Assembly (NCBI RefSeq): GCF_054482525.1
Contig: NZ_JBTHVG010000004.1
DNA: 64,000 nt
Origin: a plasmid
Strand: one strand, 5' to 3'
Shown here: one piece after another, positions 1 through 64,000 of the stretch
How positions within the stretch are numbered: the stretch's first letter is position 1
Layout: the number at the start of each line of letters is the position of its first letter
The notes under the pieces: model-generated
What the model was told of the DNA's origin: nothing
Database searches by the model: none
Seen by the model: only the letters and a program-made list of their open reading frames with translations
Translations under genes and position numbers: made by a program

Positions 1-1077
1 GTGTATAAATACACGGCACAATCGCTCCGCCATAAGCGACAGCTTGTGGCAGGTCTGAAGAATACTCCATATAACGCAGTACACTGGTGTCAGTTAGCAC
101 CCGAAGAGCAGATCCGTTTCTGGGAAGACTATGAAGCGGGAAGGGCGACCACTTTCCTGGTTGAACCGGAAAGGAAGCGCACGAAGCGTCGTCGTGGTGA
201 GCACTCCACCAAACCCAAATGCGAAAATCCGTCCTGGTATCGTCCTGAGCGCTATAAGGCGCTGAGCGGGCAGCTCGGGCACGCCTACAACCGTCTGGTG
301 AAAAAGGACCCGGTGACCGGCGAGCAGAGCCTGCGCATGCACATGTCTCTGCATCCTTTTTACGTGCAGAAACGAACGTATGCCGGTCGCAAATATGCTT
401 TCCGTCCGGAAAAACAACGCCTCCTCGATGCCGTCTGGCCGGTTCTGGTCAGCTTCAGTGATGCGGGCACACATACCGTAGGCATGAGTGTTTCCCGTCT
501 GGCCAGAGAAATCAGCCCGAAAGACAGCAAGGGGAAGGTTATTCCGGAACTGGAAGTGACGGTCTCCCGCCTTTCCCGTTTGCTGGCCGAACAGGTACGT
601 TTTGGTGTGCTGGGTGTTTCAGAGGAAACCCTGTGGGACCGTGAAACCCGCCAGCGTCTGCCACGTTACGTCTGGATAACACCGGCAGGCTGGCAGATGC
701 TGGGCGTCGACATGGTGAAACTTCACGAACAGCAGCAGAAGCGGTTGCGTGAAAGTGAAATCCGCCAGCAACTCATCCGGGAAGGCGTACTGCGTGAGGA
801 TGAAGATATCTCCGTACATGCGGCCAGAAAACGCTGGTATCTGCAGCGCAGCCAGGATGCACTGAAACACCGTCGTGCAAAAGCGGCAGCCAGTAAGCGC
901 GCCAGACGTCTGAAGAAACTGCCTGCCGACCAGCAGATTCATGAGATGGCAGAGTATCTCAGGAAGCGTCTGCCGCCGGATGAAGCCTATTTTTGTTCCG
1001 ATGACCATCTGAAGCGACTGGCCATCAGGGAGTTGCGTCAGCTTGAACTGACGCTGGCTGCGCCACCGCCGCACTAG
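1..1077 (+). CDS. repZ: Plasmid replication initiator (RepZ/RepA1-like, I-complex); ORF open to window edge, true start may lie upstream
   Basis: 358-codon ORF beginning at position 1 (GTG); basic initiator-like protein; followed by DnaA box and hairpin-rich origin-like region; fits IncI1 backbone order. Confidence 0.7.
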   Translation: MYKYTAQSLRHKRQLVAGLKNTPYNAVHWCQLAPEEQIRFWEDYEAGRATTFLVEPERKRTKRRRGEHSTKPKCENPSWYRPERYKALSGQLGHAYNRLVKKDPVTGEQSLRMHMSLHPFYVQKRTYAGRKYAFRPEKQRLLDAVWPVLVSFSDAGTHTVGMSVSRLAREISPKDSKGKVIPELEVTVSRLSRLLAEQVRFGVLGVSEETLWDRETRQRLPRYVWITPAGWQMLGVDMVKLHEQQQKRLRESEIRQQLIREGVLREDEDISVHAARKRWYLQRSQDALKHRRAKAAASKRARRLKKLPADQQIHEMAEYLRKRLPPDEAYFCSDDHLKRLAIRELRQLELTLAAPPPH

Positions 1078-1980
1078 ACAGCACCATTCCTTCAGCACTG
1101 AATCATCGCCAGCCCCTCCGGGGCTTTCGGCGCTGATTCCGCTCAGCCCAAAATCTGCAGTAATCACCTTAAATCCCCTCAGAGGGGCATATCTGCCCAT
1201 AAAACCACGTATCAGTCATCAGAACATGGCCACGTTGTTTCAGTTATCCACATAAATCCGCAAACAAAGAACTTTAAAAAGCTGCAAACCTGAAACAGCA
1301 AACCTGCAATATAGTCCTAACCCCATTATTTAATCCCCTGCGTTGCTTCGCCGCAGGGAAAGTCTTTATCTCTGAAACCACTGTGAACAAATACAAAGAG
1401 GCCTTCGCTTGCAGCGGCCAAGGCCTCGCCGCTCAGAATCTAAAAGCACCTCCCACGCTAACGCGCGGGCCCCGAACCTCACCGTTCTGAAACCACCGCG
1501 AAAACATCAGGAATAAAAAACACCACACAAACGCAGCACCGTGCCCACCCCTCATAACTGAAAAGCGAAGCCGCCCCCGCCCGAAGGGCGGGAACAACAT
1601 CGCTTTTAATTATGAATGTTGTAACTACATTGTCATCGCTGCCAGTCTTCTGGCTGGAAGTCCTCAGTACACGCTCGTAAGCGGCCCTGACGGCCCGCTA
1701 ACGCGGAGATACGCCCCGACTGCGGGTAAACCCTTGTCGGGACCACTCCGACCGCGCACAGAATCTATTTCATGGCTGAAAGCGGGTATGGCTTAGCAGG
1801 ATGGGGATGGGTAAGGTGAAATCTATCAATCAGTACCGGCTGACGCCGGGCTTCGGCGGTTTTGTTTCTGTGCCATATGTAACAACGGAGTGCCGCCTTA
1901 CATGCGCTGACGCGCATTATTTGCCTTGTTTCGTCTGAAAGTAATCACTATGATTAAATATGATTAACAGCTAATCGGAT
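1078..1980. other. Putative vegetative origin / CIS region downstream of rep gene
   Basis: non-coding about 900 bp with DnaA box, GC-rich hairpin cccgccc-gaa-gggcggg near 1576-1592 and short direct repeats gcaaacctg; origin sits downstream of rep in IncI1/IncFII-type replicons. Confidence 0.4.
1244..1252 (+). promoter_or_regulatory. DnaA box (TTATCCACA) in putative oriV
   Basis: perfect 9-mer ttatccaca about 170 bp downstream of rep stop. Confidence 0.5.
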
Positions 1981-2265
1981 ATGCAAATGAAAAACAATAC
2001 CGCACAGGCAACAAAAGTAATTACCGCGCATGTGCCATTACCTATGGCTGATAAAGTCGACCAGATGGCCGCCAGACTGGAACGCTCCCGGGGCTGGATT
2101 ATCAAACAGGCGCTTTCTGCATGGCTTGCCCAGGAGGAGGAGCGTAATCGCCTGACGCTGGAAGCCCTGGACGATGTGACATCCGGACAGGTTATCGACC
2201 ATCAGGCTGTACAGGCCTGGGCGGACAGCCTCAGTACTGACAATCCGTTACCGGTGCCACGCTGA
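1981..2265 (+). CDS. RHH (CopG/RelB/ParD-like) antitoxin
   Basis: 94 aa; stop overlaps start of downstream RelE/ParE-like ORF (shared position 2265); small acidic C-terminus. Confidence 0.65.
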   Translation: MQMKNNTAQATKVITAHVPLPMADKVDQMAARLERSRGWIIKQALSAWLAQEEERNRLTLEALDDVTSGQVIDHQAVQAWADSLSTDNPLPVPR

Positions 2266-2540
2266 TGGAACTGAAGTGGACCAGTAAGGCGCTTTCTGAT
2301 TTGGCGCGGTTATATGATTTTCTGGTGCTGGCCAGTAAACCTGCGGCCGCCAGAACGGTGCAGTCCCTGACACAGGCTCCGGTCATTCTGTTAACTCATC
2401 CACGTATGGGGGAACAGTTATTTCAGTTTGAACCCAGGGAGGTCAGACGGATTTTTGCTGGCGAGTACGAAATCCGTTACGAACTTACTGGCCAGACTAT
2501 TTATGTATTGCGCCTGTGGCACACACGAGAAAACAGGTAG
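2265..2540 (+). CDS. RelE/ParE-family toxin
   Basis: 91 aa; translationally coupled to upstream RHH gene; C-terminal ...YVLRLWHTRE typical of RelE/ParE fold proteins. Confidence 0.7.
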   Translation: MELKWTSKALSDLARLYDFLVLASKPAAARTVQSLTQAPVILLTHPRMGEQLFQFEPREVRRIFAGEYEIRYELTGQTIYVLRLWHTRENR

Positions 2541-2645
2541 ATTGTGTGTGGGGACAACTTAACATAGCCTGCAGATATTAATTCTGGAACATTATTATCA
2601 GGCCAGATATTTTGCATTCCATTAAATAATCTTGTAGGAGATAAA

Positions 2646-2927
2646 ATGAATTACGATGAAATAACGAAAATTACCGCTGAACGTATTAGCGACTACATGA
2701 CTGAAGCAGTTAATACAGACTCTATAGCCGTTGCGGAAATGTTTCATAACGCTGCATGGGGAGTGCGAACATTGTGGTTTGAACTCGTCACAAAAATAGA
2801 TATAGATATACATAAAAAGAACAGGTATGCGAGTTATGATCTTAGAAGGAAAATCGAAATGCAGCATGAAGAGTTTCAGAAAATGACAGAGCGCGAGCAA
2901 GTGCCTTTATTGAAATCGCCAGAATAA
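2646..2927 (+). CDS. Hypothetical protein (AT-rich island)
   Basis: 93 aa ORF preceded by SD-like aggagataaaATG; AT-rich. Confidence 0.4.
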
Positions 2928-3118
2928 TAGAAACAGAACAAGTACATTGCTGTATTGTTTTTTCCTTGAATATTGAATCGCGGTGCCCATGTACTACGAT
3001 TCCTTTCGTGTCATTTATCATTGCACACTTTCCCTGACTGAGCGTAAAACACTGACTACTTTCCCCTCAAACTCCTGGACGGCGAATGCAAAATTGGTCT
3101 GTTCCAGCCTAGAATATG

Positions 3119-3388
3119 TTACTTTTTCATGACCGAACCCGAAATTTTGCGCGTCAACAAGAGACGTTGTGTAAACTCAGTCCTTTTATCTGGCAGGTTA
3201 ACCCCTATCAATCTTAGGATGAAACCACGCCATCCTCTGTTTGCCTTGTTATTAATTTCATAAAGACGATTGTTTTCCTCTCGTAGTTTTGTCCACTCTA
3301 AACAAAGTGTTATATAATCCAGTTCTGTGATGTGTTTCACTTTTCCATTGACAGTTACAGTGTTTATTCCATTTCCTGTGATCATCAT
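3119..3388 (-). CDS. Hypothetical small protein, translationally coupled to upstream membrane protein gene
   Basis: 89 aa; start overlaps stop of 3385..3918 ORF. Confidence 0.35.
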   Translation of the reverse strand: MMITGNGINTVTVNGKVKHITELDYITLCLEWTKLREENNRLYEINNKANRGWRGFILRLIGVNLPDKRTEFTQRLLLTRKISGSVMKK

Positions 3389-3918
3389 CTTATGCCTTTT
3401 TTATCTTCATTTGGGACCGTGCTTTTCTTCGGAGTATCATTATTCGTTAACTGCTGTTTATCAATAAAATTCCTGATGTTATCAAGTGCTTCCTTTGTTT
3501 TTAGAATGCGCTTGATATCCATTTCATCCCGCCCGGTCATTCTTTTTCCGGACAAAAGACGCTCAAGAAGCTCCTGTTTCGCATCAGGAGAATCTTTGGC
3601 GAGATCCATCAGGTTAAGCAAATCTTCACGATCGAGAGGAAAGAAGTATTTTACAAAATACTTGAAAAGCGAAAGAAAGTAGTATGCTGTCCATGCAATA
3701 CAGAAACCGATTCTGAGAAACTCATTGTCAACTATACAGAAATACAGGTATATAATCAGGAGAATAGGTAAAATCCATAATACTATAGCTAAAAAAATAT
3801 ATACGGGGATCAGGCGTCTGTATGCCCGTTCATGTTTATTTAGGATGAATAAAATCTTCTCCGCTTCTGAATCACACATAACATTCTCTTCCCATTTTTT
3901 CTGATACGTAATGTCCAC
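3385..3918 (-). CDS. Hypothetical membrane protein (two predicted TM helices, charged C-terminal domain)
   Basis: 177 aa; hydrophobic stretch LIPVYIFLAIVLWILPILLIIYLYFCIV followed by second hydrophobic segment. Confidence 0.45.
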   Translation of the reverse strand: MDITYQKKWEENVMCDSEAEKILFILNKHERAYRRLIPVYIFLAIVLWILPILLIIYLYFCIVDNEFLRIGFCIAWTAYYFLSLFKYFVKYFFPLDREDLLNLMDLAKDSPDAKQELLERLLSGKRMTGRDEMDIKRILKTKEALDNIRNFIDKQQLTNNDTPKKSTVPNEDKKGIR

Positions 3919-3934
3919 CTGTTATCAGGAGTGT

Positions 3935-4537
3935 TTATTGCCCAGAAATATTCTCCTGCTGTGCCTGCATCCTGAGCCACTTTTGTTCTAATGTCGCCAG
4001 TCTGCGACCGGCACTCTGTGCTTCAGAGTCTGAGACCTGCCCTTTGGGGTGACCATCCAGGCCATAACGTGGGACGCCGGCGACAGCTGTCCGCTGCAGA
4101 TATACGCGGCGGGATGTGATGCAGGACACTGCACAGAGCCATTCGTCCATGGTCAGTTCTGTCTCCGGGTGTTCTGCCAGAAATGCCGAAATATCATTGT
4201 TTATGCCAATTTTCAGGGGAATAAATCCACCACCTTCAGCACGAAGATGAGGAAACAGGGCCTTTATTTTTTCCACGCACTCGTGAGTATACTCACGGGT
4301 CCAGTGGGAGGGACGTGGAAAACGGTGTCTTTTCTTTTTCTTCTTCCTGGCTGGCGCTTCGGGGATATGTGTTTCGACGGCAGATGAATTTATTCCGGCG
4401 GGGGCTGATTCTGCCGTCTGTTCAGTAAATACAGGTGCGATAATATCTGTTTTTTCGGATAAGGACGGTGGCGAAAAAGTACGACGTTTTTTCACCACAA
4501 TGACGGGAGTTTTCCTTTCTTCCTGATATTTTCCCAT
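3935..4537 (-). CDS. finO: FinO/ProQ-family RNA chaperone-like protein
   Basis: 200 aa; Lys/Arg-rich N-terminal half and C-terminal region resembling FinO fold (..EWLCAVSCITSRRVYLQRTAVAGVPRYGLDG..). Confidence 0.6.
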   Translation of the reverse strand: MGKYQEERKTPVIVVKKRRTFSPPSLSEKTDIIAPVFTEQTAESAPAGINSSAVETHIPEAPARKKKKKRHRFPRPSHWTREYTHECVEKIKALFPHLRAEGGGFIPLKIGINNDISAFLAEHPETELTMDEWLCAVSCITSRRVYLQRTAVAGVPRYGLDGHPKGQVSDSEAQSAGRRLATLEQKWLRMQAQQENISGQ

Positions 4538-4712
4538 AAATACCTCGGCTATGTTGTTCTACTTCCTTATAATATCATAGTTCAAAATTTAATAAACTTT
4601 CTGTTATGTAATATCCCTTGATAATTTACGAAGATGACTCTGTACCCTGCTATGTGAATCAGGAACGTTTATAGCAGGATACAACGGATTGTTACTTACA
4701 CAGTAAGATTTA

Positions 4713-5765
4713 CTAAGGTTTGTTTTCTTCTTTTCTTATATTTATCTGGTAATCCTTATCAACAATGCCTGCTCTACTGTTTGCATTAATCATTGCTGGT
4801 CTGATCCATATTAGTTTGTTATTTTTCCTGCGAATATGTCCTCTGCGTAAGTGCATCCTTTTCGTCCCACCGGATTTTCCTGTTCCAGTATGATTACTTT
4901 GCACCTTAGTTTCAGACAGTTGCAATACTTTATAAGTATATGAAGGGCGCTTGTTTTTTTCAGGTGGCTGAACTTTACGACCATTTATGAATTTTCTTTC
5001 TGGTTTAGTGCTAAGTGTGACAGGACACACATTTTCGCAATTTAACACGCTACATGCCTGTATGAAAGCCTGTAGTTCATCGCGAGTATCCATAATAATT
5101 TGCGCATATAATCTTTCAATACTTCCCACCTGCTTTATCAAATCATCTTTAAATTCCATGCTTGTTATAAAAGGCTCTGCTTTGAAGTGTGCTGCATTAT
5201 ATTTGGCTACTCCATTCTCTTTTAATGTGTCGATTACAAGCCTGGATGCAGGCAATGTCCTGTCAGGTTCGTATTTAGTGAGTTTGTTGTTATATGGGAA
5301 AAACATTCCACCGACACCAAGAATCCATATTTTTAAATCATCAGACCATGAAACAGGAAGGATAAACACTCCGCCATCAATATAAGTGTTAAGGATTGAA
5401 TTACATCCCGGGATGGGTTCAAAACTCTGTCTGGCCTCCCAGCACAGGGCAATTCTTCTGGATGATGGTGATATATTAAAATCACCTATTTGGGTTTCTA
5501 CATTGTCTTTGAACCATGGTATTTCAAATGTTACAACTGGATATGGTAATCGTGCCAAATCGAAATGCGTCTGGCGGTATTCTTCTGGTTCAATAATATC
5601 GCAGCAGTTCGGTAAGATGAACTTAACACTACTGTCCAGCATATCAATGACCTGACGCATAATATATGATGTAAGAGGTGCATTTGACCTTAATCCTTTT
5701 TCCATGACAGACAGGTCTTTTATGGCTTCCTTAGTGTAATTTAGTGGAGTAATTGTATCTTTCAT
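4713..5765 (-). CDS. Hypothetical protein, AT-rich cargo; C-terminal basic motif shared with 39354..40445 product
   Basis: 350 aa; AT-rich relative to flanks; C-terminal TGKSGGTKRMHLRRGHIRRKNNKLIWIRP. Confidence 0.6.
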   Translation of the reverse strand: MKDTITPLNYTKEAIKDLSVMEKGLRSNAPLTSYIMRQVIDMLDSSVKFILPNCCDIIEPEEYRQTHFDLARLPYPVVTFEIPWFKDNVETQIGDFNISPSSRRIALCWEARQSFEPIPGCNSILNTYIDGGVFILPVSWSDDLKIWILGVGGMFFPYNNKLTKYEPDRTLPASRLVIDTLKENGVAKYNAAHFKAEPFITSMEFKDDLIKQVGSIERLYAQIIMDTRDELQAFIQACSVLNCENVCPVTLSTKPERKFINGRKVQPPEKNKRPSYTYKVLQLSETKVQSNHTGTGKSGGTKRMHLRRGHIRRKNNKLIWIRPAMINANSRAGIVDKDYQINIRKEENKP

Positions 5766-5977
5766 TACGTTTTCTCTGGATATCTGATTACTATACAGGT
5801 ACGGCTACTTACGTAGCTCTGCCACCAGAAATACTCAGCCAGTAGGTTCCTGGCTACGGCAGAAGATGTGTGGATTTAGCTCGTACACAGGAGGCTGTTA
5901 CAGGTATCCACGATACCTGAACTGACGATTATTCTTGGAAATAATCAGCCATCCGCGCCGCTTTACTCAGGCCCCCT

Positions 5978-6568
5978 TTACGGGACGCTACTTTCATTTA
6001 TCTGTACGCGAACCTCTATTCCTGCGTCATGACAGGCCTGCAGCCACTGCGCCACTTCCAGCGGATCGCCCTCCAGGCGTACCACCCTGCCTTCTTTATT
6101 CCATAACTGCAGACAGGTGCTGCCGTCGAGACGCACCACAAAATCCCCACGGCAGGCCTGATACGTTATGCCGTTCAGCTCCACCGCCAGATCAGTGGCA
6201 GAAGTGCCGTCTGCGGGCAGACCTGCTGCCGGGACCAGCGGCAGTACGACGACTTCTGCCGCACGCTGTTCTGCCCGGAGGCGGTCCTGTTCTGCCAGCA
6301 GCAGAGGCTGTGCCACGGCCCGGCCGGCGTCCGTCAGCTCCACTGCCAGCTGCAGGTTCGGAGCGCGCAGGGTACGCAGCCAGCCGGCATCCTCCAGACG
6401 ACGGCAGGAGGCGCGCAGGTTTGGCCCGTAGACCGGGGCTTCCCCGCTTCGCTCCAGCACCCGTTCTATGTCCCGCGTCAGCACGGGTCCCGGCCGTTTT
6501 TCATCAAGGGCAGCCAGCACAATCAGCACTCTCCGCTGCAGTGGCGACGGTCGGCGGCTCTGAGTCAT
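5978..6568 (-). CDS. Hypothetical protein with putative N-terminal winged-helix DNA-binding domain (GC-rich gene)
   Basis: 196 aa; start overlaps stop of 6568..6822 ORF; high GC; opposite-strand 255 aa ORF is Pro/Arg/Ala-rich and judged spurious. Confidence 0.5.
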   Translation of the reverse strand: MTQSRRPSPLQRRVLIVLAALDEKRPGPVLTRDIERVLERSGEAPVYGPNLRASCRRLEDAGWLRTLRAPNLQLAVELTDAGRAVAQPLLLAEQDRLRAEQRAAEVVVLPLVPAAGLPADGTSATDLAVELNGITYQACRGDFVVRLDGSTCLQLWNKEGRVVRLEGDPLEVAQWLQACHDAGIEVRVQINESSVP

Positions 6569-6822
6569 TAACTGTCACCCTCCGACCAGATGAGTTTTTT
6601 GAGGCGCTGATAATCGGTATCGATGCGTTCCCGGGCCTGTGCGTGATTGTTCTGTGGCGCACCATGAATGGCCAGTTCATACCACAACCACAGCAGAGCT
6701 GAGGCCCTCAGTTCATTGAGGCACCTGGCGCTCTGGCTGTCCAGCCCACATTCACGGATATTTTTTTCCGCTATTCGGGTCAACTGCTCATAGCTGAGTG
6801 AAAACACCCTTTCTTCATCCAT
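6568..6822 (-). CDS. Hypothetical small protein, first gene of a two-gene operon
   Basis: 84 aa; translationally coupled to downstream 196 aa gene; palindromic operator-like sequences just upstream. Confidence 0.45.
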   Translation of the reverse strand: MDEERVFSLSYEQLTRIAEKNIRECGLDSQSARCLNELRASALLWLWYELAIHGAPQNNHAQARERIDTDYQRLKKLIWSEGDS

Positions 6823-6865
6823 CCTGCATGCTCCATCTGATAATGTTCCGACAGCTAAAAATCAT

Positions 6866-6965
6866 ATCATGCATGATTTGTGTGCTCTTGATTTATGATA
6901 ATATCTGATATGGTTTTTTCATCAATGATGAAAATCATATCAGATATGATTTTATGTGTGTTTTT
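6866..6965. promoter_or_regulatory. Cluster of palindromes/inverted repeats (operator-like or recombination site)
   Basis: perfect palindrome atcatgcatgat; inverted repeats atatctgatat / atatcagatat; near-palindrome aaaatcatatcagatatgatttt. Confidence 0.4.
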
Positions 6966-7389
6966 TATTATCATATTATTTGCGTCTTTTCTGCCGCGCA
7001 GATCCGGTTTCCGGCGGTTACGGATCTCCCACTTCCCCCACACAACGCCACCTCCCGTCAGCACAACATGTGGTGCCTGATTCAGCTGCTGATGACACTA
7101 TATGTTGTGTCATCTCCCTGACCTGTGATGCGCCGCGCAGGGGCGGAAAACAGCGATATGATTATTTCCTCAGCGTGATACACTTCCGGAAAGTTGTGAT
7201 ATTCAGGAAAGTCGGATCTGACGGAAGCGGCTCTCCGGTAATTTAACGGCGTGGTTATATGGATGCTTGTTATCATGGTGATGATGATAACGGCATGATG
7301 TTATCAGACGGCGTGACGGTAAGGGCAGTGATGACGGATGACGTTATCGCATGACCGTCCCTGCCCGGAAAAGAAAAAAGGAGTCACCC

Positions 7390-7803
7390 ATGTTTTTTAT
7401 TGAGAATGAAGGTCAGGCTGTCGCCGGAACGGATTACTGGCAGTCTGTACAGGCGCAGGCCGGATATGTCTACCTCAGCTGGAATGCCGGCGCAGCCAGG
7501 CTGCTTGTCCCGGATGCGGCAAAACATTTACTCAGGGAGATGCGGGGGGCTGAGTACGTCATCATCAGTAAGGGAACGCTGGATGGCCGCGATGCGCTGG
7601 AACTGGTATTTGAAGACGGCAGCGATGCGCCGTTCGTGATCCACATGCTGAGTGAGCAGTGCGATCGCCTGCTCCCCGAAAACAACCAGGGCGGGGGTTT
7701 TGTTGTCACCGTCTGGACGCGTGGCGGTAACCAGCTCCGTTATCCGGGAAAGTACCGGGTTGTGGAAAAACTGCCCGACGTTTCCCCGTGGAGTGAACAC
7801 TGA
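7390..7803 (+). CDS. Hypothetical protein encoded immediately upstream of resD
   Basis: start chosen at Met14 of the track ORF, preceded by SD aaggag; stop lies 1 bp before the resD ATG. Confidence 0.5.
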   Translation: MFFIENEGQAVAGTDYWQSVQAQAGYVYLSWNAGAARLLVPDAAKHLLREMRGAEYVIISKGTLDGRDALELVFEDGSDAPFVIHMLSEQCDRLLPENNQGGGFVVTVWTRGGNQLRYPGKYRVVEKLPDVSPWSEH

Positions 7804-7804
7804 T

Positions 7805-8584
7805 ATGCAGCACCTGCCGGCACCGATCCACCATGCCCGGGATGCCGCTCAGCTTCCTGTTGCCATCGATTATCCGGCAGCGCTGGCACTCCGCCAGATG
7901 TCGATGGTTCATGATGAACTGCCAAAATACCTGCTGGCCCCTGAAGTGAGCGCCCTGCTCCATTACGTCCCGGATCTGCGCCGCAAGATGCTGCTGGCCA
8001 CACTGTGGAACACCGGTGCGCGCATTAATGAAGCACTGGCGCTGACGCGGGGGGATTTTTCGCTCACGCCTCCGTATCCGTTTGTGCAGCTGGCCACTCT
8101 GAAGCAGCGGACCGAAAAAGCCGCCAGGACGGCAGGAAGAATGCCCGCCGGTCAGCAGACTCACCGGCTGGTTCCGCTCTCCGACGCCTGGTACGTCAGC
8201 CAGCTGCAGACGATGGTGGCCACACTGAAAATCCCCATGGAACGGCGTAATAAACGAACAGGCAGGACAGAGAAAGCGCGGATCTGGGAAGTGACGGACA
8301 GAACGGTCAGGACCTGGATTGGGGAGGCGGTTGCCGCCGCTGCCGCTGATGGTGTGACGTTCTCTGTCCCGGTCACGCCACATACGTTCCGCCATTCCTA
8401 TGCGATGCATATGCTGTATGCCGGTATACCGCTGAAGGTCCTGCAGAGTCTGATGGGGCATAAGTCCATCAGCTCAACGGAGGTCTACACGAAGGTGTTT
8501 GCACTGGATGTGGCTGCACGGCACCGGGTGCAGTTTTCGATGCCTGAGTCCGATGCGGTGTCTATGCTCAAAAGAATTCCATAA
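7805..8584 (+). CDS. resD: Site-specific tyrosine recombinase ResD (plasmid multimer resolution)
   Basis: start at internal Met (MQHLPAP...) of the track ORF; near-identical over most of its length to the F-plasmid ResD sequence as I recall it; C-terminal ..HTFRHSYA..LMGH.S...YT tyrosine-recombinase motifs. Confidence 0.85.
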   Translation: MQHLPAPIHHARDAAQLPVAIDYPAALALRQMSMVHDELPKYLLAPEVSALLHYVPDLRRKMLLATLWNTGARINEALALTRGDFSLTPPYPFVQLATLKQRTEKAARTAGRMPAGQQTHRLVPLSDAWYVSQLQTMVATLKIPMERRNKRTGRTEKARIWEVTDRTVRTWIGEAVAAAAADGVTFSVPVTPHTFRHSYAMHMLYAGIPLKVLQSLMGHKSISSTEVYTKVFALDVAARHRVQFSMPESDAVSMLKRIP

Positions 8585-8595
8585 GCTCTGACTTT

Positions 8596-8745
8596 TTTAA
8601 ATCCCTTTCGGATATCTCATGGATATATTATCGGTATTTCATATTCTGTTGACATGCAGGACCGGTATAGAGTAAAAAAACATCTATTGAGTACCTCTTG
8701 GATATCCGAAAGGTGTCTTATGGGGGCTTTATGGGTATTACATGT
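8596..8745. repeat. Iterated GGATATC/GGTAT-like repeats upstream of parA (centromere/operator-like)
   Basis: ggatatctcatggatatattatcggtat ... ttggatatccgaaaggtgtc; same motif recurs at 9412-9490 and 9806-9905. Confidence 0.4.
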
Positions 8746-8763
8746 GGATTCTGGAGATACACT

Positions 8764-9408
8764 ATGCCTGTTATTGCTAATACGCATCCCAAAGGTGGTG
8801 TGGGTAAGACAACTTCATCCGTAAACATTGTTGGTGAAATGAAGTCTGATACAGTTGATCTGGATACTCATACCGGGCTTTCTATCATTCTGGGGCTGAG
8901 ACCTGAAGGAAAAGAAATTTCCGTGAAAGTACCCAAAACAGTGGATGAGTTAATCGAAATTATGACTCCCTACAAGAACAGCGATAAGACGTTACTTATT
9001 GACTGTGGGGGATTTGACTCAGATCTTACCCGTACTGCGATTGCCTTTGCAGACTGCGTTATTGTCCCTTCAAAAGACTCCCTGACTGAACGTATTGGTT
9101 TGATGCATTTTGATGGAGTACTGGACGAAATCAGCTCTATCATGGGGACCGATATAACTGCTCACCTGTATCTCTGTAAAGTTAATCCTAACAAGAAGAA
9201 ATTCCCTAAGCTTGATGCAATCCTGCCATCGTTCAAACATCTGAAGCTGATGAAGAGCCGCATTTCTGCTCGTGCAGAATTTGAGGATGTCATTGAGACT
9301 GGGATGGGAATCACTGAGTCTGTTCATGGGCGCTATTCGGCAGGAGGTAAGGAAGTTATTGCCCTGATCGAAGAAATCAATCATCTGATTGAAAATAACA
9401 AACAGTAA
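8764..9408 (+). CDS. ParA-family partition ATPase (small, type Ib-like)
   Basis: deviant Walker A KGGVGKTT at N-terminus; start at Met23 of the track ORF. Confidence 0.8.
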   Translation: MPVIANTHPKGGVGKTTSSVNIVGEMKSDTVDLDTHTGLSIILGLRPEGKEISVKVPKTVDELIEIMTPYKNSDKTLLIDCGGFDSDLTRTAIAFADCVIVPSKDSLTERIGLMHFDGVLDEISSIMGTDITAHLYLCKVNPNKKKFPKLDAILPSFKHLKLMKSRISARAEFEDVIETGMGITESVHGRYSAGGKEVIALIEEINHLIENNKQ

Positions 9409-9411
9409 GGT

Positions 9412-9490
9412 GTGTCTATTGGGTATCCATATAGTATCCTTTGGGCTTTTAATGGATATCTTTTAAGTATCTAACAAACATCCTGGGTTA
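9412..9490. repeat. GGGTATCC/GGATATC repeat cluster between parA and partner gene
   Basis: gggtatccatatagtatcc ... atggatatcttttaagtatct. Confidence 0.35.
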
Positions 9491-9494
9491 TCTC

Positions 9495-9803
9495 ATGAGC
9501 AAAGCGAAATTTAGTGCACAGGCTGAAAAACTGAAAAACCTGGTGGATTCTGCCAGATTACAAACTTCTTCTTCTGCCGTAACAGCAACAGCCCCGTCTC
9601 AGCCAAATGAAGGTGCAGAGGAAGTTTCAGGTCGTCCCGTGGCTGCCAGGACGAAGGCTAAGAATCTTAAGGCCATACCGCTGTCGTATTTTGAAGCTCA
9701 TGCGGAACTTAAAGCGACCAGTAAAACATCTCTGGATTTTAGCTCATATATTATTGAGGCTATAAGAGAGAAGCTTGAACGTGATGGTGCAATAGGTCAA
9801 TAA
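9495..9803 (+). CDS. Small partition partner protein (ParG/RHH-like centromere-binding candidate)
   Basis: 102 aa immediately downstream of parA; C-terminal ..SLDFSSYIIEAIREKLERD resembles ribbon-helix-helix. Confidence 0.55.
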   Translation: MSKAKFSAQAEKLKNLVDSARLQTSSSAVTATAPSQPNEGAEEVSGRPVAARTKAKNLKAIPLSYFEAHAELKATSKTSLDFSSYIIEAIREKLERDGAIGQ

Positions 9804-9805
9804 AC

Positions 9806-9905
9806 TATCGGATACCTTAAGGGTATCTGATGTGTGTCTTTTAAATGCGTTATGGGGATTCTTCACATACCTAAAGAGTCCCCATTAGACATCTTTCTGT
9901 TTATG
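9806..9905. repeat. GGATACC/GGGTATC repeat cluster downstream of partition pair
   Basis: cggataccttaagggtatctgatg. Confidence 0.35.
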
Positions 9906-9959
9906 GTGACATGATTCGTCACCGCTTTCCTTTCCTCTCAGTTTCACCATTTCATTCCT

Positions 9960-10200
9960 TTTCCCCTAACCTGAACCATGATGTCCACGATGTTTTTATA
10001 TTGCATTTATGTATCACATATAACCTTCATAATGTTTTTGTATCTATGATTTCCTCTGGTCTTAAAGTTGTGTGTACAATGTACATGCAATTTATCGTGT
10101 TTTTATGTTGCATTTGTCCTTTCAGAAAGACCGTTTTTTCATTATAATTGAATATACATTGCATGTATGAAGCATGTTTGTTTTTTCTATTTGTTTATGA
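9960..10200. promoter_or_regulatory. AT-rich repeat-containing region upstream of parM (parC-like centromere/promoter candidate)
   Basis: short repeats of tgcattt / atgcaat / tgtacatgcaattta / atacattgcatgtatg. Confidence 0.35.
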
Positions 10201-10216
10201 GCAACGGAGACTGGTT

Positions 10217-11197
10217 ATGAAAATCTTTATTGATGATGGTTCTACCAACATTAAACTTGCCTGGTTGGAGGATGGTGACGTGAAAACGTTAATCAGCCCT
10301 AACAGCTTTAAACCGGAATGGTCTTTTAGTTTACTGGATGATGCTGCCCCGGCTAATTACGAGATCGACGGCGAGAAGTTTTCATTTGATCCATTAAGTG
10401 CTGATGCTGTCGTAACGACTGAAACACGCTATCAGTACAGTGATGTGAATGTTGTGGCCATTCAGCATGCGCTACAGCAGACCGGCCTGAAAGCGCAGCC
10501 TGTTGATGTCATCGTCACATTGCCGATCTCTGAATACCTTGACGCCAACAATCAGAAAAATAAGCAAAACATTGAAAGAAAGAAAAAAAATGTGATGCGT
10601 GAAGTACGGGTGCAGGGGAGTGATGCATTTGTTATTCGCAGTGTTTCCGTTCTTCCTGAAAGTATTCCCGCTGGTTTCAGTGTTCTTGCGGGGCTTGAGG
10701 ATGATGAATCCCTTTTGATCGTAGATCTCGGTGGTACAACTCTTGATGTGTCGCATGTTCGTAGCAAAATGACAGGGATTACAAAAACCTGGTGTGATCC
10801 AAATATCGGCGTGTCCCTGATTACATCCGGGGTTAAGGAACAGATGGCTGTACATGCTAATACAAGAGTGAGCTCATTCCAGGCTGACAATATCATTGTG
10901 CACCGTAATGAACCTGACTACCTTTCCCGTCGCATTTATAATGCTGAACAGCGTGAGTCTATCATTAATGTTATCAATGAACGGCAGAAGTTGCTTATTA
11001 AACGAGTTAATGATGTCATCAGCCGTTTCACCGACTATACACATGTAATGTGTGTTGGTGGTGGGGCTGAAATTGTGGCCGAGGCTGTGAAGAACCTGAC
11101 TAAGGTTCCTGATGAGCGCTTTTATCTGAGCTCATCCCCGCAGTTTGATTTAGTCATGGGAATGATAAAAATGAAAGGTGGTGTGACTAATGAGTGA
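10217..11197 (+). CDS. parM: Actin-like segregation ATPase ParM/StbA
   Basis: start MKIFIDDGSTNIKLAW with SD ggaga; strong similarity along its length to R1 ParM as recalled (..DLGGTTLD.., ..GGGAE..). Confidence 0.85.
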   Translation: MKIFIDDGSTNIKLAWLEDGDVKTLISPNSFKPEWSFSLLDDAAPANYEIDGEKFSFDPLSADAVVTTETRYQYSDVNVVAIQHALQQTGLKAQPVDVIVTLPISEYLDANNQKNKQNIERKKKNVMREVRVQGSDAFVIRSVSVLPESIPAGFSVLAGLEDDESLLIVDLGGTTLDVSHVRSKMTGITKTWCDPNIGVSLITSGVKEQMAVHANTRVSSFQADNIIVHRNEPDYLSRRIYNAEQRESIINVINERQKLLIKRVNDVISRFTDYTHVMCVGGGAEIVAEAVKNLTKVPDERFYLSSSPQFDLVMGMIKMKGGVTNE

Positions 11198-11606
11198 TGA
11201 AAATAAATCCAGACGCTGCTCATTTGAACTTTTCCCGGATGAACGGACAGGAGATAAGATAGCAGATGAGCTCATTGCAAATGAAAAACTGAAGGAGCGG
11301 GGACGTTTCATGCGCGCGATGTTAGTTACTGGTGCGGCGTTTGCAGCTATAGATAAACGTCTTCCTTTGCTGATATCGGAGTTACTGACAGAAAATACGA
11401 CTCTGGATGATATTAATAAGGTGATTTCCAGCGTGATACCAGGTGCTTTTTCGGTTGAAAAGAAATTGCTTGAATTACTGGAAAAACAATCTGGTCTCCA
11501 TACGTCTGTGGATTGCAGTACTCCTCCTACAGAGCAGAGTCTGTCGAGAAATGACGGTGAAGACCAGACCAGAAGAAACGCTGAAAATATGTTCGGAGAT
11601 GACTGA
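11190..11606 (+). CDS. parR: ParR/StbB adaptor protein
   Basis: 138 aa overlapping parM stop; N-terminal region resembles R1 ParR. Confidence 0.7.
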   Translation: MSDENKSRRCSFELFPDERTGDKIADELIANEKLKERGRFMRAMLVTGAAFAAIDKRLPLLISELLTENTTLDDINKVISSVIPGAFSVEKKLLELLEKQSGLHTSVDCSTPPTEQSLSRNDGEDQTRRNAENMFGDD

Positions 11607-11607
11607 A

Positions 11608-12882
11608 CTAACCCAGCCTGGCCAGGGGAATATCTCGCCATTTAGTTGTATAACACTGACTCAACATTTCCCGTTTCATTTGCCATTCAGGGGCGGTTCC
11701 TCGCCCCGCAAACCACACTTTCCCTTTTCCCGACTGGTTCAGTTCATCGAGTGTTTTCATTAACTTTTCACTGTTTTTACGGGGCTGGATTTCATCAAAT
11801 AATCCCGGCTGCGCTATACCCGATGGTGTGAAATCAGCCAGCATGACTCCTGCCTTCATATAGCGGTACCCTTCACGCCAGACATGGTTTAAGGCTCTGC
11901 ATGCGGCGGCAATAATGTCCCGGCTGTCCTGTGTGGGCAATGGAAGCTTTTCCACAGCGGCATTGCTGTAACAGGGTTCTTTTACTGCAAAGGGGGATGT
12001 CCGTACAAATGTCGTCACCTGCCGGCAATACTGAAGCTCCCCACGTAGTTTCTCTGCGGCCCGCTCTGCATACTGAACAACAGCCTGGTGCATGGCATCT
12101 TTGTCTGTGATTCGTTCACCAAAACTGCGACTACAGACAATCTGCTGTTTTGCCGGTGGTGCTTCTTCCAGGGATATGCAGGACTCGCCGTTGAGTTCGC
12201 GTACCGTACGCTCAAGAATGACGCTGAAGTTTTTCCGGATGAATGCCGTGTTAGCCTGCGCCAGCTGCAGTGCTGTGTTAATACCCAGTGCATTCAGCTT
12301 TTCCGTCAGTCTGCGTCCTACTCCCCAGACCTCACCAACTGGCTGCAGCCCCAGTAGCTTCAAGATCCGATTACGGTTTTCTGCCGTCAGCGCGACCACA
12401 CCGGAAAACTGTGGCCATTGCTTTGTTGCCCACTGTGCACTTTTAGCCAGCGTTTTTGTAGGCGCAATGCCCACCCCCATGGTGAGTCCTGTCCAGCTCT
12501 TTACCTGTTCCCTGAGCTGATGACCAAAAACCTCCGGAGAGATGCAACGGTTCACCCCCCGCAAATCAATGAACATTTCATCAATTGAGTAGGGCTCAAC
12601 TGCGGGAGAAAGCGACTCCAGAACAGCCATAACCCGTTGGCTCATGCTGTGGTACAGCGCATAATTGCTGGAAAATACATGTATTTTCTTCTCCAGGCGC
12701 ATTTGTCTCACCTGAAACCAGGGCTGCCCCATTCTGATGCCAAGGGCTTTTGCCTCCGGGCTGCGCGCGATCACACAGCCATCGTTATTGCTGAGTACGA
12801 TGACCGGTTCGTTGCGAAGGTCCGGGCGGAAAACTTTTTCACATGAGGCGTAGAAACTGTTGATATCAGCCAGTGCAAACAT
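11608..12882 (-). CDS. impB: Error-prone Y-family polymerase subunit ImpB (UmuC-like)
   Basis: 424 aa; N-terminal MFALADINSFYASCE..VLSNNDGCV typical of UmuC/DinB family. Confidence 0.9.
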   Translation of the reverse strand: MFALADINSFYASCEKVFRPDLRNEPVIVLSNNDGCVIARSPEAKALGIRMGQPWFQVRQMRLEKKIHVFSSNYALYHSMSQRVMAVLESLSPAVEPYSIDEMFIDLRGVNRCISPEVFGHQLREQVKSWTGLTMGVGIAPTKTLAKSAQWATKQWPQFSGVVALTAENRNRILKLLGLQPVGEVWGVGRRLTEKLNALGINTALQLAQANTAFIRKNFSVILERTVRELNGESCISLEEAPPAKQQIVCSRSFGERITDKDAMHQAVVQYAERAAEKLRGELQYCRQVTTFVRTSPFAVKEPCYSNAAVEKLPLPTQDSRDIIAAACRALNHVWREGYRYMKAGVMLADFTPSGIAQPGLFDEIQPRKNSEKLMKTLDELNQSGKGKVWFAGRGTAPEWQMKREMLSQCYTTKWRDIPLARLG

Positions 12883-13319
12883 CAGCGTAACTCCCGCGTC
12901 CTGTGTATCACGTGAGTGACAACACCAAAAATACAGATGTTTTCCGGATACAGTGTGCGGAACTCCGGGCTGTCTGAAACCGGCTCCAGTGCCGGGCGTG
13001 GGCGCAACAGCAGTCGTTTGACGGTGAACTCACCGTCGATCTCAGCGATAACGATGTCCCCGTGTTGTGGTTTTTCGGCCCTGTCCACTACCAGCAGATC
13101 ACCATTCTGCACGCCAGCCTGGTTCATCGATTCACCGCTGGCGCGCAGAAAGAAGGTGGCTGCAGGTCTGCTGATGCAATAGCTGTTCAGATCCAGTTCC
13201 TGCTCAGCATAATCAGTGGCAGGCGAAGGAAAACCGGCCTGGCAACGATCGGCAAACAACGGGCGCACGTAACTGTCATCGCCTGAAGGGTCAGCCGGAC
13301 GGTGATAAACGGTACTCAT
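12882..13319 (-). CDS. impA: ImpA (UmuD-like, LexA/S24 peptidase fold)
   Basis: 145 aa; overlaps impB start; S24-type motifs. Confidence 0.85.
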   Translation of the reverse strand: MSTVYHRPADPSGDDSYVRPLFADRCQAGFPSPATDYAEQELDLNSYCISRPAATFFLRASGESMNQAGVQNGDLLVVDRAEKPQHGDIVIAEIDGEFTVKRLLLRPRPALEPVSDSPEFRTLYPENICIFGVVTHVIHRTRELR

Positions 13320-13564
13320 GCTGCAGGCAGCCAGCTGTCGTCCTGCCAGATTTCTTCCAGCAGAGACAGGATACGTTCTTTATCCTTGTCTCTGCGGGCT
13401 CCTGTGACAGATACAGACGGGGCGCTGCCCTGGTCTATACGCAGCCAGATTTCCGGGTAGTGTGGTTTCAGACGTTGTTCGATTTCATTCTGTAGCGCCT
13501 GAAGTGTGCCTGATTTGAGGTTTTTTGTGCTCTGGCGGTCGAAAAGAATTTCAATGCGGATCAT
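13316..13564 (-). CDS. impC: ImpC, small first gene of impCAB operon
   Basis: start taken at internal Met (MIRIEILF..) so that the LexA box lies upstream; overlaps impA start. Confidence 0.65.
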   Translation of the reverse strand: MIRIEILFDRQSTKNLKSGTLQALQNEIEQRLKPHYPEIWLRIDQGSAPSVSVTGARRDKDKERILSLLEEIWQDDSWLPAA

Positions 13565-13586
13565 GTTCTCATCTCCCTTTTCTATT

Positions 13587-13602
13587 GCTGTATGCATATA
13601 CA
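13587..13602 (-). promoter_or_regulatory. LexA box (SOS operator) for impCAB
   Basis: ctgtatgcatatacag = CTGT-N8-ACAG, about 25 bp upstream of impC start. Confidence 0.6.
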
Positions 13603-13957
13603 GTATTCTAATAACTGAATCCACACACAGTCAAATGTCATTATTGTGACTAAAAAACGCTCAATTCTCTGAGGGTGTGGCGGTATGCCTGCTGTGGACT
13701 GCTGTGTCCAGCTTATCCACAGCATTTTGCGCACGGTTCTGTGAATAAAATACCTGGTTACCCAGGCCGTGCCGGCACGTTAACCGGGCTGCATCCGATG
13801 CAAGTGTGTCGCTGTCGCCGGCCTCCTCACCCGGTCACGTTTCGTCGTTCCTCCTCCACGCGCTGCGGCTTCGGGGCCGCACCTGCATTCGTATGCGGTC
13901 GCCCGGTTACAGGTGCGGCACGGCCTGATGGAGGCCGCATGTGAGAGGAGAATTCCC

Positions 13958-14884
13958 ATGCCAAACTGGTGCTCAAATCGTATGCATTTTTCTGGTGAAC
14001 CGGCACAGATTGCTGAGATTAAACGACTGGCCAGCGGTGCAGTCACACCGCTTTATCGCCGCGCCACAAATGAAGGTATTCAGCTGTTTCTGGCCGGAAG
14101 TGCCGGACTTCTGCAGACCACTGAAGATGTGCGGTTTGAACCATGCCCCGGACTGACGGCTGCCGGGCGTGGCGTTGTATCGCCGGAGAATATCGCGTTC
14201 ACCCGCTGGCTGACATACCTGCAGGACGGTGTACTGCTGGATGAGCAAAACTGCCTGATGCTGCATAAACTCTGGCTGCAGAGCGGTACTGGACAGTGTC
14301 GCTGGGAAGGATTACCGGACGATGTCAGGGATACCATCACCGCACTTTTCACCGCAAAAAGAGGTGACTGGTGTGGCTTCTGGAGTAACGAGGATGTATC
14401 GGTGTGGTGGAACCGTCTGTGTGACAACGTACTGCCGGAAAAAACCATGCCGTTTGACCTGCTGACGGTTCTGCCCACCCGCCTGGATGTTGAAGTGAAT
14501 GGCTTTAACGGTGGTGTTCTGAACGGTGTTCCTTCTGCATATCACTGGTATACGGAACAGTATGGCGTGAAGTGGCCTGTGGGGTATGAGGTGAATATCA
14601 GTAGTCAGGGAGACAACTTCATTCAGGTGGATTTCGACACGCCGTGGTGTCAGCCGGAAAGCGACGTTATTGCAGAATTAAGCCGCCGTTTCAGCTGCAC
14701 GCTGGAGCACTGGTACGCCGAACAGGGCTGTGATTTCTGTGGCTGGCAGTTGTATGAGCGCGGAGAGCTCGTTGATGTGCTGTGGGGGGAACTGGAATGG
14801 TCTTCCCCGACAGATGACGATGAGCTGCCGGAAGTCACCGGACCTGCGTGGATAGTCGACAATGTGGCGCATTATGGCGGATGA
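13958..14884 (+). CDS. Hypothetical leading-region protein
   Basis: start at internal Met (MPNWCSN..) preceded by SD gagaggaga; Trp/Cys-rich. Confidence 0.5.
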   Translation: MPNWCSNRMHFSGEPAQIAEIKRLASGAVTPLYRRATNEGIQLFLAGSAGLLQTTEDVRFEPCPGLTAAGRGVVSPENIAFTRWLTYLQDGVLLDEQNCLMLHKLWLQSGTGQCRWEGLPDDVRDTITALFTAKRGDWCGFWSNEDVSVWWNRLCDNVLPEKTMPFDLLTVLPTRLDVEVNGFNGGVLNGVPSAYHWYTEQYGVKWPVGYEVNISSQGDNFIQVDFDTPWCQPESDVIAELSRRFSCTLEHWYAEQGCDFCGWQLYERGELVDVLWGELEWSSPTDDDELPEVTGPAWIVDNVAHYGG

Positions 14885-15268
14885 AGTATGACGGAGACGG
14901 GCGGGAAACCGCCCGTTTCTTTTCCGACAAAGGATGTCGCCGTGCTCCTCTTTTTACTGCGCCGGCTGACGCGGCGCGGCATAAACGCTGCCTGTGGTCA
15001 GTGTCCCGCGTCCGGCCGGGCACGGGACGGGCGCTTTTACCGCTCCCGGCTGGCATCGGTGACAGTGTACGCCAGCCCGTCGCCCTTTTCTGATGAACGC
15101 CCTTCAAGCCGCTTTCGCGGCATATTCTCGCCGTCAAAAAGACGACGGCTGCGATATTCCACGGTCGGCCTGACCCGTTACCGGACGCGGTGAACAGCCC
15201 ACAGGCAGCGGGGAACGGGCACCACAGGGGTGCCCTCCCGGTGCCCTCTGTAAGAGAAGGAGTTTCGT

Positions 15269-15952
15269 ATGTCCCGTTTTGTCCTCGGTAACTGCATCGA
15301 TGTTATGGCCCGTATTCCTGATAACGCCATTGATTTCATCCTCACCGACCCTCCATATCTCGTCGGTTTCCGTGACCGTTCCGGGCGCACCATCGCCGGC
15401 GATAAAACCGATGAGTGGCTGCAACCGGCCTGTAATGAAATGTTCCGCGTGCTGAAAAAAGACGCGTTAATGGTGAGCTTCTACGGCTGGAACCGCGTCG
15501 ATCGCTTTATGGCCGCCTGGAAAAATGCGGGATTCAGCGTTGTTGGTCACCTGGTCTTCACCAAAAACTACACATCGAAGGCCGCATATGTGGGCTATCG
15601 CCACGAATGCGCCTACATCCTGGCAAAAGGCCGTCCACGTCTGCCACAAAAACCGCTGCCGGACGTGCTGGGCTGGAAATATTCAGGCAATCATCATCAC
15701 CCGACGGAAAAGCCTGTTACCAGCCTGCAACCGCTGATTGAGAGCTTCACACACCCGAACGCAATTGTGCTGGACCCGTTTGCAGGCAGCGGCTCAACCT
15801 GCGTTGCAGCCCTCCAGTCCGGACGCCGGTATATCGGTATCGAGCTGCTTGAGCAGTATCACCGTGCCGGACAGCAACGACTGGCTGCCGTACAACGGGC
15901 CATGCAGCAGGGGGCCGCGAATGATGACTGGTTTATGCCGGAGGCTGCGTAA
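15269..15952 (+). CDS. Orphan DNA N6-adenine/N4-cytosine methyltransferase
   Basis: 227 aa; catalytic DPPY motif (LTDPPYL) near N-terminus, FAGSGST SAM-binding motif near C-terminus; no adjacent restriction gene. Confidence 0.8.
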   Translation: MSRFVLGNCIDVMARIPDNAIDFILTDPPYLVGFRDRSGRTIAGDKTDEWLQPACNEMFRVLKKDALMVSFYGWNRVDRFMAAWKNAGFSVVGHLVFTKNYTSKAAYVGYRHECAYILAKGRPRLPQKPLPDVLGWKYSGNHHHPTEKPVTSLQPLIESFTHPNAIVLDPFAGSGSTCVAALQSGRRYIGIELLEQYHRAGQQRLAAVQRAMQQGAANDDWFMPEAA

Positions 15953-16174
15953 ATGAACTATGCCGGACACGAAAAACTTCGCGCCGAAGTGGCGGAGGTG
16001 GCCAATGCCATGTGCGACCTGCGTACAACCATGAATGAGATGGAGCGGCGGTACAGCTTTAATGCTGACACCCTGCCGGAACGTCTGGTGCGTCAGACGT
16101 TGTTTCGCGCAAACCGCCTCCTGATGGAGGCATATACCGAAATTCTTGAACTGGATGCGTGCTTCAAAGATTAA
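15953..16174 (+). CDS. Hypothetical small protein
   Basis: 73 aa; start abuts methyltransferase stop. Confidence 0.45.
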   Translation: MNYAGHEKLRAEVAEVANAMCDLRTTMNEMERRYSFNADTLPERLVRQTLFRANRLLMEAYTEILELDACFKD

Positions 16175-16186
16175 GGAGGAGACGAA

Positions 16187-16621
16187 ATGTACGGAACATG
16201 CGAAACGCTCTGCCGTGAGCTGGCAGCAAAGTATCCGGGAAACACGCCGCTGATGCTGCTTATCTGGTCCCCGGAAGAGATTCAGGCACTGGCCGACGGT
16301 ATGGAAATTTCTCTGACCGATCATGAAATCAGGACTGTCCTGGCGCACCTGGAGGACATCCCGGAAGACCAGCGGATGGAGTCCGGTATTTCTTCCGCCG
16401 CTGCGATGGAGATTATCAGCAACGTGAGCGAAAACCGCCTGGTGACCGTCTCTGCTGAACTGCTGGCGTCCCTGATTCAGACCGCTGAACAGGCACTGTG
16501 GAAACGTGAATGGGCCGCCCGTGATAACGGCCTTGCCGTCCCGGAATGTGTTACCCGCCGTCAGGCAGTGATTAATCAGGCCCGCACCCTGCTGAAAAAC
16601 AACACACACGAAAACAACTGA
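16187..16621 (+). CDS. Hypothetical protein
   Basis: 144 aa; SD aggaggagacgaaATG. Confidence 0.5.
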
Positions 16622-16671
16622 TGTTATCGCCGCCTGCCCTGCGGGCGGCGATACAGGGAGAACGCTTAATC

Positions 16672-17442
16672 ATGAACAAAACGCTGAATGCACTGGTTTG
16701 TCGTCACGCCCGTAACCTGCTGCTGGCGCAGGGCTGGCCGGAAGAGACGGATGTTGACCAGCGAAATCCGAACTATCCGGGCTGGATCAGCATTTACGTG
16801 CGGCTGGATGCGCCCCGGCTGGCGACGTTACTTATCAACCGTCACGGCGGCGTACTGCCACCGCTCCTGGCCTCCGCCATTCAGAGACTGACCGGAACCG
16901 GGGCGGAACTGGTACTGTCCGGCAGTCAGTGGCAGTCGCTGCCGGTACTTCCGGCAGACGGAACGCAGGTGTCTTTCCCGTATGCCGGAGAATGGCTGAC
17001 CGAAGACGAAATCAGGGCTGTTCTTGATGCGGTGCACGATGCGGTACGAAGCATCTGTTACCAGGTGGCAGAAGATGCGCGGCGTATCCGTGCGGCGCTG
17101 ACCACCACCGGTCAGACGTTGCTGACCCGCCAGACGCGCCGCTTTCGCCTGGTCGTGAAGGAAAGCGATCACCCCTGCTGGCTCGATGAAGATGACGAAA
17201 ACCTGCCCGTGGTGCTCGATGCCATCGTGAACCGGGGAGCACGTTTTTCGTCGGTGGAAATGTACCTGGTCAGCGATTGTATTGAGCATATCCTGTCCAG
17301 TGGGCTGGCCTGCGATGTGCTGCGTATACCCGATGAACCGCCCCGCCGCTGGTTTGACCGTGGTGTTCTGCGGGAGGTGGTCCGGGAAGCCCGGACCGAA
17401 ATCCGCAGCATGGCGGATGCCCTGGCAAAAATCCGGAAATGA
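16672..17442 (+). CDS. Hypothetical protein
   Basis: start at internal Met (MNKTLNAL..) of track ORF 16621..17442. Confidence 0.5.
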
Positions 17443-17507
17443 TGACACTGGCGGGGTAAATCCCCGCCTTTTTCCTGCCGGTCCCCGGACAGAGCACAAA
17501 GGAAGTC

Positions 17508-17842
17508 GCCGCCGGCTCCGCTTTACCCGGCCATGCGGGGCATGGCCTTGTGGTTTTTCAGTTATGTGGCCTCAGCGTCGTGTGCGGGCTGTGCCGTGCC
17601 TCCATCTTAGCCGGGCTGGCGTTGATGCAAGGGTACGCTTCGCCGCTGCGGTCACCCGGTCCCTCCTTCCCGTCTGCCGTGATTTTCCGGTCGTTCACCC
17701 GCTCAGATTTCGCGGTCTCACCCTGCAACTCCCGTCAGCCGTGTGCGTCAGGCTGCGGCTTCCCTTGCGCCCCTGCATCCCCGCCTGTTCGCCCGGCTTT
17801 TATGGAGGCACGGCACCGCCCGGTGTCGCGGAATATGTGAAC
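17508..17842 (+). promoter_or_regulatory. Leading-region repeat family A copy 1 (ssi/Frpo-like single-strand promoter element)
   Basis: about 335 bp GC-rich element nearly identical to 24457-24788; immediately upstream of klcA-like gene. Confidence 0.5.
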
Positions 17843-17858
17843 AACGGAGGAAAACATC

Positions 17859-18284
17859 ATGCAATATGCGAAACCTGTCACTCTGAATGTTGAAGAGTGC
17901 GACCGTCTCTCCTTTCTGCCGTATCTGTTTGGCAACGATTTTCTGTATGCCGAGGCGTATGTGTACGCGCTGGCGCAAAAAATGATGCCGGAATATCAGG
18001 GAGGCTTCTGGCACTTCATCCGCCTGCCGGACGGTGGCGGTTACATGATGCCGGATGGCGACCGTTTCCACATGGTGAACGGTGCAAACTGGTTTGACCG
18101 TACCGTGAGTGCTGATGCCGCAGGCATCATCCTTACCTCCCTTGTGATTAACCGCCAGTTGTGGCTGTACCACGACAGCGGGGATGCAGGACTGACCCAG
18201 CTTTACCGGATGCGCGATGCGCAGTTGTGGCGTCACATCGAATTTCACCCCGAATGCAACGCGATTTACGCGGCTCTGGACTGA
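17859..18284 (+). CDS. klcA: KlcA/ArdB-family anti-restriction protein
   Basis: 141 aa; recalled resemblance to KlcA/ArdB; sits directly behind repeat A. Confidence 0.6.
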
Positions 18285-18330
18285 TTAACGGACGGGGCGG
18301 CAATGCCGCCCCTGTAAAGGAGACGAGAAC

Positions 18331-18753
18331 ATGTACTGTACTGTTAAAGAAATTATCCGCGAAGTGCTGGATACAGACGTGCCGGACAGTGAATGCGTTT
18401 TTGCCGTGGTGCTGACCCGTGGGGATGTGCGTCACATAGCCCAGGACTGGAACCTGTCAGACGATGAGCTGGAAACCGTCATGCAGCGGCTGGACAATGC
18501 CTTTGAGCATGGTGCGGATGTCAGCGTTGTTCACGACGTTGTTCGTGAACTGATGGAAGAAAAGCGCGCCAGCCGTCATGTGACAGTCCCGGCGGTGATG
18601 CTGGAAAAAGTGATGGCGCTGGCAGGCAGTGAAATGAAGCGCCTGTATGCCGTCGGGAGTGAGAACGGGGGCGACGGTGACGCATTCGTCAGGGAGGAAC
18701 GCGAAGCAATGGACGTTGTGTTACAGGCGCTGGACGGGGAGACGATGTCATGA
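18331..18753 (+). CDS. Hypothetical leading-region protein
   Basis: 140 aa; SD aaggagacgagaacATG. Confidence 0.5.
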   Translation: MYCTVKEIIREVLDTDVPDSECVFAVVLTRGDVRHIAQDWNLSDDELETVMQRLDNAFEHGADVSVVHDVVRELMEEKRASRHVTVPAVMLEKVMALAGSEMKRLYAVGSENGGDGDAFVREEREAMDVVLQALDGETMS

Positions 18754-18941
18754 ATATCAGCACAGAAACCCGCGAAATTCTGCGTAATTACAGGGCCGTG
18801 ATTAATGCGCGGCGTCGTGAAATGGGGCAGAAACCGCTCACCACCGCGCAGATTGTTGATGAAATCTGCGATTTTGTGGCGAATCAGCAGGCGGTTTTCC
18901 TGGGCGGTCACTACATCTTACAGGGCAGCAGAAACAGGTGA
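18750..18941 (+). CDS. Hypothetical small protein
   Basis: 63 aa; overlaps upstream stop. Confidence 0.35.
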   Translation: MNISTETREILRNYRAVINARRREMGQKPLTTAQIVDEICDFVANQQAVFLGGHYILQGSRNR

Positions 18942-18974
18942 TACAGGGGCAGGCGGTGGAGGCCGCCTGTCAGC

Positions 18975-19700
18975 CCGCGCGAAAACCCCTGGCAGGCTGA
19001 CGCCTGCCGGAAACGCGGGGTGCAGCGCCTGCGGCGCTGCCGGCCCGGCTTTCCGGTCAGAAGGTAGTGTATGGCTGTATGCCAGGAACAGATGTGATAT
19101 TCCGTGACACTGTCACCGTTTATGGTTGTCTTTTATTGCGCCCACTTCGGCTCCCGGCTGCCTGGCGGCATCCGGTCGTCAGGCCCGACTCCGACAGGCA
19201 GCTGCTGGCGCACCCGCCAGTCTCCGCCGAACCCGCTGGCGCGGTTTCGGGCTGCCGCTACGGTCCGATGCGTGAAAACCCGGGCTTGCAGCGACCGTTA
19301 CGGTCGCGCCGCCCCTGTCGCGCCGTGACCTGCGCTCCCTGCACACCTGACGGTGTGTGAGGAAACTGCGCCTGATGGCGCAGCAGTCCTCCCTCCTGCC
19401 GCCACCCCTGCGGCCTGTTTCCCGCTGTGGACTTTCCGGGGGGCAGACGTAACCCCCTCCCGTTCCATCTGTCCAGGGTGAGATGCACCGGCCACAAAAT
19501 TTTTAGCCATGAACCCGGCAAAAAATTTTGCGTCCGCCCCCGGACAGCTGTCCCGTGAGGCGGTAAACGGGCCCCCATCGGAAAGGTCCACTGCGGGGAG
19601 AAACCCCGAAGAAGTGGACGGCAGGAGGAGCTTTCGCTCCTCTGAAGGGGCACATGAACGTCCCGTCGCCGGTATCCGGTTTATCTCACATCTTTCAGTC
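18975..19700 (+). promoter_or_regulatory. Leading-region repeat family B copy 1 (ssi/Frpo-like) upstream of ssb
   Basis: about 700 bp element with long near-identical stretches at 25355-26030 and partial copy at 28546-28895; ends at SD caggaggtt of ssb. Confidence 0.5.
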
Positions 19701-19711
19701 AGGAGGTTCTT

Positions 19712-20239
19712 ATGAGTGCACGTGGTATCAACAAGGTCATCCTCGTCGGGCGTCTGGGCAATGATCCGGAAGTCCGTTACATCCCCAACGGGGGCGCAGT
19801 GGCAAACCTGCAGGTGGCCACATCAGAAAGCTGGCGTGACAAACAGACGGGGGAGATGCGGGAGCAGACGGAATGGCACCGCGTGGTGCTGTTCGGCAAG
19901 CTCGCGGAAGTGGCAGGTGAATATCTGCGCAAGGGTGCGCAGGTCTACATCGAAGGTCAGCTTCGCACCCGTAGCTGGGAAGATAACGGTATCACCCGTT
20001 ACGTCACTGAAATTCTTGTTAAGACCACGGGCACCGTGCAGATGCTGGGACGTGCACCACAGCAGAACGCTCAGGCGCAACCGAAGCCTCAGCAGAATGG
20101 GCAGTCACAGAGTGCTGACGCGACGAAAAAAGGTGGCGCGAAAACGAAAGGCCGTGGACGTAAGGCCGCGCAGCCAGAGCCTCAGCCGCAACCGCCGGAG
20201 GGGGAGGATTACGGGTTTTCAGACGACATCCCGTTCTGA
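19712..20239 (+). CDS. ssb: Single-stranded DNA-binding protein
   Basis: 175 aa; OB-fold N-terminus, Gln/Pro-rich linker, acidic tail ending DDIPF. Confidence 0.9.
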
Positions 20240-20296
20240 TCGGGCTGACTGTGACAACCGCCCCGCCCTGTGCGGGGCATCACCGGAGATATGAGG

Positions 20297-20530
20297 ATGA
20301 GCGAATATTTCAGAATACTTCAGGGACTGCCGGACGGCTCCTTTACCCGCGAACAGGCGGAAGCCGTTGCCGCACAGTACCGGAACGTCTTTATCGAGGA
20401 TGATCAGGGAACGCATTTTCGCCTGGTTGTCCGTCAGGATGGCACGTTGATCTGGCGCTCCTGGAATTTTGAGGACGGTGCCGGGTACTGGATGAACCAG
20501 TACATCAGGGATTTCGGGATTCTTAAGTAA
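20297..20530 (+). CDS. Hypothetical small protein
   Basis: start at internal Met (MSEYFRIL..) of track ORF 20270..20530. Confidence 0.45.
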
Positions 20531-20582
20531 GAGAGGTGCCGGACGCGCAAACGTCCGGCAGGACATAAGCAATTATAAGGGG

Positions 20583-22547
20583 ATGATTATGCCTGTAACG
20601 AAGTGTGAACCAGAAACCACCCGCAAAGCAAGCCGTAAATATGTAAAAACGCAGGAAACTGCACTGTCTGCCCTGCTGGCGCAGACGGAGGAAGTGAGCG
20701 TGTCGCTGGCCTCACTGATTAAGTCACCGCTGAATGTGCGCACGGTGCCGTATTCTGCGGAGTCCGTCAGCGAACTGGCTGAGTCCATTAGGGGCGTTGG
20801 CCTGCTGCAGAATTTGGTCGTGCATACCCTGCCTGGTGACCGTTACGGTGTCGCCGCAGGTGGTCGCCGACTGGCTGCACTCAACATGCTGGCAGAGCGT
20901 GGCATCCTTACGGCTGACTGGCCTGTACGCGTGAAAATTATTCCGCAGGAGCTGGCGACTGCCGCATCAATGACTGAAAACGGTCATCGTCGGGATATGC
21001 ACCCTGCCGAACAGATTGCCGGATTCCGTGCAATGGCGCAGGAAGGCAAAACGCCTGCACAAATCGGTGATTTGCTGGGCTATTCGCCCCGCCATGTCCA
21101 GCGAATGCTGAAACTGGCTGACCTTGCGCCTGTCATCCTCGATGCGCTGGCAGAAGACCGCATCACCACAGAGCACTGTCAGGCGCTGGCGCTGGAGAAC
21201 GACACCGCGCGTCAGGTGCAGGTGTTTGAAGCCGCCTGCCAGTCGGGATGGGGCGGTAAACCGGAAGTACAGACCATTCGTCGTCTGGTGACCGAAAGTG
21301 AAGTGGCGGTGGCGGGGAACAGTAAATTCCGCTTCGTGGGGGCTGATGCCTTCTCGCCAGACGAACTGCGCACCGATTTGTTCAGCGACGACGAGGGTGG
21401 CTATGTGGACTGCGTGGCGCTCGATGCCGCCCTGCTGGAAAAACTCCAGGCTGTCGCAGAGTTCCTTCGGGAAGCCGAAGGCTGGGAATGGTGCGCCGGA
21501 CGCATGGAGCCTGTCGGTGAGTGCCGTGAGGATGCCGGAACATACCGCTGTCTGCCGGAGCCGGAAGCGGTGCTGACGGAGGCAGAAGAAGAACACCTGA
21601 ACGAACTGATGACGCGTTACGACGCGCTGGAAAACCAGTGTGAGGAATCCGACCTGCTGGAAGCAGAAATGAAGCTGATTGACTGCATGGCGAAGGTCAG
21701 GGCGTGGACGCCGGAGATGCGTGCCGGAAGTGGCGTGGTGGTGTCCTGGCGTTATGGCAACGTATGTGTCCAGCGTGGTGTGCAGTTGCGCAGTGAAGAT
21801 GACGCGACTGACGACGCTGACCGCACGGAACAGGTGCAGGAGAAAGCGTCAGTGGAGGAAATCAGCCTGCCGTTGCTGACGAAAATGTCCTCAGAGCGCA
21901 CGCTGGCAGTCCAGGCGGCACTCATGCAGCAGCCGGACAAATCTCTGGCACTGCTGGCATGGACGCTCTGCCTGAATGTGTTTGGCAGCGGGGCGTACAG
22001 TAAACCAGCACAAATCAGCCTGGAATGTGAACATTACTCGCTGACCAGCGATGCGCCATCGGGGAAGGAAGGTGCCGCATTCATGGCGCTGATGGCAGAA
22101 AAAGCCCGTCTTGCTGCCCTGTTACCGGAGGGATGGTCACGGGACATGACGACATTCCTGTCACTCAGTCAGGAGGTGCTGTTATCCCTGCTCAGCTTCT
22201 GCACTGCGTGCAGCATCCACGGTGTTCAGACCCGTGAGTATGGTCACACGTCACGCAGTCCGCTGGACTCGCTGGAAACCGCTATCGGCTTTCACATGCG
22301 CGACTGGTGGCAGCCGACAAAAGCAAACTTCTTCGGACACCTGAAAAAGCCGCAGATTATCGCAGCCCTGAATGAGGCAGGACTGTCCGGTGCCGCACGG
22401 GACGCGGAGAAGATGAAGAAAGGCGATGCCGCTGAACATGCAGAGTTCCATATGAAAGACAACCGCTGGGTGCCTGGCTGGATGTGTTCACCACGTCCAC
22501 AGACGGATGCCACTGAACGCGCCGATAACCTGGCTGATGCCGCCTGA
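20583..22547 (+). CDS. ParB/Srx N-terminal domain (ParB-like nuclease) protein of the leading region
   Basis: 654 aa; ParB-like N-terminal domain, HTH-like segment. Confidence 0.65.
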   Translation: MIMPVTKCEPETTRKASRKYVKTQETALSALLAQTEEVSVSLASLIKSPLNVRTVPYSAESVSELAESIRGVGLLQNLVVHTLPGDRYGVAAGGRRLAALNMLAERGILTADWPVRVKIIPQELATAASMTENGHRRDMHPAEQIAGFRAMAQEGKTPAQIGDLLGYSPRHVQRMLKLADLAPVILDALAEDRITTEHCQALALENDTARQVQVFEAACQSGWGGKPEVQTIRRLVTESEVAVAGNSKFRFVGADAFSPDELRTDLFSDDEGGYVDCVALDAALLEKLQAVAEFLREAEGWEWCAGRMEPVGECREDAGTYRCLPEPEAVLTEAEEEHLNELMTRYDALENQCEESDLLEAEMKLIDCMAKVRAWTPEMRAGSGVVVSWRYGNVCVQRGVQLRSEDDATDDADRTEQVQEKASVEEISLPLLTKMSSERTLAVQAALMQQPDKSLALLAWTLCLNVFGSGAYSKPAQISLECEHYSLTSDAPSGKEGAAFMALMAEKARLAALLPEGWSRDMTTFLSLSQEVLLSLLSFCTACSIHGVQTREYGHTSRSPLDSLETAIGFHMRDWWQPTKANFFGHLKKPQIIAALNEAGLSGAARDAEKMKKGDAAEHAEFHMKDNRWVPGWMCSPRPQTDATERADNLADAA

Positions 22548-22598
22548 TGAACAACCACACCGCCCCGCCGGAGACGGGGCGGCAGAGGGAGAAATACG

Positions 22599-23036
22599 AT
22601 GATGAATACCGAACTGACACTGAATGCCCTGCAGTCCATGAATGCCCAGGAATATGAAGAAATCCGTGCTGCGGGAAGCGATATGCGCCGTAATCTCACT
22701 CACGAGGTGATGCGTGAAGTGGACGCACCAGCTAACTGGATGATGAACGGAGAGTATGGCAGCGAGTTCGGGGGCTTTTTCCCCGTCCAGGTTCGTTTCA
22801 CGCCAGCCCACGAACGTTTCCACCTGGCATTATGTTCGCCGGGAGACGTCTCTCAGCTCTGGATGCTGGTTCTGGTGAATGGTGGTGGACAGCCTTTCGC
22901 CGTCGTTCAGGTGCAACATATCTTCACGCCTGTCGCGATCAGTCACACGCTGGCGCTTGCCGCGACACTGGATGCGCAGGGATACAGTGTTAACGACATC
23001 ATCCATATCCTGATGGCAGAAGGAGGTCAGGCATGA
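22599..23036 (+). CDS. psiB: Plasmid SOS inhibition protein PsiB
   Basis: 145 aa; near-colinear similarity to F PsiB as recalled (..[13 protein letters not shown].., ..[35 protein letters not shown]..). Confidence 0.9.
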
Positions 23037-23752
23037 GCGCACGTTCACGGGCACTGATCCCCCTCAGCGCAGAACAACAGGCCGCCATGCAGGCGGTGGC
23101 TGTCACAGAACAACGTCGTCGTCAGGGACGCACACTTTCAGCATGGCCTTATGCCACCGCTTTCTTTCGCTGCCTGAATGGCAGTCGCCGGATTTCGCTG
23201 ACCGATCTCCGCTTTTTTGCCCCTGCGCTGACGAAGGAGGAATTTCATGGCAACCGTCTCCTGTGGCTGGCTGCCGTGGATAAACTGATTGAAAGTTTTG
23301 GGGAAGTCTGTGTTCTTCCCCTGCCATCCGATGCGGGGCACCGTCTGTTCCCGTCCGTGCCTTTTCGTGAAGGTGAGCGTCGTCGTCAGAAAACCACGCT
23401 GACAGAGCAGAAATACAGCCGCCAGCGGGAACGTGAGGCAGAACGACGGGAACTGGAATACCAGACATGTTTTGCTCAGGCGCAGATTGACCTTGCGTTT
23501 CATACTCCCGCCACGGTCGGAAGCTGGTTGTCCCGCTGGTCTGGTGTTGTTGAGGAGCATGATCTGGAAACGATTTTCTGGGGGTGGTGCGGGCGTTTTC
23601 CGTCACTGTCATCATTTGACCGGTTTTTCTGGCAGGAGGAACCACTCTGGCGGCTGATTTTTGAAGCCGGTGAGGCCGGTCGTGGTGCACCGATACAGGT
23701 ACGTGCACTTGAGCAGTGGATGATCCCGAACAAGCTGGAGAACGTAATATGA
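23033..23752 (+). CDS. psiA: PsiA
   Basis: 239 aa; overlaps psiB stop. Confidence 0.75.
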
Positions 23753-24345
23753 TGAAATCAGACGAAAAATACCAGGTTCCCGCGTGGATGCGACCTCTGT
23801 TGCCGTTGCTCTGCAACACCGGGGGGAACGATCCGGAAGAACTGCTGAATGATACAGAAACCACTGCCAGTGCGAATGTTGTCCGTTATGTACTGATAGT
23901 TGCTGTGCGGTCGCAGGTTGATCTGCTGCAGCTTCTGTACAGGAAAGGGCTGTTGCGCACAGAGATACCAGGTGGCTTTTCACCGGAAGAAGCGCAGGCA
24001 CTCCTGGATAATCTGGTGCGCAGCCATATCAGCAAGGCGCTGTCGGGCGAGCGAATGGCAGCCCGTGACAGAAATGCCGATCTGGCCTGGATTAGACAGC
24101 AACTGGTCGATGCCGCCTGGTTTGTCCGTGCCACACTGGAAGCGCATGGGATGAGCGTCGGAAATGAGAGTCCCCCTGCTCCGCCGGAGACAATGCCGGA
24201 CATACAGACACGGGAACTGGTGATGTTGATCAAGCGACTGGCATCATCGCTGAAAGCGGTGAAACCGGACAGTTGTGTGGTGCGTGAAGCGCAGGACTGG
24301 CTGCGCGACAGAAAACTTGTGGATATCACAGATATTCTCCGGTGA
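23749..24345 (+). CDS. Hypothetical protein
   Basis: start at internal Met overlapping psiA stop. Confidence 0.45.
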   Translation: MMKSDEKYQVPAWMRPLLPLLCNTGGNDPEELLNDTETTASANVVRYVLIVAVRSQVDLLQLLYRKGLLRTEIPGGFSPEEAQALLDNLVRSHISKALSGERMAARDRNADLAWIRQQLVDAAWFVRATLEAHGMSVGNESPPAPPETMPDIQTRELVMLIKRLASSLKAVKPDSCVVREAQDWLRDRKLVDITDILR

Positions 24346-24456
24346 ACCAGGCATGTATATTTTACGCAGGGACATGCCGGTCATGATCGTTTCGTTCCAG
24401 GGGTGGTCTGGAGATCATGCGGTGTGCTCCCTGCTCTCGCCGGAATAAGGACGTCG

Positions 24457-24788
24457 CCGCCGGCTCCGCTTTTACCCGGCCATGCGGGGCATGGCCTTGT
24501 GGGTTTTCAGTTATGTGGCCTCAGCGTCGTGTGCGGGCTGTGCCGTGCCTCCATCGTAGCCGGGCTTCTGCGGGCGGGTTGCAAGGTAAGGTGAACCGCT
24601 GCGGTCACCCGGTCCCTCCTTCCCGTCCGCCGTGATTTTCCGGTCGTTCACCCGCTCAGATTTCGCGGTCTCACCCTCCAACTCCCGCCAGCCGTGTGCG
24701 TCAGGCTGCGGCTTCCCTTGCGCCCTTGCAACCCTGCAGGCCCGGCAAAGATGGAGGCACGGCACCGCCCGGTGTCGCAGAACATGTG
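24457..24788 (+). promoter_or_regulatory. Leading-region repeat family A copy 2 (ssi/Frpo-like) upstream of ardA
   Basis: near-identical to 17508-17842. Confidence 0.5.
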
Positions 24789-24806
24789 ACTATGGAGGAT
24801 TCGGGA

Positions 24807-25307
24807 ATGTCTGTTGTTGCACCTGCTGTATACGTTGGAACCTGGCACAAATACAACTGTGGAAGCATCGCCGGACGCTGGTTTGACCTGACCACGTTTG
24901 ATGATGAGCGCGACTTTTTCGCCGCCTGCCGTGCTCTTCACCAGGATGAAGCCGATCCTGAACTGATGTTTCAGGATTATGAGGGATTCCCGGGGAATAT
25001 GGCCTCTGAATGCCATATCAACTGGGCCTGGGTTGAAGGCTTCCGCCAGGCACGGGATGAAGGCTGCGAAGAGGCTTATCGTCTCTGGGTGGAGGATACC
25101 GGTGAGACGGATTTTGACACCTTCCGCGATGCCTGGTGGGGCGAGGCTGACAGTGAGGAGGCTTTTGCGGTTGAGTTCGCCAGTGATACCGGCCTGCTGG
25201 CTGACGTGCCGGAGACGGTGGCGCTCTATTTTGACTATGAGGCGTATGCGCGGGATTTATTCCTGGACTCCTTCACCTTTATTGACGGTCATGTGTTCCG
25301 TCGGTGA
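24807..25307 (+). CDS. ardA: Anti-restriction protein ArdA (DNA mimic)
   Basis: 166 aa from internal Met (MSVVAPAVYVGTWHKYN..); very acidic; matches ArdA as recalled. Confidence 0.9.
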   Translation: MSVVAPAVYVGTWHKYNCGSIAGRWFDLTTFDDERDFFAACRALHQDEADPELMFQDYEGFPGNMASECHINWAWVEGFRQARDEGCEEAYRLWVEDTGETDFDTFRDAWWGEADSEEAFAVEFASDTGLLADVPETVALYFDYEAYARDLFLDSFTFIDGHVFRR

Positions 25308-25354
25308 TTTACTCCCCCGCTCCGGCGGGGGTATGGCCTGCCAGGCCGCCGGAA

Positions 25355-26030
25355 AACCCTGGCAGGCTTACGCCTGCCTGAAATGCAGGAGGGCCGCGCC
25401 TGCGGCGCTGCCCTTCCTGCCCGTCATGGTGTGAGGCATTTTTCTGTTATGTCGTTTCTGTTGTTCTGATTTCCGGAGGCGGGGACACCTTCGGCTCCCG
25501 GCTGCCTGGCGGCATCCGGTCGTCAGGCCCGACTCCGACAGGCAGCTGCTGGCGCACCCGCCAGTCTCCGCCGAACCCGCTGGCGCGGTTTCGGGCTGCC
25601 GCTACGGTCCGATGTCTGAAAAACCAGGCTTGCAGCGACCGTTCCGGTCGCGCCGCCCCTGTCGCGCCGGAAACGGCGCTCCCTGCACACCTGACGGTGT
25701 GTAAGGCCACTGCGCCTGATGGCGCAGTCAACCCTTCCGCCGCCACCCCTGCGGCCTGTTTCCCGCTGTGGACTTTCCGGGGGCTGGAGTAACCACATCC
25801 CGTTTCAGCAGTCCAGGGGAAGATATACCGTCCACAAAATTTTTAGCCATAAACCCGGCAAAAAATTTTGCGTCCGCCCCCGGACAGCTGCCCCGTGACG
25901 TGGTGACGGACGCCCCATCGGAAAGGTCCACTGCGGGGAGAAACCCCGAAGAAGTGGACGGCAGAAGGGGCTTTCGCCCCTCCGGGGAGCAACCGGTCGG
26001 CCCGGCGACCTGATTCAGCAGAAGGAGACG
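25355..26030 (+). promoter_or_regulatory. Leading-region repeat family B copy 2
   Basis: long identity with 18975-19700; ends just upstream of ORF 26036. Confidence 0.5.
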
Positions 26031-26035
26031 TTTTC

Positions 26036-26470
26036 ATGACTGTCAGCAGCACGATTTCCGTTTTTTGCCGCGACGGGGTGTTCCGTACCGTTTACTGCCA
26101 CCTGCACGGTGAGCCGACCTGGAACGGTCGCATCCTGCATACCCACTATGCCACCGGTCAGCAGGCCGAAGCCCTGGTTGAACACGGTGATATCCGTTGC
26201 CTCGGTCCCCGTTGCGACAAACCCGCCGGGCATACGCTTCAGAACCCGGTGGACGGTGTGACGGCTTATTACGGACGTGACAGTGGTTTCCGGATGGACA
26301 GTGAGGCGCGTGAGTACCGTTCTTTCAGGGAGGCTATTGCCACTGAAAGCACTGAAGAGGTGCGCTTCCATTATGTGTTCATCGACGGCTACTGGAAGGT
26401 GATGTACCGCACGCCGGAAGGCTGGAAGATGAAAGCGCTCGCGCTGGCACTGCGTCGCTGTCCGAAATGA
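26036..26470 (+). CDS. Hypothetical protein immediately downstream of repeat B copy 2
   Basis: 144 aa; SD ggagacgttttcATG. Confidence 0.5.
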   Translation: MTVSSTISVFCRDGVFRTVYCHLHGEPTWNGRILHTHYATGQQAEALVEHGDIRCLGPRCDKPAGHTLQNPVDGVTAYYGRDSGFRMDSEAREYRSFREAIATESTEEVRFHYVFIDGYWKVMYRTPEGWKMKALALALRRCPK

Positions 26471-26562
26471 AAAAAGGCAGGGCGATAAACCCTGCCTCTC
26501 TCCGCCGGCGCTTCCCCGCCAGGAAGTCCGGCATCTCAATCACTATCTATGGAGATTATGCC

Positions 26563-26829
26563 ATGAGACCATCAATTATCTTCGCAACCGCCGAGTATGT
26601 AAAGCGTCTGCGTGAAGAGTGCCTGCGGGAGAATAAACCCCTGCACCGCCATACCCGCTTCAGACGTCAGGAGCTGGCACAGGATGAGATTAACCCGGAC
26701 GTCCTGGCGATGAGCGGCCATATCGCCAGACGCTGCAGTGAGCAGAAGCGGGTGCGTATCCCCGCTATGAAAGTCAGCGAATGGGGCCACCTGCTCCGCG
26801 CGCTTGAAATTGAGCGGGTCTGCCACTGA
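26563..26829 (+). CDS. Hypothetical small protein
   Basis: start at internal Met (MRPSIIF..) preceded by ggag. Confidence 0.4.
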   Translation: MRPSIIFATAEYVKRLREECLRENKPLHRHTRFRRQELAQDEINPDVLAMSGHIARRCSEQKRVRIPAMKVSEWGHLLRALEIERVCH

Positions 26830-26893
26830 TTAACCCTTGCCGTCTGCCTGTGCAGGCGGCAGGATACGTTCAGACATCTCACCAGGAGGAACC

Positions 26894-27784
26894 GTGAGTA
26901 AGAAGAAAACCACCACGACGCCCACGCCGCATGATGCCGCGTTCCGGTCGTTCCTGGCGAATCCCGACGTCGCCAGAGATTTTCTGGAACTGCATCTTCC
27001 GGCGGAGTACCGGCAGTTGTGCGACCTGTCCACGCTGAAGCTGGAACCCGCCACCTTTGTTGAGCCGGACCTGCATCAGTACGCCAGCGATATCCTCTGG
27101 AGTGTGAAAACCACCGGGGGTGAAGACGGCTATGTTTATACGCTCATCGAGCACCAGAGCACCGAAAATCTGTACATGCCTTTCCGCATGTTACGTTACA
27201 GTGTGGCGGCGATGCAGAGACATCTGGAGCAGCACAAAACGTTGCCACTGGTGATTCCTGTGCTGTTCTATCATGGTGAGCGCAGCCCGTACCCGTACAG
27301 CATGAACTGGCTGGACTGTTTTGAGAATCCGGCACTTGCGGCTAAAATATACACAAAGCCGTTTCCGCTGGTTGATATCACTGTCGTTGATGACAATGAA
27401 ATCATGAACCATCGCCGGATGGCCGCACTGACGCTGCTGATGAAGCATATCCGCCATCGTGACATGATGGATCTGCTGGACAAACTCCCGCAGGTCATGG
27501 TGGAAATTTCAGACGAGCAGGTGCGTGTTCTGATTCATTACATCGTTAACGCAGGGGACTCTGTATCACCGGAATTTATGCGGGCGCTGGCTGAGCGTCT
27601 GCCGCAGCATGAGGATAAACTGATGACTATCGCAGAACGTCTTGAGCAAAAAGGTCGCCAGGAAGGAGCGCTTGAAAAAGCCCTGGCTATTGCGTGCCAG
27701 CTTCAGAAAATGGGGATGACGCCGGAGCAGATTAAGCAGGCTACCGGACTTTCCGAAGCTGAACTGAAAAAAATCATTCACTGA
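26894..27784 (+). CDS. Rpn-family (YhgA-like, PD-(D/E)XK Transposase_31) recombination-promoting nuclease
   Basis: GTG start after SD aggagg; N-terminal ..HDAAFRSFL.. and ..YTLIEHQS.. motifs typical of Rpn/YhgA proteins. Confidence 0.7.
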   Translation: MSKKKTTTTPTPHDAAFRSFLANPDVARDFLELHLPAEYRQLCDLSTLKLEPATFVEPDLHQYASDILWSVKTTGGEDGYVYTLIEHQSTENLYMPFRMLRYSVAAMQRHLEQHKTLPLVIPVLFYHGERSPYPYSMNWLDCFENPALAAKIYTKPFPLVDITVVDDNEIMNHRRMAALTLLMKHIRHRDMMDLLDKLPQVMVEISDEQVRVLIHYIVNAGDSVSPEFMRALAERLPQHEDKLMTIAERLEQKGRQEGALEKALAIACQLQKMGMTPEQIKQATGLSEAELKKIIH

Positions 27785-27796
27785 TGAGAGCATCAC

Positions 27797-27822
27797 AGCC
27801 CGGCAAAATGCCGGGCTTTTTT
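27797..27822 (+). terminator. Rho-independent terminator-like hairpin after rpn
   Basis: agcccggca-aaa-tgccgggct followed by tttttt. Confidence 0.5.
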
Positions 27823-27846
27823 GTCAGCAGGAGCAGAGAAAACAGT

Positions 27847-28041
27847 ATGACGCTTGCAGAACGTCTTATACAGAAAGGTTTCGACGAAGGTTTTAAAGAA
27901 GGTTTTAAGAAAGGTGCGCTTGAAGTGGCGCGGGAAGCAGCCTGCCGGCTGCGGGATATGGGCTGGACGCCGGAACGGATTCAGGAGGCGACCGGACTTT
28001 CCGGTGAAGAACTGAAAAAGCTGTTTCCTGATGAGCAGTAG
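27847..28041 (+). CDS. Small protein resembling the C-terminal domain of the upstream Rpn nuclease
   Basis: MTLAERLIQKG...WTPERIQEATGLSGEELKKL aligns with Rpn C-terminus MTIAERLEQKG...MTPEQIKQATGLSEAELKKI. Confidence 0.45.
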   Translation: MTLAERLIQKGFDEGFKEGFKKGALEVAREAACRLRDMGWTPERIQEATGLSGEELKKLFPDEQ

Positions 28042-28071
28042 CCTGACATTCTGCCAGGCTGTGAATCACGC

Positions 28072-28323
28072 TCACACATTCCCTGCCGTTTCCCCCAGTT
28101 CATTTTCCAGACGCCTGATGATATCTGCCTTGCGCATCCCCTGCATGTGAGGCAGCAGGTCACGGACTGAAAGTGCCTGGGTGGTCCTCCAGACGGTGAC
28201 GTCCACCTGTTCCGCATTTTCCCAGGCGTGCCATGTTCTCTGCGTCACGCCAAATTCTCTGGCCGCTTTTTCGCGTGACCATAGCATGCTTTTTCGCCAG
28301 ATTCGCAGTTCCCAGCCGGTCAT
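28072..28323 (-). CDS. HTH (Cro/XRE-like) DNA-binding protein
   Basis: 83 aa; ..REKAAREFGVTQRTWHAWE.. HTH; palindromic operators upstream. Confidence 0.55.
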   Translation of the reverse strand: MTGWELRIWRKSMLWSREKAAREFGVTQRTWHAWENAEQVDVTVWRTTQALSVRDLLPHMQGMRKADIIRRLENELGETAGNV

Positions 28324-28337
28324 AAAACACCTTTGAA

Positions 28338-28425
28338 AAAGTGAAAAAACTTCACTTTATTTTATCATCACAATTGCCAAATCAGCGCGATAAATAAGTG
28401 TAAAAAAGTGAAGAAATTTCACTTT
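28338..28425. promoter_or_regulatory. Two copies of palindrome AAAGTGAA-N-TTCACTTT upstream of HTH gene (operator candidates)
   Basis: aaagtgaaaaaacttcacttt at about 28338-28358 and aaagtgaagaaatttcacttt at about 28405-28425. Confidence 0.5.
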
Positions 28426-28545
28426 TTTTGTTTGTAAGTGTCGTGCGGTTTTCTCTGTTTTCACCTGTGCGGGAGTGGTGTGCCAGTGACCACCACATGC
28501 CATTGTTGTGCCGTCGTTTTTCTTCAGTCGCGCCGGATGCGGCGC

Positions 28546-28895
28546 TCCCTGCACACCTTACGGTGTGTAAGGCCACTGCGCCTGATGGCGCAGCTGTCTC
28601 TTGCCTGTCTGCCGCCGCACTGCGGCCTGTTCTCCGCAGACGGACTTTCCGGGGGTACATACACGACCACATCCCGTTTCAGTCGTCCAGGGGAGAGATG
28701 TACCAGCCACAAAACTTTTTGCCGCTGGCGTCAAAAACTTTTGCGTCTGCCCCCGGACAACTGCCCCGTGACGTGGTGAGCGTCCCCCGTCGGAAAGGTC
28801 CACTGCGGGGAAATACCCTAAGACCCGGACGGCAGAAGGAGCTTCGCTCCTCCGGGAAATGACCTGGCTGACCCGGCAGTCGTGACGATGAGGAG
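28546..28895 (+). promoter_or_regulatory. Leading-region repeat family B, partial copy 3
   Basis: matches the 3' two-thirds of copies at 18975-19700 and 25355-26030. Confidence 0.45.
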
Positions 28896-28900
28896 ACAAT

Positions 28901-29752
28901 GTGATGAATCAGACTTTACCCACTGCTGACCTGAATACTGCCGGCACGACAGATGTTATTCCGTCTGTGGCTATCGACCGCATCATCGCGCAGCGTAACG
29001 AAGGTATTGCACTATTCATGCAGGCGATGGAATGCCTGGCGACAGCGCGCAGGATTCTGCTCGATGCGTCAGGTGATATTTTTCTTTACGGGTTTGAAGA
29101 CTGCGTGACTGATTCCGTTCGTCGCATGGATAAGCCGGAAGAAGCGAAAAGGAATATCACCCGTCTTGCCGACCGGAAAATCTGGGACCGCCTGATGACA
29201 GATACGGGCATGTACACCTTCATGAGTTCATGCCAGCGTGATGAGTGGAACAGCCAGCTGATGAGCGACACCTGTCCTGAAATCACCCTGGACAATGTAC
29301 TGGCAACATTCCGCCATCTTAATACCAGCAAGATGCAGACGTTTGAACAGGGACTGATTGATGTCTACCGGAAATTGTCATGGGATTACAGAACCAATAA
29401 TCCCTGCCGTCTGGGCAAGAAAATCATTATTGAAAACATGCTGTACCGCTGGAGTAACGGGCGTGTGACGCTGGACTGCAGCGGACGGGAGGCACTGGAT
29501 GACCTGGTACGTCCTTTTTATCTGCTGGAGGGGCGAAACGTTCCTGACTTCCGGAGCAGCATCGGGGCGCAGTATGGTGAATTTCTCGGGAACGGCGACA
29601 ACGTCGGTAAGCTGTTAGAAGGGGAATATTTTACGGTGCGTGGCTACCAGAAAGGGACCGTACACATTGTCTTTAAGCGTCCTGACCTTGTTGAAAAACT
29701 GAATGATATTATTGCACGGCATTATCCTGGTGCATTGCCGCCACGAGTCTGA
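28901..29752 (+). CDS. Hypothetical protein, first leading-region gene next to oriT
   Basis: 283 aa; preceded by repeat B copy 3 and SD aggagacaatgtgATG; followed by terminator. Confidence 0.55.
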   Translation: MMNQTLPTADLNTAGTTDVIPSVAIDRIIAQRNEGIALFMQAMECLATARRILLDASGDIFLYGFEDCVTDSVRRMDKPEEAKRNITRLADRKIWDRLMTDTGMYTFMSSCQRDEWNSQLMSDTCPEITLDNVLATFRHLNTSKMQTFEQGLIDVYRKLSWDYRTNNPCRLGKKIIIENMLYRWSNGRVTLDCSGREALDDLVRPFYLLEGRNVPDFRSSIGAQYGEFLGNGDNVGKLLEGEYFTVRGYQKGTVHIVFKRPDLVEKLNDIIARHYPGALPPRV

Positions 29753-29761
29753 TTAAACAGA

Positions 29762-29795
29762 AAAGCCCTGGTATTTATGCCGGGGCTTTTTTTTC
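29762..29795 (+). terminator. Rho-independent terminator-like hairpin
   Basis: aaagccctgg-loop-ccggggc followed by T-run. Confidence 0.5.
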
Positions 29796-29837
29796 TGTAA
29801 TCATCATAATCTCAGAACACGATGTGACATTGTCACA

Positions 29838-30179
29838 TCAATTGTTGTTCATATCGATGCCATCTTTCCTGCCTGAATCTGTCTTTTTAGGTGCTGTTTT
29901 AGAGGAAGAACGGCGGGATGGTTTTTTCGATTCTGCTTCCCGAATAATGTCACGAAGTGCCTTCTCTCCTACTTCATACCCTGCATTTTTAAGCGTGTCA
30001 CGAACATCTGCCAGTGTATAACCCTTTGTCCTTACCAGGACAATGATGTCATCACGAATGGCATCAAGAAAATCACGCAATGTTTTCCGTTGAGCGGTGA
30101 GGTCCGGCAATTCCGATAAGGCAGCTTTTGCCAGCTGGATGTCATCATCTGAGTAAAATTTTTTAGAAGCCATTGGCAC
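29838..30179 (-). CDS. Small basic DNA-binding-like protein adjacent to oriT
   Basis: 113 aa; ..KGYTLADVRDTLKNAGYEV.. HTH-like; Lys/Ser-rich C-terminus. Confidence 0.45.
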   Translation of the reverse strand: MPMASKKFYSDDDIQLAKAALSELPDLTAQRKTLRDFLDAIRDDIIVLVRTKGYTLADVRDTLKNAGYEVGEKALRDIIREAESKKPSRRSSSKTAPKKTDSGRKDGIDMNNN

Positions 30180-30184
30180 TTTCT

Positions 30185-30370
30185 CTCCGTTTCATGTTGA
30201 AGTCTGATTTTATCATCAAAAACTGACTCCTGGCAGGGCTGCGCCCTGCTTCTGCCGTCTGCATAAGACTATGATGCACAAAAATAACAGGCTATAATGG
30301 CCTGAAAAACGGGACAGGATGTGCAATTGTAATACCGTCACACGCGACGCTATTACAATTGCCATCTGGT
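30185..30370. other. oriT: oriT region (origin of transfer) upstream of nikA
   Basis: perfect 12 bp inverted repeat gcaattgtaata / tattacaattgc at about 30323-30363 and GC-rich IR gcagggc..gccctgc; immediately upstream of nikA. Confidence 0.6.
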
Positions 30371-30406
30371 CAGGGCTTCGCCCCGACACCCCGTAAGGAG
30401 CCTGAA

Positions 30407-30739
30407 GTGAGTGATAGTGCGGTAAGAAAGAAAAGTGAGGTACGGCAAAAGACAGTTGTCAGGACACTCAGATTCTCTCCTGTTGAGGATGAAACCATCA
30501 GGAAAAAAGCTGAAGATTCCGGACTTACTGTATCTGCTTACATCCGAAATGCAGCACTGAATAAGCGAATTAACTCCCGTACAGATGATGCTTTTCTGAA
30601 GGAGTTAATGAGACTGGGAAGGATGCAGAAGCATCTGTTTGTTCAGGGAAAAAGAACCGGTGACAAGGAATACGCAGAAGTGCTTGTTGCCATAACCGAA
30701 CTTACAAATACATTGCGTAAACAGTTAATGGAAGGTTGA
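30407..30739 (+). CDS. nikA: Relaxosome accessory protein NikA (RHH, oriT-binding)
   Basis: GTG start (MSDSAVRKK..) within track ORF; matches IncI1 NikA as recalled. Confidence 0.85.
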   Translation: MSDSAVRKKSEVRQKTVVRTLRFSPVEDETIRKKAEDSGLTVSAYIRNAALNKRINSRTDDAFLKELMRLGRMQKHLFVQGKRTGDKEYAEVLVAITELTNTLRKQLMEG

Positions 30740-30749
30740 GGATTCTCCG

Positions 30750-33452
30750 GTGAATGCAGTCATTCCGAAAAAGAGAAGGGACGGCAAGTCTTCGTTCGAA
30801 GACCTGGTATCCTACGTCTCTGTCCGGGATGACATGACCGATGAGGAACTGGATTTATCTTCTTCTTCGCAGGCTGAACAACCGCACCGAAGCCGTTTCA
30901 GTCGCCTTGTTGATTATGCGACACGTCTTCGAAATGAGTCATTCGTGGCGCTGGTTGATGTCATGAAGGACGGCTGCGAATGGGTCAACTTTTATGGTGT
31001 CACCTGCTTTCATAACTGTACTTCTCTTGAAACTGCCGCTGCAGATATGGAGTACATTGCCCGGCAGGCACACTATGCAAAAGATGACACTGATCCTGTT
31101 TTTCACTACATCCTTTCCTGGCAGTCACATGAAAGCCCGCGTCCGGAACAGATTTATGACAGTGTACGTCATACGCTGAAATCACTCGGCCTTGCCGACC
31201 ATCAGTATGTCTCTGCCGTGCATACTGATACAGATAATCTGCACGTCCATGTGGCTGTTAACCGGGTACACCCTGAAACGGGTTATCTGAACCGGTTATC
31301 ATGGAGTCAGGAAAAACTCAGTCGTGCCTGCCGTGAGCTTGAACTGAAGCATGGTTTTGCTCCGGATAACGGTTGCTGGGTCCATGCGCCGGGAAATCGT
31401 ATCGTTCGCAAAACTGCCGTTGAACGTGATCGCCAGAACGCTTGGACACGCGGAAAAAAACAAACTTTTCGCGAGTATGTTGCGCAGACAGCGGTCGCTG
31501 GTTTACGCAGTGAACCTGTACATGACTGGTTATCCCTGCATCGTCGTCTTGCTGAAGATGGTTTGTACCTGTCTCAGATGGACGGAAAATTTCTGGTGAT
31601 GGATGGCTGGGATCGCAACAGGGAAGGTGTACAGCTTGACTCGTTTGGTCCCTCCTGGTGTGCAGAAAAACTCATGAAAAAAATGGGTGACTACACGCCA
31701 GTGCCAAAAGACATTTTCAGCCAGGTGGAAGCACCAGGACGCTATAATCCGGACTTCATTGCAGCTGATGTTCGCCCGGAAAAAATCGCTGAAACAGAAA
31801 GTCTGCAGCAGTATGCCTGTCGTCATCTTGGAGAACGTCTGCCGGAAATGGCACGGGAAGGACGGCTGGAAAACTGCCAGGCTATTCACCGCACACTGGC
31901 TGAAGCGGGATTATGGATGCGTGTTCAGCATGGTCACCTGGTTATCTGTGACGGTTATGATCATAACCAGACTCCCGTTCGTGCTGACAGCGTATGGTCA
32001 CTGCTGACGCTCGACAATGTGAATCAACTCGATGGTGGCTGGCAGCCTGTACCAACAGATATTTTCCGCCAGGTTACGCCAACAGAACGCTTCCGTGGTC
32101 GTCGTATGGAGAGCTGTCCTGCGACCGATAAAGAATGGCACCGTATGCGTACAGGTACGGGGCCGCAGGGGGCTATCAAACGCGAACTGTTTTCTGACAA
32201 AGAAAGTCTGTGGGGATACAGCATCAGCCATTGTAGCCCTCAGATTGAAGAAATGATCACACAGGGTGAGTTTACCTGGCAGCGTTGTCATGAGTTGTTT
32301 GCACAACAGGGACTGATGCTACAGAAACAACATCACGGGCTTGTTGTCGTTGATGCCTTTAATCATGAGCAAACGCCGGTGAAGGCCAGCAGCATTCATC
32401 CTGATCTGACTCTGGGGCGTGCAGAGCCACAGGCCGGACCTTTTGTGAGTGCCCCAGCAGATTTGTTTGACAGGGTGCAACCTGAAAGTCGCTATAACCC
32501 GGAGCTGGCTGTCAGTGACAGGTACGGGGTCAGCAGTAAACGTGACCCAATGCTGCGCCGGCAGCGACGTGAAGCCAGAGCTGAGGCCCGTGCTGACCTG
32601 CGTGCCCGCTATCTGGCATGGCGTGAACAATGGCGTAAACCAGATCTGCGTTATGGGGAACGTTGTCGGGAAATTCATCAGGCATGCCGTCTGCGGAAGT
32701 CACACATTCGTGCGCAGTACGATGATCCGGCATTACGTAAGCTGCATTATCACATTGCAGAAGTTCAGCGAATGCAGGCATTGATCAGGCTGAAAGAAGA
32801 CATCAGGGATGAGCGGCAGAAACTTATTGCTGACGGGAAGTGGTATCCACCCTCTTACCGTCAGTGGGTCGAAATTCAGGCTGCTCAGGGAGACAGGGCT
32901 GCTGTATCGCAGCTGAGAGGCTGGGATTATCGCGATCGCCGTAAAGATAAGTCACGCACAACGACAACAGACCGCTGTGTCGTGCTTTGTGAACCGGGCG
33001 GAACGCCGGTATACGGTAATACCGGTGATCTCGAGGCCCGTTTGCAGAAGAACGGGAGTGTTCGTTTCCGTGACCGTCGGACGGGAGAGTTTGTCTGTAC
33101 GGATTATGGTGACAGGGTTGTTTTCCGTAATCACCATGACCGCAATGCGCTGGCAGATAAACTGGATTTGATTGCACCGGTATTATTCGGGCGTGATCCA
33201 CGCATGGGTTTTGAACCAGAAGGAAACGACAAACAATTTAACCAGGTCTTTGCTGAAATGGTTGCCTGGCATAATGTGACAGGCCGTACCGGTCACGAAG
33301 ACTACAGGATTACGCGACCGGACGTGGATCATCACCGTGAAGGAAGTGAACGCTACTACCGCGATTATATCGCGGCGAACAGCAACGATGACGCATCACT
33401 GCCTCCGCCGGAGCAGGATAAACTCTGGGAACCGCCTTCTCCGATGAGATGA
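30750..33452 (+). CDS. nikB: Relaxase NikB
   Basis: 900 aa; follows nikA; N-terminal relaxase region with conserved His cluster (HTDTDNLHVHVAVNRV). Confidence 0.9.
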   Translation: MNAVIPKKRRDGKSSFEDLVSYVSVRDDMTDEELDLSSSSQAEQPHRSRFSRLVDYATRLRNESFVALVDVMKDGCEWVNFYGVTCFHNCTSLETAAADMEYIARQAHYAKDDTDPVFHYILSWQSHESPRPEQIYDSVRHTLKSLGLADHQYVSAVHTDTDNLHVHVAVNRVHPETGYLNRLSWSQEKLSRACRELELKHGFAPDNGCWVHAPGNRIVRKTAVERDRQNAWTRGKKQTFREYVAQTAVAGLRSEPVHDWLSLHRRLAEDGLYLSQMDGKFLVMDGWDRNREGVQLDSFGPSWCAEKLMKKMGDYTPVPKDIFSQVEAPGRYNPDFIAADVRPEKIAETESLQQYACRHLGERLPEMAREGRLENCQAIHRTLAEAGLWMRVQHGHLVICDGYDHNQTPVRADSVWSLLTLDNVNQLDGGWQPVPTDIFRQVTPTERFRGRRMESCPATDKEWHRMRTGTGPQGAIKRELFSDKESLWGYSISHCSPQIEEMITQGEFTWQRCHELFAQQGLMLQKQHHGLVVVDAFNHEQTPVKASSIHPDLTLGRAEPQAGPFVSAPADLFDRVQPESRYNPELAVSDRYGVSSKRDPMLRRQRREARAEARADLRARYLAWREQWRKPDLRYGERCREIHQACRLRKSHIRAQYDDPALRKLHYHIAEVQRMQALIRLKEDIRDERQKLIADGKWYPPSYRQWVEIQAAQGDRAAVSQLRGWDYRDRRKDKSRTTTTDRCVVLCEPGGTPVYGNTGDLEARLQKNGSVRFRDRRTGEFVCTDYGDRVVFRNHHDRNALADKLDLIAPVLFGRDPRMGFEPEGNDKQFNQVFAEMVAWHNVTGRTGHEDYRITRPDVDHHREGSERYYRDYIAANSNDDASLPPPEQDKLWEPPSPMR

Positions 33453-33574
33453 CAGATGAAGCTTTATTAGTTTCGTTATAGAATGAAAAAATCACCAATA
33501 TTAAATATGGGTGTGGTGGTAAAAATAAATATGTTAGGCAATGTTAAGTAACTCTATTGACGGAATCATGTTTT

Positions 33575-34393
33575 ATGAGCACTAATCTTGCTTTTCGTTA
33601 TGCAAGTGTTGAAACTTTTTTTAAAATGATTGAAAACCAAGAATTATGGTTTACCGATCTTCGGAATATGAATGATCCGGAAGAATACTCGGCTGGCTAT
33701 GAAATAGTCAAGAGAATAATAAATGAGGAATTTCCAGATTGCATTAGACTATTAGAAGAAGTATCACCTAATAAGATAGACGAAAATTTTAAGATATTAA
33801 TTTGTTGTTTCTGTTCTGATGGAGATCGTTCCAACATGTGGAGCGAGTATGGTGATAATGGCAAAGGCGTTGCTATTGGTTATGATAAGAATATTATAAC
33901 CCAAAATCATATTTTGGCTCGGTTTGAAGAACATTTTCAACCTATTAGTGGTAGAGTTGTCTTTCATCCTGTTATCTATTCAGAAGAACTGTTTCGAGAA
34001 TATGTAAGAAACGCATTGCATGATTATATTAATCGCTCAAGTTTAAATATTAAATATGCACGTGGCATACTTCATGCACATCTTATCAGACTATGTTCAT
34101 TATATAAGAGAGAGAGTTTTGAATGTGAAAATGAGGTCCGAGGACTTATTGAAGTAGATGAACGTACATTCCCACCATACAAACTTGAAAAACGTAGTAC
34201 TGATTACGGAATTGCGTATTATACTAAGGTGAAATTTACCTGTAACAATATTACGGCAATTAGAGAGATTGTGTTGGGGCCTTTATTTGAACAATCTGAT
34301 GAACAGCTTCGGTCAAAATTAGATGATCTAGGGTTAAAGAATATAAAAATTAGACGTTCCATATGTACCTACAATGATGTGGTTAATCTGTAA
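33575..34393 (+). CDS. DUF2971-like protein (uncharacterised; AT-rich insertion between nikB and trbC)
   Basis: N-terminal W-F-T-D-x4-N-D-P-E-E motif as I recall for DUF2971; ATG at 33575 chosen (track ORF starts at TTG). Confidence 0.55.
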   Translation: MSTNLAFRYASVETFFKMIENQELWFTDLRNMNDPEEYSAGYEIVKRIINEEFPDCIRLLEEVSPNKIDENFKILICCFCSDGDRSNMWSEYGDNGKGVAIGYDKNIITQNHILARFEEHFQPISGRVVFHPVIYSEELFREYVRNALHDYINRSSLNIKYARGILHAHLIRLCSLYKRESFECENEVRGLIEVDERTFPPYKLEKRSTDYGIAYYTKVKFTCNNITAIREIVLGPLFEQSDEQLRSKLDDLGLKNIKIRRSICTYNDVVNL

Positions 34394-34397
34394 TCTG

Positions 34398-34426
34398 AAT
34401 GCTGGTATCTAGTACCAGCATTTTTA
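34398..34426 (+). terminator. Rho-independent terminator-like hairpin after DUF2971-like gene
   Basis: palindrome gctggta..taccagc followed by ttttt. Confidence 0.5.
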
Positions 34427-34465
34427 AATAGGTTTTTTGCGGGAAGACCAAAGTATGGTCACAGT

Positions 34466-36757
34466 TCAGTACATTCCGTCCCAGTCCGGACGGTTGTTTT
34501 TTTTATGATGAAACCCGTTTACAGGACGCCCTGTCGGGTGGTTATTGTCCTGTGGAAGCGTTAACAGGTTTATACCGGCTCTTTCTGCTCTCACTGATAT
34601 CTGATTTTCCTCATTTGTTTCAGGTAGTTCTGGTCTGTTCAGTGTGATATAGCGAATTCGTCGCTCTTCCCGGGTGGTCGTTTTAAGCGTATTCACCGCT
34701 GTTTCCCATAAGGCACTTTCACGTGCGTTGATATCCGTGTCGTACTCTTCCAGCATTGCCATAGCCGCCTGACGTCCTGCAATGCGTTGCTGGAATGTAT
34801 CCACGATCGTGTGCGGCTCTGTGCGAATTTTTCGTCTTTTTCTGGAGGGTTTTGCAGTCAGGACGCCAATGATGGCACTGACATTTTCCGGTGACGGTAT
34901 TCGACGTTGAGTAGTACGGGGAACAAGACGGCGGAGACGGTCCAGGCGTGGCGCATCCACGCTGATATACCTGTTTATAACAACGGGATCGCTGCTGCAG
35001 CTTTTCTCATCGTCAGGGATGAAGAATGATGCTGATGGTACGGTTTCTCCCCGGAAAATAGAAAAGAACTCGCCAGGATGAAGTTCAATCAACTCCTGAA
35101 CATTTATCTTGCTTTCCATCAGGATGCTGATTTGTGGGCTGTCAATCCATGATTCACCAAATATGCCGTCCTGACGCTGCAGGTTGTTCATCCTCGCCCT
35201 GGCTTCTTCACCGGCGGCGCTTTTCAGCGTTCTGGCCGTACTACCCTCGCTGACAATCCTGCCGGCAAATTTTGTCCCCGTGTTCTGCATCAGTGTTGCA
35301 GTATTCGTGGCTGTTGTCTGTCCTTCTATACGTTCCTGGTCCTGTGCCATCAAAATCAGAGCAAAATCCAGTGAACGCACCTGAGTGGCTTCCACAGCAA
35401 TACGGTCCGTATAGTATGCCCCCACTTCATCAAGGAAACACAGATAAGGGAAACGCCCCTTATATTTTTTGACTTCCAGTGCATCGGAATCAGTTCCTTC
35501 GAGGCGGTAGCCCAAATCACGGGCGAGAATCATACTTTTCTGGGTGATAAACATTCGTCCAAGAGCAGACGTTGTATGCGCTGATGTATCCAGAGCGGGG
35601 ATCATTACCATCAGAATCCTGTCGCTGTGAATGCTGTCACGGATATCGATATCACCGGAATCTTCAGCAAAAATATCCCCGAATGCTTCCGTGAATGTGC
35701 TGAAAGTTTCAGAAAACTGCCCGGAGAGATAAGCATGTTGTTTTCTGGGTTCTTCCGTCCAGGCTGATGGTGTCCTGACCAGCGACAGGTCGAAACCGGG
35801 AACGTCCTGAAGGTAGTTACGTAACGGTGCGATAGCTTCTTCCGGCCACTGATCATCGAGGCCACGACAGTAAAGTTTGGCCATCCCTTCGAGAGTCATA
35901 TGTTCACGGAGCATCTGCAGCGACATTGTTTTGCCTTCGCGCACACACCAGAATTTAGTACCAAATACCAGTGCCTTATTCATGGCAATGGCCCGGGACT
36001 GCCACTCGCCCCCCTGGACGTTCTGGGGCAGCATTGACTGCATTGTCTCCGCTGTGAATGCCTCAGTGCTGTAACAGAAGGGATTCCAGGTATTTGACTG
36101 AGGACGCGTTTTTTCACCACTCAGAATGATTTCACTGCGGGATTTTCCTCCGTTCATGAAGTTAATGACTTCCACATCGTCTTCACGTCCAAAGCGTCTG
36201 GCCAGATACCAGATCGTTCTTGCCGTATCATTCTGTGCCTTGCCATCGACAAGGGTGAATCCTCTTGCCCAGCAAAGTGGGTTAATCGCCCAGGCAAAGA
36301 TGGTTTCCGTTTTACCGCCACCGGTGGTGGCGAAAAACATTATATGGCGGGTCAGATCGTCCATACTCAGCCATAACTCCCTGCCAATATCCCTGACGCG
36401 TTGATAACCAACATAGAATATGCCGCTGGCCGGTGATTCCAGAATGACCTCATACTGGAACAGGGTTGGCCAGAAGCTGAAAAGACTTCTTTTAATCATT
36501 CTGTCCTGTGACGGGTCAGCACATTCCAGCGTCATGGGCATACGAAGAGGGCAGCGCCATCGCTGCAGACTAAATACCAGCATTGTTATCAGTGTGAACA
36601 ACAGACATGCCGGTAATGCAAGTGGCCAGATAAAACTGGCCACAAGACTTGCCACCAGGCAAAAGCCATAGATATTGAGACTCTGGAGTGCATTCCAGAC
36701 AGGATTTCCCCAGGCTGTACGGTGTAAAAGCTCGGGGTTAACGCGATGTTCACTCAT
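34466..36757 (-). CDS. trbC: TrbC (DotL/IcmO-like type IV coupling protein)
   Basis: 763 aa; N-terminal TM segments; Walker A FFATTGGGKTE. Confidence 0.85.
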   Translation of the reverse strand: MSEHRVNPELLHRTAWGNPVWNALQSLNIYGFCLVASLVASFIWPLALPACLLFTLITMLVFSLQRWRCPLRMPMTLECADPSQDRMIKRSLFSFWPTLFQYEVILESPASGIFYVGYQRVRDIGRELWLSMDDLTRHIMFFATTGGGKTETIFAWAINPLCWARGFTLVDGKAQNDTARTIWYLARRFGREDDVEVINFMNGGKSRSEIILSGEKTRPQSNTWNPFCYSTEAFTAETMQSMLPQNVQGGEWQSRAIAMNKALVFGTKFWCVREGKTMSLQMLREHMTLEGMAKLYCRGLDDQWPEEAIAPLRNYLQDVPGFDLSLVRTPSAWTEEPRKQHAYLSGQFSETFSTFTEAFGDIFAEDSGDIDIRDSIHSDRILMVMIPALDTSAHTTSALGRMFITQKSMILARDLGYRLEGTDSDALEVKKYKGRFPYLCFLDEVGAYYTDRIAVEATQVRSLDFALILMAQDQERIEGQTTATNTATLMQNTGTKFAGRIVSEGSTARTLKSAAGEEARARMNNLQRQDGIFGESWIDSPQISILMESKINVQELIELHPGEFFSIFRGETVPSASFFIPDDEKSCSSDPVVINRYISVDAPRLDRLRRLVPRTTQRRIPSPENVSAIIGVLTAKPSRKRRKIRTEPHTIVDTFQQRIAGRQAAMAMLEEYDTDINARESALWETAVNTLKTTTREERRIRYITLNRPELPETNEENQISVRAERAGINLLTLPQDNNHPTGRPVNGFHHKKNNRPDWDGMY

Positions 36758-37820
36758 GGCCAGACTCGCTGTCGGTGGTTTTCAGGAATAAATTAAGCGT
36801 GCCAGTTTCCTGCAGAATTCCTGTAGGCAGATGCCAGCCGGTGTCGGACAGCACCCATGGGGTACCGGCAAATCCGAACTTACGGAAGGCGACATTGTTA
36901 ACATCAATCGCAGCTCTGGCTGCTTTCAGGCATGTTTCATCTGCAGGCGTTGTTTCTTCTGATGGCGTCATCATTCCGTTATCTGCGGAATACAGTCGGT
37001 GCCAGCCGGCAGCACGTTTCTGAGCATCTTTTTCACACAGCAGTGGTGCCACACGGTCGGTGGATTCCTCTCCACCAATAACTGAAACCGGGTAGATAAC
37101 GACATTGAAGTCGCTGGCCAGGCGTTTTAAGGCCGGCTCCAGAAGTCTGCAGTTAGGACAGGCAGGATCGAGAAATGCGAACAGGGTTCGTTCATGACCG
37201 GATGACAGGTTGATGGTAAACATGCCCCGATCGGCGTTCCGCTTCAGAACAGTAGCCAGATTATGTCGCGCAGCTGCGGCTTCCGGATTTTTGCTTGTGA
37301 TTGTTTTCTCCGGGACCTGGACGTCTTTTTTCGGGGGAACCGGGAGTTGAATGCCTTCATTTAATGGCACAGTGTGATTCAGGTGAGGGGGTAGCAGTCG
37401 TGGCTCACCTGCTGTCTGTACTGCTTCAGGCGTTGTATCATCCCAGAATACACGATCAACATAGCGGAACAGAGAGAAGCCAATCGTTGCCATTACGAAC
37501 AGCACAACGCTGGCGATTATGCCACGGAACAAAGGTGTTCTGCTGAAGCGGCGTTCCATCAGATATTCAAGGCGCAGGCAGGAATCAATAGCTGTAAGTA
37601 TCTGGTCAGCGTTATGCTCCTGTTTATCAATCAGGACGGTTTCTCTGTTACGGGTGCCCATGGCGTCAAAGGCTATATGAATCAGTTGATTATTTCGTGT
37701 TACCAGCCCTGACAGGGCATCCCGTGGAAGGACAGCAATAATTTCTGTCCTGCCATCCGGCCAGATTGCCTGCACGGAAATATGTTTTGCAATGCGTGTT
37801 GCAAAGTACTCGATTGTCAT
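36750..37820 (-). CDS. trbB: TrbB (thioredoxin-fold disulfide isomerase-like)
   Basis: 356 aa; CxxC motif LDPACPNCR. Confidence 0.8.
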   Translation of the reverse strand: MTIEYFATRIAKHISVQAIWPDGRTEIIAVLPRDALSGLVTRNNQLIHIAFDAMGTRNRETVLIDKQEHNADQILTAIDSCLRLEYLMERRFSRTPLFRGIIASVVLFVMATIGFSLFRYVDRVFWDDTTPEAVQTAGEPRLLPPHLNHTVPLNEGIQLPVPPKKDVQVPEKTITSKNPEAAAARHNLATVLKRNADRGMFTINLSSGHERTLFAFLDPACPNCRLLEPALKRLASDFNVVIYPVSVIGGEESTDRVAPLLCEKDAQKRAAGWHRLYSADNGMMTPSEETTPADETCLKAARAAIDVNNVAFRKFGFAGTPWVLSDTGWHLPTGILQETGTLNLFLKTTDSESGHE

Positions 37821-37838
37821 TTTCAGTTCTCCGGATAA

Positions 37839-39047
37839 TCAGAATTCGTTGTCTGTAGCAGGTGTGCGGGGCAGGATGTCGTCGGTGAGGGACCAGTTGG
37901 TCAGGATGCGGCGTTTCCGGTCGCGATCTGGTTGTGGTTCATCCCAGATAAGACCGAGACTGAGCATATCCCGCCGTAAGCCTTCCACCGCTTCATCAAC
38001 ACAGGGTTCAGGGCAGGGAAGACCAAAACGCATGGCTTCGGCCTCTGCACGTGCAACGGCCACCACGCCAGCGCCTTCAATAAATCCTTTCGTGGTATTG
38101 GCGCGGTGTAATGCATAAAACAGCGTTCTGTCCACGCCTTTCAGCCAAATCCAGTTGGGTGGCGTAAGCCGCAGGTCATGTGCATACAGCCAGACCAGCC
38201 CACTGCGGACGTAGCGATGTTGTTTCAGCCATTGCTGTGCTCCGTTGCTTTTAATCACTCTCTGGAAAGCTGATTTGGCCAGTGAATAAACAGGGGTACA
38301 GAATTTCCCGCTGTCCCGTTTGCTTTTAATTCTGCATGAGAGGTTCAGTGTATCCATGAGCTTTAATGCTGCCTTCCGATCATCCAGGAAATACTGAAGG
38401 CCAAATATGGCAAAGAGCGCTTTTTCATGTGGTGCCATGTCTTTCCAGGACGTTAAAGGTTTACCCAACTGGGCCATGAAACATCGTCTTGCAGCTGCAA
38501 CATCGAGCTGCATATTGGTGATGAGAGTATGCTGTTCGACAAATGCTTCCGGGGTGAGAGCAACCCGCCGTTCAGGTCGTTTACCACCATGAAAGAGTTT
38601 TTTCGGATCACCATCTGCCAGTACAGGGGCGATAGCAGGGGATAACGAAGCAAAGATGTGTGGCAGTCGGGTAATATCTACTGGTCTGCGGGTGAAACGG
38701 CTTTGTCCCGGATGTTGATACCATTCCCACAAACACCAGAGTGTCACAGGTAAGAGGTACATCCACAGAATACCTATGGTCTGTTCCATGACGTTAACCC
38801 ACTGGCTATAGCTTATGTTGGCGGCGTTGTTACCGGTCATGGCAAGCAGGTTGTATCGTGGTGCTGCATAGTTATGAAATGGTCCCCAGTCGACCAGTCC
38901 CCATAAGGTATGAAGAATCAGGCAGCTGGTGTAAACCACTTCCGGCAAGAATAACCATATGACGAATAGCAGCAGGATAAGAAGGACACCAACAGCGCCC
39001 CATATCTGCATAGGATCTTCTGCGACAGGCTGTCGATTGTAAGACAT
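37839..39047 (-). CDS. trbA: TrbA (DotM/IcmP-like inner membrane protein)
   Basis: 402 aa; N-terminal hydrophobic segments; position in trbCBA operon. Confidence 0.8.
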   Translation of the reverse strand: MSYNRQPVAEDPMQIWGAVGVLLILLLFVIWLFLPEVVYTSCLILHTLWGLVDWGPFHNYAAPRYNLLAMTGNNAANISYSQWVNVMEQTIGILWMYLLPVTLWCLWEWYQHPGQSRFTRRPVDITRLPHIFASLSPAIAPVLADGDPKKLFHGGKRPERRVALTPEAFVEQHTLITNMQLDVAAARRCFMAQLGKPLTSWKDMAPHEKALFAIFGLQYFLDDRKAALKLMDTLNLSCRIKSKRDSGKFCTPVYSLAKSAFQRVIKSNGAQQWLKQHRYVRSGLVWLYAHDLRLTPPNWIWLKGVDRTLFYALHRANTTKGFIEGAGVVAVARAEAEAMRFGLPCPEPCVDEAVEGLRRDMLSLGLIWDEPQPDRDRKRRILTNWSLTDDILPRTPATDNEF

Positions 39048-39140
39048 GACAAAGTCTCCATTTCTGGAATTTAAATCAAACGGAAAGGTTAAAAATTTAT
39101 TTGCAGGCGATAAGAGCTAACCAGAGGAATTAGCCGTGTG

Positions 39141-39310
39141 ATAAAAGGATTGTTGCAGATACGAAAGTCGTTAGAATAGCCGCGGACGCTTGAGGCTGTA
39201 TGCCGAAAGCGTTTTGTGGATGGTATACAGCAGAAAGCCCCCTGGAGATTTTTTATCAATCAACCAGGGGCTCTACTGTAATGCCTAGACAACATTATAG
39301 TAGCCTGATA
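39141..39310 (+). repeat. Truncated upstream copy of the pnd (hok/sok-type) leader, direct repeat of 40562-40731
   Basis: about 170 bp roughly 93 percent identical to the leader in front of pndA; contains the mok-frame start atgccgaaagcg but diverges just before the pndA SD. Confidence 0.6.
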
Positions 39311-39353
39311 ATTTAGATATGTGTACATCCTACCGGAAAAGATACTTTTCAGG

Positions 39354-40445
39354 TCATTTATCAATGGGTGTTATTACCACCGGTAGTTTGTTTACGTCTT
39401 CTAAATTAACTGGTACCGGAGGTAACCATATTAATCTAGGTTTACGCTCATGGGCTAGTTCTGGTTTCTTACTTCCTGTCCAGTATGTATGCCAGTGTCC
39501 CCGGCGTATATGAGGACGTTTGCTACCTATTGTTGTCCGCTCTTTCCCTGTGGGTTCTGCTTGGCGATATTGCCGTATGGCTTGCCCCATTCGAATACCA
39601 ACGTCCCACTCCCGAATGTTTTGTGCTGGTAGTTCATGGTGAGTGTGAACATGCTTTTTGTGCTTTTCTGACCGTTTAAATTGATTTTTTTCTTTTATAT
39701 CATTGATCTGTGAACAGATATAAAGCACCATTGATATCTGTGCGTTAAGAAGATTAAACTCCCTGTCTCTGAAATCTTTGAGCTTTTCGTTAACTGTTAC
39801 GACGACTTCACCATCGATACACTCCATCTTTCTGGAGTCAAGAAGTCCTTCACGAGAGTCCTTTATTCTGATGATATTATTGACGACGTCAACATCCTTT
39901 TCTTTTAGCCCTGTAGTTCCTTGACTTTGTTTCAGATCATCAATAATGAAAAGCCGGATAATATTTCCATTATTGTCCAAAAATGGATAAAAGAAAAATC
40001 CATGTATCGGATAGGACGTAGGAAGTATAGTATGCAGATTTTCGGCTGAAACATAGATACTCCATGAAGGGAGTTCCTTGAGGATCTGTGCAGGAATGTT
40101 ATCAACATAGGTGTTAGCCACATCACTGATGATGTCCTCGCTTAGGCGATAAATTTTCTTTGTATAGCGCCAGTATATAAAACACAAAATACTGTGTGGT
40201 GACGATAATTCGTTTCCATGAAATAAAGATTCTAGTTTAGAAGCCAGTTCTTCATTTTTTTGTTGGCTCTGGAGACGACTCATTAGTATGCGTTCTTCAT
40301 CTTTTCTGTCGATAAATAATAATGGATTGTCGCTGCGTTTTTTATTTCGGCATGCAAAGATTTGCTCTTCAAGCCCAGGGATTGTGTTGATGACTTTTTT
40401 TATCTTTTTCAGGAAAATAGGTTGTTTTAACTGCGACATTTCCAT
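39354..40445 (-). CDS. Hypothetical protein, AT-rich cargo; C-terminal motif shared with 4713..5765 product
   Basis: 363 aa; SD aggagatggaaATG; C-terminal TGKERTTIGSKRPHIRRGHWHTYW...RLIWLPPVPVN. Confidence 0.6.
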   Translation of the reverse strand: MEMSQLKQPIFLKKIKKVINTIPGLEEQIFACRNKKRSDNPLLFIDRKDEERILMSRLQSQQKNEELASKLESLFHGNELSSPHSILCFIYWRYTKKIYRLSEDIISDVANTYVDNIPAQILKELPSWSIYVSAENLHTILPTSYPIHGFFFYPFLDNNGNIIRLFIIDDLKQSQGTTGLKEKDVDVVNNIIRIKDSREGLLDSRKMECIDGEVVVTVNEKLKDFRDREFNLLNAQISMVLYICSQINDIKEKNQFKRSEKHKKHVHTHHELPAQNIREWDVGIRMGQAIRQYRQAEPTGKERTTIGSKRPHIRRGHWHTYWTGSKKPELAHERKPRLIWLPPVPVNLEDVNKLPVVITPIDK

Positions 40446-40561
40446 CTCCTAAGGGGATTCTTTTATTAACTAAAATCAGCATAACATGCGTTGTTGTGAA
40501 GTAGAGAACCATGTATTGGGTTGGTTGTTAACTTCAAAAACAACGCTGAATCATTCAAATA

Positions 40562-40731
40562 ATAAAAGGATTGTTACAGATACGAAAGTCGTTAGAATAG
40601 CTGCGGGCGCTTGAGGCTGTATGCCGAAAGCGTTTTGTGGACGGTATACAGCAGAAAGCCCCTGGAGATTTTTTTATCAATCAACCAAGGGCTCTACTGT
40701 AATGCCTCAACAACATTATAGTAGCCCGATA
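40562..40731 (+). repeat. pnd leader copy 2 (functional copy upstream of pndA)
   Basis: direct repeat of 39141-39310. Confidence 0.6.
40570..40640 (-). ncRNA. pndB: Putative PndB (Sok-like) antisense RNA region
   Basis: inferred only from hok/sok organisation (antisense to leader around the mok start); no promoter mapped. Confidence 0.25.
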
Positions 40732-40905
40732 ACCGCCGGAAGGCAATGGAGGGGCTATGATGCCACAGCGAACGTTTTTAATGATGTTAATCGTCGTCTG
40801 TGTGACGATTCTGTGTTTTGTCTGGATGGTGAGGGATTCGCTTTGCGGACTCCGGCTCCAGCAGGGAAACACAGTGCTTGTGGCAACGTTAGCCTACGAA
40901 GTTAA
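40621..40905 (+). CDS. pndC: PndC (Mok-like overlapping leader frame)
   Basis: 94 aa frame overlapping pndA in +1 register, as in mok/hok. Confidence 0.45.
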   Translation: MPKAFCGRYTAESPWRFFYQSTKGSTVMPQQHYSSPITAGRQWRGYDATANVFNDVNRRLCDDSVFCLDGEGFALRTPAPAGKHSACGNVSLRS

Positions 40906-40912
40906 ACGTTAA
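40757..40912 (+). CDS. pndA: PndA, Hok-family type I toxin
   Basis: manual translation MMPQRTFLMMLIVVCVTILCFVWMVRDSLCGLRLQQGNTVLVATLAYEVKR; SD ggagg; not in ORF track because under 60 aa. Confidence 0.85.
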   Translation: MMPQRTFLMMLIVVCVTILCFVWMVRDSLCGLRLQQGNTVLVATLAYEVKR

Positions 40913-40921
40913 CGGGCAACA

Positions 40922-40952
40922 CGGCGGCAGGTTTTCTGCCGCCGCTTTGTTG
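40922..40952 (+). terminator. Rho-independent terminator after pndA
   Basis: ggcggcag-gttttc-tgccgccg followed by ctttgttg. Confidence 0.5.
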
Positions 40953-40983
40953 CGAAGGCTGACCTCATTGCGCCCTTTCTTCT

Positions 40984-41235
40984 TCAATGAAGCGTATCTG
41001 GTATTGTTTCATTTTCCCTGAAGCCGATTAGCTCCAGCCGAATGCCTTTGCCATCGGGGGCCACGTTCTGCATTTCGCAGATACCACGTCGGGTCATGAG
41101 TGTGAAGGCTGTCATTGCCAGCATGGCTAACGCGTTTTCCTCGCTTCCGCTGCGTTTCTCGAGAGCATCGGCAATTTCTTCTATGCTCCCCACCTGAAAG
41201 CAAGAGTCGAATTCTTTACTCCACTTTTCTGACAT
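40984..41235 (-). CDS. Hypothetical small protein
   Basis: 83 aa. Confidence 0.4.
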   Translation of the reverse strand: MSEKWSKEFDSCFQVGSIEEIADALEKRSGSEENALAMLAMTAFTLMTRRGICEMQNVAPDGKGIRLELIGFRENETIPDTLH

Positions 41236-41388
41236 CGGATTTTCTCTCTGTATTTATGGGTAGTTATCGAACTGAATGTGCCAGTTTTTTCAGGAGACGG
41301 CAAAGTTGAGATGATTGGTTCTGATTCAAAGCATGAGTTTCCCCGGTGTGACGGGCATGTCGGGCGGATTTTGAGAAACAACAGATGT

Positions 41389-41419
41389 AAAAAAACCGAC
41401 TGGTGAGGTCGGTTTTTTT
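41389..41419. terminator. Bidirectional terminator-like hairpin
   Basis: aaaaaaaccgac-tggtgag-gtcggttttttt. Confidence 0.5.
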
Positions 41420-41723
41420 ACTGTTCCGTTACAGAGTGGGTGGCTCTGGTCGGAAAAGAACTGTCTATAACTGACTTGTAGATAGTACGTCTGGAATTAT
41501 ATTTCTGCAAGTACTGGATAAGTGTATACTCGGCATGTCAGCTCTGAGGCATGTTCTGTCCGACATATTGTTCAGCGGGAAGAACAGGTTGCAAGTCCTG
41601 GCCAAAACATCAGGTGGTGCTGGTTTTGGTGCTCTGGTCGGAGAAGAACTGTCTATAACTGACACTATAGAAACCGTTGTGACAGGCAGTGTAAGAGCGA
41701 ACAACGGGGTTCTTTCTCCAGTG

Positions 41724-41831
41724 ATGGAGAAGCGGATGATTAATCTGTTAATCATCGTTCTCAGGGCAGTAGTTGCCGTTGCAAACGCGCTGATTGCTGT
41801 TCTGGAACTGATCCGGGAACTTATCGACTGA
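41724..41831 (+). CDS. Small hydrophobic peptide, TisB-like type I toxin candidate
   Basis: MEKRMINLLIIVLRAVVAVANALIAVLELIRELID; GGAG 7 nt upstream of the second ATG (41736); long repeat-containing 5' region. Confidence 0.3.
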   Translation: MEKRMINLLIIVLRAVVAVANALIAVLELIRELID

Positions 41832-41895
41832 TAAGCCTGGAAACGTAACTAAGGGCAGGGAGTTACCGCTTCCTGCCCTTTAACAAAAAGAGATC

Positions 41896-42072
41896 TCACG
41901 TTAAAAATTTGTACCCTTCTTTAACTTCCAGTGCCTGCTCCTTTGACTCAAACATCAGTCTTGTTTTCCCGGGAACACCCCATGAAATGTATTCAACATC
42001 TATCCACCATTTTCCATATTCTTCATATGGCTCGGATATTACTTTTTTGACAAAGGCGTCTACCAGATTCAT
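41896..42072 (-). CDS. Hypothetical small protein
   Basis: 58 aa from internal Met MNLVDAFVKK.. with SD aggaaaaaacaATG. Confidence 0.35.
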   Translation of the reverse strand: MNLVDAFVKKVISEPYEEYGKWWIDVEYISWGVPGKTRLMFESKEQALEVKEGYKFLT

Positions 42073-42463
42073 TGTTTTTTCCTTTTTGTGTTGAAAATAA
42101 TTAATGCCAGAGCACAGCGAAAATAATGAATGCGCTGGCTGTGATAATTGCGATTTTCTCCCATATGATATTTTTCTCATGGGGGTTTCTACGGAGATTA
42201 TTTCTTCGCATTGAGATACCGGTATTCATGTTTTATCTTGGATTTTTGTTTTGTTGTCTGTCTGGCAGGCTGTTCTGCGCCCGTTTGTGACAAGGTTAGC
42301 TTATGGGGTTAAATGGTCACGGACATCATGCGGACGGTTCCCTGTCACATGCCATCTGGTTTTTTCATTCAAATTGAGAGATATTGCTAAGTTGAGTCGC
42401 TTGCGATAGTGGACTCCTGTTTGCAAGTGAGTGCCATTGTTTATTTCATGAAGAGGATTGATT

Positions 42464-42673
42464 ATGAGCATGCCTCCTGCGATAGCTAATACTTTCTTGT
42501 TTGAAATGATGAAGAGTAAATCAAAAGACGTTACACTTGCTGCGATCTATGCATTAGGTGAAGGCCGGTGTCAGGCGGAGAACATTACTCGTGAATTACA
42601 TAGATTGAGTCAAAGTGATGATATGGAAATAAAAATTGCTGCGATTAAAGCACTTGGTCGAATTTATCGGTAA
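42464..42673 (+). CDS. Hypothetical small protein
   Basis: 69 aa from ATG 42464 (track ORF starts at TTG); SD agagga. Confidence 0.3.
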   Translation: MSMPPAIANTFLFEMMKSKSKDVTLAAIYALGEGRCQAENITRELHRLSQSDDMEIKIAAIKALGRIYR

Positions 42674-42744
42674 CGGCATAAGTTATCTGTTGTAATGAAC
42701 AAAAGCCGGCTCATTTGAACCGGCTGTTATGGAGGGAGCTTATC

Positions 42745-43407
42745 TTAAAATACTTCGGCTACAGGTATGCCTGCAATCTGCTCCCACTCCTTACGCTTTT
42801 CCTGAATCAGGCGAGGAAAGTCGACAGGGTAATCATATCCTCGACTTGCCATCGCGTGCATGGTGTTTGATGCGGTTTCTGGATGAGTACACCATGATGG
42901 AATAGGAACCATTGGCAGGTTGATGTATTTCGTATGAATTTCCAGTGTTTTGTCGTCTGTTACAGTACGAGTGAAATTATGAATGTCAAAACCGATAACA
43001 TCCATAATGTTGCCTGGATAAATACGGACATACAACATTGTGCCATTTTTAAGGTCAATACCGAAATAAGCTCCCTGAGTTAAAGATAATCCTTCATACC
43101 CCTTCTCTGGAGAGTAGAAGCCTGACTCTTTTATTGTTTGTACAACTTTTCTTATTTTTTCTCTCCTTGTTTTTGCACGTGAGTACATCCATATGCCTGG
43201 CGCAAGTAATAAGAACCAACTACCAAAAGTGACAACATAATCTTCGACCTTATTTCCGAAATAACGATCAGAACATAGCATTTCGGTAAAGCCTAATGCG
43301 CAGAACAGAAAAAAAGGTATTCCAAGAAAGAAATAAGCTTTTCTTAATACATAATAAAATAGCCACCAGGTTGGAAATCTGTCTGTTGTTTCTTTTTTAG
43401 CTTTCAT
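42745..43407 (-). CDS. excA: Entry exclusion protein ExcA (membrane)
   Basis: 220 aa; N-terminal TM segments; position between pnd and traY. Confidence 0.7.
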
Positions 43408-43477
43408 ATAATGCCTCCCCTCGTACTATCTATTATTTTAATGCCGATGGGGAGGTTGTGCAATATTTATATTGATA

Positions 43478-45715
43478 TTATCCTTTTATTCCGTCCTTGT
43501 CGTCACTTCCTTTTGTATTATCTTTAAGACGATCTGTTTTCATTCCAGGAGTATGTCGGATATTGCGACTTCCTCCAATAAATATTTCTTTAACAGAATT
43601 TGCCATGCTGCCAAGCGTGTTGGCTCCATCACGTCCCCCTAGGAAGTTAATAACATGATCAGGTAGGTAGGCCTGAAGGGCAAATATGGCAGCTACAGTG
43701 GTTGTACAAATTCTGGCGTATATCAGCAAGAAACCAGCAAGACTGAAAATACCGGTCAGCGAATTGAACTGTACGTTAACCAGGGCAGCGCCAAATAATG
43801 CATTCAGTATTGTGCCTACGGCGATGATGGCTACAGAAGCAAAGAAAAAACCAAAGACCATGATGGGCGGCCTTATCATACTATCAATTAAGTATATATA
43901 ACCGTAGGCTGCCCGACTTCCTCTGTCTTCTGATGTCCCGAGATGTGTTGCAGCCCACAGCGGCCCGGCGGTACATCCTATTAATACGCTGACTATCCAG
44001 TTCCCGATGCCTGTCATCCAGAAAATAAACGGAATGAATGGCAGGTAAATTGATAAGGAAAATCCAGCACAGAACATCAGGAACAAAAGAAAATAAACAG
44101 GTGGTGCAAGTGCTTCAAACAGCGCGGTAAGCATCGAAGCGGCACCTGTTAGTGAGTTAAAGAATTTTACAAGAATTGAATCTTTGCCACCGGCAACGAC
44201 AACTCTGGCCGTTGTATATATAGTCCAGATTCCTTCTGCACTTACCATTGTTATATCTCCGATATTTTTCATTTTTATCAGAGGATTAATTTGAGCACTG
44301 GTTGTGCCTGTGCCACTTGTTTCCGTTGCAATCCTGTTAGTGAGACTAACAAGGGGGCCCATAATTTCAGACAAGGCAGATTTCGGATCTTGTGCATTTG
44401 CCATGCGTTGTTCACTGGATGATACTACTGTGCCCAGCGGTGGCGTATAGGAGGAATTCTGCAGTTGCGTCCTATAGGCACTCATGACCGCACTGAATAA
44501 GTCAGTATCACCAACTTCTCCCAGTGATGACATTGAAGTTACAGCTGGAGCTCTGTCAGCCAGCTCTGCCAGACGCTGGTTAGCAGTGGCAAAGGTCTGA
44601 TACCATGCGCCAAGCGTTACCCACCCGTAGGTTGTGAGATAAGATTTAAGAGCCTCTTTTCTGGATTGCTCTCCGTTATCAGTGGGTAGCGATTTTTGCA
44701 CAGCACGTTCGTATTCGTCGGCTGCTTTCTGAATTCGTGTCTCGATATCCGGCAGTGTTCCGTTGCCAGAATTTCTTTTTTCCAGAAATGTTGTCACAAA
44801 CTCACTGGCAGCGTTGTCCATGTCGCTAATCATATTATCCATGGCTGCACGTTGTGCTGAGATAACACCGCTGTATTCGTTTTTACTGAAGGGATTAAAG
44901 AATTTTCCAATCGTCGACTGATCTGTTGTTCCGTTCCCTTCTACTGACAGGCTGGCAGTACCACAGATACCGCTGCCATTGGATATTGTGACAGTGTAAT
45001 TACCACTGGCGGTTTTAGCTGATTCTGTCATCAGTGAAGTCGAGGATTTGGCCGTCTGATTAAAATCATTTAGCCCTGCGTTAACCGCATACTTACACAG
45101 TTCCATTTCAAAAATGCCACGCGCTGCTGTTCGTGTGGATGCCTGAACTGGCTGTACAGTCATTGAATAACCATTTGCGATATTATCAGCGGCAACTTGC
45201 ACCATCACATTGGCGGACCCAACCCCCATTATCGATGCGCCCCATAACATAATGAGCTGAGCGAGACTCCAGCCATTTCCGGTAGGAACGATCATCAGAA
45301 AACCTGCGACGAAACTCAGTATGCCGACAATATCGCGCCCGACGCTGAATACCTGTCCCTGATGCCCCGAACGCACAACATGGCGGATACTAATGAAGAT
45401 ACACCAGACGATAGCAAGTACGGCAATGATATTGTTGAACACCCAGAACATGCTTCCGATCAGGGTGGGGTCGCTGGTTGACAGTGGATTGGTGACCACA
45501 TCACCGAATATCGTGACCAGCGCCTGGCGGGACAGATCGTCAGGATTGGTGGCGGCAGACACAATATCCTGATAGGTCACTGAAGCCATTGCCGGCAGTG
45601 AGGATATAGCAAGGCCTGCACAGAGTGCGCGAAGTAAAATTTTCACAGTAACTCCGGAATAGAATTGCGTATGGGCAAAGGCCACACAGGATTTAATTAA
45701 GGGGGATGGCGACAT
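43478..45715 (-). CDS. traY: TraY, polytopic inner membrane protein (DotA-like)
   Basis: 745 aa with many hydrophobic segments. Confidence 0.85.
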   Translation of the reverse strand: MSPSPLIKSCVAFAHTQFYSGVTVKILLRALCAGLAISSLPAMASVTYQDIVSAATNPDDLSRQALVTIFGDVVTNPLSTSDPTLIGSMFWVFNNIIAVLAIVWCIFISIRHVVRSGHQGQVFSVGRDIVGILSFVAGFLMIVPTGNGWSLAQLIMLWGASIMGVGSANVMVQVAADNIANGYSMTVQPVQASTRTAARGIFEMELCKYAVNAGLNDFNQTAKSSTSLMTESAKTASGNYTVTISNGSGICGTASLSVEGNGTTDQSTIGKFFNPFSKNEYSGVISAQRAAMDNMISDMDNAASEFVTTFLEKRNSGNGTLPDIETRIQKAADEYERAVQKSLPTDNGEQSRKEALKSYLTTYGWVTLGAWYQTFATANQRLAELADRAPAVTSMSSLGEVGDTDLFSAVMSAYRTQLQNSSYTPPLGTVVSSSEQRMANAQDPKSALSEIMGPLVSLTNRIATETSGTGTTSAQINPLIKMKNIGDITMVSAEGIWTIYTTARVVVAGGKDSILVKFFNSLTGAASMLTALFEALAPPVYFLLFLMFCAGFSLSIYLPFIPFIFWMTGIGNWIVSVLIGCTAGPLWAATHLGTSEDRGSRAAYGYIYLIDSMIRPPIMVFGFFFASVAIIAVGTILNALFGAALVNVQFNSLTGIFSLAGFLLIYARICTTTVAAIFALQAYLPDHVINFLGGRDGANTLGSMANSVKEIFIGGSRNIRHTPGMKTDRLKDNTKGSDDKDGIKG

Positions 45716-45742
45716 GCCACTGGTACTGGCATCTGGACGTGA

Positions 45743-46327
45743 TCAGTATTGTTTACTGGTTACGGCAATTAATGTGGCATTGCGCCAGCCATTGCGGTCG
45801 TTCAGAAAATCACGGAAAGTCCCCTGCTCGGGTTCGCTGACTTTTCGTTCATGCAACTGCCAGAGGCGGTATGTAACAATCAGTGCTCTGGAAGCACAAA
45901 GAGCGACGCCTGACAGTATCAACACAAGAGTGCTGATGGCGCGTACCAGAGTCGTAAGAGGTAATGAAGAGGCGGCAAAGAGCATACCACTGAGAAACAA
46001 AGCGATGGCCAGCAGACTCCAGCAACAGAATCGCCATACTGTTCTGCGCCGGCGGAAACGACGATCCAGATCGTCTACTGACATATGGCTGGCCTGCAGA
46101 GCTTCTTCCCACGTGAGGTGGAGTTGCGCCTTTTTATTATTTACCTGACGAAATCTGTCCAGCCTGCGTTTTTGTTGTTCCAGCATATGCTGTACAGAAT
46201 TCGTTATCAGGCGAGTCTCCATCAGCGGAACAAAAATGTTAATAATCCTCCGGGTGGCTATGCGGGTTATGGATGGTGATTTTTTGACGTTTTTCGTCTG
46301 GTCTGAATTTTCCGGTAACTTATTCAT
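45743..46327 (-). CDS. traX: TraX
   Basis: 194 aa; membrane segment; gene order. Confidence 0.7.
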   Translation of the reverse strand: MNKLPENSDQTKNVKKSPSITRIATRRIINIFVPLMETRLITNSVQHMLEQQKRRLDRFRQVNNKKAQLHLTWEEALQASHMSVDDLDRRFRRRRTVWRFCCWSLLAIALFLSGMLFAASSLPLTTLVRAISTLVLILSGVALCASRALIVTYRLWQLHERKVSEPEQGTFRDFLNDRNGWRNATLIAVTSKQY

Positions 46328-46355
46328 TTTTTCAGTCCTGTTCTGACGTCAGCTT

Positions 46356-47558
46356 TCAACGTGCGTTTGCCTGATTGATTGTTTTCTCAAGGCTACCGAG
46401 TTGTTTTTCATAATACTGGCGGGCAGTCAGAGCCAGTTGCTGGCCAGAGATAACATTACCCTGGCGGATCTGTTCTTTCAGATCGTTCAGCTGCCAGTTC
46501 ATTTGCGCAGTGATTCTTACCAGTTCACGGAGCAGGTTATCCCCCTGCATTTCCTGTAAATCCACCAGGTATGCTGTGTTGGCGTAGCGCCGGCCAGCCT
46601 CAAAAGCTTCAAACTCACGGGTACTCATATATCCCCGTGCTTTTGCTTCTGGTGAAGCCACCTGGTCGAAGTAAGCGGCCGCTGAGTCTGACTGCAGTGT
46701 TTCAGCCAGTGCTTTACGTGTGCTTTCATTAGGCGTGCTGTCAGCAATCAACGTCAGTTGGGGATTCGACGCAGAATCAATGATGCCGTTGTATTCGTTC
46801 TGGAGTCCGACGTAGGTTCGCCCACTCTGGGTATTCACTTCTCCTTTACCCAGAGCACGACCGGCAGAGGGGCGGGAAGTGTTTTTCATGTAAGCCGTCG
46901 CTGCATCTATTTGCTTCTGATCCCATGTCAGTGCCGCAGGTGTGTCCGCTGTACCTGCGCCGTGGTAAATCGAGCGTACCTGACTGTCTCCACCTGGTAT
47001 TTCGCCCACAGAAGGACAAACGGCGGTTCCTCCAAAACGTGCATATTCTGCTTCTGTACAGTAACTGGCGTGTATGGCCGCGCCATCATAAGCTTCCCGC
47101 ACGGGAGAGTTTGCTGCGCTGGCCAGACGGTCGCGGATGCTACGGTTGCTCACACCGCCACCTTTACTGAGTTTTGAGGCTGCGGATGCTGAGGCACTTT
47201 TGCTTTCTGTTGCAATCCCTGATGCGGATTCACTGCAGATGGAGTCTGGCACGGTGAAGCTTTTCCGTGCCTCCTCGAGGCGCTGAGTTTCATTACTGAA
47301 AATCATCTGCTGACGTGTCGCCTGTCCGTTCTGGGCAATGACACTTGCCAGCTTTTCAGAGTTCTGATTGATAGCGGTACCCGTGGCTGTCTGGGTACTC
47401 AGTATGTCACTCAGCACACCTTTGATGGCCTCCATTCTGGGGACGACCTGCTGTTCAACGGGACGGCTGGCGACGACGGTGACTGAATAAGCATGAGCCT
47501 GGTATGCCGTTCCATTCAGGATAGCTATAAGGGCTGCGAGTAATGTTTTTCTTTGCAT
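46356..47558 (-). CDS. traW: TraW (secreted/lipoprotein component)
   Basis: 400 aa; N-terminal signal peptide. Confidence 0.75.
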   Translation of the reverse strand: MQRKTLLAALIAILNGTAYQAHAYSVTVVASRPVEQQVVPRMEAIKGVLSDILSTQTATGTAINQNSEKLASVIAQNGQATRQQMIFSNETQRLEEARKSFTVPDSICSESASGIATESKSASASAASKLSKGGGVSNRSIRDRLASAANSPVREAYDGAAIHASYCTEAEYARFGGTAVCPSVGEIPGGDSQVRSIYHGAGTADTPAALTWDQKQIDAATAYMKNTSRPSAGRALGKGEVNTQSGRTYVGLQNEYNGIIDSASNPQLTLIADSTPNESTRKALAETLQSDSAAAYFDQVASPEAKARGYMSTREFEAFEAGRRYANTAYLVDLQEMQGDNLLRELVRITAQMNWQLNDLKEQIRQGNVISGQQLALTARQYYEKQLGSLEKTINQANAR

Positions 47559-48139
47559 TTTATTGTCTCCTGCTCGGGGTGGAGCACAAGGTCAGGAAGG
47601 CTGTCGTATTTTCTGTCTTCAGGTAGTGGGGCCAGTGGGAAACACTGATATCGCCTGGTGATATAACCTTTCCTGTTCCGGTTATCGATGATGCTGAAAG
47701 AACGACGTCTGACGCGCCGTAAGGTGGAAGGGTCAGTATCCATTACAGGCCAGTCACCGGCACTCAGTGCCGGCGTTCCGGGAACGGATGGCCATAACCA
47801 GGTATCATCGGACATCAGCGAAGCCAGCGGTGAAGGGAGTATCCACTGGATGACATGCTGAACGTCGAATGGTGCTTCATCCGGGACAGAAACCTGCCAT
47901 ATTGCCGTTGTTATCAGCTCATCTGTGCTGGACGGCAACAACAGCCGCATGCCTGTAACCTTTCCCTGTGTTCTGGCATCCGAGGCGTATATCACTCTGG
48001 GATTGGGGGCCGGATGTAACCTGAAGACACGTGACGGCAGAGTGAATGAGAAACTGTCACCTTTTACCTCAAGTTTTTTAAGAAATACCTGCCCTCTGGC
48101 AGGTCTCCGGCAGCGTGGGGTGATATGAATTGTACACAT
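47525..48139 (-). CDS. traV: TraV
   Basis: 204 aa; gene order. Confidence 0.7.
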   Translation of the reverse strand: MCTIHITPRCRRPARGQVFLKKLEVKGDSFSFTLPSRVFRLHPAPNPRVIYASDARTQGKVTGMRLLLPSSTDELITTAIWQVSVPDEAPFDVQHVIQWILPSPLASLMSDDTWLWPSVPGTPALSAGDWPVMDTDPSTLRRVRRRSFSIIDNRNRKGYITRRYQCFPLAPLPEDRKYDSLPDLVLHPEQETIKCKEKHYSQPL

Positions 48140-51100
48140 CAGAGATTGTATCCCTGTTTTCGGATGAGCTCCGAGGCCAGTTCTTCAATAACATTGTCAC
48201 TGTTATGTTGGCCCGCCCGGTGCTCAATTAATGACGTTGCAGAACCTCTGGGGAAGTTTTCGGCCAGAATCTTACGTGCCCGAACTGAACCTAACTTATT
48301 TGTCAGTGTTTTACGCAGGGCACTGTCTTTTGGCGATGAGTTCAGCGCCCATAGCTCCAGTGGACCGACGGTAAATTTGAGTATTCTCGCAAGCGTGCCA
48401 CTTTTTACCCTGAATACTCCCAGAACAGGAACACCACTACCATCTGGTGCCGGGCCTTCCGGCATTTTCAGGAAGCGTTTCAGCATAAATTCAGGCACGT
48501 TGAAGTTATCCCTCAGTACGGGGATATCTTCGGGTTTGTAGCGCAGTAACCAGAGAGTATTTGCTGACTTAAGAACGCTTTCCGGGTAGTCCCTCAGATA
48601 CTGCGTACTCAGAACCGTGCGGATAGCAAACTTGCGTTGCTCACGCTCCTGGGTATCCAGATTTTCCCAGATGAAGTCAATGCCCCGGGCGTTATGCAGT
48701 TCATCATAAACTTTTGTCTTAACCTCCTGATCAAGTTGGTTAATACGTTTAAGAGCGATTTCATGGTATTCCCGTGGAAGCTGCTTTAACACTTCATCCC
48801 TGTATTGTGGCAGGGTGAAGTCACCACCGGCGATCTGACCTGCAAGCAGGTACATGATGCCGGTTTTAAGCCTGCCTGCAGGCGTTTTGTCACCGGCAAC
48901 ATTATTCAGATCGACAGCGATGACCCGGGTTTCCGGGTTGATCATAAACCGGGTATACCCGGATATCATGGGGTAGTCGTTATGTCCCTGCTCGAGAGCG
49001 CGGCGGATGTAGTCCAGCAGAAGTTCGTTTGAACCATCACGCTGAACAGTACCGAAAACATCCCTGAGACTGGTATGGCCCAGCATCGAGGACACTTCGG
49101 GAAGCTGGGGCATTGCCTGATAATGTGCCCGCTGAGCCGCCATGATATACCCGGCATTGTGGAGCATATCCCGGACTTCGAACCAGGTTGATCTGGCCCA
49201 CCAGGCTGCATCATGTTTTTCATACAGTCCCGAGTCCTGCAGTGCTGAATCCACCAGTTCTTCCGTTGAGGCGCGATAAAGTCGCGGATTATTTTCACCG
49301 TACTCTTTAAAAGCCAGCTCGATAAGCTGGTTGATAATTTGTCGGGTGTCTCCGGGGTTACAGGGTTGACCGGTACCGGTATCGACACAGAGAGCACACA
49401 GCACAGATGACATGAAATTCTTTTCCGGCGTAATAGGCTTTTTAGCGCCGTACATCACGTCAAAAAGGTTACGGGTGTATTCCGGATCATTGCTCAGAAT
49501 AATACCGACAGCTTCGTCTTTTCTTTCCGGAGGAAGACTGTCGCGAATAAGCTGAACCAGTCCCTGAGCACTGTATCCCTTATCGATATAGGCAATGAAG
49601 GGCAGGTTTTTCTGAGCAGATGATATCTGTATTTCCGACAACGTATTAATCAGAACTGATTTACCCAGTCCCGGATCGCCTGGTGCCAGTTCTGTATGTT
49701 TATTTTGTTGGGATGACGCCAGACCAACCTCAAATGCGGAACCGTCTTCTGTATGTAACATCAGATTCCCTTTGCCTCGCCAGACAGAGCCTGCCCTGTT
49801 AAGCGGGAAAAGCGAGATGGCATGTGACAACGGGGGATACAGGGGAACCGGGCCGGAGCCTCCGGATGCCGCGAGAATGGTATTCACCCAGGCGCGTCGG
49901 GGATCGCCAAATGTTGTCGTGGTGCCACATACGCCCCAGCCTTCAATGGCCGATTTCAGAATGGCCTGGTTTCGTGTGCATATTTCACGTGTTTTTCCCC
50001 ACGTGGAGGCCATGATGGTCATTATGCAGACAGGTTCTTTTTCATCCGTTGCAGCCAGGGTCATAACGGATTCATACATTGGACGAACGGCAGAAATGAA
50101 GCTGCTGTAAGTCAGAAGCGTTTTCTTCAGATTAAGAGCCTTCATCCCGCCGGGCATCAGATCCATTCTGATGCGCCAGGGGACTGCGCGGGGGACGGCA
50201 CGGACCAGTTCGTTAAACGTCTGCAGATTTTGCGGAGGTAAAGTAATCGATACCATTCCGTGCCAGAGTCCGCCCGCCTGAACCAGGTTGCCCTGTGTGG
50301 TCACCTGAGTGTTGAATAACTGCAAATGCAATGAAGGAGCATGTAGTACGGATTCATCGTCAGTCCAGCGATATCCCGCTGGCTGGGCATCTTCAGGCAG
50401 GTGGGGTTGCCAGTTACGCGGTGTGCTGTGCCGTTCTGTCTGACGACGTATTTCACGCCCGACCTCGTGTATATCCAGTAGCCGGAGAATCAGGCCATCA
50501 GATGAATGTCTCAGTGCCTGTTCCACATTATCAAGAAAAGCTTCGTGGCGGATTTTCAGTGCAGATAAGGCCCACTGCCAGGGGGACTGGGCAAAGCGTG
50601 CTTTCGGTACCCGTTCAGCCAGTCTTCTGACAAGCTCATCATGGGCGGTGCGATCGCTGTTGCTGATAAGGTCGGGTCCACTCCAGATCGCCAGCCAGCA
50701 ACGCTCCCGGACCAGCCATGGGGACAGTGTTGTGACTTTCTCATCGACCACATCCTGTAACTGGATACCTGTATTAGCCAGTGAGCGCTTTTGTGGGGCG
50801 ACCATGTCTTCGATTTCTTCTTTCCCCATGTCAGGATCACGCTCAAAAACGAAGCTGATTTTATGACCGCTGTTTTTATATGCCGTATTCAGGCTGTCAC
50901 TCATGCTGGTGATCAGCGATTCCAGTGAACCTGGGCCAGTCTGGTCGGATGCTTCATCCATTTCCCTGAAAGCACCGCTGACTTCAAAGACAGAGAGATA
51001 TTCTCCACGCTTTGTGGCTGCAATATAGGGCGAATTCAGCCATGGGCGGCGTTCACGATCCTGTCTGTCCAGACCAATTACAGTACGTAAATCGCAATAT

Positions 51101-51276
51101 TCAACAAAACTGCTTGCGACAGAGAAACGGGATAGCGTGTTCAGACAGTCTTCGATAGTGAAGATTAAACGGTTTATGTTCATAGGTGAGGGAACTCCGG
51201 ACTTACAGGAGGGAGGTTTGTGCAGTTTGATTTTTTTAATGCCACCCCGCGCTGGAGTGGCATGAAGAAAAATCAA
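48139..51276 (-). CDS. traU: TraU, DotO/IcmB-like (VirB4-type) ATPase
   Basis: 1045 aa; Walker A GDPGLGKS. Confidence 0.85.
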   Translation of the reverse strand: MIFLHATPARGGIKKIKLHKPPSCKSGVPSPMNINRLIFTIEDCLNTLSRFSVASSFVEYCDLRTVIGLDRQDRERRPWLNSPYIAATKRGEYLSVFEVSGAFREMDEASDQTGPGSLESLITSMSDSLNTAYKNSGHKISFVFERDPDMGKEEIEDMVAPQKRSLANTGIQLQDVVDEKVTTLSPWLVRERCWLAIWSGPDLISNSDRTAHDELVRRLAERVPKARFAQSPWQWALSALKIRHEAFLDNVEQALRHSSDGLILRLLDIHEVGREIRRQTERHSTPRNWQPHLPEDAQPAGYRWTDDESVLHAPSLHLQLFNTQVTTQGNLVQAGGLWHGMVSITLPPQNLQTFNELVRAVPRAVPWRIRMDLMPGGMKALNLKKTLLTYSSFISAVRPMYESVMTLAATDEKEPVCIMTIMASTWGKTREICTRNQAILKSAIEGWGVCGTTTTFGDPRRAWVNTILAASGGSGPVPLYPPLSHAISLFPLNRAGSVWRGKGNLMLHTEDGSAFEVGLASSQQNKHTELAPGDPGLGKSVLINTLSEIQISSAQKNLPFIAYIDKGYSAQGLVQLIRDSLPPERKDEAVGIILSNDPEYTRNLFDVMYGAKKPITPEKNFMSSVLCALCVDTGTGQPCNPGDTRQIINQLIELAFKEYGENNPRLYRASTEELVDSALQDSGLYEKHDAAWWARSTWFEVRDMLHNAGYIMAAQRAHYQAMPQLPEVSSMLGHTSLRDVFGTVQRDGSNELLLDYIRRALEQGHNDYPMISGYTRFMINPETRVIAVDLNNVAGDKTPAGRLKTGIMYLLAGQIAGGDFTLPQYRDEVLKQLPREYHEIALKRINQLDQEVKTKVYDELHNARGIDFIWENLDTQEREQRKFAIRTVLSTQYLRDYPESVLKSANTLWLLRYKPEDIPVLRDNFNVPEFMLKRFLKMPEGPAPDGSGVPVLGVFRVKSGTLARILKFTVGPLELWALNSSPKDSALRKTLTNKLGSVRARKILAENFPRGSATSLIEHRAGQHNSDNVIEELASELIRKQGYNL

Positions 51277-52073
51277 TCAACGTATTCTTTTTTGATGAAT
51301 GAATCTGGTGTCAGAATCAGGGCAATCCCGTTCATTTTTTCACGCAGGGGCGAACGACCGGAAGGTGGATAGCGACGAAAAACGTCAGCGAAATCGGCCG
51401 GGCGGAAACTGCGGAATTTATCCTCAACCGCCAGTCTGTTTTGCATCAGTGCAGAGAGCGCTTCCCGTCCCCGCCGGACCCGGAACTTATCATTACTGAA
51501 AACTTCCTGTAATGAACGGCGGTTAAGGGCCACGACTGTGGATGGATGAAGGTCGGGTAGCCACACCATAACGCCCTGTGCTGCGGCATAACCATTCAGT
51601 GAATGCCAGGCGTGGCAGAAAGCACATAAGCTGTAAGGCGGGCCGTCTTCATGAAACAGTTCCTGCTCTTTCTCTGACAACGGCTCTGTACTGGTGATTT
51701 CAGCTTTCTGTACATGGCGGAGTGAAAGACGTCTGGCAGACAGACGGGCCTGCTCAAGCGCCCGTTCAGCGGCTTTTACTGCCGTGTTGTACTTTTCCTT
51801 TTCGCCGGTTGCGACTGGTTCACCACGCCTGATTAACTTAACCAGATGTTCTGTGGCCTTATTAAGACGAACTCGTGTGTCACTGATTGTGTCGGTAAGC
51901 TGTCTGAGTGGCCATGAGTCATCCAGTCTGAAACGGTGCCTGACGTTTTGCCGGCAGCAGATACATCGACCGGGCGTTGTTAATTCCGGTTCCGGTAACA
52001 GTGGCTCCTGTGTATGAACCACATCAATTTCTGGAAAGGGATACAACCACAAGTTTTTAATGCTGTGTTGCAT
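51273..52073 (-). CDS. traT: TraT
   Basis: 266 aa; overlaps traU start. Confidence 0.7.
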   Translation of the reverse strand: MQHSIKNLWLYPFPEIDVVHTQEPLLPEPELTTPGRCICCRQNVRHRFRLDDSWPLRQLTDTISDTRVRLNKATEHLVKLIRRGEPVATGEKEKYNTAVKAAERALEQARLSARRLSLRHVQKAEITSTEPLSEKEQELFHEDGPPYSLCAFCHAWHSLNGYAAAQGVMVWLPDLHPSTVVALNRRSLQEVFSNDKFRVRRGREALSALMQNRLAVEDKFRSFRPADFADVFRRYPPSGRSPLREKMNGIALILTPDSFIKKEYVD

Positions 52074-52245
52074 GAGCAGGCTCCGTACTGGTGTAACGTT
52101 TCACGGCTTCCAGAATGATGTTTGCGATTTCATCGGAACAGCATTCTGCAAAAATGAATTCCTGATCGTCCCGACTGTCGTGGGCAATCACATTGCCGTT
52201 TTCTGTTCGTCGTAACGTTATGTGCTCCGGGCTCCAGGCAGACAT
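52057..52245 (-). CDS. traS: TraS
   Basis: 62 aa; gene order. Confidence 0.5.
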   Translation of the reverse strand: MSAWSPEHITLRRTENGNVIAHDSRDDQEFIFAECCSDEIANIILEAVKRYTSTEPAHATQH

Positions 52246-52308
52246 ATGTGCCTCCTTGTATTGCCGAACAGGAAGGGCACCGGATAAATGCCAGTGCCCT
52301 GGACAAGA

Positions 52309-52713
52309 TTAGCCAATGGAAATTGAGGAAATCCCCAACTGTTTCTGGCTGCGACTCATCATTTCAGGTCCGGCGACAAGTACCGCCCCAATGACGATAG
52401 ATACAATGCAACTAGCCAGTCCCATCCCCCCTTGTTTCCCAACTTTTTTCAGGCCAATCAGGCCCCCGAGAAACAGAATTACGCCGATGAACTGCGCAAT
52501 AGTCAGTGATGATGACTGTGCTGTTTTGGCACCTTGTTCGACATTGCGAACCATATCGGCAAGATCTCCATCGGCAAGAACGGCTTTGGGCAGCAACATC
52601 ATGGGAATGAGCAGCAGGAACTTAGTCAGTTTGCTCCGGCATGACATTACAAACAGTTGTGCGTGGATAAATGCGGCGTACAGACGGGCCGCTACGACAC
52701 GAATACGTGACAT
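52309..52713 (-). CDS. traR: TraR (membrane)
   Basis: 134 aa; hydrophobic. Confidence 0.7.
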   Translation of the reverse strand: MSRIRVVAARLYAAFIHAQLFVMSCRSKLTKFLLLIPMMLLPKAVLADGDLADMVRNVEQGAKTAQSSSLTIAQFIGVILFLGGLIGLKKVGKQGGMGLASCIVSIVIGAVLVAGPEMMSRSQKQLGISSISIG

Positions 52714-52763
52714 AGTTTCTCCTTAAATGGATATATCAGTGGTTTATATGAAGGTGAAAAAAA

Positions 52764-53291
52764 TCAGAAGACGATTCCAATGCTTGCCAGCAGGGCATTG
52801 AGGACACGATCGATAAAGACCAGCAGGACGCCGGCAATAAATTTGACGTTTCCCTTACTGACGGATTCACTGGCACTCAGTGCGGTATGTCCATCGAGTC
52901 CGGCCTTGCGCCAGATGGATATCCCGTTCATTACAAATCCAACACCGGCCAGCTTGGCCAGCGACAGAACTGCATTTGCTGCGCCAGCAGCAGCGCCAAA
53001 CGTCTGAGGTTGTACATATGCAATCGGGCCAAATGAGTCAGCCCTGAATCCCATTTGTACGCCTCCGGCGTTAATCATTGCCGGGAGTGATACGAGCATG
53101 CAGCTGGTTAACATCCCCGCAATAAATTTTCCGGGAGACATTTTTACCGGACCGGCTGAACGGGCGCGGGCAAACAGGGTAATCATGCTGATCACCCCGA
53201 TGAATTCTCCCCAGGTAAACAGGAAATCCATTCCGGCACTGAAAATACTGCTGGCAAAGTTCTCAATGGCGGTCAGGGCATCCATGTTCAT
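52764..53291 (-). CDS. traQ: TraQ (membrane)
   Basis: 175 aa; hydrophobic. Confidence 0.7.
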   Translation of the reverse strand: MNMDALTAIENFASSIFSAGMDFLFTWGEFIGVISMITLFARARSAGPVKMSPGKFIAGMLTSCMLVSLPAMINAGGVQMGFRADSFGPIAYVQPQTFGAAAGAANAVLSLAKLAGVGFVMNGISIWRKAGLDGHTALSASESVSKGNVKFIAGVLLVFIDRVLNALLASIGIVF

Positions 53292-53995
53292 CAGCGTAAC
53301 GTCCCTGCACTGGTGATGATGGTCCGGGTAGTCGGATCAATCCGCTGGATCACCACATTGCCCAGCGTCTGACCTTCTCTGACAGCCCAGGTACTACCCT
53401 GCCAGCGAATCCAGGCCATACCAGTTTCCATCGACATGATTTTCATTCCGTTAAGTACAGACGACGTTTTTTTCTTTGCTGGATGCGGTGTGGAAGAGGA
53501 TTCAGTGACGCTTTTCTGTGTCATTATTCCGTTCAGGCGGCTCCGGATATCATCCAGCTGACGGCGTGTTTCCTGTGCGTATTCTTCATCCTTTTTTATA
53601 GCTTCGCCCAGCTTGTTAATGCTGTCGTGAAGCATATTCAGTGTTGCCTGAATTTTTTCATCGCGGTTATCCAGCTCTGTTTTTACATCCCGGGCAAGCT
53701 GGCTCATATCTTCTCCTGTCCGGACAGTCATAGTCTCAGTGGACTGAACGGAAGGTGATGATTCTTGTGTGGTTTGCCAGGTCTGTACGCCAGCATCCGC
53801 ATCATTAAACGGAGGCATGCCTGTTTCCGATGGCGCTCTCAGGAACAGATACCATATGGCTGCGAGCAACACGATTGCACATAGCCCCCATGTTGCTACA
53901 GATATCCCCCAGACGGAACGTTTCCAGAAGGGGGCGGGTTTCTCTTCGGGTTCACCGAAGCTGCCGGTTTCATCTATTTCTGTTTCAGGTTTCAT
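53291..53995 (-). CDS. traP: TraP
   Basis: 234 aa; TM segment then coiled-coil-like region. Confidence 0.7.
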   Translation of the reverse strand: MKPETEIDETGSFGEPEEKPAPFWKRSVWGISVATWGLCAIVLLAAIWYLFLRAPSETGMPPFNDADAGVQTWQTTQESSPSVQSTETMTVRTGEDMSQLARDVKTELDNRDEKIQATLNMLHDSINKLGEAIKKDEEYAQETRRQLDDIRSRLNGIMTQKSVTESSSTPHPAKKKTSSVLNGMKIMSMETGMAWIRWQGSTWAVREGQTLGNVVIQRIDPTTRTIITSAGTLR

Positions 53996-55284
53996 TATGG
54001 TGTCTCCGGTTGTTCATCATACCGACGTTGCATCACAGCTTTTCTTTGCTCCATGGCTGTCTGCATTCGTGCCTGCGAGCGTTGTTCCGCCTGTGATGTA
54101 CGATTAACTGAAGGGGAAATGCCACTGGAAAGGGAAGATGACCTGGCGTCGTTTGTCATTACCGGGTCAACAAACAGAATTGATACGACTTCATGCTGAT
54201 ACACTTCTACCTGTTTATAGGGCTCACTTTCTGCCTGGCGGGTTAATATCTGACTTCCTCTTTCCGCCATACCACCGGCAATAACGCCCGCAACAGCTTC
54301 ACCACTGGGCATTCCCACGCGTCCGGTAACCGTGCCATAGTTACCCTGAATAACCTGCGTGTTGGCATCTTTATAAAGTGTGCCAATACTGCCCACACCT
54401 CCTAACACTGACGGCAGAATGATATGTTTAAACCAGCGTGTATTCACATTGCTGGCCACGGATGACATCAGGTTGTCTTCCCGTTGAGCATATGCATTGA
54501 CCTTAAGGTCCATGCCGTTCCAGCTCATCCGGTCGAAATGGATCTCCACGCCGTTACCCACCAGTTTGACTCCCGGACTGAACAGCGTTGCCCCTGCCCA
54601 GGGGCCAGCGGGAATGGTTGCGATAACCTTGGATGACGGGTTATCAGAATCCACTGCAGTATCAATATATGCCGGTATACGGGTCAGAGCAGGTATCAGT
54701 TGTATCCCTTTTTCTGCTACAGGCGTGGACAGGCTGGCATTCTGTAATGCGAATTGCTGCGTACCATTCTGCCCTGTTGTTTCTGCCGGAGATTTATTCC
54801 ACATAGTCGTTGCTATGGTTGGTGTACTACCGGCAGGATGCTGATCTTTTATTCTTACAATCAGCTTTTGCAGCCGCTCCATACGTTTTTCACTGGCTGC
54901 TCGATCCTCCTGTGGTGTGCCGGAAGCCTGGCGATGAGCATAGTTTTCCGGTTTTGCTGCAGGCTGTTGTTGCTTTTCCGGAGTGTCCGGAATATCAAGC
55001 CCCTGTGGAAGACTGGCAATGAACGTCTGATTATTGCGGGCTGCAGCTGCGGCCCCTCGTTCATTATCCGCTCTTAACAGTTCACGATAGTGAGGCGTTT
55101 CGGTAACGCTGCGCGTTCCGCCGCTTGCTGCACTGTTAATGTTCACGGCTGACTGCATATCGCTGTTACTCCCTGATAGTTTGGAAAACGCGATATAGCC
55201 GCCGCCAAATAAGATGATGCTGCCCAGTCCAAGCAGGGCAGCCAGTTTCTTTCCGGATTTACCGGCATCCTGTTCAGCACTCAT
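53995..55284 (-). CDS. traO: TraO (DotG/IcmE-like channel component)
   Basis: 429 aa; N-terminal TM; Gln/Pro-rich linker. Confidence 0.8.
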   Translation of the reverse strand: MSAEQDAGKSGKKLAALLGLGSIILFGGGYIAFSKLSGSNSDMQSAVNINSAASGGTRSVTETPHYRELLRADNERGAAAAARNNQTFIASLPQGLDIPDTPEKQQQPAAKPENYAHRQASGTPQEDRAASEKRMERLQKLIVRIKDQHPAGSTPTIATTMWNKSPAETTGQNGTQQFALQNASLSTPVAEKGIQLIPALTRIPAYIDTAVDSDNPSSKVIATIPAGPWAGATLFSPGVKLVGNGVEIHFDRMSWNGMDLKVNAYAQREDNLMSSVASNVNTRWFKHIILPSVLGGVGSIGTLYKDANTQVIQGNYGTVTGRVGMPSGEAVAGVIAGGMAERGSQILTRQAESEPYKQVEVYQHEVVSILFVDPVMTNDARSSSLSSGISPSVNRTSQAEQRSQARMQTAMEQRKAVMQRRYDEQPETP

Positions 55285-55286
55285 GA

Positions 55287-56270
55287 TTACTCCAGTTCTG
55301 GTGTCACGTGAACGGACTGGCCATTCACAGAGAAAGTCAGTAGTGGGGTGACGGGAAGTTTCCAGAGATGAGTTCCGTCGGCAGAGGACAAGGTCTGTTC
55401 AAATTCATCGCGCAACATCGCCCGGGAACGAACCAGAAGGTCATCGCCGTGTTGCCAGATCGTTGTATCCGGGACATTACCTGTGAATTTCAGCCTCTTA
55501 ACTGAAGGGTCCCGGGGAGGAATACCATCCAGAAATGCCTGTAATGTTGCATCATGCAGGGCGATCTTATCCGTCGGGATGGAGACAACTGGGCTGGTTG
55601 GTCCCTGCCGTGGTATTCGCAGATCCAGACGACTGTCCATTTCCTGACTGGATGACGGCGTATCTGTTTCGCCACTGGTTACGTTCAGGATGACCGGTAC
55701 CGACAGACCTTTCAGGTAGACAGAAATATTTCCGGATGCCCATGGCCGCAATGGTGTGATTGTCACCATGTTCTCGTTGTACTGCACATCAAAGAGTTTT
55801 GGTGCCGCGTTATAAGGAGGATCGGATTGTGGCCATGGTGAACCGTTGATATCGGTAAATGTCACCACGCTCAGGTTGTTCATGGCTGTGCGAACAAGAG
55901 GAAGGCTGGCACCGGGGGACAGATTAACTGTCAGAGAGCTGATACGGGGTACAACACTGGTGATGGGCGCATTGATGGCCCGCTCGTTATCCGCCATGAG
56001 ACTGCGTAGTGAGCGAATCTCATCGGCGGAGAGCTCAGAATCAAGCCTTGCCGCATCCTGTACCAGCGGGCTGGCCTGCCCGGGGGCAGGCAGCTCACCT
56101 TTTACCAGTGTTGCCGGAACACCTCCGGTGTTTTGGGAGGTGTTCTGAACGTGATCGCTGGCAGAATTTGTCGTTTGTGGTGTGCGTGCGTTCTGCCATC
56201 CTGCGTTATCTGCAGACGTGGCGGCGCTGCACACCAGGAGCAGTGTGCTCAGTAAATAACGTGATTGCAT
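55287..56270 (-). CDS. traN: TraN (DotH/IcmK-like, secreted)
   Basis: 327 aa; signal peptide. Confidence 0.8.
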   Translation of the reverse strand: MQSRYLLSTLLLVCSAATSADNAGWQNARTPQTTNSASDHVQNTSQNTGGVPATLVKGELPAPGQASPLVQDAARLDSELSADEIRSLRSLMADNERAINAPITSVVPRISSLTVNLSPGASLPLVRTAMNNLSVVTFTDINGSPWPQSDPPYNAAPKLFDVQYNENMVTITPLRPWASGNISVYLKGLSVPVILNVTSGETDTPSSSQEMDSRLDLRIPRQGPTSPVVSIPTDKIALHDATLQAFLDGIPPRDPSVKRLKFTGNVPDTTIWQHGDDLLVRSRAMLRDEFEQTLSSADGTHLWKLPVTPLLTFSVNGQSVHVTPELE

Positions 56271-56280
56271 ATTACTTATC

Positions 56281-56973
56281 TCAGGAGTTCGGTCCGGCGT
56301 TACGGGAGATCATCTGCCGGATTTCCATACCGGATGGTTTCAGTCTGGGGTCAACACGCTGGATGGTGATTTCGAAAACAAAAGACTGTTCTGGCTTGCT
56401 GGTTGTCTGGCCGACCAGACGCATACGGACAGGATACTGGAATGTCCAGAACCATACGCCGTCGGACATTTGTCCCTGTCGTACCAGAACGCCAGCACCT
56501 GTCGTGGCGGTCAGATTCATCTTCTCTTTCTTGATCGTCTCCAGAATGTTAGATGCCTGTAATGCATTCACATATCCGACAAAACCTTCGTCAGAAAAAC
56601 GCGGAGACAGGGAGGAGATCTGTGAACGATAGTGCACAAAATCCAGGTTGAATGCGGTCGCCAGTGCCTGGCTGCCAAAGGCCATTGCATCATTCTGACT
56701 CCATGCTGGCTGACTTGTTGGTGCCAGCCTGACCAGACGACCATTGTCTGTAGCGAAATATTCGCGCTCCACATTCGTTGAGTGCCAGTACTGAATGGCG
56801 TTACCAGTAATACTGATAAGAAGACATGTGCCCGTACATAAAAGCGCTTTTATCAGCGCAGGGACATTATTTGCCCGCTGTTCTGACTGCTTCATAGCCC
56901 TGATTGTGCTCTTCAGTATTTCCGGGTCAGGTGCCGGATGTGATGGCGAGGATGGCTCGGTATTTTCGGTCAT
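56281..56973 (-). CDS. traM: TraM (DotI/IcmL-like)
   Basis: 230 aa; single TM. Confidence 0.75.
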   Translation of the reverse strand: MTENTEPSSPSHPAPDPEILKSTIRAMKQSEQRANNVPALIKALLCTGTCLLISITGNAIQYWHSTNVEREYFATDNGRLVRLAPTSQPAWSQNDAMAFGSQALATAFNLDFVHYRSQISSLSPRFSDEGFVGYVNALQASNILETIKKEKMNLTATTGAGVLVRQGQMSDGVWFWTFQYPVRMRLVGQTTSKPEQSFVFEITIQRVDPRLKPSGMEIRQMISRNAGPNS

Positions 56974-57317
56974 AGGTTGTAGTCCTTCCAGGGATCAATA
57001 TTCCCCGGCAGCTTTTCATTCACCTTGTCCACGACCGCGTCGCAGACCTGGTTTTCCAGCTGCGACAGAATGTCGTCAAGGCTGGGGAACTGGGGGAGGT
57101 TTATGCTGATTTTTTTGATTCGTGACAGACAGGACTGCAGGGATGAGGAAACATCGTTTTCACGTTGTGACCATGCATCCGCAGCTGCACGTGCTCGCTC
57201 ATATCCTGTATTACTACCGGCCTGTGCCGCGCTACCCGCACGACAGGTTGCAGCACTTGCCGTGGATGAAATCAGGATAAGGCCGAGCACGGCAACCAGA
57301 GACTTATGCATGTTCAT
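56970..57317 (-). CDS. traL: TraL
   Basis: 115 aa; signal peptide. Confidence 0.7.
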   Translation of the reverse strand: MNMHKSLVAVLGLILISSTASAATCRAGSAAQAGSNTGYERARAAADAWSQRENDVSSSLQSCLSRIKKISINLPQFPSLDDILSQLENQVCDAVVDKVNEKLPGNIDPWKDYNL

Positions 57318-57334
57318 ATGGCTTCCTTACCGGC

Positions 57335-60300
57335 TCATCGGCCGGGGCTGTGGGAGAGATCCTGATGCAGAGTTTTTTCCTGCCTGTCCTCCGGCTTTTG
57401 GCTGTTGGACCACTGCTGCCATGACTGCTCGAAGCCCAGGTTCCGGTACAACGCATCAGGTTGTTTTTCCGGCGTGTAGACAGCAGCAAAAAGCGGTTCT
57501 TCCCGGGTTTTCAGATGAAACTGCATAAGCTCCGGTGCAGGGCGATTCGTGCTGTCAGCATCGTGGTTTACCGCTTCACCATAACCTGCAAAGCGTAAAC
57601 CTTTGTCGGTCAGCGCATTGATAACCAGCTGACTGTTGTCGGCTGATGGGGTGGCCAGTGCCGGATACAATGTGCCGTTCAGCCGGACCACACCCTGCAG
57701 ATGTTCATCGGCACTCTGGACAAGTAGCAGGTTGAGTTCACGCGTATCCTTATCCACTGATCCCAGAACAGGTGTCAGCTTGTCAGGGGCTGCGCTGGTT
57801 ATTTCTGTTACCTGATTTGCGTTCTGTGGCGCGGAGACCGGATGTCGGTCTTCACCGATAAACAGATGTGAGCCGACGTTTTCTGGCATACGTAACGCTT
57901 TCATCTCTTCGGGCCACCCCTGGCTGATTTGCGCAGCCACTTTCATAAAGGTTTCGACCGGAATCGCCTGAATACGCTGACCTTTATCCGGATTATCATG
58001 TGATACCGAGATCCCGTTGGTAACTGACTCCATGGACCACTTATTCCGGAAACGTGCTTTTTGCTCTCCCGGGAGGATGAATTGTTCGCGGTTCTGAAGT
58101 GTCAGTGTCACCACGTCACCTTTCTGATGGTTTTTGACCAGACTTTCCAGTTGTTCCCCCCAGTAGAGTTTGCTGCCACTGCGGTTTTTAAGCTCAACAA
58201 AGAAACTCTCTCCTTTGCCGGGTGCATATTCAGCACGACCAAAATTGTGCAGTACGGCAGTCACGCTCTCTCCCGGGCGAAGTTTTCCTGGTGGTTCTTC
58301 ACCTTGTGCCGCATCTGCCGTTTTGCCAGGTTCAGCCGGTGATGATGCAGGGACGGTGCTGACGGTTGATGCTTCAGGGGCTACTGGGGACGCCGGGGAT
58401 TGTGTGGCTTCTTTTTCCTGAACAGGGTCTGGGACTGCTGGTTGTTCAGGGGTATTCCGGTTAAGTTCCGGTGTTGGCTTATGGGTGACAACAGTATCCT
58501 TACCGACAGCCATTTCCTTGCGTAATTTTTCGAGCGCCGCTCGCTGATCCGGGAATTTCATGCGCACTTTGATGTTGTGCTCGATGATCAACTGCATCGC
58601 TTTTTGCTTAAAGGCATCACTGCCCGTCAGCTCAATGACACCACCATAAAAATCAGTGGCCACAGCAAGTGCAGCCAGAACACTGCGATCGTCATTGCTG
58701 GCACCGTTGACCATTTCCAGCCGGTTTACCCGGTCAATGAAGGCAGGTTTGCCATCCAGTTTGTACAGGACGGTTCTGTCTGCTCGTTCTTCACCTTCCA
58801 GCGATTTAATGATTTCGTCCAGATTGAGCGATATCGGTGCATCAGGGCGTTCCGGGGCGTAGACAATACTGTCAGGTGCCGGTGTGGTCGTCGTGGTTTC
58901 CGGTGAGGGTGTGGGATCACTGTTCTCATGCGCCTGGGAATCCGTTTTTTTACGCGTAAAAAAGCCACGCGCTTTGTCGAGAAACGATGAAGTATTATCA
59001 GAAGATGATGTGCTCTGAACAGGTTGCTGTGGAGTGGGGTCATCCCGGACAGCCGGTTCTACTGTATCTGTTGTGGCCTGAAGTTCTGACTCATCAGCCT
59101 GAACGTGGCCTGTGTCCGGTTGCGACGGCATATCACTGTTTTCCTGCAGATGCTCAGGATTTTCATTGTTCATCAGCTCCTGATATGTGCTGTAGTTTTC
59201 GTATTCTTCGGGGCCATCTGACTCAGGAAGGAACGGCTCTGGCTGAAGGGGAATGTCTTCAGTTACATGGTTGACCGCCTCTTCCCGGGGAGTATCCGGG
59301 GATATTCCGGTGCTTTGTTTGTCATCAGGCTCCGTCATCACGGTCATTTCCTCTTTGACTGCATCAGGGGAAGGTGATGGCTCGGCTGATTCATTCATGG
59401 TTTCAGATGAGGGACTGTCTTCAGGGGATGCGGTGGTGGCAGCAGGGGCCGGTATTTCAGGTGAAGTGCCGGATTCCTGTTGTGACTCGTTTTTTTCCGG
59501 TTGTGACAGTTCAGCTTCAAATTCACGCCAGTCTTTATCTGTGGCCACCGAGACAACTTTTTCCGGAGGTTCCGCCGGATGAGCGGGTTCATCAGGGGCA
59601 GACGCCGTTGTACTTTCCGGGGACGCCAGTGATTCTGCAGGGGAGTCCTGAACTACAGAGCTTTCCGTTTGCGCCTGAACGTTATCAGCGTGCCGCTCAT
59701 CTTTGCCGTTATTTTCAGTGGCGTGACTGGTAAATGACTGTGTTTCATCAGCAATGTTACTGCTGGAAGCAGCTGGTTGTTCCTGCTGCGTGGCGGACGG
59801 CAGAGAAGGTCCCTGGTCATGGCTGTGCCCTGTATCGGGTGATGTTTCAGGATATTCTGTCGGAGTCATGGTTTTTTCCTCAGTGTGGACCGGTGTAAAA
59901 ACGAGGTTGCCTATCACCAGTGCCTCGCGCATTTCCGGGGTGTTACTGTTGGGGGTGGAAACCCCGATGTGTTCTAACTGGGCGTTGATGACATGCTGAA
60001 AAGCGGCCCGTCCCCGGCTTGCGTCCAGGTCATTGAAATCGGTCAGCCCCTGCGCTTTTTCGGCATCGGTGAACGCAGGAAAGATGACCGATCCTCCTGT
60101 CAGTTCTGCGGCTTTTGTTGCACTGACGATACCTTTGTTAACCCGGATTGCATGATCGTTGTCGGCACAGAAGATAAAGGGGCTTTGCGTCCACTTTTGC
60201 CGGGCATTTTCGGCAACGGCAATCATGTTGCCTCCATCCACCGTCATCAGTACCGGAAGGCCCGTGGCTTCGTGCAGGGAGGCCGCAGTGGCATAGCCCT

Positions 60301-61138
60301 CGGCAAACAGTACCGGCTGACCGTTGCGCGGTGTGCCCAGCGCAAACCAGTTACCGGTTTTCTCCGAATCTATCAGGATGCGGGCATCTTTCCCCCCGGT
60401 GACCGGAATACGCTGGTAAGAGCGTATCGCGCCGTTACGGTTACTGAAGGGAATAACCAGTTCATTTTTGTTGTTTACCCGCACCCCCGGTGCAGCCTGA
60501 ATGCCTTTCCGGGTCAGGTATTCATGTGCTGTGGCCTGCGGCCATTTGTTGATATAGCGGCGGGCATACGCGGCCTGTCGGTTGTACTGTGCTTTCAGTT
60601 CCCGCTCCGCGTCCTCCCTGCGTTGCATTGAATGCGCTTTCAGGTGGAGTCTTGCGCGGGGATCTGTCTGTTCTCCGCCGGAGAAGGTCCAGGTGATCGG
60701 CGAATTATCCGCGCTGCGATAATCCCTGTACCAGCCGGCAGGTCTGCCGTCCAGGAATCCGCGATATGCGCCACTTTTTTGTCCTTTTTTGTCATCGGCG
60801 GTCGGGACACGGTGGATTTTCCCGTCCATGACCGGCAGTTCTTTCAGAACCAGTCCGGCATTCTCCAGAACCTGGGCAAACTCGGTGACCGGATCACTGC
60901 CGTTCATGGAGACGTCCTGTGGCCGGGGCAGCCAGCGGTCCAGCCTGGACAGGTCCGCCCCCGGGCGGGCGAACCAGAGTTTGTGCTCCTTGTCCCAGAT
61001 GACGGGCGTGTGCCCGTTCATCGGGGGATGTGCTTTTTTGAGATCTTCTATTTCATCTGCAGGCACGGCAAGCCAGGTGCGGTAGCGGGATACAGACGGC
61101 ATGAGTGCTTCTCCTGAAAAAAGACGGAAAAAAACCAC
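57335..61138 (-). CDS. sogL: Sog DNA primase (large form SogL; conjugatively transferred primase)
   Basis: 1267 aa; N-terminal primase-like domain, about 350 aa acidic Pro/Ser/Thr/Glu-rich low-complexity linker, C-terminal domain. Confidence 0.85.
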   Translation of the reverse strand: MVFFRLFSGEALMPSVSRYRTWLAVPADEIEDLKKAHPPMNGHTPVIWDKEHKLWFARPGADLSRLDRWLPRPQDVSMNGSDPVTEFAQVLENAGLVLKELPVMDGKIHRVPTADDKKGQKSGAYRGFLDGRPAGWYRDYRSADNSPITWTFSGGEQTDPRARLHLKAHSMQRREDAERELKAQYNRQAAYARRYINKWPQATAHEYLTRKGIQAAPGVRVNNKNELVIPFSNRNGAIRSYQRIPVTGGKDARILIDSEKTGNWFALGTPRNGQPVLFAEGYATAASLHEATGLPVLMTVDGGNMIAVAENARQKWTQSPFIFCADNDHAIRVNKGIVSATKAAELTGGSVIFPAFTDAEKAQGLTDFNDLDASRGRAAFQHVINAQLEHIGVSTPNSNTPEMREALVIGNLVFTPVHTEEKTMTPTEYPETSPDTGHSHDQGPSLPSATQQEQPAASSSNIADETQSFTSHATENNGKDERHADNVQAQTESSVVQDSPAESLASPESTTASAPDEPAHPAEPPEKVVSVATDKDWREFEAELSQPEKNESQQESGTSPEIPAPAATTASPEDSPSSETMNESAEPSPSPDAVKEEMTVMTEPDDKQSTGISPDTPREEAVNHVTEDIPLQPEPFLPESDGPEEYENYSTYQELMNNENPEHLQENSDMPSQPDTGHVQADESELQATTDTVEPAVRDDPTPQQPVQSTSSSDNTSSFLDKARGFFTRKKTDSQAHENSDPTPSPETTTTTPAPDSIVYAPERPDAPISLNLDEIIKSLEGEERADRTVLYKLDGKPAFIDRVNRLEMVNGASNDDRSVLAALAVATDFYGGVIELTGSDAFKQKAMQLIIEHNIKVRMKFPDQRAALEKLRKEMAVGKDTVVTHKPTPELNRNTPEQPAVPDPVQEKEATQSPASPVAPEASTVSTVPASSPAEPGKTADAAQGEEPPGKLRPGESVTAVLHNFGRAEYAPGKGESFFVELKNRSGSKLYWGEQLESLVKNHQKGDVVTLTLQNREQFILPGEQKARFRNKWSMESVTNGISVSHDNPDKGQRIQAIPVETFMKVAAQISQGWPEEMKALRMPENVGSHLFIGEDRHPVSAPQNANQVTEITSAAPDKLTPVLGSVDKDTRELNLLLVQSADEHLQGVVRLNGTLYPALATPSADNSQLVINALTDKGLRFAGYGEAVNHDADSTNRPAPELMQFHLKTREEPLFAAVYTPEKQPDALYRNLGFEQSWQQWSNSQKPEDRQEKTLHQDLSHSPGR

Positions 61139-61191
61139 CGCCGGAAGCCGGGGGTGGCTGGGGGGATAGAAAATCGGGGGAGAAATGTTTG

Positions 61192-61743
61192 TCAGGGTCT
61201 CCAGTCTGTACCCTTATTCCAGCGATCCTGCCAGTGTTCAAGATATTGTGCGGCTACATCCGGCATATTCTTGAGCACAACGACATTCTCTGAATTCTTG
61301 CGTGCAGCAGCACGAGAGAAGTTATAGGAGCCAGTTTCAACCGTGTTTCCGTCAACAATGATGACTTTGTCGTGATGGATGGGGAAGGCATCTACAGTCC
61401 GGAGAGGAATGTCCAGCAGGTTGATATATTTCATCGCTTCCTGACTTGCCCGGTTCGTATTCCCCTTGTCATCAACAACAATACGGACGTCCACTCCGCG
61501 TTTTTTCGCTTTTGCCAGCGCATGCATTACATCCGGGTCGGTGAAGGAATATGCCATCATCCTGATGGAGCTTTCCGCACTGTTGATTGTGTCAAGCACC
61601 AGAGCGGATGCGCTTCCTTCAGGAGAAAAGCCGACCTTCACGGATGGCGTGTCGATCATTGCAAACGATGGTGTCGTGAACAGTAACGGGCATGCCAGTA
61701 GCGATACCCGGAGCAGAGTAACGATAGTTTTTTTACCTGACAT
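61192..61743 (-). CDS. nuc: Nuc, phospholipase D-family (HKD) endonuclease
   Basis: start at internal Met MSGKKTIV.. with signal peptide; HKD motif HHDKVIIVDGNTVETGSYNFS. Confidence 0.8.
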   Translation of the reverse strand: MSGKKTIVTLLRVSLLACPLLFTTPSFAMIDTPSVKVGFSPEGSASALVLDTINSAESSIRMMAYSFTDPDVMHALAKAKKRGVDVRIVVDDKGNTNRASQEAMKYINLLDIPLRTVDAFPIHHDKVIIVDGNTVETGSYNFSRAAARKNSENVVVLKNMPDVAAQYLEHWQDRWNKGTDWRP

Positions 61744-61757
61744 AAAGACTCCAGAAT

Positions 61758-62048
61758 TTAATCGAGGCCAGTCCAGTCTCGTGGTGATTCCGTATGGTGG
61801 CGATACCACCATGGACGACCGGAGGCGATGGCCCCTCTCAGAATGCTGAAAATGCGAGTACAGATCGTCCTGACAGTCCAGCCTGAACGGTCGAGAATGA
61901 CGAAAAATAAAATGATGCCGGTGCAAATCCAGAAGGTTGTTTTGGAGGGAAAGGGGCATATAAACAGATAAATCATGGTGAACGGCAGAGGTACGCCCTG
62001 GATGTTGACTGGCGGTGTTGCATATCGCCAGAAACCTTCTCTTTTCAT
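61758..62048 (-). CDS. traK: TraK (small membrane protein)
   Basis: 96 aa; hydrophobic. Confidence 0.65.
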   Translation of the reverse strand: MKREGFWRYATPPVNIQGVPLPFTMIYLFICPFPSKTTFWICTGIILFFVILDRSGWTVRTICTRIFSILRGAIASGRPWWYRHHTESPRDWTGLD

Positions 62049-63193
62049 GACCGTAACTCCCCTGGCGGGATAAAAAGAATCGCTTCTCTTCGGTCAACTT
62101 CATTCCGGATATACATTTCCAGAATCTGGTCCCGGATACGGCGCTTCTCCTGCCGGATTATGGCATCAATGTGATGCCCCCACTCTGCATGCGGCATTCC
62201 GGAAAGATTGTCGCGAAGCTCATCGTTAATGACGATATATTCCCGGACGGCTTTACGACCACCGTCATTTGTTCTGACCAGAACCTGAACCAGAATGAAC
62301 TGCAACAGTGACAGGACAGCCCAGGCCATCGAATCCCTGATGACAGGGGGAAACAGCCCAAGAAGACGTGCCAGCGTTTCACCAGGAGATTTCGTATGCA
62401 TGGTGCTCAGGCAGTAATGCCCGGTGTTGCCTGCCTGTACCGCTGCGTCGGCGGTTTCGTTATCCCTGATCTCACCAACACCGATAATTTCGGGATTACG
62501 TCGTACAGCAGAACGCAGTCCGGCAGCAAAACTGACCACATCACGCCCGATTTCTGCCTGATGCGGTGGGAGCAGATCGTTTTCATTTCCCAGGATATAT
62601 TCCACCGGGTCTTCATATGTCACGATTTTGGCGTCGGGGAAATTGTCCATAATGTAACGGTACAGTGCTGAACACAGCGTTGATTTTCCTGACCCGGTTT
62701 CACCACATACAAATCCCAGACCGCTTTTGCAGACCATTGCTTCAAGCAGGTCTGGTTCAATGTTCATGGAGAGAATGTCCGGTATTTCTGTCGGGATGAC
62801 ACGCATGGTTATTGAGACTGCTTTCTCCTCTGCACCAGATGTGCCCTGAATGAGGTGAGAGCGTAACCGGATGCGTTCTCCGCGTTTAAGACCATAGCGA
62901 CCGGATGCATCCCCGTTAATCTGTATCGTCCTGTCAACCGGATTGCCTGCCAGAACGCGGGGAACGACTTCCCGACCGAACAGTTCATCAATCAGGGAGG
63001 ACATGAGTGTGGTTGGTAACGTTGCACTGGAACAACGCACCCGTCGGCCAAAGCGACTGACAGATACAGGTGACCCACCGGTCAGATCCACATCACTGAC
63101 TTTATGTGCGGCACACCAGACAAAGAAATGCCGTAATTCATCTGCAGTGAAACGCTGAAACGGAAAAAGACCAAACTCATCAGGAATATTCAT
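62045..63193 (-). CDS. traJ: TraJ, DotB/PilT/VirB11-type secretion ATPase
   Basis: 382 aa; Walker A GETGSGKST. Confidence 0.9.
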   Translation of the reverse strand: MNIPDEFGLFPFQRFTADELRHFFVWCAAHKVSDVDLTGGSPVSVSRFGRRVRCSSATLPTTLMSSLIDELFGREVVPRVLAGNPVDRTIQINGDASGRYGLKRGERIRLRSHLIQGTSGAEEKAVSITMRVIPTEIPDILSMNIEPDLLEAMVCKSGLGFVCGETGSGKSTLCSALYRYIMDNFPDAKIVTYEDPVEYILGNENDLLPPHQAEIGRDVVSFAAGLRSAVRRNPEIIGVGEIRDNETADAAVQAGNTGHYCLSTMHTKSPGETLARLLGLFPPVIRDSMAWAVLSLLQFILVQVLVRTNDGGRKAVREYIVINDELRDNLSGMPHAEWGHHIDAIIRQEKRRIRDQILEMYIRNEVDRREAILFIPPGELRS

Positions 63194-63984
63194 CGGGAGC
63201 CTCCTTCAGTGCCTATAAGCGGACGCCAGTGAGATTTCTGAAGATTGAATTCCGCATGATTTTTAAGGCGACGAACACGATCTCCAGTGACCAGTTTTTT
63301 CCCGTCACCTGTAACGGTTTGCATTTGATCAGAAACATCCGGACGGGTGATCATGCCCTGACGCCAGAGAAGTGAGTACAGCATCATGCCCCGGTAATCA
63401 CGGGTGAGGGTTTTCTGGTTGGCTTCAAGCGTCAGGTCGGCGTTTTGTCTTCCTTCCTGCCATCCCTGCCGTAATGCGGTTTCCCACACTTTTCGTTGCA
63501 CGCTGTCTTCTGGAACGACGCTGCCTTCTGTACCCGGAGTGGCTGTTGTTGAAAGCCCCCGGAGAAGCCAGTCACGCCAGCCCGGTGGATTGCTGACAAA
63601 GCGTTCAGGGCGAATGATGGTCCAGACCCGGGAAGAGGTCCGGATTTGATCTGGCGTGATATGAGCTACGTCCTGTGCTTCATCAATAACCGGTGGTAGC
63701 CAGCCTTCCGGGCTAATCAGTGGCCGGAAATCGTATAAGGCATTAAGTGTGCTTTCCCGGGCGTTGAGTGCCTGAATCAGCTCCCATGAACGCTGAGCCT
63801 TGCCACCACGAAATCCAAGCGTTTTACCTGCGTCGGTCAGCATTTTCCAGCGTGTTTCTGACAGACTATCCGGCTTTTCACTTCGTGGTTTAAGCCATGC
63901 ATTAATGTCAGGTGGTGGCGTATTGACACCACCTGGCGAGATGGTAGGGGAAGAAGAACAACCAGTAAGCAGTATTACTGGCAA
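63190..63984 (-). CDS. traI: TraI lipoprotein (DotC-like)
   Basis: 264 aa; lipobox LLTGC. Confidence 0.8.
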   Translation of the reverse strand: MPVILLTGCSSSPTISPGGVNTPPPDINAWLKPRSEKPDSLSETRWKMLTDAGKTLGFRGGKAQRSWELIQALNARESTLNALYDFRPLISPEGWLPPVIDEAQDVAHITPDQIRTSSRVWTIIRPERFVSNPPGWRDWLLRGLSTTATPGTEGSVVPEDSVQRKVWETALRQGWQEGRQNADLTLEANQKTLTRDYRGMMLYSLLWRQGMITRPDVSDQMQTVTGDGKKLVTGDRVRRLKNHAEFNLQKSHWRPLIGTEGGSR

Positions 63985-64000
63985 AATGAGAGAGGTGAGT

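Follow-up and report, generated by a model that had tools for sequence, protein, structure and literature searches.

Class-1 single-stranded DNA (ssDNA) promoters, among them ColIb-P9 ssi2/Frpo2 and F Frpo1/Frpo2, are the subject of work by Masai and Arai (1997), Bates et al. (1999), Couturier et al. (2023) and Wen et al. (2025). According to Bates et al. (1999), the elements ssi1-3 are proposed ssDNA promoters, and in the F plasmid Frpo1/2 are needed for the early, transient production of downstream proteins (Couturier et al. 2023). The account given by Wen et al. (2025; PMC12672017) describes RNA-seq of pESBL transconjugants after donor removal, in which six operons rose by about 500-fold at most at 15 min. 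By that account each of the six lies behind a hairpin, three of them behind ssi1-3, with start sites located by 5' RACE, and their induction decays by 30-60 min, as the plasmid turns double-stranded. The same report assigns Frpo elements a further role in the priming of DNA synthesis and defines the "class 2" ssDNA promoters before klcA and ardA.

The window analysed here, a stretch of 64 kb, represents a conjugative plasmid of the IncI1/I-gamma type and matches many plasmids of E. coli and Salmonella at 100%. All genes of its leading region are co-directional, with nikA/nikB and oriT about 4 kb downstream of the gene considered here, and the minus strand, as we presume from established IncI1/ColIb knowledge, is the transferred one. 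The gene is entered in RefSeq as WP_000218863.1, "hypothetical protein", and is called ygcA in some plasmid records after the R64 nomenclature. It sits between ardA and rpn, as in other IncI plasmids; DUF1281, orphan methylase and SSB genes are also carried in the leading region. The original prediction of a 144-aa ORF directly behind an ssi/Frpo-like element proved real: the frame has a ribosome-binding site, begins with ATG and is separated from the element at 25659-25984 by 51 nt (Table 1). Its start codon is secure because Met1 is aligned in 85/85 homologs.

Table 1 Features of the ygcA region and of the genuine pnd locus (window coordinates).
Feature	Position	Strand	Description	Basis
Repeat family B, putative "class 2" ssDNA-promoter repeat	17522-17784		Upstream of klcA/ardB-like gene; paralog of ardA copy	
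Repeat family A, copy 1	19145-19645		Upstream of ssb	
ssi3 / Frpo3	19315..19645	-	Upstream of ssb	98.5% to ColIb-P9 Frpo3
Repeat family B, putative "class 2" ssDNA-promoter repeat	24471-24737	.	Upstream of ardA	Repeat families D4, D8
Repeat family A, copy 2	25489-25984		Upstream of ygcA	
GC-rich repeat extension, 170 nt	25489..25658	.	95% shared only with ssb copy 19145-19314	Repeat family D1
ssi2 / Frpo2, class-1 ssDNA promoter by sequence	25659..25984	-	Matches AJ238399.1:4353-4678	99.7% over 326 nt to ColIb-P9 Frpo2
Main ssi2 stem-loop, ~230 nt, imperfect	25738..25969	-	A/T-rich tip at ~25853	DNA fold
Shine-Dalgarno AAGGAG	26022..26027	+	8 nt before ygcA ATG	Read from sequence
ygcA	26036..26470	+	144-aa soluble single-domain alpha/beta protein	ORF, translation, annotation, AlphaFold2
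GC-rich hairpin right after ygcA stop	26475..26497	.	Plus strand without U-tract; minus strand hairpin followed by UUUUUU	
ygdA-like 88-aa ORF	26563..26829	+	Next in presumed ssi2 operon; basic, pI 9.9	Annotation, synteny in pESBL and related plasmids
Rpn-family (PDDEXK, Transposase_31) nuclease gene	26894..27784	+	Further downstream	Annotation, Pfam on syntenic loci
Repeat family A, copy 3	28525-28854		Upstream of 283-aa DUF4942 gene next to oriT	
ssi1 / Frpo1	28525..28854	-	Upstream of DUF4942 gene	98.5% to ColIb-P9 Frpo1
Genuine pnd locus	40605..40912	+	sok/pndB-type RNA at 40605-40762	Rfam RF01794, 132.8 bits
mok-like pndC ORF	40621-40905	+	Part of genuine pnd locus; overlaps pndA	
Hok-family pndA	40757-40912	+	Part of genuine pnd locus	

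Five copies of two long repeat families had been described in the window, and this is correct, with three copies in family A and two in family B. The repeat coordinates also agree with the placing of four copies before ssb, ardA, the klcA-like gene and the 283-aa gene, and of the fifth before ygcA. This fifth repeat is real, but the limits first given for it (25355-26030) were somewhat wide: the part that resembles the ssb copy begins at 25489, and ssi2 in its canonical form covers 25659-25984. A separate hairpin at 25336-25367, just after ardA, is distinct from the repeat. ColIb-P9 ssi sequences taken from the supplementary table of Samuel et al. (2024) were BLASTed against the window, and all three (3/3) matched its minus strand; to judge by sequence, 25659-25984 is ColIb-P9 ssi2/Frpo2 itself. 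Folded as DNA, the minus strand of 25660-26035 reached a dG of -109.9 kcal/mol (z -8.77), with 0/100 shuffles as stable, and the extension at 25489-25658 showed modest structure (z -2.7).

Like ColIb-P9 ssi2 and F Frpo1/Frpo2, the element lies in the leading region, is oriented toward oriT and forms a long imperfect hairpin on the template strand; it shares patches of 76-87% identity with F Frpo1 and Frpo2. The equivalent promoters of F, in contrast, drive ygeA/ygeB and ssb-psiB, and F has no ygcA homolog. A reading of ygcA as the IncI counterpart of F ygeA/ygeB was rejected, since the proteins have no similarity and the gene is absent from F. Family B shares 88% identity with the sequence that precedes the antirestriction gene of F, and it corresponds to the ssDNA promoters that Wen et al. 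(2025) placed in "class 2". A duplex consensus scan found no sigma-70-type plus-strand promoter between ardA and ygcA. Inspection of the folded ssi2 strand by eye, in both arm orientations, gave no confident assignment of -35/-10 hexamers.

The layout of pESBL-EA11 is the same as that of the window, with ardA followed by a gap, the 144-aa ORF, the 88-aa ORF and rpn. Because the two plasmids are 99.8% identical over the 1,163 nt between the end of ardA and the ygcA stop, and the proteins agree in 143/144 residues, the published pESBL expression results should carry over directly to the window. The expectation that ygcA is expressed early from transferred ssDNA is thus well supported, by the 99.7% match of ssi2, the pESBL segment and the induction published for pESBL, and had already appeared in print. 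YgcA is almost certainly made within minutes of plasmid entry into a new cell. The ssi1-3 architecture, the gene arrangement and the early induction are already described, and in this respect the observation is largely a rediscovery.

In the course of events that we propose, the minus strand would enter the recipient 5'-first from oriT (~30.3 kb). While still single-stranded, 25659-25984 would fold into a long, imperfect hairpin, which could serve the RNA polymerase of the host as a promoter. Transcription would proceed from ssi2 through ygcA in the direction of oriT and would probably continue into ygdA and rpn. Such read-through is probable since no U-tract follows the post-ygcA hairpin on the plus strand. 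Folded as RNA, 26475-26497 gave -16.4 kcal/mol for the plus strand and -27.5 kcal/mol (z -5.1) for the minus strand, and on the plus strand it would be a weak terminator at best. Synthesis of the complementary strand would destroy the ssi2 hairpin and shut the promoter off, so that the new host would produce YgcA in a brief burst. In this arrangement ygcA presumably heads the ssi2 operon in the leading region of IncI1.

Public records carry a different name for the gene. NCBI, UniProt and AFDB entries for every allele cluster read "post-segregation killing protein PndC". The legend to Fig. 7 of a 2023 PNAS paper on IncI plasmid evolution lists PndC among leading-region products, and the entry for family 23 in Samuel et al. 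(2024) reads "PndC (Hok/Sok TA related)", with 2,203 members on the T-strand at a median of 7 genes from oriT. ygcA is very probably this family 23, as size, position, strand and name all fit. The "PndC" label is wrong for ygcA. Membership of the pnd (hok/sok-type) post-segregational killing system would accord with a name attached to all allele clusters and repeated in two papers, but every membership test refutes it. No Hok-like ORF was found at 25.3-26.9 kb, and none overlaps or adjoins ygcA; an Rfam search of 24300-29000 at E up to 1 gave no sok-type RNA, the sok matches in the window being at 39184-39341 and 40605-40762; and BLASTP of ygcA against the pndC frame aligned no more than 7 residues (E 0.052). 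The true pndA, mok-like pndC and sok RNA are found 14 kb off, and relatives of ygcA occur in phages and Gram-positive ICEs without hok/sok. We therefore give a role in this killing system practically no credence.

What the PndC/Mok-type frame and ygcA share is the database name and presence on the same plasmid; the former is a 94-aa overlapping frame, whereas ygcA encodes 144 aa that are well folded, at another locus and without toxin partner or antisense RNA. The longer "PndC" database entries, of 171-251 aa, are upstream extensions through the non-coding element. Filing under PndC has led large surveys to count ygcA as toxin-antitoxin related, which kept it off lists of unknowns worth testing.

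The view that the product matches nothing holds for characterised families: Pfam, NCBIfam and PADLOC gave no significant profile match to YgcA, and single-sequence and profile searches of PDB sequences gave none either. It fails in so far as the protein is no orphan, given the ygcA name, the PndC misname, two PHROGs and ~2,000 representative relatives. No known metabolic family was matched, and profile searches returned no enzyme family. Structure prediction, proposed earlier as a check, yielded a confident AlphaFold2 model (pLDDT 96.3, pTM 0.90) that matched no solved structure. In fold comparison nothing pointed to a mechanism, and there was no nucleic-acid-binding, nuclease, HTH or other DNA/RNA-binding match.

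Residues 1-126 match phrog_1987 (E 5e-21) and phrog_23089 (E 5e-19), two PHROGs that have the same conserved motifs as ygcA and are themselves uncharacterised. With E up to 1e-3 as the limit, an exhaustive HMMER search retrieved 1,981 representative clusters; most are 120-160 aa long, and the family consensus is MxTRSxIxV...VYCHxDGY...NG..L..HYN...LGDxSxL...GHSF...YGRDRGE...EYxYxF..GxW. The family motifs MxTRS, YCHxDGY, GDxSxL, GH, YGRDRGE and EYxYxF...W extend over ~120 residues and are present in the ygcA alignment; the polar and aromatic residues conserved family-wide are H22, H66, R81, D82, Y20, Y38, Y79, Y113 and W120. Longer members bear heterogeneous, unrecognisable C-terminal extensions and no informative fusions. 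A Pfam match to Acb3 at E 0.05 was set aside as noise, being found in 1/86 alignment members and having no link in the literature.

IncI1 YgcA is basic (pI 8.3, net +2), while most family members are acidic (median pI 5.2). An acidic DNA mimic of the ArdA/Ocr type was rejected because of this charge, ArdA having a pI of 4.1 and a net charge of -25; YgcA also has no ArdA Pfam match. YgcA is neither a DNA mimic nor part of a toxin-antitoxin system. Its basic character in IncI1 and its early expression would suit a regulator that tunes leading-region or host genes after entry, and according to the report on YfjB (PMC13370423), other leading-region proteins do reprogramme the host. As neither an HTH nor any other domain or fold that binds DNA or RNA was matched, and most of the family is acidic, we nevertheless regard such a regulator as improbable.

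By tblastn, ygcA is present in 2,016 PLSDB records; 1,685 of these reach an identity of 99% or more, and 1,901 are conjugative. At a coverage of at least 80% the number is 1,983, again mostly at least 99% identical. The gene is part of the IncK2 core genome, and in every IncI-complex backbone examined it keeps its slot directly behind an ssDNA promoter. In related plasmids, a 53%-identical allele (P0054) fills the exact ygcA slot: DNA identity is 92-100% on both flanks and 49-57% across the ORF, perfect through the ribosome-binding site, lost just before the ATG and restored ~12 codons before the stop. Synonymous change in this allele is saturated (dS 2.7), with a dN/dS of 0.17. Another allele, 83% identical and carried by a more distant backbone, gave a dN/dS of 0.21, and its neighbour genes gave 0.12-0.34. 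Since dS is saturated and dN/dS ordinary, the swap is best seen as an old, diverged homolog moved in by recombination, with purifying selection acting on each allele. An arms-race reading finds no backing here: values of 0.17-0.21 lie in the same range as those of the neighbours, with no excess of non-synonymous change and no sign of positive selection on ygcA.

These data bear on whether ygcA is dispensable cargo, or serves the donor or vegetative maintenance, its place behind ssi2 being incidental. No ygcA phenotype is reported; deletion of the F Frpo2/ssi3-type operon had no effect on transfer (PMC9849209); IncI ssi3-operon knockouts raised the transfer rate in one host strain and had no effect in another (PMC10104558); and the IncI1 clade has lost four near-invariant residues. 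We still find such a dispensable or donor-side role quite unlikely, as the gene is intact at 99% identity or more in ~1,700 plasmid records with a dN/dS of ~0.2, keeps its slot behind the ssDNA promoter in those backbones, and belongs to a family whose association with conjugative elements spans phyla.

Beyond IncI plasmids, a 43%-identical relative is found in a Salmonella element beside two ArdC-type genes, and its cluster includes members on multi-megabase (chromosomal-size) contigs. A scan with a 13-sequence subset as queries, limited to one genome per species, returned 80 loci from very wide taxa; ORFs were called within 6 kb of each locus and clustered, and the recurrent clusters were annotated. 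A VirB4-like ATPase, a VirD4-like coupling protein or a MobP3 relaxase lies nearby at 33/80 loci, and at 24/46 of those with at least 10 kb of sequence. Recurrent neighbours among the 80 loci are VirB4 (31), DUF3846 (17), an unnamed 329-aa protein (13), VirD4 (12), a tyrosine integrase (11), the MobP3 relaxase (9), amidoligase_2, DUF6103, DUF1281_C and a C5 methylase (8 each), an N6 methylase (7), and SSB and DUF3991-Toprim (6 each), almost always on the same strand as the ygcA relative. Several conjugative elements hold two or three ygcA-family copies. One neighbour cluster (c3), considered as ArdC-like, was not supported as such by NCBIfam or Pfam. Phage relatives occur in jumbo enterobacterial phages, T4-like cyanophages, KVP40-like vibriophages and CcrColossus, always within long runs of small, unannotated, early-type ORFs, and on metagenomic phage-like contigs they adjoin DNA ligase and DHFR.

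Such neighbours raise the question of whether YgcA helps to process the transferred strand, by priming, single- to double-strand conversion, recircularisation or recombination, rather than inhibiting a defence. SSB, DUF3991-Toprim primase-like proteins and DNA methylases recur beside it in conjugative elements, the phage relatives lie near DNA ligase and DHFR, and the priming of DNA synthesis that PMC12672017 ascribes to Frpo elements would fit as well. The acidic nature of most family members, the lack of a nucleic-acid-binding or nuclease fold match or of any Pfam domain, and the absence of the gene from F and many other plasmids make a DNA-processing helper unlikely in our judgement.

We favour a role for YgcA as a small cytoplasmic factor that would help the incoming element to establish itself, and put the probability at roughly 55% that it acts in the recipient to this end, with neutralisation of a host factor or ligand as the most probable way; this is read from context. 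Its likeliest mode would be to bind or act on a defence or stress component of the recipient or a nucleotide-type ligand, any specific chemistry being much less probable than the general role. The closest parallels are ArdA, KlcA/ArdB, PsiB, Ssb, YfjB and YgeA. Like YgcA, these are small cytoplasmic proteins whose genes immediately follow an ssDNA promoter, on the same strand and beside anti-restriction genes; their transient production in the recipient is a further likeness. YgcA is related to none of these proteins in sequence or fold.

The position between ardA and rpn, the ArdC-type and conjugation-gene neighbours, the phage runs of early type and the replacement by the 53% allele argue for establishment or counter-defence. 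That the protein is real and under selection is indicated by the pLDDT of 96, the PLSDB prevalence, the dN/dS of ~0.2 and the place in the IncK2 core genome. Against the establishment role stand a family with no member of known phenotype, the lack of a match to a known anti-defence, defence or enzyme family or of a mechanistic fold match, and the F plasmid, which is without ygcA yet establishes well.

Because the promoter, the arrangement and the early induction are already described, the value of the locus lies in the protein rather than in the architecture. What remains is a useful lead, not a surprise: a protein that is prevalent, conserved, early-expressed, structurally unmatched, broadly distributed and misnamed. 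IncI1 plasmids and their relatives rank among the major carriers of ESBL genes, and ygcA is among their most conserved leading-region genes. It makes a cheap, well-defined candidate for anti-defence and establishment screens, and a good one because its label is wrong, its confident model has no solved counterpart, and its relatives lie in conjugative accessory modules across phyla and in phage early regions.

A bolder form of the establishment role, which we offer as a tentative possibility, would make ygcA the enterobacterial-plasmid member of a hitherto unrecognised, pan-bacterial early counter-defence family with a fold absent from the PDB, found in conjugative plasmids, Gram-positive ICEs and large phages. 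Its members would neutralise a widespread immune or stress pathway through a conserved His/Asp/Arg/Tyr pocket, by binding or degrading a nucleotide-type signal or by blocking a host enzyme, and the swapped alleles would cover host variants. The IncI1 clade departs from the family in several conserved residues. T3, D24, S54 and R83, kept in most family members (91-96%), are replaced in the plasmid clade, unlike in phrog_1987 and phrog_23089. Altogether, the family residues T, R, D, Y, S, R and E (62-96%) are represented in this clade by V3, S4, H24, E26, R54, S83 and F85. Given these replacements and the basic charge, the target of the clade may have changed or catalysis may have been lost, the role of the conserved polar pocket having shifted or disappeared, and loss of the four near-invariant residues could also mark a decaying function. 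H22, H66, R81, D82, Y113 and W120 are retained in the IncI1 clade.

Comparison of ygcA, the 144-aa ORF of the leading region (26036-26470), with its counterpart in the related locus L003 (8001-8432) revealed only 53% identity between the two alleles, while the flanking backbone is 92-100% identical. The perfect match extends up to and including the ribosome-binding site, is lost just 5' of the ygcA ATG, and is regained approximately 12 codons ahead of the stop. This pattern corresponds to a gene-precise allele replacement. Because dS between the two alleles is saturated, the L003 allele represents an old lineage brought in by recombination.

Upstream of the canonical ssi element, the ygcA and ssb copies share an extra 170 nt with 95% identity, which is GC-rich and contains several small hairpins (z -2.7); the ssi1 copy lacks this extension. 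The perfect inverted repeat behind ardA probably marks where the ardA transcript ends, and a 26-nt stretch at this site is 92% identical to the F sequence just 5' of Frpo2. The hairpin behind ygcA has AAAAAA in front of it and CUCUCC behind it on the plus strand, and is therefore predicted to be a canonical intrinsic terminator (hairpin plus UUUUUU) for minus-strand transcripts only. Antisense transcripts coming from the HTH gene at 28072-28323 may be terminated here after the plasmid has become double-stranded.

Features of the window and of related loci
Feature	Position	Remark
DUF1281-type protein	13913-14884	IncI1 leading region
170-nt ssi extension	19145-19314	ssb copy
Perfect inverted repeat, 10 bp, GCCTGCCAGG...CCTGGCAGGC	25336-25367	~30 nt 3' of ardA stop
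170-nt ssi extension	25489-25658	ygcA copy
Hairpin	26475-26497	directly 3' of ygcA stop
124-nt direct repeat	27648-27771; 27896-28019	
sok-type RNA, 84.6 bits	39184-39341	within repeat family D3
sok-type RNA, 132.8 bits	40605-40762	within repeat family D3
AgrB (Rfam), 53.7 bits	41387-41474 (-)	
DUF1281_C neighbour cluster c10	L037-L039, L056, L072, L074, L080, L086	

In some conjugative elements of Clostridia, Bacillales, Oxalobacter and Ktedonosporobacter, the ygcA-family gene is present in two or three copies, either in tandem (L082, L023, L093) or separated by a few genes (L035, L039, L056, L070, L080). DUF1281/DUF1281_C (Api92-like) proteins are encoded together with ygcA-family genes in both the IncI1 leading region and Firmicutes ICEs, and constitute a second uncharacterised family with the same cross-phylum association.

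The ygcA family is misnamed 'PndC' in published analyses: in a Supplementary Table (PMC11541004), where it is very probably family 23, and in the legend to Fig. 7 of PMC10104558. Through this mis-annotation, too many leading-region genes are counted as toxin-antitoxin-related, and the family drops out of lists of uncharacterised candidates.

Type I toxin-antitoxin RNAs were detected elsewhere in the window. Repeat family D3 spans both sok-type matches (92% identity over 171 nt); an intact Hok-family pndA ORF accompanies only the higher-scoring one, and the other looks like a remnant or a second hok/sok-type locus. AgrB serves as antisense RNA to dinQ-type type I toxins, and a DinQ-like toxin, DqlB, is annotated at the syntenic place in the related plasmid pESBL.

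Finally, a direct repeat (72% identity) joins HTH_Rpn_C, the C-terminal part of the Rpn-family nuclease gene, to a small 85-aa ORF downstream, which suggests that the Rpn C-terminus has been duplicated or fragmented.

What the first reader, a model, noticed from the sequence alone, without database searches (positions are those of the whole stretch)
26894..28041. Rpn-family nuclease followed by a separate small ORF that copies its own C-terminal domain
The 296 aa protein has Rpn/YhgA-type N-terminal motifs. About 60 bp downstream is a 64 aa ORF whose sequence (MTLAERLIQKG...WTPERIQEATGLSGEELKKL) aligns with the C-terminus of the nuclease (MTIAERLEQKG...MTPEQIKQATGLSEAELKKI). I recall reports that short C-terminal-domain proteins can antagonise toxic Rpn nucleases; here such a product would be made from a duplicated stand-alone gene. 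The position in an anti-defense-rich leading region adds interest. A terminator-like hairpin sits between the two ORFs, so expression of the small one is uncertain.
Basis: partly seen in the sequence, partly recalled or inferred. Interest (0 to 1): 0.6.

Follow-up and report, generated by a model that had tools for sequence, protein, structure and literature searches.

The report
Rpn nuclease with orphan antitoxin copy
This is the Rpn nuclease toxin-antitoxin/phage-defence gene of IncI-type conjugative plasmids followed by a second, free-standing copy of its antitoxin domain; that arrangement was published in 2023, so the finding is real but mostly known, although what this downstream copy does is still untested.

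Summary
A 296-aa Rpn (YhgA-like) nuclease gene (26894-27784) is followed, after a 62-nt spacer holding a terminator hairpin, by a 64-aa ORF (27847-28041) homologous to its C-terminal domain (56% identity, E 1e-16).

The window is the leading region of an IncI-type plasmid. This rpn is an allele of RpnP2, the plasmid Rpn characterised by Zhong et al. 2023 (PNAS); their primers and gBlock match the window exactly. That paper already describes the intragenic antitoxin RpnS and free-standing downstream copies ("RpnSs", such as ypaA).

What I add:
- The small ORF looks like a real, selected gene. ATG is present in 117/117 loci, pN/pS is 0.23, and about 2,090 plasmids match it over at least 80% of its length.
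- Its first helix varies in 4-aa steps (52-76 aa).
- It stays the same family while the nuclease's C-terminal module swaps among three types.
- Its helix length equals the neighbour's in only 1 of 38 haplotype combinations.
- Some plasmids carry three cassettes.
- The published RpnP2 constructs truncated this ORF yet were non-toxic.

So it is not the main antitoxin. It is probably an insulated orphan paralog.

The parts
25661..25946 (-). ssi/Frpo-like element upstream of the operon that contains rpn. A second copy lies at 28527-28818. It is predicted to act as a single-strand DNA promoter on the transferred (-) strand.
   Evidence: Direct-repeat families D2, D3, D5, D6 and D7, spaced about 2870 nt apart. 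The - strand of 25640-25960 folds as ssDNA at -97.4 kcal/mol, z -7.9. The class is described for IncI1 plasmids in PMC12672017. Function here is inferred.
26894..27784 (+). rpn (RpnL), a 296-aa PD-(D/E)xK nuclease toxin. It is an allele of the published plasmid RpnP2 with a 'type A' C-terminal module.
   Evidence: PF04754 E 4.9e-78 and TIGR01784 at 177 bits. The catalytic motifs PHDA (12), SDILW (65) and IEHQS (85) are present; these are the residues mutated in the published inactive RpnP2 gBlock AO730. The first ~540 nt are 96-100% identical per 60-nt block to the RpnP2-type allele. Published primer AO739 and the first 316 nt of gBlock AO591 match the window exactly.
27321..27348 (+). Promoter-like site inside rpn (TTGAGA-16-TAAAAT). 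It is a candidate internal promoter for the short rpnS transcript.
   Evidence: Consensus scan, 10 of 12 matches. Internal transcription start sites are reported for the five E. coli K-12 rpn genes. Not verified for this gene.
27611..27625 (+). Internal translation start: SD GAGGA (27611-27615), a 7-nt spacer, then ATG 27623.
   Evidence: Read from the sequence. The context CGCAGCATGAGGATAAACTGATG is present in 88 of 108 related loci. The homologous SD and ATG are the bases replaced in the published RpnP2L* gBlock AO714.
27623..27784 (+). Intragenic rpnS: a 53-aa antitoxin in frame with the C-terminus of RpnL. It carries one RQEG repeat.
   Evidence: Matches the RpnA-S crystal-structure chain 7TH0 starting at M244. 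Repeat number at this position varies from 0 to 6 among related plasmids.
27797..27823 (+). Intrinsic-terminator hairpin (AGCCCGGCA AAA TGCCGGGCT) followed by a T6 run, lying between rpn and the small ORF.
   Evidence: The stem is kept in 39 spacer variants, including a compensatory longer form AAAAGGCCCGG/CCGGGCCTTTT. The same spacer precedes the stand-alone type-A cassettes in three-cassette plasmids.
27829..27833 (+). SD-like AGGAG, 13 nt upstream of the small ORF's ATG. This spacing is longer than optimal.
   Evidence: Read from the sequence. The surrounding string GCAGGAGCAGA is conserved in about 105 of 117 loci.
27847..28041 (+). Free-standing RpnS-type gene (RpnSs, 'Ss'), 64 aa. Predicted as a three-helix domain with a long first helix. 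The last six residues arise from a 1-nt deletion relative to the rpn 3' end.
   Evidence: pN/pS is 0.23 over non-repeat codons. ATG is present in 117/117 loci. In a tblastn search, 2092 of 2100 plasmid records have a match covering at least 80% of the ORF. AF2 model: pLDDT 74, helices 3-37, 42-49 and 53-59. A profile of the family hits 7TH0 at E 1.3e-10.
27872..27915 (+). 12-nt tandem repeat (AAGGTTTTAAAG-like) encoding the F-D/K-E/K-G units of helix 1. This is the hypervariable part.
   Evidence: Tandem Repeats Finder: period 12, 2.8-3.7 copies. Homologs have 0-6 units, giving 52, 56, 60, 64, 68, 72 or 76 aa.

Best explanation
This locus is the rpnP toxin-antitoxin/phage-defence module of I-complex conjugative plasmids.

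The 296-aa RpnL is a PD-(D/E)xK DNA endonuclease. It is kept inactive by RpnS, a 53-aa protein translated from an internal start in the same frame (ATG 27623). RpnS pairs with the identical C-terminal domain of RpnL. For the allelic RpnP2 this was shown experimentally; for this allele it is inferred by homology.

The 64-aa ORF downstream is a free-standing paralog of that antitoxin domain, of the published 'RpnSs' kind. It most likely arose when the cassette [SD - RpnS ORF - stop - terminator hairpin] was duplicated, or when a new C-terminal module was inserted in front of the old one. Three-cassette plasmids show the process can repeat.

The small ORF is a selected, translated gene, probably expressed at a low level by read-through of the conserved terminator. 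It is not the primary antitoxin. It stays the same family while the neighbour's C-terminal module swaps among three types. It has no full-length Rpn partner with a matching domain in the databases searched. Its helix-1 length almost never equals that of its neighbour.

I infer that it is an insulated orphan RpnS-type dimer with its own role, either auxiliary or acting in trans. Rough sub-confidences: identity of the locus and origin of the cassette about 0.9; Ss translated and under selection about 0.75; Ss not the cognate antitoxin of the adjacent nuclease about 0.65.
For: - Identity with published RpnP2: primer AO739 and the first 316 nt of gBlock AO591 match the window exactly, and the gBlock AO714 core is exact in L015-L019. 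The N-domain is 96-100% identical per block.
- Published function of RpnL/RpnS and of RpnSs.
- Internal start conserved, at the position that was mutated experimentally.
- The intragenic RpnS is sufficient: RpnP2LS constructs that stop at Ss codon 13 grew like the vector, while RpnP2L* was toxic.
- Ss is under selection: pN/pS 0.23, ATG in 117/117 loci, and 2092/2100 plasmid records with a tblastn match over at least 80% of the ORF. About 25% of complete E. coli genomes carry the region, almost always on plasmids.
- RpnS-like fold and family.
- Hypervariable 4-aa repeats.
- The same Ss family sits behind type A, B and C modules.
- No full-length Rpn with an Ss-type C-terminus was found.
- Helix-1 length is equal in 1 of 38 distinct combinations against 5.1 expected (P 0.024), with Spearman rho -0.43. 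For type A alone rho is -0.52, p 0.008.
- Repeat numbers change many times on identical non-repeat haplotypes.
- Cassette unit and three-cassette arrays.
Against: - There are no expression data for this ORF.
- A strong terminator lies directly upstream and no promoter-like site lies between.
- The AGGAG is 13 nt from the ATG, which is suboptimal.
- The rule that repeat numbers must match rests on one published experiment with RpnC. It may not transfer to this pair, which shares 56-60% identity and could still cross-bind.
- The depletion of equal lengths is modest. It is not significant for type A alone (1 observed vs 3.5 expected, P 0.115).
- The loci are related rather than independent, and one haplotype does have equal lengths (L064, L065).
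- The Foldseek match to 7TH0 is not statistically significant.
- In E. coli K-12 the analogous ypaA is annotated as a pseudogene in RefSeq.
Confidence: 0.6

Rival explanations
1. The stand-alone small protein is the antagonist (antitoxin) of the adjacent nuclease. It binds the nuclease's C-terminal domain and holds it inactive, either as a second dose or as a separately regulated dose of antitoxin.
For: Ss is homologous to the RpnS domain and lies directly downstream on the same strand. Published RpnS proteins block RpnL, and free-standing RpnSs copies exist and are expressed (YpaA). Type A is the closest relative of Ss, at 56-60% identity.
Against: The intragenic RpnS is sufficient in constructs lacking an intact Ss. 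Ss does not co-vary with the type of the neighbour's C-terminal module. Helix-1 length differs in 37 of 38 combinations, and a one-repeat difference abolished neutralisation for RpnC. RpnAS and RpnBS do not cross-protect.
Confidence: 0.2
2. The small ORF is a decaying leftover of a duplication or module replacement. It has no function of its own and persists only because the event is recent and 12-nt slippage preserves the frame.
For: The terminator directly upstream and the poor SD spacing. K-12 ypaA is flagged as a pseudogene in RefSeq. Ss is dispensable for tolerating rpn. One related plasmid has rpn and no Ss (L045).
Against: The copy is about 28% diverged at DNA level from the rpn 3' end, so the duplication is not recent. 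Even so, pN/pS is 0.23, with 10 of 18 variable codons purely synonymous. The start codon is kept in 117/117 loci, and about 2,090 plasmids match the ORF over at least 80% of its length.
Confidence: 0.1
3. Orphan antitoxin acting in trans as an anti-defence or competition factor. Ss would be made early from the entering strand and would neutralise Rpn-type nucleases of the recipient or of rival plasmids.
For: The gene lies about 2.4 kb from nikA/oriT and points toward oriT, like the other leading-region genes, downstream of an ssi/Frpo-like element. Orphan antitoxins are reported as enriched in leading regions and proposed to counter host or rival TA defences (PMC11541004). Ss is constant across I-complex plasmids while the cis nuclease module varies.
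Against: No full-length Rpn with an Ss-type C-terminal domain above ~60% identity was found in plasmids or in the 1.8-billion-protein representative library. Published RpnS action is allele-specific. The terminator limits expression.
Confidence: 0.1
4. Silent-cassette reservoir. The downstream copies serve mainly as DNA donors for swapping the nuclease's C-terminal module by recombination between the conserved flanks (MTIAERL... and ...TGLSxxELKK).
For: The rpn alleles are mosaic, with breakpoints at the domain boundary (about nt 540) and just after the internal start (about nt 740). Cassettes share the same spacer, and arrays of two or three occur. [quoted passage not shown]
Against: No allele with an Ss-type module fused to the N-domain was seen in 117 loci or ~2,100 plasmids. 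Purifying selection at the protein level together with a conserved start codon argues for a translated product.
Confidence: 0.08

Closest known systems
RpnP2 L/S of the E. coli ECOR13 plasmid (Zhong et al. 2023, PNAS, PMC10400941)
   Same: It is the same locus. The 300 bp upstream and the start of the gene are identical to the published gBlock, and the N-terminal nuclease domain is 96-100% identical. The internal SD and ATG sit at the same place, in the same leading-region position. Published properties: RpnL is toxic, RpnS is the antitoxin, and the system protects against T-even phages.
   Different: The window carries a different C-terminal module, type A with one RQEG repeat instead of type B with three IQQG repeats, diverging from about residue 185. 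The published constructs stop 101 bp after rpn, so they lack an intact downstream ORF, and the ECOR13 deletion leaves it in place. The small ORF of this locus was therefore not tested.
RpnSs, free-standing downstream RpnS copies: YpaA/RpnESs after rpnE and RpnCSs after rpnC in E. coli (same paper)
   Same: A small gene immediately downstream of rpn on the same strand, homologous to the neighbour's C-terminal domain and varying by 4-aa repeats. In K-12, YpaA also differs from RpnE's C-terminus by one repeat (KLEG).
   Different: Here a conserved 58-62-nt spacer with a terminator hairpin separates the genes. In K-12 the spacer is 12 nt with a good SD. The copy is much more diverged from its neighbour (56% identity). 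It is kept unchanged behind three different neighbour modules, and up to two free-standing cassettes occur in a row. Expression has been shown for YpaA but not for this ORF.
Orphan antitoxins in plasmid leading regions (Samuel et al. 2024, Nature, PMC11541004)
   Same: An antitoxin-type gene without a matching toxin domain, located in the leading region and pointing toward oriT like the other leading-region genes, close to ssDNA-promoter-like elements.
   Different: A related toxin with its own built-in antitoxin sits right next to it. No target for trans action is known. The paper's main text does not mention YhgA or Transposase_31.

Membership tests
Rpn / YhgA-like nucleases (Pfam PF04754, PD-(D/E)xK) | N-terminal Transposase_31/YhgA domain | tested here: met
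   PF04754 E 4.9e-78 over residues 11-207. TIGR01784 scores 177 bits against a cut-off of 52.
Rpn / YhgA-like nucleases (Pfam PF04754, PD-(D/E)xK) | Catalytic residues of the PD-(D/E)xK site | tested here: met
   Motifs PHDA (12), SDILW (65) and IEHQS (85) are present. The D, D, E and Q in these motifs are the residues changed in the published inactive RpnP2 gBlock AO730.
Rpn / YhgA-like nucleases (Pfam PF04754, PD-(D/E)xK) | DNA endonuclease activity and toxicity when made without RpnS | not testable with these tools
   Published for RpnA and for the allelic RpnP2. Inferred for this allele from the nearly identical N-domain.
RpnS intragenic antitoxin | Internal in-frame start with a ribosome-binding site in front of the C-terminal domain | tested here: met
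   GAGGA-N7-ATG at 27611-27625. Conserved in related loci. Homologous to the bases mutated in the published RpnP2L* construct.
RpnS intragenic antitoxin | Three-helix domain homologous to the RpnA-S crystal structure (7TH0) | tested here: met
   phmmer of the Rpn protein hits 7TH0 from M244, E 0.0094.
RpnS intragenic antitoxin | Number of 4-aa repeats in helix 1 varies among strains | tested here: met
   Type A has 0-6 RQEG/RMEG units. Types B and C vary as well.
RpnS intragenic antitoxin | Internal promoter giving a short transcript | tested here: inconclusive
   One promoter-like site lies inside rpn at 27321-27348. No transcript data are available.
RpnSs (free-standing downstream RpnS copy) | Separate small gene directly downstream of rpn on the same strand, homologous to the RpnS domain | tested here: met
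   An HMM built from the family alignment finds only these two modules in the 64-kb window.
RpnSs (free-standing downstream RpnS copy) | Derived from its own upstream rpn rather than from another rpn lineage | tested here: inconclusive
   The closest non-Ss relatives are the type A modules of this same locus, at 56-62% identity, and DNA homology includes the SD region and the stop. However, divergence is high and no tree was built.
RpnSs (free-standing downstream RpnS copy) | Varies by 4-aa repeats | tested here: met
   Lengths of 52, 56, 60, 64, 68, 72 and 76 aa. The DNA unit is 12 nt.
RpnSs (free-standing downstream RpnS copy) | Protein is made | not testable with these tools
   Only indirect evidence: pN/pS 0.23 and a conserved ATG. 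YpaA was detected by tagging in the paper.
Cognate antitoxin of the adjacent RpnL | Same repeat number and same module type as the toxin's C-terminal domain (the published specificity rule) | tested here: not met
   In the window the lengths differ by 8 residues. They are equal in 1 of 38 combinations. The Ss family is constant behind A, B and C modules.
Cognate antitoxin of the adjacent RpnL | Required to prevent toxicity | tested here: not met
   From the published constructs: RpnP2LS with Ss truncated at codon 13 is non-toxic. This is an inference from another allele.

The most novel reading that the evidence does not exclude
The free-standing copy is an actively insulated orphan of the antitoxin domain. 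Selection keeps its dimerisation helix at a different length from that of the neighbouring nuclease, so the two do not cross-pair. In this reading it serves a separate purpose. One option is action in trans, early after transfer, against Rpn-type nucleases of recipients or rival I-complex plasmids. Another is a role as a decoy or sensor for whatever factor releases RpnL. The locus would then be an expandable array of antitoxin-domain cassettes rather than a simple toxin-antitoxin pair.
Probability: 0.15. Interest if true: 0.6.

Novelty: new member of a known kind. Interest (0 to 1): 0.35.

Why it matters
About a quarter of complete E. coli genomes, and about 2,000 sequenced I-complex plasmids (major carriers of ESBL genes), hold this locus. 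It is among the first DNA to enter a recipient.

The only experimental work on it (RpnP2) used constructs that cut the downstream gene off. The native module is therefore nuclease, internal antitoxin and a conserved orphan antitoxin-like gene, and it has not been studied as a whole.

If the orphan copy tunes or redirects the system, published phage-defence strengths and toxicity may not reflect the native state. The cassette array, with its mismatched helix lengths, would also be a compact natural system for studying how paralogous dimerisation modules are insulated from one another.

If it does nothing measurable, this is simply one more example of the published RpnSs arrangement.

Tried and rejected
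- The 85-aa reading from ATG 27784, which overlaps the rpn stop in TGATGA and would suggest translational coupling. Rejected because the spacer is 58, 61 or 62 nt in different plasmids, so the frame is not conserved.
- Direct sequence search of Ss against the PDB gave only repeat-driven artefacts (DotG, designed PPR proteins). A family profile was needed to reach 7TH0.
- Foldseek of the AF2 model gave no significant hit. 7TH0 ranked third with the highest probability, 0.80.
- Pfam-A as installed has no HTH_Rpn_C model. Ss got only a spurious Yae1_N hit on the repeats.
- PADLOC has no model for Rpn or Ss.
- Rfam found nothing in 25300-29000.
- I looked for full-length Rpn proteins carrying an Ss-type C-terminus, as fusion alleles or possible trans targets. 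None turned up in plasmids, in the representative library or in 117 loci.
- The gene-level early-conjugation transcriptome of the IncI1 plasmid pESBL was not available as text, so induction of rpn and Ss on entry could not be checked.
- I did not attempt a linker-fusion AF2 model to test heterodimerisation, because the tool returns no contact or PAE information.
Full report
**1. The observation**

The ORFs are as described.
- The rpn ORF runs from GTG 26894 to TGA 27784 and encodes 296 aa.
- After a 62-nt spacer, a second ORF runs from ATG 27847 to TAG 28041 and encodes 64 aa.

BLASTP of the two proteins aligns residues 244-294 of the nuclease with residues 1-59 of the small ORF. Identity is 56%, E 1e-16, with one 8-residue gap.

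At DNA level the copy is 72-75% identical. The homology starts about 20 nt upstream of the ATG, so it includes the ribosome-binding region. It runs just past the stop, where CTGATGAG is shared. A 1-nt deletion in an A-run gives the small ORF its own six-residue tail.

The nuclease is a clear Rpn/YhgA protein. PF04754 scores E 4.9e-78, and TIGR01784 scores 177 bits against a cut-off of 52. The small ORF matches only the last 56 positions of that model.

The hairpin between the two is a textbook intrinsic terminator: 9 bp with 7 G-C pairs, a 3-nt loop and a T6 run. An HMM built from the family alignment finds only these two RpnS-like modules in the whole 64-kb window.

**2. Where the window comes from**

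The region is identical or near-identical in about 2,040 plasmid records. Most are conjugative MOBP/MPF_I plasmids typed IncI1, IncI-gamma, IncK, IncB/O or IncZ, from Escherichia, Salmonella and Shigella.

It lies in the leading region. The gene order is psiB, psiA, ardA, two small ORFs, rpn, the small ORF, a convergent HTH gene, a DUF4942 gene, then nikA-nikB at oriT.

In complete E. coli genomes, 1,341 of 5,426 hold this stretch. That is 1,435 places on plasmids against 15 on chromosomes.

Two ~290-nt direct repeats bracket the module, at 25661-25946 and 28527-28818. On the - strand the first folds as a long hairpin in single-stranded DNA (-97 kcal/mol, z -7.9). This is the look of the ssi/Frpo single-strand promoters described for IncI1 leading regions (PMC12672017). 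rpn and the small ORF point toward oriT, like the other leading-region genes.

**3. What is already known**

Zhong et al. 2023 (PMC10400941) report the following.
- Full-length Rpn proteins (RpnL) are toxic DNA endonucleases.
- Each rpn gene also makes a small protein, RpnS, from an internal in-frame start. RpnS binds RpnL and blocks it.
- RpnA-S is a dimer of three-helix bundles (PDB 7TH0).
- The first helix carries 4-aa repeats whose number varies among strains.
- Adding one repeat to only one partner abolished neutralisation for RpnC.
[quoted passage not shown] Second copies lie downstream of rpnE (ypaA, named rpnESs; the protein was detected) and downstream of rpnC.

**4. This very locus is the published RpnP2**

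The preprint's Dataset S2 lists the primers and gBlocks. I mapped them onto the window and related loci.
- Deletion primer AO739 equals window 26854-26896.
- The first 316 nt of the RpnP2 gBlock AO591 equal window 26594-26909.
- The core of gBlock AO714 is exact in loci L015-L019.

The window's Rpn and the RpnP2-type allele are 96-100% identical per 60-nt block over the first ~540 nt. From about residue 185 they diverge. The window therefore carries the same nuclease domain with a different C-terminal module.

The catalytic motifs are intact. They contain the residues mutated in the published inactive version.

The internal start is present: GAGGA, 7 nt, then ATG 27623. It sits at the position whose homolog was replaced to make the toxic RpnP2L* construct.

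**5. The published work did not test the small ORF**

The RpnP2 gBlock includes "300 bp upstream and 101 downstream". The reverse primers AO619 and AO738 end at window 27865-27886, which is codon 13 of the small ORF. The ECOR13 deletion removes rpn only, up to the stop codon just before the hairpin.

Cells with RpnP2LS from these constructs grew like the vector control. RpnP2L* without the internal start was strongly toxic. The intragenic RpnS is therefore sufficient, and the downstream ORF is not required to hold the nuclease in check. This is an inference from another allele.

**6. Is the small ORF a real gene?**

I collected 122 related loci from assemblies, plasmid records and one metagenome scan.
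- All 117 loci with a complete copy start with ATG. About 105 of them keep the GCAGGAGCAGA string upstream.
- Over the non-repeat codons of 13 haplotypes, pN/pS is 0.23. Ten of the 18 variable codons are purely synonymous.
- A tblastn search finds it in 2,100 plasmid records. In 2,092 of them a match covers at least 80% of the ORF, and every listed hit is a single piece.
- The copy is about 28% diverged from the rpn 3' end at DNA level, so it is old. An unselected relic of that age should not look this clean.
- A profile of the family hits the RpnA-S structure 7TH0 at E 1.3e-10.
- The AF2 model (pLDDT 74) has a long first helix (3-37) and two short ones (42-49, 53-59).
- Foldseek puts 7TH0 third with the highest probability, but nothing is significant for so small a domain.

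Against expression:
- The terminator lies directly upstream.
- No promoter-like site lies between the two genes.
- The SD-like AGGAG is 13 nt from the ATG.

The most economical reading is low-level expression by read-through.

**7. Hypervariable helix and cassette structure**

The small ORF contains a 12-nt tandem repeat. Homologs have 0 to 6 F-[DK]-[EQK]-G units, which gives 52 to 76 aa in steps of four.

The nuclease's own C-terminal module comes in three types.

| Type | Sequence pattern |
|---|---|
| A | EQKG-[RQEG/RMEG]n-ALEKA |
| B | KQEG-[IQQG]n-ALQKA (the RpnP2 type) |
| C | EQQG-[IQKG/IQQG]n-RMEEK |

Each type has a variable repeat number. The same small-ORF family follows all three.

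The spacer is conserved in 39 variants. It consists of a hairpin (with a compensatory longer-stem version), a T-run, CAGCAGGAGCAGAG and the ATG.

About ten loci have three cassettes: a full-length gene with a B or C module, then a free-standing type A cassette behind the same spacer, then the small ORF.

The unit [SD - RpnS ORF - stop - hairpin] therefore behaves as a cassette that is duplicated, or displaced when a new module is inserted. The rpn alleles are mosaics, with breakpoints at the domain boundary and just after the internal start.

**8. Does the small ORF match its neighbour?**

I measured helix-1 length as the number of residues from the Met to the ALExA or RMEEK motif.
- In 107 loci there are 38 distinct combinations.
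- Lengths are equal in one combination (two loci, L064 and L065).
- Shuffling predicts 5.1 equal combinations (P 0.024) and 13.9 equal loci.
- Lengths are negatively correlated, rho -0.43, p 0.008.
- For type A alone, the closest relative: 1 equal of 25 against 3.5 expected (P 0.115), rho -0.52, p 0.008.
- Repeat numbers change many times on identical non-repeat haplotypes. One neighbour haplotype shows 11 combinations. The combinations therefore reflect many events, but the sample is still not independent. I treat this result as suggestive.
- In K-12, YpaA also has one repeat more than RpnE's C-terminus.

No full-length Rpn with an Ss-type domain above ~60% identity exists in the plasmid collection or in the 1.8-billion-protein representative library.

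By the published specificity rule, the small ORF is not the cognate partner of its neighbour, and it has no known partner elsewhere.

**9. Best explanation and rivals**

The locus is an RpnL/RpnS toxin-antitoxin defence module plus a free-standing RpnSs paralog.
- *Supported by identity with published RpnP2 constructs and by the published RpnL/RpnS mechanism:* the nuclease-plus-internal-antitoxin part.
- *Supported by sequence comparison:* the cassette origin.
- *Inferred from selection signatures:* that the paralog is translated.
- *Inferred from the constructs, the lack of co-variation and the length mismatch:* that it is not the main antitoxin and is insulated from its neighbour.

Its actual role is unknown. 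I consider four rivals.
- A neutral relic.
- A trans-acting orphan antitoxin of the kind proposed for leading regions (PMC11541004).
- A silent cassette reservoir for swapping the nuclease's C-terminal module.

**10. Novelty and score**

The kind is known and the neighbouring nuclease has been characterised experimentally. The finding is therefore a new, so far untested member of the RpnSs class.

The new points are these:
- It is an orphan lineage held constant behind swapping modules.
- Helix lengths are mismatched.
- Plasmids carry two- and three-cassette arrays with a conserved terminator spacer.
- The published constructs truncated it.

Interest is moderate-low (0.35). It would rise if the insulation or a trans function were confirmed.

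Noticed in passing
window 25661-25946 and 28527-28818: Two ~290-nt direct repeats (87-96% identical in blocks) bracket the rpn module. The - strand of the first folds as a long ssDNA hairpin (-97 kcal/mol, z -7.9), like the ssi/Frpo single-strand promoters of IncI1 and F leading regions.
   Followed up: partly
window 24534-24771: Inverted repeat with 32-nt arms, 91% complementary and 174 nt apart, just upstream of ardA (about 24807). It may be the separate class of ssDNA-promoter hairpin reported 5' of ardA in pESBL (PMC12672017).
   Followed up: no
L022, L023, L041, L056, L059, L088, L092, L093, L123 (related plasmids and metagenome contigs): Three-cassette arrays. A full-length rpn with a type B or C module is followed by a free-standing type A RpnS cassette and then the small ORF. 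Each is preceded by the same hairpin-plus-SD spacer.
   Followed up: partly
window 27865-27886, compared with the published primers: The published RpnP2 constructs (gBlock AO591, primers AO619 and AO738) end inside the small ORF at codon 13, and the ECOR13 rpnP2 deletion leaves the small ORF in place. Published toxicity and phage assays were therefore done without an intact downstream gene.
   Followed up: yes
window 27784-27846: Many database records call an 81-93-aa version of the small ORF from an ATG that overlaps the rpn stop (TGATGA). The spacer length (58, 61 or 62 nt) shifts the frame between plasmids, so this extension is not conserved.
   Followed up: yes
window 28072-28323 (-) and 28357-28554 (-); inverted repeat 28336-28427: A convergent HTH_31 gene (83 aa) and a 65-aa ORF lie on the opposite strand to the other leading-region genes. 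A 26-nt-arm inverted repeat sits around the start of the 65-aa ORF. It is unclear whether they are a regulator pair or toxin-antitoxin-like genes.
   Followed up: partly
window 28040-28060: A short inverted repeat (AGCCTG ... CAGGCT) overlaps the small ORF's stop codon. It sits at the position homologous to the terminator hairpin after rpn but has no T-run, so it looks like a decayed copy of the cassette's hairpin. This was read from the sequence only.
   Followed up: no
rpn alleles: window 26894-27784 compared with L015 and L025: The rpn alleles are mosaics. Type B diverges from about nt 540 (the domain boundary). Type C diverges only from about nt 740 (just after the internal start). The N-terminal nuclease domain stays 96-100% identical.
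   Followed up: partly
proteins P0136 (323 aa) and P0147 (296 aa) from the representative library: Proteins from other organisms carry three RpnS-like modules in tandem within a single polypeptide. Many free-standing 50-100-aa homologs with G-x-x-x repeats also exist across the library.
   Followed up: no
RefSeq records H87 and H89 compared with H86 and H88; NC_000913.3 ypaA: Annotation is inconsistent. The same small ORF is 'hypothetical protein' in most records and 'RpnC/YadD family protein' in some. The analogous K-12 ypaA is flagged as a pseudogene, and rpnE is named 'inactive'.
   Followed up: no
window 28901-29752: The DUF4942 protein, the gene nearest oriT on the leading side, matches a phage family annotated as DNA methyltransferase (phrog_6263, E 2.7e-19). 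It is preceded by the second ssi-like repeat.
   Followed up: no

Follow-up and report, generated by a model that had tools for sequence, protein, structure and literature searches.

A conserved XRE-type regulator gene with two putative operators at its own promoter, placed antisense to the leading-region genes of IncI1-complex plasmids

The window, meaning the whole 64,000-nucleotide stretch of DNA that was analysed, comes from a plasmid of the IncI1-complex (typed IncI-gamma/K1, MOBP, MPF_I). NikA and NikB are encoded at 30.4-33.4 kb, and the leading region extends from there toward lower coordinates. Its content includes ssb, a ParB-like gene, psiB, psiA, ardA, an Rpn nuclease gene, and a DUF4942 gene, all carried on the plus strand. 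A preliminary description had placed a gene for an 83-aa helix-turn-helix (HTH) protein on the opposite strand, between the Rpn module and an oriT-proximal repeat, and both the ORF and its two flanking elements are found as described:

26837-28041, plus strand: Rpn module, convergent with the HTH gene and ending 30 bp away from it.
28072-28323, minus strand: XRE-type HTH gene (R64 'ygeA', pESBL 'Hp21', WP_000148286-type) with an ATG start, coding for 83 aa.
28328-28334, minus strand: Shine-Dalgarno-like AAAGGTG, 6-7 nt before the ATG, as read from the sequence.
28338-28358, centre 28348, no strand: proximal putative operator AAAGTGAA-N5-TTCACTTT, exact match, AAAGTGAAaaaacTTCACTTT.
28364-28359 (hexamer) and 28367-28366 (TG), minus strand: predicted extended -10 TGaTAAAAT (TGATAAAAT), likewise read from the sequence.
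28405-28425, centre 28415, no strand: distal putative operator AAAGTGAA-N5-TTCACTTT, exact match, AAAGTGAAgaaatTTCACTTT.
28527-28856, plus strand: ssi3/Frpo-type single-strand promoter repeat, located between the HTH gene and oriT/nikA and outside the operator module.
28901-29752, divergent from the HTH gene: DUF4942 gene, driven by the ssi3 repeat.

The ssi3 element is one of three ssi/Frpo-type repeats on the plus strand of the window, the others being located at 19317-19642 (79% identity to ssi3) and 25661-25986 (81%). Elements ssi1-3 have been described for IncI1 (PMC12672017). The minus (T) strand of the ssi3 repeat has a predicted folding energy of -130.6 kcal/mol (z -9.85), and the homology that defines the repeat begins approximately 100 bp beyond the distal operator. 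No credible RNA family was identified by an Rfam search of positions 27000-30500.

Plasmids of the IncI complex are among the main vehicles of ESBL and AmpC resistance genes. Their leading regions are now seen as anti-defence islands, whose genes are read from single-stranded DNA during the first minutes following transfer. The HTH gene is a conserved feature of this region. The 1.1-kb stretch surrounding it is present in 2042 PLSDB records, chiefly from Escherichia, Salmonella, and Shigella, and about 2000 IncI-complex records in this database carry the HTH-gene region. The wider family extends to approximately 3700 plasmid records. Annotations of about 2000 plasmids describe the product of the HTH gene as a helix-turn-helix regulator, and the family has been studied so far through transposon screens only.

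The protein sequence opens MTGWELRIWRKSMLWSREKAAREFGVTQRTWHAWEN. In sources it appears as YgeA, a name derived from R64 coordinates, and the copy in pESBL-EA11, termed Hp21 (68116-68367, minus strand), is about 98% identical and occupies the same position. The match of the 83-aa protein to the Pfam model HTH_31 (E=6.1e-5) scores 23.7 bits against a gathering score of 27, and all 37 aligned family members match the same model (best E 7e-7), 24 of which also match HTH_3. The same 37 members match phrog_6962, a group of unknown function. An AF2 model of the protein (pLDDT 90.1) has five helices, at residues 3-12, 17-24, 28-35, 42-60, and 65-76, the first four of which superpose at about 2 A on SinR, CapH-N, HipB, Aca2, and C.AhdI. 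Foldseek comparisons of the predicted model with SinR, CapH-N, HipB, and C.AhdI yield probabilities of 0.96-1.00 and rmsd values of 1.8-2.3 A over about 50 residues. Membership of the XRE superfamily is thus well supported by sequence profiles and by the predicted fold.

The gene is monocistronic, with the RBS and ATG directly after the promoter, no upstream ORF in the predicted transcript, and a convergent downstream neighbour. Comparison with the copy in a pESI-like Salmonella megaplasmid gives a dN of 0.087 and a dS of 1.19 (dN/dS approximately 0.07), which indicates that the gene is real and under strong purifying selection. A profile search returned 539 relatives (E<=0.001), and among the matches listed with an organism name all are from Enterobacterales. 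The family comprises 87 cluster representatives at 50% identity (E<=1e-10) and includes 14 phage records. PADLOC models do not assign the 83-aa protein to a defence system, the best score being a marginal mad1 match (E=0.0033, 15.7 bits) over 28 HTH residues. NCBIfam likewise provides no family assignment, with antitoxin models scoring 12.7-13.5 bits against cut-offs of 62-79. The HTH gene is an uncharacterised member of a familiar regulator class.

Two transposon screens include members of this family. In pESBL, Hp21 was classified as non-essential (probability 1.00) and was dispensable for both maintenance and transfer, and in pOXA-48 the family member Orf15 was classed NE. Because both genes are dispensable, these screens provide no phenotype in support of any role. 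Standard screens of this type relied on permissive laboratory strains as recipients. Two proteins with suggestive names were set aside. The F-plasmid 'ygeA' of PMC9849209 has only its coordinate-based name in common with the R64 gene, and no homology has been shown. The essential pOXA-48 regulator orf20 (DNDJGHEP_0014) encodes a different XRE protein of 159 aa placed after nuc; Table S1 of PMC12365149 and Pfam scans point instead to Orf15 as the relative. An essential repressor akin to the kil/kor systems was also entertained and then dropped, given that Orf15, the true homologue, is non-essential.

Immediately upstream of the HTH gene lie two palindromes, which had been reported in the preliminary description as being about 67 bp apart. 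Both are exact, and their centres are separated by exactly 67 bp. The distal palindrome extends further to 11-nt perfect arms, AAAAAAGTGAA and TTCACTTTTTT (28402-28428). The proximal palindrome begins 1 nt after the -10 hexamer, and 14 nt separate its other end from the ATG. In a folding model of the T-strand, the two elements form small separate hairpins, and the predicted energies of the corresponding RNA stems range from -6.3 to -9.5 kcal/mol.

The same description proposed searching the rest of the plasmid for this sequence, and no third copy was found. When up to two mismatches are permitted, AAAGTGAA-N5-TTCACTTT occurs twice in the 64-kb window against an expectation of 0.03, and none of 100 shuffled sequences yielded two or more copies. 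GTGAA-N5-TTCAC has no other occurrence in the window. The relaxed core AAGTG-N9-CACTT (one mismatch allowed) gave chance-level matches alone, both in the window and in a further 24.6 kb taken from a near-identical plasmid, which is 99.9% identical to the window across the 1.1-kb query region. In a scan of 100,044 species genomes for the exact site, run to find candidate host targets, the matches listed are unrelated and at chance level, with Enterobacteriaceae absent among them. The 65-aa ORF that RefSeq places across the operators is not accepted here as a gene, since an A-run within it differs in length by 1-3 nt between plasmids.

The extended -10 element predicts a transcription start near position 28352 on the minus strand, about 7 nt downstream of the hexamer and within the left arm of the proximal palindrome. 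Relative to this predicted start, the centre of the distal operator is located at approximately -63. The sequence offers no convincing match to a -35 element for the regulator promoter. Furthermore, consensus promoter scans of both strands in 13 homologous intergenic regions revealed neither a consistent -35/-10 pair for the regulator nor a consistent divergent promoter. The start site remains a prediction because a recognizable -35 element is lacking and because such simple consensus scans miss the promoter.

Homologous loci were collected from plasmids whose encoded proteins share 35-98% identity. Among homologues at 35-86% identity from other Enterobacterales plasmids, one or two palindromes are nearly always present in the register AAGTG-N9-CACTT, and homologues at 47-86% identity have a palindrome of this register at the position of the proximal operator. 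Three arrangements were observed:

I-complex plasmids and the pESI-like Salmonella megaplasmid: GTGAA-type palindromes (one GTGTA half per pESI site), spaced 67 bp apart.
Enterobacter, Pectobacterium, Salmonella, and other homologues at 47-66% identity: two copies of AAGTGCA(G/A)-N3-(C/T)TGCACTT, spaced 57, 55, 54, 47, or 45 bp apart.
Pantoea, Erwinia, and phage-plasmid-like element homologues: one site in the AAGTG-N9-CACTT register, to which spacing does not apply.

The second site is kept in the pESI-like plasmid and at seven other loci (L004, L013, L014, L017, L140, L142, and L143). Most two-site loci have TAAAAT or TAATAT just ahead of the proximal site, whose centre is 23-27 bp upstream of the ATG, and one of these hexamers abuts the proximal palindrome at eight loci (L003, L004, L013, L014, L017, L140, L142, and L144). 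In an alignment of seven plasmids, with variation counted against the pESI-like copy, 28 of the 37 columns of the inter-operator spacer vary. The corresponding counts are 2 of 16 columns for the proximal half-sites, 4 of 16 for the distal half-sites, 2 of 14 for the stretch between operator and ATG, and none of 9 for the extended -10 element.

The sequence of the sites also changes together with the protein. GTGAA half-sites are found only with Gln27 and GTGCA(G/A) half-sites with Leu27, where residue 27 is position 2 of the predicted recognition helix, and the pESI-like copy combines Leu27 with mixed GTGAA/GTGTA halves. The two sites of any one plasmid have the same sequence, which fits a single sequence-specific binder, unlike independent hairpins. 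Taken together, the conservation footprint, the co-variation at residue 27, and the identity of paired sites argue for one sequence-specific, plasmid-encoded binder and against independent hairpins or a host-factor site. The observed spacings (67, 57, 55, 54, 47, and 45 bp) differ in steps of about 10 bp and all fall within approximately one third of a helical turn, which suggests face-of-helix constraints and cooperativity, an argument that is post hoc and corresponds to roughly p 0.03. The natural variants L009 and L011 carry weakened operators with non-compensated changes alongside an identical protein, indicating that tight repression, if it occurs, is not always maintained.

These observations favour a model in which the 83-aa protein is probably a dimeric XRE-type autorepressor that binds both palindromes, the proximal one covering its own predicted start. 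A protein dimer would occupy each of the two 21-bp palindromes upstream of its gene. Because the proximal palindrome starts one base after the -10 element and spans the predicted start, a dimer bound there would block RNA polymerase and thereby establish negative autoregulation. The distal palindrome would serve as a second site for the same protein, most likely strengthening repression through cooperative binding or formation of a small loop, and it may also stop transcription that enters the intergenic region from either side. Since operator copies occur nowhere else on the plasmid, the direct regulon would presumably consist of the gene's own intergenic region. The core of the original proposal, a Cro/XRE-like autoregulated repressor, is well supported by the HTH fold and by the same-register palindromes that accompany diverged homologues. 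Overall, the locus encodes a real, conserved, and very probably self-repressing XRE-type regulator with two operators.

A repressor that has itself as its sole target is functionally unsatisfying, and the most interesting feature of the HTH gene is its antisense placement. The incoming T-strand serves as the template for leading-region genes, which are transcribed via hairpin promoters (PMC12672017, PMC11541004). The plus-strand location of the leading genes makes the minus strand the T-strand, and the minus strand is the coding strand of the HTH gene. The gene therefore should not be transcribable before second-strand synthesis; it would be silent on incoming single-stranded DNA, and its expression would have to wait until a complementary strand exists. 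The HTH homologue points against the leading genes in all 12 leading-region contexts examined, where the neighbours on the NikA side include PsiA/B, ArdA, DUF1281, DUF932, DUF5983, and N6 methylases. The exceptions to this orientation are an IncL-type operon form and non-leading contexts. A speculative and rather unlikely extension is that the family acts as a 'second-strand sensor' of conjugative plasmids, with an antisense gene that is silent on single-stranded DNA and is switched on by conversion to double-stranded DNA, after which the two phased operators shut down or insulate neighbouring establishment and anti-defence genes. Such a protein might also act on targets in the host or on a co-resident plasmid.

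The sole candidate for a leading-region target is the divergent ssi3-DUF4942 unit, for which the evidence of a divergent double-strand promoter is weak. If such a promoter exists, the autorepressor model could be extended to a two-way switch, an extension that we regard as possible but unlikely. The repressor would also shut a double-stranded DNA promoter reading into DUF4942 (GTGAAA-16-TATCAT, 28341-28368, plus strand), which overlaps the proximal operator and reads through the distal operator and ssi3. The arrangement could operate as a timer, whereby a repressor that is expressible only after second-strand synthesis silences DUF4942 on the double-stranded plasmid. This promoter is the sole plus-strand sigma-70-like match upstream of DUF4942 and is kept in the pESI-like copy, but the match is weak (9/12), and its conservation is not independent evidence because the sequence is the reverse complement of elements that are already conserved. 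The invariable orientation of the HTH gene in leading regions would suit a timer, as would the findings that almost all other leading genes are oriented so as to allow transcription from the T-strand (PMC11541004) and that leading-gene expression falls after conversion to double-stranded DNA (PMC9849209, PMC12672017). However, promoters of the ssi/Frpo type are thought to turn off by the mere loss of their hairpins in double-stranded DNA (PMC12672017). The divergent gene also varies by plasmid, being DUF4942, DUF1281, small ORFs, or a Gp49/HTH pair, and the scans described above provide no consistent divergent promoter in other homologues. Finally, transposon insertions in Hp21 cause no maintenance or transfer phenotype.

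Other explanations would assign the palindromes or the protein to different functions. It is improbable that the palindromes are RNA or DNA hairpins instead of protein-binding sites, working weakly in both directions as intrinsic terminators or insulators with A and T runs on either side. The 11-bp distal stem is followed by T6-T7 on both strands (RNA -9.0 to -9.5 kcal/mol), and stems in homologues are stronger (-11.3 and -13.9 kcal/mol), but the IncI1 stems are A/T-rich with only two G-C pairs, and a terminator scan makes no call. In addition, the proximal palindrome sits between the -10 element and the RBS of the very gene that would be terminated, and the predicted start within its left arm would leave the hairpin absent from the mRNA. 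The sharing of one sequence by both hairpins of each plasmid, its co-variation with the protein, and the uncompensated changes in L009 and L011 also conflict with this explanation. We find it very doubtful that the palindromes are instead single-stranded DNA features of the ssi3 promoter or priming signal that act on the T-strand. Their proximity to ssi3 (about 100 bp) and the small hairpins of the T-strand model are compatible with such a role, but the palindromes lie outside the ssi homology, and neither the 19.3-kb nor the 25.7-kb ssi copy contains them. In the pESI-like plasmid, the ssi side is cut short by an insertion sequence, yet the palindromes are retained beside the HTH gene; they also accompany HTH homologues whose upstream regions have no ssi similarity.

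The preliminary description also suggested that the regulator might gate the Rpn module, and this proposal did not hold. There is no operator near the Rpn start at 26.8 kb, 1.5 kb away, and homologues adjoin unrelated genes, including those for an N6 methylase, PsiA, UmuDC, and PemK/MazE. Control of the Rpn nuclease module, or an antitoxin-like role alongside a toxic neighbouring gene, is highly improbable, notwithstanding the convergent Rpn gene end only 30 bp away, the preservation of this linkage in the pESI-like plasmid, and a weak sequence resemblance to the HTH domains of the HipB and MqsA antitoxins. The HTH gene has no co-transcribed partner, and no toxicity follows from its disruption in pESBL or pOXA-48. 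There is scarcely any prospect that the palindromes belong to a host factor such as CRP, whose consensus is TGTGA-N6-TCACA. The GTGA-N7-TCAC pattern within the sites resembles a CRP site superficially, but its spacing is one base longer. Moreover, in related plasmids of the same hosts the half-sites become GTGCAG together with the plasmid HTH protein, whereas a site for a host factor should stay constant.

The value of the autorepressor model depends on its reach. If the protein regulates only itself, it is one more small autorepressor and the gains are modest: a defined candidate operator motif, AAGTG-N9-CACTT, and a corrected annotation of the operator region, to which a 65-aa ORF is at present assigned. 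If a role beyond self-regulation is true, the HTH gene becomes a candidate for the unexplained shut-off of leading-region expression after establishment.

Among proteins with solved structures, the closest relative in a profile search against PDB sequences is Aca2 (7ezy_A, E=6.2e-5, residues 1-52), followed by HipB; other Aca2 entries score E 0.08-0.33. Aca2 from phage ZF40 (PDB 7ezy, 7vjo, 7b5j) is an anti-CRISPR-associated autorepressor and is also the top Foldseek match of the 83-aa protein. It controls its own expression through two inverted repeats in its promoter region (PMC6765145). Like the 83-aa protein, it is a small HTH protein encoded by a mobile element, with one site on the core promoter and one offset, and the two share about 45% identity over the first 38 residues, with a common MT-(Y/W)EL...AARE-G-V-(S/T)-R-(S/T)-W--WE pattern. 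However, Aca2 is longer (116-125 aa), and its alpha/beta C-terminal dimerization domain is unmatched, with alignments stopping at residue 52 and two helices (42-60 and 65-76) present in its place here. Over the full length the two superpose poorly (rmsd 4-10 A, TM 0.35-0.42 on the target), and DUF1870, the Aca2 family, does not match the 83-aa protein at E<=1 or its 37 relatives at E<=0.01. The aca2 gene is located downstream of acr, whereas the HTH gene is monocistronic and does not follow an anti-CRISPR or anti-defence gene. The operators are also distinct, with TTCG-N6/8-CGAA for Aca2 and GTGAA-N5-TTCAC here. The second Aca2 repeat falls within the 5' UTR, where the protein binds it in RNA form, but no full hairpin is expected in the mRNA of the HTH gene. 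RNA-level control in the style of Aca2 was set aside because the conserved -10 element abuts the proximal palindrome and places the start within its left arm. The 83-aa protein is thus only distantly related to Aca2, through the DNA-binding domain.

A second parallel is provided by the C proteins of restriction-modification (R-M) systems such as C.AhdI and C.BclI, which are among the structural matches. These small XRE-fold dimers autoregulate via two adjacent palindromic operators, and once a mobile element has entered a new cell they produce expression that is delayed and self-limiting. Unlike C proteins, the IncI1 gene has no R-M gene co-transcribed with it or adjacent to it in the window, and its operators lie 67 bp apart and lack the C-box sequence, whereas C-boxes are adjacent to each other. 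C proteins activate as well as repress, and there is no hint of activation here. HipB and MqsA, which give weak HTH-profile matches, are likewise palindrome-binding autorepressors, but the HTH gene has no adjacent toxin gene, its disruption is harmless, and the scores are far below the family cut-offs.

A location near oriT and a putative repressor role link the protein to ArdK (IncN/IncW), KorC (IncP/IncL), and YggA/Orf35 (IncI/IncM), which are plasmid-encoded near-oriT repressors of genes that are important just after transfer; the YggA homologue Orf35, for instance, represses nikAB-traH. These proteins have no detectable sequence relationship to the 83-aa protein, and they use several operator sites across the plasmid, whereas its putative sites are at its own promoter only. 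In the Pectobacterium relative, the leading region that holds the HTH homologue also contains an ArdK gene.

The nearest comparison is with the protein's own plasmid family (R64 YgeA, pESBL Hp21, pOXA-48 Orf15; phrog_6962), whose members share the N-terminus and the operator register. In IncL/M-type members, Orf15 is encoded by the second gene of an operon that comprises Orf14, Orf15, an Mrr-type nuclease (Orf16), and further genes. The position of these relatives ahead of a nuclease gene (Mrr_cat) recalls the R-M C proteins. The Orf15-type palindrome, AATGTTCA-N4-TGAACATT, differs from the IncI1 site; in the IncL relative, this 24-bp palindrome is located over the -35 element of the operon promoter.

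The two predicted operators that precede the 83-aa HTH gene vary among plasmids in which the encoded protein does not. When the equivalents of window 28338-28425 were compared, the two operators of pO113-EH41 (L011) were found to share one C-to-T change in their right halves (TTCAC to TTCAT), and the IncK2/Z plasmid p14EC033g (L009) carries two changes, which are confined to the distal operator. The HTH protein is identical in both plasmids despite these differences. Possible explanations for such changes are selection favouring weaker repression and gene conversion acting between the operators.

Three loci on other plasmids with homologues of the HTH gene carry palindromes or regulators:

L002 (pOXA-48-type plasmid), 5452-5475: 24-bp palindrome AAAATGTTCAAATATGAACATTTT, overlapping the predicted -35 element (TGAACA) of the Orf14-Orf15-Orf16 operon
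L005 (Klebsiella IncFII/MPF_I plasmid), about 3774-3976: three related palindromes, CACAGATTCTGTG, TGCAGATTCTGCA and CGCAGAATCTGCG, upstream of the HTH homologue
L013 (Pectobacterium versatile plasmid), 2397-2699: ArdK-family regulator gene that shares its leading region with the HTH homologue, at a distance of 1.1 kb

The L002 palindrome is a likely operator for the IncL family member. In this operon, Orf14 is followed by Orf15, which is the HTH protein, and then by Orf16, a Mrr-type nuclease, and the layout of putative operator, HTH gene and nuclease resembles the arrangement of controller proteins ahead of a nuclease. The L005 homologue (38% identical) is preceded by three palindromes rather than two, with the third located about 215 bp before the ATG. 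The ArdK gene and the HTH homologue occur together in L013, and therefore some plasmids have both kinds of leading-region regulator.

Four further features of the window lie in or near this region:

27784-28041, plus strand: 85-aa ORF, directly 3' of the Rpn nuclease gene
28357-28554, minus strand: 65-aa 'hypothetical protein' in the RefSeq annotation, spanning both operators and the -10 box
29838-30179, minus strand: R64 YggA, 113-aa gene between the DUF4942 gene and oriT
19317-19642, 25661-25986 and 28527-28856, plus strand: three ssi/Frpo-type single-strand promoter repeats (79-91% mutual identity)

The 65-aa ORF is most likely not a gene, because its frame is broken by an A-run whose length differs by 1-3 nt among otherwise near-identical plasmids. 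L017 and L143, two other loci with HTH homologues, have comparable spurious ORFs annotated across their operators.

YggA is labelled 'MobC' by PGAP. Since its pCTX-M3 homologue, Orf35, represses nikA, nikB and traH 23-80 fold (PMC6112013), YggA is probably the transfer-operon repressor on this plasmid. The region would thus hold a second minus-strand regulator in addition to the HTH gene.

The 85-aa ORF is a diverged duplicate of the C-terminal ~80 residues of the neighbouring Rpn nuclease. Its DNA shares 72-75% identity with 27623-27771, its product matches the C-terminal part of TIGR01784 (E=5e-8), and it has the look of a small C-terminal Rpn partner protein in free-standing form.

The ssi/Frpo-type repeats correspond to ssi1-3 of ColIb-P9, and the minus strand of the third (28527-28856) folds with a predicted energy of -130.6 kcal/mol (z -9.85).

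Follow-up and report, generated by a model that had tools for sequence, protein, structure and literature searches.

An AT-rich cassette between nikB and trbC of IncI1-type plasmids encodes a DUF2971 protein with a likely ADP-ribosyltransferase fold and a candidate role in phage defense

A DUF2971 gene in the transfer core

The window analyzed here, a stretch of 64,000 nucleotides of plasmid DNA (NZ_JBTHVG010000004.1), contains an AT-rich gap between two convergent conjugation genes (Table 1). RefSeq names these genes nikB and trbC on near-identical plasmids, and both products match the corresponding NCBIfam models. The match of TrbC to the Pfam family TraG-D_C is weak (E=0.0036), but the TrbC protein of IncI1 plasmids has been described as a coupling protein of the DotL/IcmO type (PMC6112013). 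The GC content of the gap is 0.333, as compared with 0.519 for nikB, 0.499 for trbC, and a mean of 0.511 (standard deviation of 0.06) for the 64-kb window, making it the lowest ranked of 1260 sliding windows of 1013 bp. The coding sequence within the gap has a similar GC content (0.335), with a GC3 of 0.242. A sequence-only reading of this DNA had described a strongly AT-rich stretch between convergent relaxase and coupling-protein genes that encodes a single protein of 272 amino acids, and each of these points holds. The cassette contains one long open reading frame (ORF), which starts at an ATG and encodes 272 amino acids, and the other ORFs are short, spurious, and antisense. An in-frame TTG further upstream would extend the protein to 278 amino acids.

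Table 1. Features of the nikB-trbC interval and of the leading region, in window positions
Feature	Position	Strand	Description or basis
nikB relaxase, left flank	30750-33452	+	900 aa, MOBP; NCBIfam NF041893, TraI/MobA(P)-family
AT-rich cassette	33443-34456	none	From alignment with NZ_CP074036
Cassette gap	33453-34465		Full interval between nikB and trbC
Noncoding leader	33453-33574	+	122 bp, nikB stop to DUF2971 start
DUF2971 gene	33575-34393 (stop included)	+	272 aa, predicted ADP-ribosyltransferase fold
Motif I, F7-R8-Y9	33593-33601	+	Strand beta1; 68-homolog alignment and secondary structure of the model
W25...N33-D34-P-E-E37 motif	33647-33685	+	68-homolog alignment
Motif II, W89-S-E-Y92	33839-33850	+	W89 and Y92 invariant in the 68-homolog alignment
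Allelic hypervariable part, residues 105-234	33887-34276	+	41 of the 49 residues that vary among seven IncI1 alleles; covers the second helical insert plus beta-hairpins
Motif III, E185-N-E187-V-R189	34127-34141	+	E-x-E-x-R, all three invariant in the 68-homolog alignment; beta-strand start, as in ART catalytic loops
Intrinsic terminator of the DUF2971 gene	34398-34427	+	Hairpin and U-run
trbC, right flank	34466-36757	-	763 aa; NCBIfam NF041447
Methyltransferase gene, leading region	15269-15952		
ssb, leading region	19712-20239		
ParB-like gene, leading region	20583-22547		
psiA, leading region	23033-23752		

Distribution and junctions of the cassette

A minority of IncI1-type plasmids carries the cassette as accessory cargo gained by horizontal transfer. 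A 2-kb query spanning the site matched 1604 plasmids in PLSDB, 54 of them over its full length, and in the others the match consists of the two flanks joined. Searched alone, the cassette was present in 55 PLSDB records from Escherichia, Salmonella, Shigella, and Klebsiella, all 55 typed as conjugative, and nikB is annotated under or beside the match in nearly all of them. A 351-bp probe for the empty junction matched fully in 1342 records, giving the cassette a share of about 4% of intact IncI1-type junctions (55 versus 1342). Among 5426 complete Escherichia coli genomes, 52 carry the cassette, always on plasmids and never on the chromosome. These counts, together with the continuity of the flanks at the empty site, bear out the earlier proposal of an insert rather than a conserved part of the backbone.

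However, the cassette is not a simple insertion. As compared with the empty site of NZ_CP074036, approximately 1015 bp stand where approximately 36 bp (AGGTTAAAAAAAAGGCCGCGCCAGAATCCGGCGCGGCC) would be, with the left breakpoint after position 33442 and homology on the right resuming from about 34457 to 34464. Compositionally foreign DNA is present as had been claimed, but it replaces the approximately 36-bp terminator region of trbC instead of having been added to an intact junction. The empty site contains a GC-rich hairpin (positions 1944 to 1990 of the NZ_CP074036 extract) and, because its U8 run lies on the trbC strand, this hairpin is essentially the trbC terminator, which is lost in cassette-bearing plasmids. 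The replacement also changed the C terminus of NikB, which reads ...PPSPMR with the cassette and ...PPSPG at the empty site (window positions 33440 to 33452). A linked substitution, K-R-W to K-L-W, lies nearby (around 33421 to 33429).

We searched the flanks of the cassette for direct repeats, inverted terminal repeats, and a target-site duplication and saw none, and no recombinase is found among the ORFs of the cassette. A transposon, an insertion sequence, or an integron cassette was rejected on these grounds and because the approximately 36 bp were replaced without duplication. In pCTX-M3, a related plasmid of the IncM group, an unrelated accessory gene, orf46, which encodes a ROS/MucR regulator, is located downstream of trbC (PMC6112013), and this position therefore seems tolerant of cargo. 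We also considered whether partial matches to the junction conceal other cargo, but the two that were inspected, NZ_KP119165.1 and NZ_CP120564.1, are IncF plasmids with short IncI remnants. These remnants, approximately 150 to 200 bp from the 3' end of IncI1 nikB or trbC and not near any transfer genes, are relics of past recombination between IncI and IncF plasmids.

Family membership and conserved residues

The DUF2971 assignment suggested from the sequence was upheld by profile searches. The Pfam model (PF11185) matches residues 88 to 189 with an E value of 1.3e-9 (model positions 1 to 88 of 89), and the identical gene in RefSeq is named "DUF2971 domain-containing protein" (WP_000106196; identical UniProt entry A0A620R736). 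The protein also matches PHROGs family 1762, for which the annotated function is unknown (E=7e-27), and had no match in NCBIfam. Among 1.84 billion representative proteins, phmmer identified 3765 clusters of homologs at E<=1e-3, and more than 2000 DUF2971 models in AFDB50 resemble the modeled structure with TM scores of 0.7 to 0.95. Since the best homologs are mostly 260 to 280 amino acids long and align across residues ~4 to 266, the alignments indicate that the protein in its entirety is the true family unit and that the Pfam model spans only its middle third.

All five PADLOC models of the defense candidate PDC-S31 match the protein (E values of 1.2e-11 to 7.7e-5), and two of them span most of its length. 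PDC-S31 shares the single-gene architecture of the cassette; it was proposed from genomic association, and published validation was not found in the literature. As the scores of these models are moderate, the profile matches place the 272-amino-acid protein as a divergent member of PDC-S31.

We assessed conservation across 68 aligned full-length homologs with 22 to 47% identity, 67 of which also match PF11185. Residues Y9, D34, E37, W89, Y92, G98, K178, E185, E187, R189, and G235 are invariant across the 68 homologs and intact here, and W25, N33, D84, G102, Y135, P236, L249, and S262 are nearly invariant. The N-terminal motif W-F-x-D-x4-N-D-P-E-E, previously taken as a mark of DUF2971, is found as L-W-F-T-D-L-R-N-M-N-D-P-E-E. 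Although not covered by the Pfam model, it proves to be a hallmark of the family, with W25 conserved in 63, N33 in 67, and both D34 and E37 in all 68 sequences. Motif I has the family consensus Y-H-Y, in which the histidine is replaced by arginine in this protein and the enterobacterial clade to which it belongs (6 of 68 sequences). Arginine at this position is the residue used by the R-S-E class of ADP-ribosyltransferases (ARTs).

A likely ADP-ribosyltransferase fold

An AlphaFold2 model based on the 68-homolog alignment has a mean pLDDT of 94.7 and a pTM of 0.90. The nearest solved folds are nucleic-acid ARTs of the DarT and Tpt1 kind, which modify single-stranded DNA (ssDNA) or RNA, and other solved matches include the ADP-ribosylating toxins 7dn9, TreX, TreTu, scabin, CARDS, and ArtA. 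The scores of these structure matches are modest, with none reaching 8 and unrelated proteins mixed in from rank 5. A Foldseek search of the model against the PDB returned nothing significant, and a PDB search with the 68-sequence profile retrieved no solved relative, only a chance match to IpaD (E=0.88). The placement of conserved residues supports an ART fold: [Y/F]-[H/R]-Y lies in the strand formed by residues 5 to 10, W-x-x-Y follows the third strand, and E-x-E-x-R starts the strand formed by residues 187 to 195, a position like that in ARTs. This arrangement agrees with the three motifs by which ARTs are recognized (H/R in beta1; Y or S-x-S in beta2/3; E/ExE before beta5). In a survey of ART-like families, DUF2971, in which a Y and an ExE are conserved, was placed beside DarT, AbiGi, and Tox-ART-HYD1 (PMC12522546), and a study of the Lactococcus plasmidome independently made the same assignment (PMC11381338). 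Based on the model and the motifs, an ART fold is likely for the 272-amino-acid protein, in which NAD+ would be bound via R8/Y9 and W89/Y92 and ADP-ribosyl transfer would proceed via E185/E187.

DarT, the toxin of DarTG, is a thymidine ADP-ribosyltransferase acting on ssDNA; its identity to the 272-amino-acid protein is only 8 to 9%, it lacks the two large helical inserts, and Foldseek misses the similarity. A DarTG system was itself rejected, as the protein has no Pfam DarT/DUF4433 match and there is no DarG macrodomain antitoxin, the only neighbors being nikB and trbC. The RNA 2'-phosphotransferase Tpt1/KptA has no sequence similarity to the protein, uses another motif set, and has a housekeeping role in tRNA splicing. 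AbiGi (PF10899), a lactococcal abortive-infection protein, is a sequence neighbor of DUF2971 among the ART-like families (PMC12522546), but it acts paired with AbiGii. The 272-amino-acid protein itself does not match AbiGi, and 2 of the 68 homologs match it weakly (E~4e-3), a further point in favor of the ART fold.

Transcription signals

A search for sigma-70-like promoters gave none on the plus strand upstream of position 33575. The scan returned 6 sites where 4.9 are expected, which is the chance level, and a promoter-like site at 34246 to 34218 is antisense to the gene. The cassette had no match in Rfam, and no terminator was found after nikB in the cassette-bearing window. With neither a sigma-70-like site before the gene nor a terminator past nikB, read-through from nikAB would be the simplest source of transcripts for the DUF2971 gene. 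The gene was also said to end in a clean terminator of its own, and this is correct: five bases past the stop codon, a hairpin (34398 to 34422) with a perfect 10-bp stem and a 5-nucleotide loop is followed by U5 on the plus strand. Although a simple terminator scanner did not list this hairpin, its folding energy is -15.8 kcal/mol, as compared with -6.0 +/- 2.4 for shuffled sequences (z = -4.2). Read on the minus strand, from the side of trbC, the hairpin lacks a following U-run. As the hairpin that replaced the trbC terminator has a U-run on the plus strand only, transcription of trbABC may extend past it and into the DUF2971 gene in the antisense direction.

A constant core and a hypervariable surface

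We compared the alleles of the DUF2971 gene in seven IncI1 plasmids, including the window. Their nucleotide identity falls to 92.9% (87% for the protein, with up to 58 nucleotide differences), whereas in the same plasmids identity is 98 to 99.5% over the 2 kb that adjoin the cassette in nikB and trbC. The allele of NZ_CP036203 is 87% identical to that of the window. Synonymous divergence is similar in the two, with dS up to 0.11 for DUF2971 and pS up to 0.09 for nikB, but at nonsynonymous sites DUF2971 has diverged about ten times as much (0.02 to 0.076, versus 0.0005 to 0.008 for nikB/trbC). The resulting dN/dS of DUF2971 is 0.6 to 1.3, reaching 4 in close pairs, as compared with pN/pS values of 0.03 to 0.24 for nikB/trbC. 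We did not detect positive selection, as the most extreme pair, with 16 nonsynonymous changes to 1 synonymous change, does not differ significantly from neutral expectation (binomial estimate, P about 0.12). In one of the allele plasmids, NZ_CP027327.1, trbC (4020 to 6302 of extract L009) is unannotated as a coding sequence, and its pN about equals pS (0.33 to 0.38) in a frameshift-like pattern, which suggests a pseudogenized coupling protein.

The differences between alleles are sharply partitioned along the protein. Only 1 of the first 104 residues varies, as compared with 23 of 72 in residues 105 to 176, 3 of 18 in residues 177 to 194, 15 of 40 in residues 195 to 234, and 7 of 38 in residues 235 to 272; residues 105 to 176 and 195 to 234 together account for 38 variable positions out of 112. 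The first 214 nucleotides are the same in all seven alleles (P=6e-8 for zero changes in the first 71 residues), and the 19 columns conserved in the family are free of variation (hypergeometric P=0.02). A functional enzyme core joined to a surface that changes quickly, an arrangement seen in many immune sensors, would be expected to give this pattern, although recombination between diverged alleles or a partial relaxation of constraint could give a similar one.

The alleles also bear on another explanation, that the gene is a decaying passenger, acquired and kept silent (e.g., as AT-rich DNA repressed by H-NS), drifting neutrally, and without a current function for the plasmid. An overall dN/dS near 1, the lack of a recognizable promoter, the GC content of 33%, and the presence of the gene in only about 4% of IncI1 plasmids would all fit this explanation, as would the occasional disruption of copies by IS1 or frameshifts. 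However, the 272-codon frame is kept in all seven alleles despite up to 58 nucleotide differences, and substitutions avoid residues 1 to 104 and the 19 conserved columns (P=0.02), unlike in neutral decay. The cassette also persists across plasmids of four genera, Escherichia, Salmonella, Shigella, and Klebsiella. We therefore consider a decaying passenger unlikely, even though it fares best among the alternatives.

Broken copies of the gene do exist. It is interrupted by IS1A in NZ_JBSWBG010000003.1 and NZ_JBSWBI010000003.1 and split, or truncated and unannotated, in NZ_CP024230.1 and NZ_CP051282.1; from these four records, the gene is occasionally inactivated in nature.

A candidate antiphage module

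The evidence for a role in defense is indirect. The DUF2971 protein Aristaios, a 316-amino-acid single-gene system on the Lactococcus plasmid pUCCL641_199, protected against lactococcal phages, which its authors interpreted as abortive infection (PMC11381338). The likeness to the cassette lies in a stand-alone, plasmid-borne DUF2971 gene with no partner. However, Aristaios comes from another phylum, differs in length (316 versus 272 amino acids), and is the only one of the two for which an antiphage phenotype has been demonstrated. A tblastn search of plasmids with the 272-amino-acid protein gave no Lactococcus match at E<=1e-3, nor did a search of plasmids with a Firmicutes-like 316-amino-acid relative, and no Lactococcus protein is among the matches listed from a profile search of proteins. 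The lack of Lactococcus matches suggests that the relation to Aristaios is at best distant. On contigs long enough to reveal their surroundings, the nearest homologs outside IncI1 also lie beside defense genes. For example, an E. coli homolog with 49% identity (P0006) directly follows the Hachiman genes HamA and HamB in an integrase-flanked island beside mutS, a second homolog (45% identical) lies between a 1298-amino-acid SIR2_2 protein and an AAA_13/SMC_N protein, and a third (39% identical) adjoins a 1348-amino-acid TIR_2/PIN-TPR protein. By comparison, only 2 of 50,697 phage records contain a match, both weak and one of them in a Streptococcus satellite phage. This near-absence from phages fits defense of a host or mobile element better than phage counterdefense.

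Considering these observations together, we favor the reading that the DUF2971 cassette is a single-protein antiphage module of the abortive-infection type, with a probability of roughly 55%. Low-level expression would probably be achieved through nikAB read-through ending at the terminator of the gene. The enzyme would remain off until residues 105 to 234 (the variable second helical insert and the beta-hairpins), serving as a sensing or autoinhibitory surface, respond to an infection cue. Once the cue is sensed, the conserved core would bind NAD+ and then ADP-ribosylate either nucleic acid, in the manner of DarT or Tpt1, or an essential protein, and this activation would halt phage replication while the cell is sacrificed. 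We infer each of these elements, namely, the enzymatic activity, the need for NAD+, the target, the trigger, the defense phenotype, and the mode of expression.

The position of the gene invites a different reading, in which the ART-like enzyme is linked to conjugation, either modifying incoming or outgoing ssDNA, whether from its own plasmid or from rivals, in plasmid competition or exclusion or being exported into recipients by the IncI1 type IVB system. The gene lies between the relaxase and a DotL-like coupling protein, cotranscription with nikAB is plausible in the absence of a nikB terminator, and among solved structures the nearest folds belong to enzymes that modify ssDNA or RNA. Moreover, a DUF2971 protein of Legionella, which has the homologous Dot/Icm system, is a computationally predicted effector (PMC12522546). 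However, this effector status is a prediction only, and our literature search for lpg1268 as an established effector returned only the predicting paper. The gene is missing from about 96% of IncI1 junctions, on plasmids that are still typed as conjugative, which makes it unneeded for transfer, and the nearest homologs are chromosomal, in defense islands with no type IV secretion system nearby. The position may also simply be permissive, as pCTX-M3 carries its unrelated regulator gene downstream of trbC (PMC6112013). For these reasons, we regard a link to conjugation as improbable.

The sequence-only reading had named the transfer core as a typical place for either defense or anti-defense cargo. 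The defense part is supported indirectly by the PDC-S31 matches, the islands in which homologs reside, and Aristaios, whereas the anti-defense part is less likely. As an anti-defense factor, the ART would inactivate the immunity of the recipient and aid establishment of the plasmid. Phages do use ARTs to modify host proteins, which lends this idea some appeal. However, oriT separates the DUF2971 gene, which is on the nikB side, from the leading region. The polarity of IncI1/R64 transfer is established, and the gene would thus enter the recipient late, which speaks against an early-acting role. Its homologs are among defense genes rather than in anti-defense clusters of phages or leading regions, and the gene is nearly absent from phage genomes. 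Anti-defense is accordingly quite improbable.

Very improbable is a more elaborate scenario, in which the protein would be an antitoxin-free, DarT-like nucleic-acid ART coupled to type IVB conjugation and cotranscribed with the relaxase because the cassette deleted the intergenic terminator. It would mark transfer ssDNA, thereby excluding rival plasmids or ssDNA intermediates of phages, or be delivered to recipients by the DotL-like coupling protein like the predicted Dot/Icm DUF2971 effectors of Legionella, and an arms race would drive its hypervariable surface to follow changing targets. Least probable of all is a toxin of a DarT-like toxin-antitoxin pair that stabilizes the plasmid by postsegregational killing. 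The modeled structure does resemble those of DarT toxins, but neither a second gene nor an Rfam RNA is present in the cassette, nothing in it qualifies as an antitoxin, a macrodomain included, the PADLOC class is a single-gene one, and close homologs are mostly solitary.

Implications and additional observations

Much of what is described here is already known, as the protein is present in RefSeq, UniProt, and PADLOC and belongs to a family whose fold has been predicted and of which one member has been validated as antiphage, and everything found here is what that family leads one to expect. The new elements are modest: the constant position of the cassette within IncI1 plasmids, the loss of the trbC terminator to it, and the sharp partitioning of variability among alleles. 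DUF2971 is a very large, uncharacterized, defense-associated family with thousands of clusters and a single validated member, and the allele series, with its constant N-terminal half and hypervariable residues 105 to 234, constitutes a natural mutagenesis set for sensing by DUF2971 proteins. IncI1 plasmids are major carriers of ESBL/AmpC resistance in E. coli and Salmonella of people and livestock. If the antiphage reading is true, a defense gene on about 4% of these plasmids could influence the range of hosts that retain the plasmid as well as the effect of phage therapy or predation by phages on its spread.

Several loci seen along the way deserve mention. In the E. coli contig that encodes P0006 (GCA_028850805.1; 7387 to 7995 of extract L003), the homolog is 6 bp downstream of an unannotated 202-amino-acid ORF. 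This locus may be a two-gene variant of the DUF2971 system, and the IncI1 cassette has no such partner. Two further stretches of the window are among its lowest in GC content, at approximately 0.37 (4400 to 5800 and 39350 to 40700). They contain minus-strand ORFs of 350 amino acids (4713 to 5765) and, beside trbA, 363 amino acids (39354 to 40445), neither with a match in NCBIfam or PADLOC, and both are possible additional cargo of the accessory kind. Positions 26837 to 27784, which lie between oriT and the leading region, encode a homolog of the Rpn family of recombination-promoting nucleases/putative transposases (NCBIfam TIGR01784; the RpnA model scores below its cutoff).
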